A stretch of DNA of 20,000 nucleotides from an uncultured virus (IMG/VR IMGVR_UViG_3300015615_000373). Lineage: Duplodnaviria > Heunggongvirae > Uroviricota > Caudoviricetes. This document shows positions 1 to 20,000 of this stretch, piece after piece; position 1 is the stretch's first letter, and every line of letters begins with the position of its first letter. The position numbers were made by a program, and so were the translations under genes. The notes under the pieces were generated by a model that saw only the letters and a list, made by a program, of their open reading frames with translations, was not told the origin of the DNA and made no database searches. Location of the stretch: positions 49,065 to 69,064 of IMG/VR virus record IMGVR_UViG_3300015615_000373. One strand, 5' to 3'.

Positions 1-69
1 GTCGTCGGGGTAAACGTCGACAACTTCGAAATGGTCACAACAAGCACCGCAAGTTTGGCAATCGCTCAT
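1..69 (-). CDS. YkgJ-like CxxCxxCC cysteine-cluster protein, N-terminal part (runs off window)
   Basis: Hand translation MSDCQTCGACCDHFEVVDVYPDD; ATGA overlap with the stop of the 66..269 gene; not in ORF track. Confidence 0.7.
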   Translation of the reverse strand, partial: MSDCQTCGACCDHFEVVDVYPDD

Positions 70-269
70 AGCCCGTTACACTCCATTGGAAACGCCAACA
101 CAAAACAGTCGTTATGATACCGGACGGCGCTGTCATAGTCCCAATAGATTTGCCCGACCTTAATCGGGGAATGGCAACGGCGACAAAACTTCGATGTCGG
201 TCGGCGGGCTTGCCGCTTAATAAACGTCCGTTCTACCGGCTTGCCGTGCAAAAGAGTAGTTACTTTCAT
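66..269 (-). CDS. small Zn-binding hypothetical protein
   Basis: CRRC...HNDC ligand set; coupled to the downstream gene. Confidence 0.65.
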   Translation of the reverse strand: MKVTTLLHGKPVERTFIKRQARRPTSKFCRRCHSPIKVGQIYWDYDSAVRYHNDCFVLAFPMECNGL

Positions 270-307
270 AATTTGGAAGTGTCAAGGTCGCGTATCGCGG
301 CGGCAAT

Positions 308-568
308 TCATAAACCTTGTTCTTTTACTTGTGCTTTGAAAAAGTCTAAGACTTGGTCGTACATATTTTGTATTTCCGCGACGGCGGCGTCTTCGTCGTC
401 GGATATTTCGTCGCGCAAGGCAATTAACGCTTGTCCGAATCCGCCATAAAAAGCGCGTTTGGTTTCGATTCTTTGCGTTTCGTGCATCATATCTTCGCTT
501 ATTTTGCCGCGCTTCAAATATTGCTGATACTGATAATTGAGATTCAGCGTTTGGTTTTTATTTCTCAT
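308..568 (-). CDS. phage hypothetical protein
   Basis: Start moved to ATG 568 (SD GAGG, ATGA overlap with stop at 565); QRIETKRAFYGG resembles a common phage motif. Confidence 0.7.
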   Translation of the reverse strand: MRNKNQTLNLNYQYQQYLKRGKISEDMMHETQRIETKRAFYGGFGQALIALRDEISDDEDAAVAEIQNMYDQVLDFFKAQVKEQGL

Positions 569-849
569 CTGCATTTCCTCTTTGCGGGTTTCCGTTCCCG
601 ACGACAAACTGCTGTATAGAATCCCCGATGCGGGGAAGGTACGGGGTCTTGGATATAGTAAGGTTTTCCGGCGGCGTGGTCGGCGTTTAACGCGTCGACC
701 GACCGGAACTTACCGGCGGTATGGTCGAAGATGCGGTCGCCGGTAGCAATCATTCCTTTGTCGTCGATAACGAAGCCTTCGGGAACCATCGACCGGATAA
801 GATTTTGTACGCCGACCGGTTGCCGGTCTAGTTCGGTTTTGCGTTTCAT
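565..849 (-). CDS. hypothetical protein
   Basis: ATGA coupling at both ends. Confidence 0.65.
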   Translation of the reverse strand: MKRKTELDRQPVGVQNLIRSMVPEGFVIDDKGMIATGDRIFDHTAGKFRSVDALNADHAAGKPYYIQDPVPSPHRGFYTAVCRRERKPAKRKCR

Positions 850-1106
850 AAATCAAGTTGGTCGACCTTCGTGTTAAGGTCGGATTCGATAAGGGCAAGC
901 CAAGTCGCTATCGTATCGGTCGGAACGTCCTTGAACCGGCTGATTTGAATTTCCTGTCGGGCGCCGCCGGTCTGATATAAGCCGGTACGTCCGTCGCGGT
1001 CGCCGTACTCATAAGCAACAACGAAGAATTCGAAGTTGTCCATTCTTAGACGAACTTTGAAGAATCGAACTTTAAAGGGTTCGGGTTGCGGTTCGGGTCG
1101 TATCAT
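846..1106 (-). CDS. hypothetical protein ending in QLDL (possible beta-clamp motif)
   Basis: ATGA-coupled ORF; C-terminus VDQLDL. Confidence 0.7.
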   Translation of the reverse strand: MIRPEPQPEPFKVRFFKVRLRMDNFEFFVVAYEYGDRDGRTGLYQTGGARQEIQISRFKDVPTDTIATWLALIESDLNTKVDQLDL

Positions 1107-1465
1107 AATGTTTCACCTTTCAAAACAGTTCGGAACGCGTCGGTTAAGTAGCCGTCTTCGTCGAAGACTGTATCGGTGTCGTCGTCGCCTTCCGCCAAGA
1201 ATTCAAGCGGGTAGTTTGCCCGCGAATTGTAGGGTGTACAGAAGTCAATGCGTCGCCCGCCTTTGGTCGTCGTCGTAAAGACAAGATTGAAGACGGACAG
1301 CGAACCGTCGGCTTGCGATTGTTCGATGCGGAACCGGTCGCCGACCAACTCATATTCAAGTTCCGGCAATAAGCCGTCTTCGATTTTGAGAACCAAGACG
1401 CCAAGGCATTTCAGCAGTTTGGCTTCGTTGAATAGGTCGCGGGGCAGTACACGTTGGTAGGTCAT
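1103..1465 (-). CDS. conserved phage hypothetical protein
   Basis: N-terminal RVLPRDLFNEAKLLKCLG resembles a recurring phage family; coupled ORF. Confidence 0.75.
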   Translation of the reverse strand: MTYQRVLPRDLFNEAKLLKCLGVLVLKIEDGLLPELEYELVGDRFRIEQSQADGSLSVFNLVFTTTTKGGRRIDFCTPYNSRANYPLEFLAEGDDDTDTVFDEDGYLTDAFRTVLKGETL

Positions 1466-1806
1466 ACGGTCGCCCCTTGCCCGACGATGCGCGGCATACG
1501 CGTTGCCAAGCCGGTAACGTCCCGCAAGGTTTCGTGTAATCCGTCGCAGTAAACGTCGTGTCGGGCGGTAACGGTAACGTAGGCGACGCCGCCGGTCTTA
1601 CGTTTCGTGGTGATACGGGCAAATTCGATGTTGTAAAGGTCTTTACCCGTCAGTTGGATAAAGATGTAGTTGATGCCGTCGGCGGCAAGCCGGTTCGGTA
1701 AGTGGAACCCAAGCCCGTCGGAGTGTCCGACGAATCGCTTGGCGCCGGTTATGAAGGCGAACTTGTTACCGCCGAGTTGTTCGAAGATTGTGTTGGCGAT
1801 GTTCAT
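1462..1806 (-). CDS. conserved phage early-region hypothetical protein
   Basis: IANTIFEQLGGNKF..TGAK, DLY.IEF and DVYCD.L...TGL motifs typical of a widespread phage family; TAATG coupling. Confidence 0.8.
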   Translation of the reverse strand: MNIANTIFEQLGGNKFAFITGAKRFVGHSDGLGFHLPNRLAADGINYIFIQLTGKDLYNIEFARITTKRKTGGVAYVTVTARHDVYCDGLHETLRDVTGLATRMPRIVGQGATV

Positions 1807-1997
1807 TAGTTGCCCCCTTCGTCGCCGTCTTCGTCGGTCGCGGTTTCCTTTTCGAAGATGTCGAGAATATCATCTTGCGAACATTTGTAGATTTGTCCAA
1901 GTGCGGTCGCCGCCTTATAGAAGTCGTTCGGTCGGTCGCGGCGGACATCGGTTAAGTGTTTTACGATGTGATTGATTTCTGTAATTGTGCCTATCAT
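1806..1997 (-). CDS. hypothetical protein (63 aa)
   Basis: Start moved to ATG 1997, preceded by the conserved leader AAGGAAACGACA. Confidence 0.7.
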   Translation of the reverse strand: MIGTITEINHIVKHLTDVRRDRPNDFYKAATALGQIYKCSQDDILDIFEKETATDEDGDEGGN

Positions 1998-2046
1998 TGT
2001 CGTTTCCTTTTCAAAGTTTATTCGGTCGCGTTCCGACCGTATTCTT

Positions 2047-2085
2047 ACGGTAACTGATTTTGGAATAGATGTCAACTATTCAAAT
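2047..2085 (-). promoter_or_regulatory. sigma70 promoter with overlapping dyad operator
   Basis: TTGACA (2075-2070), 17 bp, TACCGT (2052-2047); GAATAG-N7-CTATTC dyad around the -35. Confidence 0.75.
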
Positions 2086-2088
2086 CGT

Positions 2089-2421
2089 TTAAGTGTCGGG
2101 CGCGTCCGACGGGTTCTTGATAACGGTCGGCTTGTAGCCGTACCGGACGCGGGCTTCGTTCCAAGCGGCGTCGGTCGGTTCGTCGATAATACCCGCCGCC
2201 GCCATAACTTTGTTTTGTAGGTCGCGGGCGCCGCGACAAAGATGTGCGGGTTTCCCCGTCCGCCGGTTAATCGCATTGGTCGCCGTCGAGTGACAGATTC
2301 GGCTTGCTTCCGTTACCGCTGACTTTGCCAAGTCGTCTGCGAGATAAGCATACGGGCTACCCGACCGGAACGGGCAAGTGCCGCACATCGTACGGCGAAG
2401 TGGCATATCAGGATTCTTCAT
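2089..2421 (-). CDS. Cys/His-rich protein (CxxCPF...CH...CxG, DUF6283-like)
   Basis: CGTCPFR, ICHST and HLCRG motifs. Confidence 0.65.
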   Translation of the reverse strand: MKNPDMPLRRTMCGTCPFRSGSPYAYLADDLAKSAVTEASRICHSTATNAINRRTGKPAHLCRGARDLQNKVMAAAGIIDEPTDAAWNEARVRYGYKPTVIKNPSDAPDT

Positions 2422-2722
2422 TGTTTCGTACCGGCAACATTATCCAAACATCATCGGGGTCGTCGTAGTGAACGACAGTTACGCCAAGCCGACGTATGCG
2501 GGCGGTGTAGTCGTATATTGCGTGTGCGGGGATACCGGTCATAGGGACGCCTTGCGGCGACCGCGTAAGCGTCCGGTCGAACGCCGCGCAGAACCGTTCC
2601 GCGTCTTCGCGAAATAACTCGTAGAAGTCGCCGTACCTAAAGAACGTGAATTGGTTCGGGTACTTCAATCGGTCGCGGTCGTAAATCGCAAGGGCTTGGT
2701 CAAGTTTCTCGAATCCCGCCAT
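2408..2722 (-). CDS. stand-alone MutS domain I (mismatch-recognition) protein
   Basis: KYPNQFTFFRYGDFYELFREDA...LT...VPMTGIPAHA..Y...GVTV matches MutS_I with GxFYE; no other MutS domains; start ATG 2722 after GGGGG. Confidence 0.85.
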   Translation of the reverse strand: MAGFEKLDQALAIYDRDRLKYPNQFTFFRYGDFYELFREDAERFCAAFDRTLTRSPQGVPMTGIPAHAIYDYTARIRRLGVTVVHYDDPDDVWIMLPVRNNEES

Positions 2723-2723
2723 A

Positions 2724-3011
2724 CTATTGAACCCCCAAACGGGCAATGCGGGCGCGTAGATTATTCCGGTCGTCGTCGTTAGTCGCCTGTTGGTGCAAAT
2801 CGTACAGTTGTAAAGCGTTCAGTGTTTCGATGTCCGGTACGTCGTATTCTTTGTAAACTGCAAACGGGGTCGCGACGGAATGTCCTTCGGCTAGTTCTCT
2901 ACGGGCAAGGTCGCCGTCTTTGAAGTATTGGTCAAGAACCCGTTGCAAGCGGGGTTCTTCTATTACTTCCATTACATTTTGAAATTTATCAGTTCGAGTG
3001 ATTATTCGCAT
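2724..3011 (-). CDS. hypothetical protein
   Basis: Start moved to ATG 3011 after leader AAGGAAACGACACT; directly downstream of a promoter. Confidence 0.75.
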   Translation of the reverse strand: MRIITRTDKFQNVMEVIEEPRLQRVLDQYFKDGDLARRELAEGHSVATPFAVYKEYDVPDIETLNALQLYDLHQQATNDDDRNNLRARIARLGVQ

Positions 3012-3061
3012 AGTGTCGTTTCCTTCCAAGTTAGATTTCCCCGAAATTCGAGGATAACAAC

Positions 3062-3100
3062 ATCGTAACACATTTTGGAAACGTTGTCAATTATTCCAAA
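3062..3100 (-). promoter_or_regulatory. sigma70 promoter (extended -10) with overlapping dyad operator
   Basis: TTGACA (3090-3085), 17 bp, TGtTACGAT; TTTGGAA-N13-TTCCAAA (3074-3100) encloses the -35. Confidence 0.85.
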
Positions 3101-3102
3101 TA

Positions 3103-3426
3103 TCAGGAATTGTGGTCGGGCGGAATAGCGGGCGGTAAATTCCAACTGTCGCGGTCGCCGCGTGTCGTCGGAAAGGCGACGCCGTTGGTCGGTACGTCGG
3201 CGGTTCGAAAGACGTTTCCGCAACGGTGGCACAAGTGCGATTTGTGCGGCGGGTTGTCCCAAGCCGGAACGAAGTCGTGTCCCAAGGCTAGACGTTCCAA
3301 GGCATCGGACAAAGGCTTCCAATTTTTCGCCAACAAATTCTTTTGTCGCCAATGATAAGACGGTGAGCGTCCTTCGATAGTGAACGCGTCGACGACGGTT
3401 TTAACTGTGTCAAGAAATTTTTTCAT
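3103..3426 (-). CDS. hypothetical protein with H..CxxC motif
   Basis: ORF overlapping the upstream gene; HDF...HLCHRC. Confidence 0.6.
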   Translation of the reverse strand: MKKFLDTVKTVVDAFTIEGRSPSYHWRQKNLLAKNWKPLSDALERLALGHDFVPAWDNPPHKSHLCHRCGNVFRTADVPTNGVAFPTTRGDRDSWNLPPAIPPDHNS

Positions 3427-3736
3427 AATTAAGGTTTGCCTTCATCAAGGCTTCGATTGTCCAAAAGTCCCGACCGGAACCGTCGGTGTATGGCGGCTTG
3501 CCTTCCATATAGCGAATCGCGTTTCCGGTTATCTCGTAATGTCCCCCTAGGCATCCGACCGGTCGAACGAAAACACATTCGAGCAGTTGGCGTAAGACGG
3601 TAAAGTTCGTTTTATTAAGTCCGTACCAAACCTGCAAGCCGTCACTTGCAAGGTCGTCTTCGTCGCGATTCTCATACAGCCACAACAAGACGACGCGGGC
3701 GGCGGGTGTCAAATCGGCGGGATTTCGGGCTTGCAT
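3410..3736 (-). CDS. hypothetical protein (possible winged-helix)
   Basis: ATG-initiated ORF immediately after repeat copy A. Confidence 0.65.
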   Translation of the reverse strand: MQARNPADLTPAARVVLLWLYENRDEDDLASDGLQVWYGLNKTNFTVLRQLLECVFVRPVGCLGGHYEITGNAIRYMEGKPPYTDGSGRDFWTIEALMKANLNYEKIS

Positions 3737-3746
3737 AGTGTTTTTG

Positions 3747-3949
3747 TCAAAACTCGTTAGCGGTCGTTATTTGGTAAACACGGCGTATATTCAAAAACCG
3801 AATACAGACGCCGCCGGTACTGTCTAAAAACGTGTCAAACGCGACGGTAGAACGGGTCGCACGGACGTTTGCGGGCGATTCTACCGCGTTTCGGGTTCTA
3901 CCCGATAGTTACCCGCCCGTCGCGGCGTTATGGCACGGTATTTGTCCGG
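3747..3949. repeat. 203-bp dispersed element, copy A
   Basis: Gap-free alignment to 15436-15638 at offset 11689, with conserved boxes and an identical terminal 19-mer TGGCACGGTATTTGTCCGG. Confidence 0.9.
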
Positions 3950-4059
3950 CGAATCCGACGGGCAAGATAACCGGATAAATGCCCGATAACCGACAAGGAG
4001 CCGCGAAAAAACCAAGCGACGACGGCTACCCGTTCGATTTGTTCGAGTGTTTCAATCAT
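3928..4059 (-). CDS. small hypothetical protein (43 aa), below ORF-track cutoff
   Basis: MIETLEQIERVAVVAWFFRGSLSVIGHLSGYLARRIRRTNTVP; ATGA overlap with stop at 4056. Confidence 0.45.
   Translation of the reverse strand: MIETLEQIERVAVVAWFFRGSLSVIGHLSGYLARRIRRTNTVP
3931..3945 (+). promoter_or_regulatory. sigma54-like -24/-12 box
   Basis: TGGCAC-GGTAT-TTGT versus consensus TGGCAC-N5-TTGC. Confidence 0.45.
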
Positions 4060-4358
4060 CCGTAGTTGCGGGTTATGTCCTTACCGCCGGTCGACGGTCG
4101 GGCTTTACCGTTGTCGTCGTACCGACCGCGAAGGGCGGCAAGGGCGCCGAGTAACAGCTTGACAGTCGTTACCGTTTGAACGCGTTGTTTGGTTCCGTCC
4201 GGCAAGTCGACCGAGAAAGTTATCATTGCCGCCGCCGCGCCGCTTTCCATTGCGCCGTCTTTGGTAACGATAGCGATGTCGCCGTGTTCCGGTAGCGAAC
4301 CTTTCAGCGCTCCATCGTACACAAGGTGATTGTTAAGTTTGATTTCGAATTTTTCCAT
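4056..4358 (-). CDS. hypothetical protein
   Basis: Start moved to ATG 4358 after AAGGA, just past the upstream stop. Confidence 0.7.
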   Translation of the reverse strand: MEKFEIKLNNHLVYDGALKGSLPEHGDIAIVTKDGAMESGAAAAMITFSVDLPDGTKQRVQTVTTVKLLLGALAALRGRYDDNGKARPSTGGKDITRNYG

Positions 4359-4362
4359 AGCT

Positions 4363-4749
4363 TTACAGTTCCTTCCAAGATTTGACGGGACGGTCGGCAA
4401 TTGAATTGCGGACAACCGACCATTCGAGCCGATGCCAAGTCGGTCGAATAAAAGGGGCGCGGACGGATTCGAACGTTACTACGTCGAACGTTTCTTCGTC
4501 GTCTTCATACGGGTAATGTTCAATGAATGTCGTCGATGCTACATTCAGATTGAACTTGCGGATTGCCCGTTCGCAAACGTGTTCTATGCCGTTCGTAACC
4601 GACATACCGGTATTGTCGATAGGTTCCGTCAACATAACGATTTTGCGACCGATAAAAACAAGGTCGTCGAATACTTGAACGCGTGTCTTCGCTTCGACGC
4701 GTCCGGTCGCCGGTGTCCACTTGATAACTTCGTCGTGCAGTTTAGCCAT
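4363..4749 (-). CDS. conserved hypothetical protein
   Basis: TE..DNTGMSVTNGIE...FIEHYP pattern recurs in phage hypotheticals. Confidence 0.75.
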   Translation of the reverse strand: MAKLHDEVIKWTPATGRVEAKTRVQVFDDLVFIGRKIVMLTEPIDNTGMSVTNGIEHVCERAIRKFNLNVASTTFIEHYPYEDDEETFDVVTFESVRAPFIRPTWHRLEWSVVRNSIADRPVKSWKEL

Positions 4750-4831
4750 TACTTCAATTTGTCCGGTCGTATCATCATTACGACTCCAATCTGTCTAAAA
4801 AAAACGTCCGTTTAAATTCGTCAAAAACTGT

Positions 4832-5182
4832 CTAACTTGCCACCTTTGCAGATAGTTCGGGCTTGTCGGAACAATTGCCTTTATGATGCCAAGCTAACGG
4901 GTTATTAACGCAGTCGCCTTTCAGCCAAAGCAGACATCCACAACTCGGACATCGGCGGGCACTGCGATAGTCTTCTGGTTCCATTTCGTTATCGGTCGCC
5001 ATTGACAATTCGTTAAACCACTTCGCAATCTCTGTGTAACCACCACCAATCGCCTCCGTCTTGAGTCGGAACTCGGATTGCAGATACTGTCCGTGTGTTT
5101 CGCGAATATGTCTTCGTAGGGCGGCGTCGGTCGCGTAACCGGCGCCCGAAGTTCCGTTCGGGCATATCAAACAATAAAACAT
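4832..5182 (-). CDS. C2H2/Zn-ribbon protein
   Basis: CLIC...LRRHIRETH and CPSC; start ATG 5182 after AGAGGA, TAATG overlap. Confidence 0.7.
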   Translation of the reverse strand: MFYCLICPNGTSGAGYATDAALRRHIRETHGQYLQSEFRLKTEAIGGGYTEIAKWFNELSMATDNEMEPEDYRSARRCPSCGCLLWLKGDCVNNPLAWHHKGNCSDKPELSAKVAS

Positions 5183-5541
5183 TATAGTTTCCTCTCTTGT
5201 CGTTCGTTCCAATAAGGGTCATAGCAGAAGTGAGCGCAATACCAAAGTGTCTTTTCGATATTGCTTATGAAGGTTTCCGCCGTCCGCGCCGCCGTCGGGA
5301 ACTTACGCAGTATCGCGGTCGATTCCGGCGTAACGGGGAAGTACAGGTCGGACGCGTGGCTATCGGTCGGGATTCCCGCCGCGATTATGGCTTGATACAG
5401 CGACGTAGGCGGCGTTTCCGGCTTCGCGGGCGGGGTTATATGGCAATCACAGGAACAGCGATTCTTATCGCCTTTATAATTGAATTCGCCGGAACATTCA
5501 GCGTGTTCTCCAAGCTGACAAGCAATAAACTCTGTCGTCAT
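5182..5541 (-). CDS. phage hypothetical protein
   Basis: Start ATG 5541 (ATGA overlap); Cys/His N-terminus plus DSHASDLY...WY...YDPYW domain seen in phage early regions. Confidence 0.7.
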   Translation of the reverse strand: MTTEFIACQLGEHAECSGEFNYKGDKNRCSCDCHITPPAKPETPPTSLYQAIIAAGIPTDSHASDLYFPVTPESTAILRKFPTAARTAETFISNIEKTLWYCAHFCYDPYWNERQERKL

Positions 5542-6110
5542 ACAGTTACCCCCGTATCCGCCGCTTCCAATAAGTTTGTCATTACCCGTTGCCAACGTCC
5601 GGCGGCGGCGTCCCAAGTTTTCGCCCTATCCGCCGCGTCCGGTACGTCGACCATTGCCGCGAAGTCGTTCTGCATATCGCGGGCGGCGTGATAGTTCGTA
5701 CTGACAACGTTCAAGATTCGATAGATGTTTGTTTCAGGGTCGGCGGCGACCGTCTTACAGAAGTCGCGGGTAAAGAGTTTTTCCGCTTTCCCCGAAGACG
5801 CCAAGCCGTCGGCGATTGTCGCCCGTATGTCGTCCATTATACCGAACCCCCTTTGCAAGTGATTCGCGACGCGTTGGCACCGGAAGGTTTGGTCAGGTGA
5901 CAAGTCGTTGCAAAGACCGGCGACCGGCGCGGGCGGCTTCTGCAATTCGACCGCGATAGCATTGTAGATGATTTCGAGTTCGTCGACCGTGAAAGTATTG
6001 GTAACCCAAGAATTCCCGTTCCTAGTAAATGATAGGTCGCGCGAATCGGTTTTGTTCAGGTCGGCGAATCTGTCCGGCGTGATTTTGATTTCGAATGTTG
6101 GTTTTGTCAT
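5538..6110 (-). CDS. hypothetical protein
   Basis: Conserved leader AAGGAAACGACAATG and upstream promoter. Confidence 0.8.
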   Translation of the reverse strand: MTKPTFEIKITPDRFADLNKTDSRDLSFTRNGNSWVTNTFTVDELEIIYNAIAVELQKPPAPVAGLCNDLSPDQTFRCQRVANHLQRGFGIMDDIRATIADGLASSGKAEKLFTRDFCKTVAADPETNIYRILNVVSTNYHAARDMQNDFAAMVDVPDAADRAKTWDAAAGRWQRVMTNLLEAADTGVTV

Positions 6111-6153
6111 TGTCGTTTCCTTATCAATTTATTCCGTCGATTCCGACGGTATC

Positions 6154-6882
6154 CTAACTAAAACATATTTTGGAAACGTTGTCAACTATTCCAATATCAC
6201 TTTTTCTTGTTCCGGTTAGTATCAAGAATAATCCCGCGTCGGGTCGGACGCGTCCGACGGTCGCCGCTTCCAAGTCGAAGTACCACTTGTACGGGAACCG
6301 GTCGGCGGCAAAGTTGATACCGACGACGCGTAGGTCTTCGAAGTACGGGCTATACAGGCGTAGCAATTCCGCCTTGGTCGCGAACGTAGTCGGAACGTTC
6401 GTCGTAAAGTCCGACCGGTTCGGACAGTACCGGCGACCGAAGAATTGCAGAAAGAGAACGCCTTCGGGTTTCAGCCAACTTGCAAACAGTTCCGGCAAAC
6501 GTTCCGCGCCGTCGATAACGTACGACATTGAAGCGAACGTCGATATGACGGCGGCGACGCGGCGGGCGGGTTCGTATTCCAAAACGTCCGACCGTTCGAA
6601 CCGGTAATCGGGGAACTTTCCCTTCGCTACTTTCAACATCGTTTCGGATATGTCGACGCCGATGTATTCGTTTGCCGGTATCTCAAGGTTTTCAAGTACC
6701 AAGCCGGTTCCGCAACCGACATCGACAATGTTTCCGCCGAACGGTCGCCATTCAAGGGCGTCCGCCAAGTACCGGAACGTCCAATCGTTTTCGATGATGT
6801 CTATTGGTCGCAAGAATTCGTCGTCGTAAGTTTCGCCAAGCCGGTCGTAGACTTCGATTATCTGTTCGGTCGCATTATTCAT
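6154..6882 (-). CDS. class I SAM-dependent methyltransferase
   Basis: IVDVGCGTG motif I, YIGVDISETML motif II, WLKPEG; start ATG 6882 after GAAGGTGG. Confidence 0.9.
   Translation of the reverse strand: MNNATEQIIEVYDRLGETYDDEFLRPIDIIENDWTFRYLADALEWRPFGGNIVDVGCGTGLVLENLEIPANEYIGVDISETMLKVAKGKFPDYRFERSDVLEYEPARRVAAVISTFASMSYVIDGAERLPELFASWLKPEGVLFLQFFGRRYCPNRSDFTTNVPTTFATKAELLRLYSPYFEDLRVVGINFAADRFPYKWYFDLEAATVGRVRPDAGLFLILTGTRKSDIGIVDNVSKICFS
6157..6195 (-). promoter_or_regulatory. sigma70 promoter with overlapping dyad operator
   Basis: TTGACA (6185-6180), 17 bp, TGtTTTAGT; near-identical to the 3062-3100 copy; lies inside the 3' end of the methyltransferase ORF. Confidence 0.75.
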
Positions 6883-7441
6883 TGTTACCACCTTCGTACA
6901 GTTGTTTTTCAAGATTGCCAAGCGGTCGGGCGTTCGGTCGTTCGTAGCCTATCGGTATAGTGAACCGGCGACCGCGATAAACGGGCATAACTTCGTGAGC
7001 GGATACGTTCGCTTCGAATATAACGCACAGACCGGCGACCGGCTTAATCTTACACCCGTTGACCACAAGTTCCCCGCCGTCGTAGTCGTCGTTCCAAAAG
7101 ACAACGGCGGTAACTTCGTTCGGGTCGTAGTGCAATTCGTACCGATGCCCTTCGTCGAGTATGTTGACGTTGACCGCCGACGCCTTACTTTTCATAAGCC
7201 GAATGTCGTCGCCGAATTGTTCCTGAACAATGAATTTCAGGCGTTCCGCAAGTTTCCACAGTTCCGGCAAATGTTCTTCGGTTTGGAACCCGTTCAAGAC
7301 GCGATAGTCGACGCCCGCCGTTTCTTCACCTTCGACAGAACCTTCCGTTTTACCCTTCCAGACAACCGGCGTTGCCAAGTTCCAAAGCCGGTCTTTGTCA
7401 AGAACCGGCAAGTCGACGTTGATTGTAATTATGTTTTTCAT
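6875..7441 (-). CDS. 2OG-Fe(II) oxygenase (prolyl-4-hydroxylase-like)
   Basis: HYD, DYDGGEL, KP.AG..VIF, H.V.PV..G.R (HxD...H...R). Confidence 0.9.
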   Translation of the reverse strand: MKNIITINVDLPVLDKDRLWNLATPVVWKGKTEGSVEGEETAGVDYRVLNGFQTEEHLPELWKLAERLKFIVQEQFGDDIRLMKSKASAVNVNILDEGHRYELHYDPNEVTAVVFWNDDYDGGELVVNGCKIKPVAGLCVIFEANVSAHEVMPVYRGRRFTIPIGYERPNARPLGNLEKQLYEGGNNE

Positions 7442-9327
7442 AGTCCTTTTGTTTTTCCAAGATGTAACGAACCGAACGCGCGGCGGCGTTGCGGCGGCGT
7501 CATTGATTCACTCCAAACCGCCATTGACATAGCGACCGCGCCGTCGATTGCCCGAACCGCCGCTTTCGGCTTAACGATGCGAAGTCCGGTATCAAGTTCT
7601 TCGCCCTTTTTGCCTTTCAGCAAGCGGTTTTGATGCTGTGCTTTTGCGGCGTCTAAGTGACTGTGCAAGGTTTCGTCGGTCGGTACGTCGATTTGATAGC
7701 TTTTGAATACCCGATGCAAGAACGTGTCGGCTTTGATGCGTTCGTTCCCTTGCTGAAATTCCTTGATTAACAGCTTGTGTTTCTTCCGCAAATTGACGGC
7801 TACTTGGTGCATCTGCGTCGGGTCGTAGAAGACCGCTATCGGTATCAGGAAAGCGTTTTCTTTGATAAGTGCGGATTCCTTGCCGTCGGGTTCCCGTCGC
7901 TTAATCAGTCCGGCTTTCCACAACCGGACAATTTCGTCGCCTACCAAATTATCAAGGTCGAAGTCGTCGCCGGTCGGCGCGTACGCTTTGAAGTACGGGA
8001 CGCGGAACCGAACGTCGCCGCCGGTTGCTTCGGTCATATCCGCCGCCGGTAACGTCGGGTCGAATTCGGAATAGCAACCGACCAAAGCCGTCGAGTCAAT
8101 CCGACCTTGCGACGCGTCGACGGCAAGTGTCATTTTCTTAGCGGCGGGGACGCGGCGGGGAATTCCTTCGAAGACGGATAGCCCGTCGCTTGTCAAGTCC
8201 CGCCCGCGAAGTTCGGCGGTTGCCAACATATCGGCGGTAATGAACTTGGTATCGGTCTTCTGCCAACGGTTATGCACAAGTCGCATAATGTCGGCTTCCG
8301 TCATACCGACCGTAACCGACGCGTAGTATTCCGGCGTCTGCCAGTCGAACCGATGTTCGTGGTCGACGAATAGGAACATTGATTCTTTGGGTACGCGGTA
8401 ACAGCACGGTATCTGATTCCCGAACGCGTCGGTCGTCGTAATGTCCGCAAGTTCCGGTACGGGTTCCGCGCCCGCTTGTAATTCCGATTCGGTCGTATCG
8501 GTGAAGACGTTAAGCCACAGGCTCAAGAGTTGTTCGGACGTATCTTCGTACCCGACGTAGGTTTCTACCCATCGAATCGAGTTCAACTTCGTCGGAACCG
8601 GCATCGTTTCCGCCCAAAGTGTCTTTGCCCGTTCGCCGTCCCACCCCCACAATTCCGAGATAAAGACAGCGCCGTAGTTGGCGCCCGCTTCTGCCTTCGG
8701 GGAATTGGTAATCGCTTCGACGACGGTTCCGTTCTTGAGAATGATTTTGTTACCGGCGATACGGGCGCCGTTAAGTTTGAGCGTCGGCGCCATTGAATTG
8801 AAGATACGTCCGATTGATTGTCCCTGTGTGTTGGCGGCGACAAGTATCAAGTTCGGCGGTTCGACGTATTCCGCAATCCAACACCCGCCAAAAGCGGCAT
8901 TGCCGGTCTTACCGGATTTCTTCGGCGCCGACCATATCACGGTACGGTACGGGAAGCGACCGGTCTTCGGGTCGGGCGTTAGAACGTGGGTCAATATGCG
9001 GGCTTGGAACGGTGCAAGGGTAATACCTGTGGCGTTCGAGTAATCCCAAGTCTGTACGTTGACCGTATCGGGGTTGACAACGGTGTTCTGAATGTAGTCT
9101 GTGACCGACGGGGTATGTATTGCACGGTCGACGTTTCGAATGATGCGGGCTTGCCGTACGGCTTCGGCTTCGGCGATTGCCGTATCGTAGTACGCCGACA
9201 AGTCCGACGGCGTGATAGGCGGCGCGGCGGGCGGTCGCAATTCGATAACCGGCGATTTACGCGACGGGCGGCGCGGCGTCCCACTGAATCCGTCCGTCAA
9301 CTTTGCGATTGTCTTACCTAGTACCAT
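7438..9327 (-). CDS. terL: terminase large subunit
   Basis: LAPFQ adenine-binding motif, APKKSGKT Walker A, AANTQGQS, FISELWG Walker-B-like, nuclease motifs LAVDAS..DSTAL, YDP.Q and IDGAVA. Confidence 0.9.
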   Translation of the reverse strand: MVLGKTIAKLTDGFSGTPRRPSRKSPVIELRPPAAPPITPSDLSAYYDTAIAEAEAVRQARIIRNVDRAIHTPSVTDYIQNTVVNPDTVNVQTWDYSNATGITLAPFQARILTHVLTPDPKTGRFPYRTVIWSAPKKSGKTGNAAFGGCWIAEYVEPPNLILVAANTQGQSIGRIFNSMAPTLKLNGARIAGNKIILKNGTVVEAITNSPKAEAGANYGAVFISELWGWDGERAKTLWAETMPVPTKLNSIRWVETYVGYEDTSEQLLSLWLNVFTDTTESELQAGAEPVPELADITTTDAFGNQIPCCYRVPKESMFLFVDHEHRFDWQTPEYYASVTVGMTEADIMRLVHNRWQKTDTKFITADMLATAELRGRDLTSDGLSVFEGIPRRVPAAKKMTLAVDASQGRIDSTALVGCYSEFDPTLPAADMTEATGGDVRFRVPYFKAYAPTGDDFDLDNLVGDEIVRLWKAGLIKRREPDGKESALIKENAFLIPIAVFYDPTQMHQVAVNLRKKHKLLIKEFQQGNERIKADTFLHRVFKSYQIDVPTDETLHSHLDAAKAQHQNRLLKGKKGEELDTGLRIVKPKAAVRAIDGAVAMSMAVWSESMTPPQRRRAFGSLHLGKTKGL

Positions 9328-9373
9328 TTATTTCAAGTCGTATGAGCGTATGCGGCGTCGCTAACGACGTTTC

Positions 9374-9748
9374 TTACCGGAACGCGGGGATTTCCCCGTT
9401 TCGGAAGTCGACGCCTAATAGACGGGCTTCTTCGCTGAATACCGACGCGACCGGTCGGGGACGTAAAGCGCGGACGCGTTCAACGATTTCTTCCATTGTG
9501 AAAACTTTGCGTTTACCAAGATGTTCAATCAAACCGTGACAGTTCGAGCAAGCTACGATAACGGCTTCGAGGTCTTCTAACGTGTACCAATCTACCCGCT
9601 TCTTCGAGTGAGCGAACGCGGCGGTGAAAGCGAACCGGCATATTGTCGGGAACCTCAGTTCACAGGATACGATGCCGACGGCTTCGAATTCAACTGTTAC
9701 TTTTGGTCGTACTATTCTGTCCCAATCCGGTAGTTCCTTGTTTGCCAT
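9374..9748 (-). CDS. HNH-like (YbcO/DUF968-type) Zn nuclease
   Basis: CE....C....AH....ACSNCH pattern; adjacent to terL. Confidence 0.7.
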   Translation of the reverse strand: MANKELPDWDRIVRPKVTVEFEAVGIVSCELRFPTICRFAFTAAFAHSKKRVDWYTLEDLEAVIVACSNCHGLIEHLGKRKVFTMEEIVERVRALRPRPVASVFSEEARLLGVDFRNGEIPAFR

Positions 9749-9965
9749 TTCTGAATTGTCCTTCCTTTAATTGCTTCCACAGTCGACGAACCTTTTTCGG
9801 GGTCGCACCTTTAATCGCGTCGGCGAACGCTTTGCAGAACGCTTCGGTTTCCGCGTCCGACCACGCCGCCGCCGCGTAACCCCAAGTGCATAGCGTTTCC
9901 CGCATAGCGGCAAGTCCGATACGTTTCCGGCGGGCATTGTCCCAAGCTATCAATCTCTTAAACAT
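9690..9965 (-). CDS. hypothetical protein
   Basis: Start ATG 9965 after GAGGA. Confidence 0.55.
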   Translation of the reverse strand: MFKRLIAWDNARRKRIGLAAMRETLCTWGYAAAAWSDAETEAFCKAFADAIKGATPKKVRRLWKQLKEGQFRNGKQGTTGLGQNSTTKSNS

Positions 9966-10272
9966 CGTTGTCTTCCTCAAGTTCGCAATCAGCGCAGATA
10001 GTCCCGCGACCGGCGGACATACAACACGCGGTCGAACCGTCGACGCCGCAACGGGGACAGGTCAATAGGTCGTCGCGTTCGGGGTTGAATTCACTACCGC
10101 ACATCGGGCAATTATCTTTTGGCATAGGGCTGTCGTCGTGTTTCGGGACAATTTTCTTTGCGGCTTTGTATTCGTACCGTTTCCCCTTGCGGGTCGCCGC
10201 CCGATACTTTTCGACCGTCTTGAAGTTGGATTCGGGTTTGCCTTTAAAGACAGGGTGCAAGGTTCGCTTCAT
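9958..10272 (-). CDS. basic Zn-ribbon protein
   Basis: CPMC, CPRC, CC, CADC; TAATG overlap with the terS stop. Confidence 0.7.
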   Translation of the reverse strand: MKRTLHPVFKGKPESNFKTVEKYRAATRKGKRYEYKAAKKIVPKHDDSPMPKDNCPMCGSEFNPERDDLLTCPRCGVDGSTACCMSAGRGTICADCELEEDNDV

Positions 10273-11090
10273 TACGCCGCCGCCCTTCCCGTTTCGTCTA
10301 TCGGTTCGCCGCGAATGATAGCGTCTTTTGCTTCCCGACATCGGGCAATGTATGAATCGAGTTCGTCGGCGGACATTTCTTCAAGCGGCTTGTCCGGCGC
10401 CGGAACGTCGCGGTCGATTTCACCGGTCGACGCATAGCGGTCTTGTTCGCGGGCGTACTGTGCAAGTATCAGTCCGGCTTCGGAAAACTTCGGCGCGTCG
10501 GATACCGAAAACCGCGACGGCTTCAATATCGTTACGTTGACCATCAGCGGCTTTCCGTCCTTATCGAACATCTGTCGACCGTCGGCGTCGAACGCGAGTT
10601 CGCCCTTCGTCTGCGATTGAACAACATTCAATTTCAGAATCGCTTCTGCCTTGTCAAATAGTTGGTCGGCGATACGCCGCGTCCGTTCGATGTTCTTAAT
10701 GTGCCAAGCGGCATAGTCGAACGCTTGTTCGGTCGCCGTCGATTCTGCGACTTTCGCGACCGTCTTGGCGACGCCTTTATCCGCCGCTATCCGCAACGTT
10801 TCGAGATACGCCGCCCGCCGCGCTTTCCAATTAAACTTACTCGCAAGGGTGTCGATACGTCGCCCGCTCTTTAACTCGAATTTCGCGCGAACGCGTTCCC
10901 GCAAATCCTTAACGTCCGCCGGTAGGTCGCGGTACGCTTGGAACATTGCATAAGCCCTTGGGGTTTCGTCTGCTCTCTTATGCCATATTTCGGCGGGTTC
11001 GGATATAGGCGGGGACGCCGACCGCGTACGCTTTGCGGGCGGCGCCGGTGTGTGTAGGGATTGCAGAAATTGTTTCGGGTCGAATGTCAT
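10272..11090 (-). CDS. terS: terminase small subunit
   Basis: W.K...ET..AY..F..YRDL...W..R..AY N-terminal HTH pattern of TerS; C-terminal LEEMSADELD; start ATG 11090. Confidence 0.75.
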   Translation of the reverse strand: MTFDPKQFLQSLHTPAPPAKRTRSASPPISEPAEIWHKRADETPRAYAMFQAYRDLPADVKDLRERVRAKFELKSGRRIDTLASKFNWKARRAAYLETLRIAADKGVAKTVAKVAESTATEQAFDYAAWHIKNIERTRRIADQLFDKAEAILKLNVVQSQTKGELAFDADGRQMFDKDGKPLMVNVTILKPSRFSVSDAPKFSEAGLILAQYAREQDRYASTGEIDRDVPAPDKPLEEMSADELDSYIARCREAKDAIIRGEPIDETGRAAA

Positions 11091-11398
11091 TTTCTCTTTA
11101 GCCACAGGTGATAAGTGCAATAAATGAAGACGGCGTGACAGAACGCTTGTCCGGCAATGGCAAGGTAATTCAATTTGCCGCCGGTACGCCAATCAAGGAC
11201 GGTTATAGCTATCAGGATAACGACGGTCGCGGTCGACAAGAGTAAAGCAATCCATAGTGCCGTACGGCGATGTACGGTTAAAAGGCATTTCTTTTCGGTT
11301 CCGTCCGGTAAAGTATAAGTGTAATCGACAATGTGTTCACAGTCGACGGAATAATATCGGTTCCCACAGATTGAGCATCGAACACGTTCTTTTAGCAT
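11087..11398 (-). CDS. two-TM membrane protein with N-terminal CxxC (holin-like topology, unproven)
   Basis: Two hydrophobic segments, basic C-terminus KRK. Confidence 0.6.
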   Translation of the reverse strand: MLKERVRCSICGNRYYSVDCEHIVDYTYTLPDGTEKKCLLTVHRRTALWIALLLSTATVVILIAITVLDWRTGGKLNYLAIAGQAFCHAVFIYCTYHLWLKRK

Positions 11399-11399
11399 A

Positions 11400-11630
11400 T
11401 TAGTTTAGCGATGCGAGAATTATGTCTAGCATCTTGTAATTCAATTGGAAAAACAGGTGACACTTTGCAAGGGTTCCGCATTCAATACGCAATTTGCAGT
11501 TTTCGTCTTTCATCGCTTCTGCCTTCGTGTGATAGAACGCGAGTTGCGAACCTTTGGATTTCCCGTCGCGGCAAACACATATAGCGATGTCGTCAAGGTC
11601 GAATTCGATTGTCAGTTGTTCGTTGTCCAT
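11400..11630 (-). CDS. hypothetical protein
   Basis: Fills the gap between coupled minus-strand genes. Confidence 0.6.
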   Translation of the reverse strand: MDNEQLTIEFDLDDIAICVCRDGKSKGSQLAFYHTKAEAMKDENCKLRIECGTLAKCHLFFQLNYKMLDIILASLN

Positions 11631-12166
11631 ATTACCGGCTTCGTATCATCAGGCAAATAAAGCGGGTGATACGGTTCCACTTTCCCCATTTTAAGATAGT
11701 GCAATTGAACCCGCGATTGTAACAACATTCGGCGGACGTATTCCGACCGGCGGCGTATGTTTGCGTGTTGGCTCCAAGCGGCGACGACAATAGTGGCGCT
11801 TTCAGCGATGCGGCGTATATGACGGTTGTTTTCGTCGCCTTCGGGGTTTGATACCAAAGTAAGTATTTTCGGGTCGGTAGAGCGATAGGCGAAAATGTTT
11901 GTAATACAGACCGAATTGTAGCCCCACGCGTATGCGAACTTGGTTATCTTCCGAATAGTCGGGTCGTCTTGAGTGTCGGACGCGACCGACGGATTCAGAC
12001 AGATAAAGTTGACGTAACCGGACGGCTTCGGCTTTGCCGGTCGAAAGTCGGCGGCGGCGACACTTAACAACGGTTCCGCCCGCGTACGCCATAGCGTATA
12101 GCGATAGATTTCGTCGTCGGAAAAAACGGCGGGCGGATAAGAGATTGTGCCGGTCGGGATTTTCAT
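11612..12166 (-). CDS. DUF1643 domain protein
   Basis: YRY.LWR, FI.LNPS.A....DDPTIR, N.FAYRSTDP, AAW and HPLY motifs. Confidence 0.9.
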   Translation of the reverse strand: MKIPTGTISYPPAVFSDDEIYRYTLWRTRAEPLLSVAAADFRPAKPKPSGYVNFICLNPSVASDTQDDPTIRKITKFAYAWGYNSVCITNIFAYRSTDPKILTLVSNPEGDENNRHIRRIAESATIVVAAWSQHANIRRRSEYVRRMLLQSRVQLHYLKMGKVEPYHPLYLPDDTKPVIWTTNN

Positions 12167-12167
12167 A

Positions 12168-12719
12168 TCAGAATAACGGATGAAACGTCGTAGGCGAATG
12201 TATCCGCGTACGGTTGTATTCAGGAAGGTTGCTGAATTTCAAAATCGGATGCTCTCTTTCGAACCCCGCGACATCTGCCAAGAAGTTCAGATTGTCGTCG
12301 TTGTAATCGGGCAAAATGATAACGTGGTAGTCACCGCGATTTTCGAGATATTGACCGGAAACGTGAAGATAACCGTTGTAGTCGACCGGCGTGTTTTCGT
12401 ACTCCGTCCCCTTGCTTGGGATTTTGTAGTAGTAAGCGCCGTTGGCACCTTTGACAGTGTTCCCGAATACGACGACGGCGTAAGTATTCAGAAGCAACGG
12501 ATTGTAGCCCTTTGCTTTAGCCCGAACCGCCGCTTCATTCATTCCGCGTTCTATCGCGGCGATTTCGACCGGCGATACGTTGGCATCTTTTTCTACCCAA
12601 AGGTTCAGTCCGCTTGGTAGAACCCGCTTTTCAGTATCCTTCACGCGGTCGGCGACGGATTTTTCGGGACAGGCGGTAAACAGCAAAGCAAAACATAAAA
12701 TTAGCAATAGTCTTTTCAT
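12168..12719 (-). CDS. lipoprotein
   Basis: MKR + hydrophobic core + lipobox FTAC. Confidence 0.8.
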   Translation of the reverse strand: MKRLLLILCFALLFTACPEKSVADRVKDTEKRVLPSGLNLWVEKDANVSPVEIAAIERGMNEAAVRAKAKGYNPLLLNTYAVVVFGNTVKGANGAYYYKIPSKGTEYENTPVDYNGYLHVSGQYLENRGDYHVIILPDYNDDNLNFLADVAGFEREHPILKFSNLPEYNRTRIHSPTTFHPLF

Positions 12720-12725
12720 AGTGAT

Positions 12726-13106
12726 TTACTCCATTAAGTCGGTCAGGTCGCGATTCATTACGATTTTCGCGCCGTTGTCAATTCGATACAAAGCGGTGAA
12801 GCCAAGCGATTCGTAAAGCGCTTGAGCGTTGGCGTTGTCCTTATGGACAAATAGGTCGACGGATTTGTTACCGGCGGCGGCGGCGGCGGATAAAATCTTT
12901 TTGATTAAGTACCGCCCGACGCCGCGTCGACGGCATTTCTCATCTACCCAAAGAATGTGAATATGCGGTCGTACGTCTTCGCCGGTTCCCCAAGGGTCGA
13001 CCTTTGCGATTCCTACGATGCGGTCGTTATGAGTCGCAAAGAATTGTTCCGATTGTATGCCGTCGGTCGGTATTGACAGCGTTACAGTTTGTAAGTGCAG
13101 ATTCAT
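12726..13106 (-). CDS. GNAT N-acetyltransferase
   Basis: LWV...RRRGVG..L acetyl-CoA motif A, V...N..A..LYESLGF; start ATG 13106 (ATGA overlap). Confidence 0.9.
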   Translation of the reverse strand: MNLHLQTVTLSIPTDGIQSEQFFATHNDRIVGIAKVDPWGTGEDVRPHIHILWVDEKCRRRGVGRYLIKKILSAAAAAGNKSVDLFVHKDNANAQALYESLGFTALYRIDNGAKIVMNRDLTDLME

Positions 13107-13795
13107 TTGTCGTTCTTTTCCCTTTCCTGTTTTTCTATCAGAATTTGGTTCTTCGTTACCCAAGACTGTTTATATTCAACGTCTTCGAATAACTTGCTAA
13201 AGCCGGTGATATGTTTCAACCGTAAAAGTTCTTCAGGTTCCATACCGAGTTCGTTGCAAATGCCTTCGTCAGTCCAACCGTTGTCAAGCATTTCGTAGAC
13301 CATATTCGCCATACCGTCGACGGAGTGTTTGCCCCTTGCCCGATTGTGCCGGACGGTCGACGCCATACGGTCGTTAATATCCTTTTCGATATGAACAACC
13401 GGCAAATGCCCCTGAACTTTAATTGCGATGTCGACGAAGTTGGTTCCGACGAAGTACCGGTGAAATCCATCAACGATAACTGATTTTTCGCGTTCCGTAT
13501 CGCGGACGCTAACGACGGGTTGAGTATAGCCGTCGTGGTCGATTGACGTATGCAACAGCTTCATTTCAGTTCGGGCGACCGAATTCGGGTTGTAGTCGTT
13601 CGGTTCTACGTCGCCGGACGGCAACCATAACACAAGGTCGACCGGTTCGTTCTTGAACGGCGATATTTCGTGATGTATCCAAGTCCGTAGCATATTGACG
13701 AATTCTATGCGGTCGGGTGCGACGGCGGCGGCGGCGTTAATCGCGTCGACCATCGCAAGATTCAATTCGTTTTGCACGAAAATATTCATTGTCAT
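13103..13795 (-). CDS. ibrB: IbrB/YbdM-like ParB/Srx domain protein
   Basis: PVD.V.W, NDYNPN.VA, SI..DGYTQPVV, IVDGFHRY, MASTVRHNRARGKH; start 13795 (TAATG overlap). Confidence 0.9.
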   Translation of the reverse strand: MTMNIFVQNELNLAMVDAINAAAAVAPDRIEFVNMLRTWIHHEISPFKNEPVDLVLWLPSGDVEPNDYNPNSVARTEMKLLHTSIDHDGYTQPVVSVRDTEREKSVIVDGFHRYFVGTNFVDIAIKVQGHLPVVHIEKDINDRMASTVRHNRARGKHSVDGMANMVYEMLDNGWTDEGICNELGMEPEELLRLKHITGFSKLFEDVEYKQSWVTKNQILIEKQEREKNDK

Positions 13796-15033
13796 TACGG
13801 CTTGCTCCCTTCGTTTTCCGGTCGGCGTCCCCGCCGAATATCCATCTGAATAAACTTGTTTTTTTCTATGCGGTTCGGTTGTACGCGGCGCCCGCGCCAC
13901 CATTTTTTCCAAGTTACGATTTCCGGCGATACTTCCCAATTGGTCAACTTGACGAAATAAATGTCGTTCGACAAGACGACGGAAATCATTTGCCGATACA
14001 TCTTGTCAAGGTCGGGAAAGTTTTCGAACTTTTCGTCCATCGCCGCAAACTTCTTTTGAATTGCCGACCGGTTCGTCGGGTCGGTGATAAGTTTTTCGGT
14101 CAGGAAGTCGCGGTACTCTTTCCAAGATACGAACATCGGCGGTAAGACCTTCGGAATGAACCAATCTTTTGCCTGTAATTGACCGGCGGAATTGACGCCC
14201 TGCAAGCGTTCGGTTAGCTTGCTCCACGTTGCGCCGTCGATTTCCTGCGCGTGGAACGTGTGTCGAACGGCGGTCGCGTGATGCAACGATGATACCCGCA
14301 TATCATTGATGTTGTAGCCGTGTTGGTACATTACGTCGTAGACTTTGCAATAGTCCCACCCGTTCGAGTGAATCGCCTTCCAAATATCGGTATAACTCCA
14401 ATCGTACAGCGGGTAGAAACCGTACTGTTCGAGCGACCGCGTTTGTATCCGTCCCCAAGTAACGGCTTTGTACGTCGCGGCGGCGGTCAAACCCGAAAAG
14501 CGACCTGGGCTTTCTTCTGCGCGGATACCGGCAAGCAAAGCGGTTTTCGGCGGATAATCCTTCGCTAACATCGCGGTAAACAAAGCGTGAAATTCGTTAG
14601 TGCCGTAAACGTTTTCTTGAATAGCGTCCGGTTCTTTCGGTCGCATCCATTCCCGACCGGCTTCCCAAGTTGTGATGTGACTTTCGGTCGCCGACGTTGC
14701 GTTTTCGATTAAGAATTCAACTTGGAACCAACGGAAGTCTATACGCGGGTCGGCTTTTATGCGGCGGGCGTAGTCGACGACAAGTTGCCATTCGGCTTCT
14801 TGGTCGAACCAAAATACCGGCAACGGTAAGCGACCGCGTTCTTCCGCAACTTTCAAGGCAAGATTCAGGATAACGGTAGAATCCTTGCCGCCGGAAAACG
14901 CGATGGTAATATTCGGGAATTCGTCGAAGATATACCGTATGCGGTCAAGCGCCGCGTCGTAGACGTTTTGCTTTTTATAGATTCTCAACATCGCCCGCCG
15001 CCCTTCAAATGCCGTAACGTGAATAGCTATCAT
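13795..15033 (-). CDS. ibrA: IbrA/YbdN-like PAPS-reductase-fold PP-loop protein (DUF3440 type)
   Basis: NVYDAA..RI, FSGGKDS, D.EAE, GIRAEES..R, YPLYDW...DIW, MRVS; start may be 14991. Confidence 0.9.
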   Translation of the reverse strand: MIAIHVTAFEGRRAMLRIYKKQNVYDAALDRIRYIFDEFPNITIAFSGGKDSTVILNLALKVAEERGRLPLPVFWFDQEAEWQLVVDYARRIKADPRIDFRWFQVEFLIENATSATESHITTWEAGREWMRPKEPDAIQENVYGTNEFHALFTAMLAKDYPPKTALLAGIRAEESPGRFSGLTAAATYKAVTWGRIQTRSLEQYGFYPLYDWSYTDIWKAIHSNGWDYCKVYDVMYQHGYNINDMRVSSLHHATAVRHTFHAQEIDGATWSKLTERLQGVNSAGQLQAKDWFIPKVLPPMFVSWKEYRDFLTEKLITDPTNRSAIQKKFAAMDEKFENFPDLDKMYRQMISVVLSNDIYFVKLTNWEVSPEIVTWKKWWRGRRVQPNRIEKNKFIQMDIRRGRRPENEGSKP

Positions 15034-15410
15034 TTATACCCGTTTACCGGTCGGTTCCATTTGTACCCGAGTTCTTCGACCATACGTTCAAGTTCGTCGT
15101 CGTCGTCGAGCGTCCGGTTGATTAGTAGAAAGCCGTCGATTTGTTCGTCGGTTGCTTTGCTATCAGCAAGCCAATACCGGTAGCCGCCCGCGCGGAATAT
15201 CGGATAGGTCGTTCTGTAAAATTGGTAAGTGTCGCCGCCGTTGTGCCATATCCAACGGCTAACGTCGATAAACAGTTTTGAGTCGCCGGACGTTTTGATG
15301 TGCGACCACCAATGCGGCGCTTTCGTCGCGTAAGTTTTGGCGAATGTCCACTTGTAGGATTCTAAGATTTTTTGGATTTCTTCGGGCGATAATTCTCTAG
15401 TTGGTAGCAT
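15030..15410 (-). CDS. conserved 'WTFAKT...PH' protein accompanying IbrAB-type clusters
   Basis: WTFAKTYA..APHW, Y.YW and LINR motifs; SD AAGGA; coupled to ibrA. Confidence 0.75.
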   Translation of the reverse strand: MLPTRELSPEEIQKILESYKWTFAKTYATKAPHWWSHIKTSGDSKLFIDVSRWIWHNGGDTYQFYRTTYPIFRAGGYRYWLADSKATDEQIDGFLLINRTLDDDDELERMVEELGYKWNRPVNGYK

Positions 15411-15435
15411 ATTTGTCGGTTTTTTCCTTATTTTT

Positions 15436-15638
15436 TCAAAACGCGTCAGAACGGGTTATTTGGACAAATAGACGGGAATTCCAAAAGCGAATATAACCCC
15501 CGCCGCCGTCTTACGAAAACGCGTTAAACGCGACCGTAGAATACGGGTTCCGACGCAATAGACGCCGCCCTACGGGTTTTCGTTTGAAATCCGTACCGAA
15601 CCCGCCGTTAGGCGGGGCGTGGCACGGTATTTGTCCGG
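15436..15638. repeat. 203-bp dispersed element, copy B
   Basis: Gap-free alignment to 3747-3949. Confidence 0.9.
15620..15634 (+). promoter_or_regulatory. sigma54-like -24/-12 box
   Basis: TGGCAC-GGTAT-TTGT. Confidence 0.45.
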
Positions 15639-15684
15639 TGATTTAATTTTCAAAGATTTGCCGATTTTGCCAAGTTTGTATTCG

Positions 15685-15703
15685 TGGCACGGCGTTTGTC
15701 CGG
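15685..15703 (+). promoter_or_regulatory. third copy of the sigma54-like 19-mer
   Basis: TGGCACGGCGTTTGTCCGG, 17/19 identical to the other copies, 65 bp from copy B's box, abutting the parB-like stop. Confidence 0.5.
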
Positions 15704-16573
15704 TTACATCAACTTCGGGTCGACCTCAAATTCAGTCGCACATTCAGGACAGATTGCGGGAATAAGATTTTGTTCGCCGGTAAATTTTCCGCCTTGTTTC
15801 TTTTCCGCCGCCGCGACATCGGACGCGGTAACTTCCCCGCCGTCGGATACCGGCGGCTTAATGTTCGGGTCGAACAAGTGCGGTTTGTCGGCAAGTAATT
15901 CCATTGCGCGGAAGACGGTTGCCGACACATCGGTCGTTCCAAGTTTTTGCGAAAGGGCGACCGACAGCTTCAAGAACAGCGAATACCGTTCGGGGTCGAA
16001 GGCTAATTGCGTTTGCCGCATTTCAGACATTTTCGCAGTTTCCCGAACTTTGACGCCGCCTTTACCGTCGGACGCGTCCGACGTTTTGCCTTCTTCGGGT
16101 TCGGGTTCGAAGTGCATCGTAGCGACAAGTTCCGTTAGATACGCGTCGTCGTAGCCGGTTTCTTCAAGGGCGCCCGCCGCCTGTAACGATTGCAGAACTT
16201 CGAGTTGCAGTTCCGCGTCGTATCCGCCGCGTTCGTTCAATCGGTTCAATGCCGCCGCCGCCGCGCGTCGGTCGTTGTCGTTGTTGAAAGTAATGCCGGT
16301 CGTAACCGGAACCATCCACTTGTCGCCTTTGACAATAACGCCGACCGGCGGTTCGCCGCCTTTCGATTTCAGAAGTTGCAGGGCTTCGACGCGTCCGTTC
16401 CCGTCGAAGTTTTCGCCGGTCGATTCGTCGATACCGATAGGCGTTAAAAGCCCGCGTTTCGCAATCGAACCGGCGATGCCTTCTACGTCGTGAAGTTTGA
16501 AGTTCTTCTCAAGGGGTTTGATACTGTCAAGGTCGCGGTACGCGATGCCTAATTTTGGGGCGATATTTTTCAT
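15704..16573 (-). CDS. ParB/Srx N-terminal domain protein with C-terminal Zn ribbon
   Basis: SI.P..KN...HD...I..SI...G...PI.ID..TG...DGNGR..AL; CPEC..EF tail typical of terminase-proximal ParB-like genes. Confidence 0.85.
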   Translation of the reverse strand: MKNIAPKLGIAYRDLDSIKPLEKNFKLHDVEGIAGSIAKRGLLTPIGIDESTGENFDGNGRVEALQLLKSKGGEPPVGVIVKGDKWMVPVTTGITFNNDNDRRAAAAALNRLNERGGYDAELQLEVLQSLQAAGALEETGYDDAYLTELVATMHFEPEPEEGKTSDASDGKGGVKVRETAKMSEMRQTQLAFDPERYSLFLKLSVALSQKLGTTDVSATVFRAMELLADKPHLFDPNIKPPVSDGGEVTASDVAAAEKKQGGKFTGEQNLIPAICPECATEFEVDPKLM

Positions 16574-16580
16574 AAGTCAC

Positions 16581-16609
16581 ACGGTATCACTTTTATTTAT
16601 GCCCGTCAA
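16581..16609 (-). promoter_or_regulatory. sigma70 promoter, probably leaderless transcript
   Basis: TTGACG, 17 bp, TGaTACCGT, then 7 nt to ATG 16573; no SD. Confidence 0.7.
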
Positions 16610-16621
16610 TTACAAAACTTA

Positions 16622-16707
16622 AATCGCGGATATTATTTTACAGCCGCGATTCCAAGTAAATGCGGGCGTTCTGCCGACGTTTTATCTGTCCGCCGACCGA
16701 ACGCCCG
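16622..16707 (-). terminator. two intergenic stem-loops (possible terminator or processing site)
   Basis: CGGGCGTTC/GAACGCCCG (16663-16707) and AATCGCGG/CCGCGATT (16622-16651); weak U-tracts. Confidence 0.4.
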
Positions 16708-16712
16708 TCCGG

Positions 16713-16991
16713 TTATTTGTTTCCTTCCGTCGGTGATACGCCGCCGGTCGTTTTAGAATGTCGGTTTCCGTCGGCGTGTAAAGAGCCGACAAGCAAGACG
16801 CAGTTCAGGGACAATTGACGCAACTTCCCGCCGTCCGCCGCGTCGACCGTAACCGGCGTTATGTCGACGCGGATTCCCAAGTCGGTTGCTTGTTCCATAG
16901 TGTGATTGATGTCGTAAATTTGCTTTTTCAGCAAGGCGACGGTGTCGGTTATCTCAAGTGGTAATTTAAGTTTTTGAGTATTTTTTTTCAT
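16713..16991 (-). CDS. hypothetical protein
   Basis: ATG ORF a few nt after the upstream stop. Confidence 0.65.
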   Translation of the reverse strand: MKKNTQKLKLPLEITDTVALLKKQIYDINHTMEQATDLGIRVDITPVTVDAADGGKLRQLSLNCVLLVGSLHADGNRHSKTTGGVSPTEGNK

Positions 16992-16995
16992 TGCT

Positions 16996-17457
16996 TTAGT
17001 TCCGTATGTAGGTTTCGTATTCAGCTTCCGGCGACATCGCGTCGGCGTCGGGGTGTCCGCAATGTCCGCAGTTGTCCGCCGTGCAGTTTTCCAAAGGGCG
17101 ATACCCCAAATGTACCGCTTGAGCGCAGAACCGTTCCCAATTGTCGAAGTCGGTCATTGATGCGATGCCGTTCGAACTTCCGTCCGGCGCAAGGCAGTCA
17201 CATTGAATGTTGGTATCGGTCATAACCGCGATGTGATGATAGCCGTCCCCGTCTTCCATTACGAAAGCCCGACCGGATTCAAACGCGGCGTATGACGCAT
17301 CAATCGCGGCGGCGGCGTTCTTGTGTTTGGTTTCAAACGGGACGTTCATAGCCCGTAGCGCCGCGTAGCGGTCGGTTCGTGGGTTCGGGCGGGCGGCGAT
17401 ACCGTTGATAGTTCCGTCGGCGTCCCGTAGTCGTATGTTGTTTCCTAAGTTTGTCAT
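16996..17457 (-). CDS. hypothetical Cys-containing protein
   Basis: Conserved leader AAGGAAACGACAATG preceded by hairpin CCGGCGG/CCGCCGG. Confidence 0.75.
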   Translation of the reverse strand: MTNLGNNIRLRDADGTINGIAARPNPRTDRYAALRAMNVPFETKHKNAAAAIDASYAAFESGRAFVMEDGDGYHHIAVMTDTNIQCDCLAPDGSSNGIASMTDFDNWERFCAQAVHLGYRPLENCTADNCGHCGHPDADAMSPEAEYETYIRN

Positions 17458-17509
17458 TGTCGTTTCCTTCCGGCGGATAATGGCGCCGCCGGTCGCCGGT
17501 GACAGTCGG

Positions 17510-17923
17510 TTATGAGATATGCGTATCGAACAGAGTCGCGTTGTATTCGTTTTCGCAAGGTGTCAAACAGACGAACGTAAACAAAGCCGTTCCGTTTGAA
17601 CCGCCGGTAAAATGCGTATAAGAAACGTGAACCGGAACCCAAATTCTGAGAAGTGGGCGTTTGTTTCCAACTTCGTCGACCGGAACTTCGACAACACTTC
17701 CGCCAAAGTTGTCAATAGTGATTGATTTCATTATGACCGGAACCGTATTAAAGGGTTCGGATTGTATGCCGACGTAAACTTCGCCGTTGCGAGTATGTTT
17801 AGGTGTTACGGTCAAAGGTGCGTGGAACCCGCGTTTGCACAGTTCCGTTGCGATTGCTTCTTTGATAAGTTCTAATGTTTCCGGTGCCAATTCCGTCGTG
17901 GAGTTTTTGATTATGTTTGTCAT
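17510..17923 (-). CDS. hypothetical protein
   Basis: Leader AAGGAAACGACAAAAATG; upstream region interrupted by the IS end. Confidence 0.75.
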   Translation of the reverse strand: MTNIIKNSTTELAPETLELIKEAIATELCKRGFHAPLTVTPKHTRNGEVYVGIQSEPFNTVPVIMKSITIDNFGGSVVEVPVDEVGNKRPLLRIWVPVHVSYTHFTGGSNGTALFTFVCLTPCENEYNATLFDTHIS

Positions 17924-17961
17924 TTTTGTCGTTTCCTTTTAATTTTAGGGAGTTATATACT

Positions 17962-18096
17962 TCACTCCCGTTTCTCCTTTTTTGGTTCTGCTTTTGCACG
18001 TTTTCTAGGTTTCTTTTTCTTTTCTTTAGGCCGATATTTCAGAACAATATCGGCCATTTTATCCAACATAATCGGTGTTTCTTTTTCATCGCTCAT
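17962..18096 (-). CDS. small Lys-rich ORF of the IS1595-type element (44 aa)
   Basis: MSDEKETPIMLDKMADIVLKYRPKEKKKKPRKRAKAEPKKEKRE; ATGA overlap with the transposase stop; ends inside the terminal repeat. Confidence 0.65.
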   Translation of the reverse strand: MSDEKETPIMLDKMADIVLKYRPKEKKKKPRKRAKAEPKKEKRE

Positions 18097-18461
18097 GCGG
18101 TTAGCTCCTTGTAGGTCAAACGCTTTCCGTTTGAGGCCGTAATAAAGCTATCGAGCCTTTCGAGCATGTGAAACTTCACGTTCCCGAAATTGAGCCGGAA
18201 CGTAAATTCATTCACATAGCGGTTCAAATGCTTTTTGCTTGTGTGATGGTAAACACCCGTGATTCCACGTTTCAGCAAAGCCCAAACGCTCTCTATCGAG
18301 TTCGTTGTGACCAGTCCGCGTCCGTATTCGCCGCCCGAATGGTTGATAGCCTGATGGTGAAAGAAAAGACCGTCTAAGCCGCTGTACGCCTTGTGTTCGT
18401 CGGTAAAGAGTTGCGAACCGACTTCAACGTGATCGTGAATTGCCTGTTGGATTGTCGGCAT
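18093..18461 (-). pseudogene. IS1595/ISXO2-like DDE transposase, C-terminal fragment
   Basis: TDE..AY, H..INH...EY, TNSIES.W..LKRG..G.YH..S.KHL.RY..EF.FR, RLTYK.L; N-terminal Zn ribbon, HTH and first Asp are missing. Confidence 0.85.
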
Positions 18462-19792
18462 CAGAATAATCCCCCCTGTGTTTTTTGACTGTCTGCCTCT
18501 AAAAACAAAGGTTCTCTCGTTCTTGCCGCTTCGATGCGGGCCGTCGCGATCTCTACATATTCCAATTCTCTTTCGATGCCGATAAAGCGAAAGTCCTCAA
18601 ACATTGCCGCCTTACCGGTCGAGCCTGATCCGGTATAGGGGTCAAGCACCGTGCCGCCCGGCGGGGTAATTAGCCGACAAAGATACTGCATTAAGGCGGT
18701 CGGCTTTACTGTCGGGTGATGGTTTTGCTGTGGCTGGACGCCCTTCTCCTCGAAAGTTCCCATCCCGATAGCAGTCCTGCTATCGGGCCGATCTACCGGA
18801 AAGCCGTCTAAACCGCCGTTGCGGTCTGACTTTGATGCTTTGGCACAGTAGAAAAACCGTGCGGCCGATCCTGCGTCACCGTGTTGATTATTTTGATTCG
18901 ACACGCCGTTTAGGAACATCGAGCCGTCGCCGTAAGCGTCTTTGTCGGACGTGACCTTGCCGCTTGTAGTATTCGGAAAATGCGCTAAAACCTCATCGCT
19001 GCCGTCGGTTATCACGTTGGCGGGGAATCTGCCCTTAGCCGAGTGCGTGTCCGCAAAGCCGCCATTCTGCTTGCCGCCTTCGTAAATCGGCTTCGTTGTT
19101 TTGAATCTTTCAACGGGGCCGAGGGCGTTGTTGTGTGCGATCTGTTTATCCTGTGGCGAGGCGTATTCCACCCGGCAACCATCAATATTTATTCCGCCCG
19201 TTCCGTGTTCGATCACGTTCTGGGCAACCGTGCCAATCAAAGGCTTTCGGGCAAGCGTCCAAAGTTCCATTGCGGGTTTTAGAGCCGTTCCCCAACCAGC
19301 AGCAGCAGCAGCAGCAGCAGTAACAGGATCGTCGCCATCTATCTCGTGATAGCCGTTTTTCTTTGCCTCTTCGATAAAAGGCCGCGAATCCTGACGAGCT
19401 TTGAGATTTCCGACCGCCGACACATCCAACCGCTTTTTCTCTCGAACCGCTCCGAGCGTTTTATCGATAGCCTTACTGACATCGAGCGACTTCGGAAACC
19501 CTGATCCGTATATCCAGGCAACCGTATCCCTTATCTCAAAGCCTGCGTCCTCGATATTTACGACCATTCGATGTTGTGTCCGCGTTCCGCAAGCGACAAG
19601 AATGTGTCCGCCGGGTTTGAGCAGTCGTAGAGCCTCAGCCCAAACATCGACGCCTGGCACGTCGTAATCCCATTTCTTGCCCATAAACGAGATGCCATAC
19701 GGCGGATCGGTGACAATAGAATCAACGGAATTATCGGGAAGCGTTTTCATCACTTCCAAACAATCGCCTTGATGTAATTCAAATTGCGTCAT
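18461..19792 (-). CDS. N4-C/N6-A DNA methyltransferase (beta class, phage type)
   Basis: GDCLE, VTDPPY, W.YGSGFPKS, GRFPAN, HPTVKP, VLDPY.GSGSTG; SD AAGGAGG. Confidence 0.95.
   Translation of the reverse strand: MTQFELHQGDCLEVMKTLPDNSVDSIVTDPPYGISFMGKKWDYDVPGVDVWAEALRLLKPGGHILVACGTRTQHRMVVNIEDAGFEIRDTVAWIYGSGFPKSLDVSKAIDKTLGAVREKKRLDVSAVGNLKARQDSRPFIEEAKKNGYHEIDGDDPVTAAAAAAAGWGTALKPAMELWTLARKPLIGTVAQNVIEHGTGGINIDGCRVEYASPQDKQIAHNNALGPVERFKTTKPIYEGGKQNGGFADTHSAKGRFPANVITDGSDEVLAHFPNTTSGKVTSDKDAYGDGSMFLNGVSNQNNQHGDAGSAARFFYCAKASKSDRNGGLDGFPVDRPDSRTAIGMGTFEEKGVQPQQNHHPTVKPTALMQYLCRLITPPGGTVLDPYTGSGSTGKAAMFEDFRFIGIERELEYVEIATARIEAARTREPLFLEADSQKTQGGLF
19297..19320. repeat. (CAG)8 microsatellite encoding Ala7
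   Basis: Perfect 24-bp triplet run inside the DNA methyltransferase. Confidence 0.95.
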
Positions 19793-20000
19793 CACTCACC
19801 TCCTTTCGTCTGCGTCCAGACCAAATCTCGCTAACGTAGCTTTGCGTCGTGCCGAACTCAGCCGCGACCTCACGTTGTTTCCGTTGCCCTTTGAGCAATC
19901 GAATTTGATCTATCGCGGACTCGGACAAAACCGTGTTGTGATGCCGGTCGCCAGTCAACTTCGTGCCGTGTCGGATTTGATCGGCTTTGTTCTCGACCGA
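19779..20000 (-). CDS. HNH homing-endonuclease-type protein, C-terminal part with HTH (partial)
   Basis: Hand translation SVENKADQIRHGTKLTGDRHHNTVLSESAIDQIRLLKGQRKQREVAAEFGTTQSYVSEIWSGRRRKEVSDDAI fits the EN..D...HGT...G.RH...L....IR + HTH tail; not in ORF track. Confidence 0.75.
   Translation of the reverse strand, partial: SVENKADQIRHGTKLTGDRHHNTVLSESAIDQIRLLKGQRKQREVAAEFGTTQSYVSEIWSGRRRKEVSDDAI

Follow-up and report, generated by a model that had tools for sequence, protein, structure and literature searches.

Results

Genes and repeated sequence at the locus

Within the window (the whole stretch of 20,000 nucleotides that was analysed), a sequence of 203 bases was found twice on the plus strand, as copy A at positions 3747..3949 (genome 52811-53013), which points against minus-strand genes, and as copy B at 15436..15638 (genome 64500-64702). 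A minus-strand gene of 108 amino acids (3410..3736), for which a winged-helix-like match was the only lead, begins 10 bp from copy A, and one of 126 amino acids (15030..15410, minus strand) begins 25 bp from copy B; both distances, to the ATGs at 3736 and 15410, agree with an earlier sequence-only reading of the window. PAPS-reductase-like and ParB-like genes lie downstream of the 126-aa gene, followed by the terminase block. In addition, a 43-codon minus-strand frame (3928..4059), classed as an ORF only, covers the sigma54-type motif of copy A and has its stop just past that motif.

The sequence-only reading had counted two copies, and an nhmmer search of the 69-kb siphovirus genome gave four, with the next match at only E 0.07. 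Copy C (genome 35728-35930; nhmmer E 1.6e-36) lies just before the tape-measure gene and is identical to copy A at 140/203 positions, without gaps. Copy D (genome 18115-17918; E 1.2e-20) is on the opposite strand, is 4 bp shorter and precedes the early control region. Because these two further copies sit elsewhere, the bracketing of a terminase/modification block by A and B that had been pointed out earlier looks incidental. Each cassette occupies the gap ahead of a gene start; D is directed towards the early operon, and the other three face against the genes. By eye, no ORF that looked gene-like and had an RBS could be made out on the plus strand downstream of A, B or C, and the terminator scan gave no plus-strand terminator following any of the three. 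A terminator-like match was present inside D, on the plus strand, and none within A, B or C.

Conservation of bases and distances

Copies A and B align without a gap at an offset of 11689, as had been claimed, with 123/203 bases identical against a background of ~51 +/- 6.5 per 203 over all genome offsets; the best window outside the elements reached 83. The boxes named by the earlier reading, the spacers of 6, 14, 21 and 78 bp between them and the identical 19-mer were all present. Identity among the four copies is only 61-69%. The spacings of A, B and C are identical, with just 22/78 spacer bases common to all three and A-B spacer identity down to 32/78. In D, the distances from the boxes to TGGCAC are 178/162/103/17, compared with 182/164/104/18 elsewhere, so that 1-2 bp are lost per segment. 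Of the informative sites, 13 place A with C and B with D, against 4 and 6 for the alternatives. The proposed absence of indels thus holds for A, B and C but not for D, where 4 bp are lost in all. The idea of strict helical phasing fared similarly: lengths are kept across the deepest split (A and C versus B), but D tolerates its losses of 1-2 bp, and the 78 bp from X-box to X-box correspond to ~7.4 turns.

Architecture of the cassette

Every copy contains a box X, an operator also found at early promoters, a second box X with a dyad, and a -24/-12 motif, in fixed order and at near-fixed distances. In copy A, box X1 (AAAAC..GT.AG), a single half-site, lies at 3749..3760 on the plus strand (-208 to -197 from the predicted sigma54 +1). 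It is followed by the 25-bp operator of the TTGGAAT-N11-ATTCCAA type at 3771..3795 (-186 to -162; no strand assigned), and by box X2 with the dyad CGCGTY-A-RACGCG and GTAGAA at 3827..3852 on the plus strand, the dyad itself spanning 3831-3843 (-126 to -114). The corresponding parts of copy B, also on the plus strand, are X1 at 15438-15449, the operator at 15460-15484, the dyad at 15520-15532 and the sigma54 motif at 15620-15634.

The operator is shared with early sigma70 promoters. The same type flanks TTGACA on the minus strand at 2060..2084, 3075..3099 and 6170..6194, and it overlaps the -35 of seven early sigma70 promoters. When a matrix was built from the operator arms of these seven promoters alone, the four copies ranked next after them, with 17.7-18.2 bits compared with 14.7 for the best unrelated site. 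For the X-box, a matrix trained on the boxes themselves returned the eight cassette boxes as the eight best-scoring sites. We also considered, and rejected, a sigma70 promoter placed in the cassette's left third in the same register as the early promoters: its ranks ran from 136 to 31,725, the conserved G and C are the dyad centre, and none of the four copies has the last T of the -10. An attempt to name the regulator was likewise dropped: of two candidate genes, the first early gene (genome 17225-17611) gave only an HTH_17 lead at 0.86, and the gene adjoining copy A only a weak winged-helix lead.

The dyad of box X2 has a one-base centre and changes symmetrically among the copies, reading GTT-A-AAC in B and GTC-A-GAC in both C and D, a pattern that suits a dyad in DNA rather than a hairpin in RNA. 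Sigma54 enhancers are described as 100-150 bp upstream (PMC7057263) or within a range of 70-150 bp (PMC3844500) in the available parts of these sources, and the conserved dyad at -126 to -114 falls inside both ranges. By this position, it is a candidate upstream activating sequence. The arrangement of X-box and TGGCAC occurred in 0/301 genomes of the likely host class, and no host activator can therefore be named. Between dyad and promoter, the copies share no match to the IHF consensus; four matches with two mismatches were seen in A and C, at unshared positions. An IHF site between enhancer and sigma54 promoter is common, although not obligatory.

Sigma54-type motifs

The cassette of copy A has a sigma54-type motif, TGGCACG-N4-TTGT, at 3931..3945 on the plus strand, with a predicted +1 at 3957. 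Near B a second plus-strand motif (15685..15703) lies 65 bp past the first and abuts the stop of the ParB-like gene, and copy D is likewise trailed by a 66-bp extension with a second motif. Sigma54 starts are predicted at window positions 3957, 15646 and 15711 and at genome position 35938, all on the plus strand, and at genome positions 17908, 17842 and 17755 on the minus strand. The pattern TGGCAC-N5-TTGY occurs seven times in the genome, compared with 0.03-0.1 expected and at most one occurrence in 60 Markov-3 simulations, and all seven motifs lie inside the four copies or at most ~155 bp downstream of B and D. All of them (7/7) have the -24 element TGGCACG at the exact spacing to the -12 TTG. 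The -12 base is T in 6/7 motifs, including all four cassette motifs, and C only at genome position 17781; C is reported for 96% of bacterial sigma54 promoters in the available part of PMC4551910. In the likely host class, both variants exceeded the reversed control, with 203 versus 119 occurrences for T and 469 versus 227 for C. Tandem sigma54 motifs were found in at least 145 viral stretches of IMG/VR.

Host and search for relatives

The nearest named relative of the capsid protein (73% identical) comes from a Pyrinomonadaceae MAG, and rpoN was present in 61/61 genomes of the class of a Blastocatellia MAG. The likely host class thus has sigma54, the host being assigned from one protein match. 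The closest capsid relatives are 56-84% identical. Four related phage records contained no sigma54-type motif at all, and the feature is therefore known from one genome. Pattern searches of IMG/VR matched 0, 7, 5, 30 and at least 145 stretches, and among the matches listed none was extended beyond the seed by nhmmer. A terminase query found no relative, and no cassette match was obtained in 39 capsid-related loci (507,926 bases) or among the INPHARED phages. In the JGI metagenomes, three stretches gave seed-only matches, and 7/301 host-class genomes gave short matches of up to 50 bp, none of them the element.

Discussion

A candidate sigma54 module tied to the early regulator

The cassette may be an enhancer-type sigma54 promoter module that is tied to a phage regulator and read by several proteins at once, a reading to which we give about an even chance. 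Among the explanations offered by the earlier reading, a multi-protein DNA site combining an enhancer with a sigma54-type promoter is the one supported, and it gains an identified component from the operator common to the cassette and the early promoters. Host sigma54-RNA polymerase would dock at the -24/-12 motif, and an activator bound at the dyad, either a host enhancer-binding protein or a phage protein together with one, would loop onto it; neither a sigma54 activator nor a GAFTGA motif is encoded in the phage. The T at -12 may lower the activation barrier. If the early-promoter regulator also occupies the operator at about -174, early-gene control and the sigma54 module would switch together.

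The predicted output differs among the copies. Transcription from copy D would enter the control region and the first early gene, which encodes an HTH protein, and that from A, B and C would start at or beside the 3' end of a converging gene. On the best reading, the cassette at A, B and C would make antisense RNA or oppose sense transcription, with collisions expected in terminase-region, ParB-like and tail genes. The effect would be to slow or time lytic expression in a coordinated manner, much as lambda pRE stands to paQ. With three of the four copies antisense, the cassettes suggest a mechanism, not described so far, by which a phage times its genes or holds them back. The phage genome yielded no integrase, no resolvase and no clear CI-like repressor, which weakens a reading of the cassette as a lysogeny switch. 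In a bolder version, which we consider improbable, the phage would fire the host sigma54 polymerase without a classical AAA+ activator: a promoter primed for bypass by its -12 T would be opened by phage DNA-binding proteins that bend or wrap the DNA on length-constrained operators. One regulator would then command a sense/antisense switch across the genome, with full lysis on one side and a held state without integration on the other.

Alternative explanations

The cassettes may also act without firing. At A, B and C, the sigma54 holoenzyme would then sit mainly as a closed complex, occluding an overlapping sense sigma70 promoter or, with the operator-bound regulator, blocking read-through in the manner of a stoperator, and so gating the operons that follow, those from tape measure to lysis and those for modification and terminase; as a side effect, host sigma54 may be soaked up. 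We regard this as rather unlikely, although several observations point to it. In each of the three antisense first motifs, and in none of the other four motifs, GTAT fills the free N4 spacer, so that the opposite strand reads TACCGT, the -10 hexamer of the early promoter at window position 2075. Copy B has a -35 to match, giving a possible sense sigma70 promoter, TTGAAA-N18-TACCGT, over its sigma54 motif (15624..15653, minus strand; rank 21 of 137,766 positions). The cassettes fill gaps in front of gene starts, tandem motifs recur in the at least 145 viral stretches, and repression by sigma54 at overlapping sigma70 sites is documented in the available part of PMC4551910. However, the sense promoter scores poorly in two copies, with rank 757 at A and rank 9,109 at C, and TACCGT is itself among the training hexamers of the sigma70 matrix. 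Only two bases are conserved beyond the sigma54 consensus, which at a spacer identity of 22/78 would happen by chance in ~8% of cases. The repressive sigma54 sites of E. coli kept the -12 C, as far as described in PMC4551910, whereas the cassettes of this phage have T, and a dyad at enhancer distance is not needed by a silent site.

Spread of a duplicated control region by recombination, with D alone functional and A, B and C as passengers or hot-spots like the PeSL cassettes of T4-type phages, appears quite improbable. It is consistent with the 65/66-bp extension and second motif common to B and D. Copy C is also lineage-specific, because the orthologous chaperone/tape-measure junctions of two syntenic relatives lack the cassette, one having 5 bp to the first possible start and the other 215 bp of unrelated, apparently coding sequence. 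However, A, B and C keep boxes and spacings in spite of an A-B spacer identity of 32/78, which argues for selection on each copy. The strong sigma70 promoter and terminator that define PeSLs are missing, and no mosaic signal was seen among the copies (p 0.52), which also led us to reject gene conversion as the source of the equal lengths. A structured non-coding RNA or 5' leader of ~130-200 nt, from either strand, is no less doubtful. Copies A, B and C lie directly ahead of start codons on the coding strand, copy B has a register-matched TAGACG-N17-TATAAC (rank 136), and a stem covaries between A and B. This stem, CGGTAG/CTACCG, is present in both, as had been noted, but every one of its five predicted pairs is disrupted in one copy or another of the four. 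Folding was no more stable than that of shuffled sequences (z-scores -1.74 to +0.89 over four copies and both strands), and RNAalifold, applied to the only four sequences available, gave ~-14 kcal/mol, the covariation term being positive for either strand. The sole Rfam match in the window lies elsewhere (E 1.9), copy D is on the opposite strand, and the blocks conserved best can be recognised as DNA sites. An accessory site that serves site-specific recombination, packaging, replication or wrapping by gyrase would be in keeping with the conserved length, the several dyads and the one inverted copy, but we find this very improbable. The complete genome has no match to PF00589 or PF00239 and so lacks the tyrosine or serine recombinase that the recombination option calls for, a single pac or ori does not suit four scattered copies, and the sigma54 motif and early-promoter operator are left unexplained. 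A dif/Xer-like core was judged unconvincing by eye. A decayed duplicated gene is already largely refuted, with next to no probability left: one minus-strand frame is open across C (72 codons) with one internal stop in B, but in A it is interrupted by several stops, and in D it is shifted. Mismatches fall evenly over the three codon positions (29/26/25, 17/22/24 and 25/26/22), so that the conserved reading frame and third-position bias for which we looked were not found.

Significance

Our literature search found no account of a repeated multi-operator sigma54 cassette in a phage, and phage use of sigma54 is thinly described, with one promoter of phage YuA in the available part of PMC10914365. 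Here the sigma54 motif is accompanied by an entire upstream architecture, of which the early-promoter operator can be assigned, and four natural variants reveal the bases and distances that count. Should the cassette prove active, it would reveal how a phage links its programme to the stress-responsive polymerase of its host, and the role of backward-facing sigma54 motifs in phages. Motifs of this kind are common, with at least 145 tandem cases present in IMG/VR, so that tests of the cassette would bear on a wider unexplained pattern.

Comparison with known systems

Like the bacterial sigma54 promoters glnAp2 and pspA, as described in the available parts of PMC7057263 and PMC3844500, the phage cassette has a -24 TGGCACG exactly spaced from TTG, a dyad near -120 and an extended control region upstream. 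Unlike them, it has T at -12, lacks an IHF consensus and has no assigned cognate activator; it also holds an early-promoter operator and occurs in four dispersed copies, three of them antisense. Among Pseudomonas phages, P015 of YuA is a sigma54-like promoter and P001 of LUZ19 an antisense phage promoter (PMC10914365). The former resembles the cassette in the phage use of host sigma54 and the latter in facing against a one-way genome, but in the available part of that source both are single promoters without a repeated 200-bp multi-operator cassette, and LUZ19 P001 is read by the phage's own polymerase. The PeSLs are likewise repeated intergenic regulatory cassettes dispersed through a phage genome; as described in the available part of PMC2839356, they combine strong sense sigma70 promoters with terminator stem-loops and are mobile in T4-type phages, and the seven early cassettes of this phage resemble them more than the sigma54 cassette does. 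The best sigma70 scores in the four copies are at most 11.1 bits (copy B), compared with 13.9-19.2 for the nine training promoters.

In lambda, one regulator, CII, serves several promoters, pRE, pI and paQ, as is proposed for the cassette; one of them runs in the sense direction of a regulator gene, and another is antisense to lytic genes. The CII-dependent promoters are sigma70-based, with short sites, and belong to a temperate phage with an integrase, whereas no integrase was found here. The stoperators of cluster A mycobacteriophages are single sites of 13 bp, with neither a sigma54 motif nor a long fixed architecture, at which the operator of an early promoter is reused intergenically beside start or stop codons; it is this reuse of an early-promoter operator at intergenic sites that the cassette shares with them.

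Four copies of a conserved cassette

The virus record is complete, at 69,064 bp with a 141-bp terminal repeat, and the window is its final 20 kb. The genome encodes terminase, portal, capsid, tail tube, a 1,938-aa tape-measure-like protein, DnaB, a replication initiator, ERF and modification genes, and the selected ORFs comprise 20,744 residues on the minus strand versus 1,357 on the plus strand. Since a Pyrinomonadaceae MAG supplies the closest named capsid relative (73%), the host probably belongs to the Acidobacteriota. An IS1595-type transposase C-terminal piece was observed at window 18093-18461 (minus), and genome 141-800 (minus) holds an apparent IS1595 N-terminal zinc-ribbon segment (by eye) beside HNH-like sequence. 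A lysis-region gene carries a PAS domain (minus strand, positions 4966-5595 of searched stretch L002).

The sequence-only reading described two 203-bp copies aligning without a gap, A (window 3747-3949) and B (window 15436-15638; offset 11689). This alignment was confirmed, with 123 of 203 bases identical against a genome-wide background of ~51 +/- 6.5 and unrelated sequence on either side, and the reported boxes, spacer lengths and distances to minus-strand start codons were all reproduced. An HMM built from A and B matched two more copies in the genome, beyond which the genome search gave nothing below E 0.07. Copy C (genome 35728-35930), a gapless match in the orientation of A and B, fills the space that separates the tail-chaperone extension gene from the tape-measure gene. 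Copy D (genome 18115-17918, opposite strand) comes after the last late gene and ahead of the first early gene; past it come two more sigma54-type motifs, three GTCGGAAAACCGA repeats and a TTGACA-N16-TATAAT promoter. In this control region (L001:17696-17850) the repeats separate the second sigma54 motif from the third. The same region contains a strong terminator facing plus-strand (antisense) transcripts. Downstream of copy B, PAPS-reductase/DUF3440 and ParB-like genes adjoin (window 13103-15033, minus), which we take to be an IbrA/IbrB-like pair.

By informative sites, A pairs with C, and B with D (13 against 4 and 6); an extension of 65/66 bp that includes a second motif is common to B and D. 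The claim of fixed lengths holds for A, B and C, where the distances from boxes to TGGCAC are the same, but D is shorter by 1-4 bp. As the deepest split sets A and C against B and D, yet the distances in A, B and C are identical, element length is on this comparison kept across that split.

Operator, box X and sigma54-type motif

The strongest new result is the match of a 25-bp dyad in the left part of the cassette, the operator, to seven early promoters. These (window 2075, 3090 and 6185, minus; genome 2360, 4021, 10640 and 15599) have TTGGAAT-N11-ATTCCAA flanking a perfect TTGACA. With a matrix from their arms only, the four cassette sites rank next at 17.7-18.2 bits, the best unrelated site reaching 14.7 bits; trained without cassette sequences, the matrix provides a test independent of the cassette. 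Most early cassettes also have, in the 5' leader, a hairpin whose changes are compensatory (CCGTCG/CGACGG type), as well as AATAAA and a common RBS, AAGGAAACGACAATG. A GTCGGACGCGTCCGAC-type palindrome is repeated many times in the genome (window 2085-2111, 6243-6261, 11965-11991 and 16064-16082 among others), in several cases immediately ahead of an early promoter.

Each copy contains box X twice, at a spacing of 75-78 bp, and the second, X2, extends to a dyad, CGCGTY-A-RACGCG, with changes symmetric about its one-base centre. Counted from the predicted sigma54 +1, the first box (X1) spans -208 to -197 and the operator -186 to -162; the dyad, at -126 to -114, is at a usual sigma54 enhancer distance (PMC7057263, PMC3844500).

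The right end of the cassette is a sigma54-type motif, TGGCACG-N4-TTG(T/C). Seven such motifs occur in the genome (0.03-0.1 expected), each of them inside a copy or a short way past B or D, and the -12 base is T in six. In the likely host class, rpoN is present in 61 of 61 genomes; the -12 T variant was counted 203 times versus 119 in a reversed control, and the -12 C variant 469 versus 227. In E. coli, low-level activator-independent transcription (Region I-deleted sigma54) accompanied loss of -12 C, and repressive sigma54 sites retained it (PMC4551910); because of this, the phage -12 T motifs tilt toward firing over silence. The motif of copy A is spanned by a hydrophobic 43-codon ORF (window 3928-4059, minus) starting on the stop of a 119-aa gene.

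Alternative readings and proposed mechanism

A decayed gene, for which the sequence-only reading had named a conserved reading frame as the sign, was rejected: the mismatches have no codon-position bias and the copies share no frame. Structured RNA is disfavoured on the four sequences. Rfam gave no match at the element, folding z-scores ranged from -1.74 to +0.89, consensus folds were weak and their covariation terms positive, and in the stem reported as covarying each pair is broken in one of the four copies.

The main rival uses the same sites differently, with sigma54 holoenzyme at A, B and C occluding a sense promoter. The motif spacer in these copies creates a TACCGT -10 hexamer on the opposite strand, accompanied at B by a -35 (rank 21 of 137,766), but sense-promoter support is weak at A (rank 757) and C (rank 9,109), and we consider occlusion rather unlikely. 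The favoured reading, a sigma54 promoter module of the enhancer type that is tied to the phage early regulator, has about an even chance. The two readings are compatible, and jointly, as a protein-bound sigma54 cassette, they are quite probable.

From the observed sites and geometry we infer binding, activation, transcripts and effect for the promoter module. Copy D would feed the operon for early control, and the first gene there is a tentative HTH_17-like match. Transcripts from A, B and C would begin at, or close to, the 3' end of the converging gene and could damp terminase-region, ParB-like and tail expression via antisense RNA or collision. Counting against the module are the lack of a sigma54 activator or integrase in the complete phage genome (where sigma54 and resolvase were not found either), of an IHF site shared among the copies, of the arrangement in host-class genomes (0 of 301) and of a plus-strand terminator after A-C.

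Distribution and relation to known systems

The chaperone/tape-measure junction is without the element in both syntenic IMG/VR relatives, and TGGCAC-N5-TTGY has zero occurrences in four related records. Tandem sigma54-type motifs were found in at least 145 viral stretches of IMG/VR, from all of which the cassette is absent; it is so far known from one genome. Many ~11-kb contigs (locus pairs L144/L145, L146/L147, L190/L191 and many similar loci) have two to three inward-facing tandem motifs within ~150 bp of each end; these may be terminal promoters of small linear phages. Several viral loci (L152, L204, L217, L255 and others) have closely spaced head-to-head motifs.

Lambda paQ/pRE and stoperators are analogies to the cassette. 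Literature searches, mostly judged at title level, found no description of the element. PMC10914365 offers precedent for phage sigma54 and antisense promoters (YuA, LUZ19), and PMC2839356 for dispersed regulatory cassettes (PeSL). By its sequence, the element is genuine and under selection, a regulatory DNA cassette present in four copies, with a layout that is unusual and directly testable. Its working layout is similar to that of a bacterial sigma54 enhancer-promoter, but because the -12 C feature fails and the activator has no assignment, it is not filed under a known regulon.
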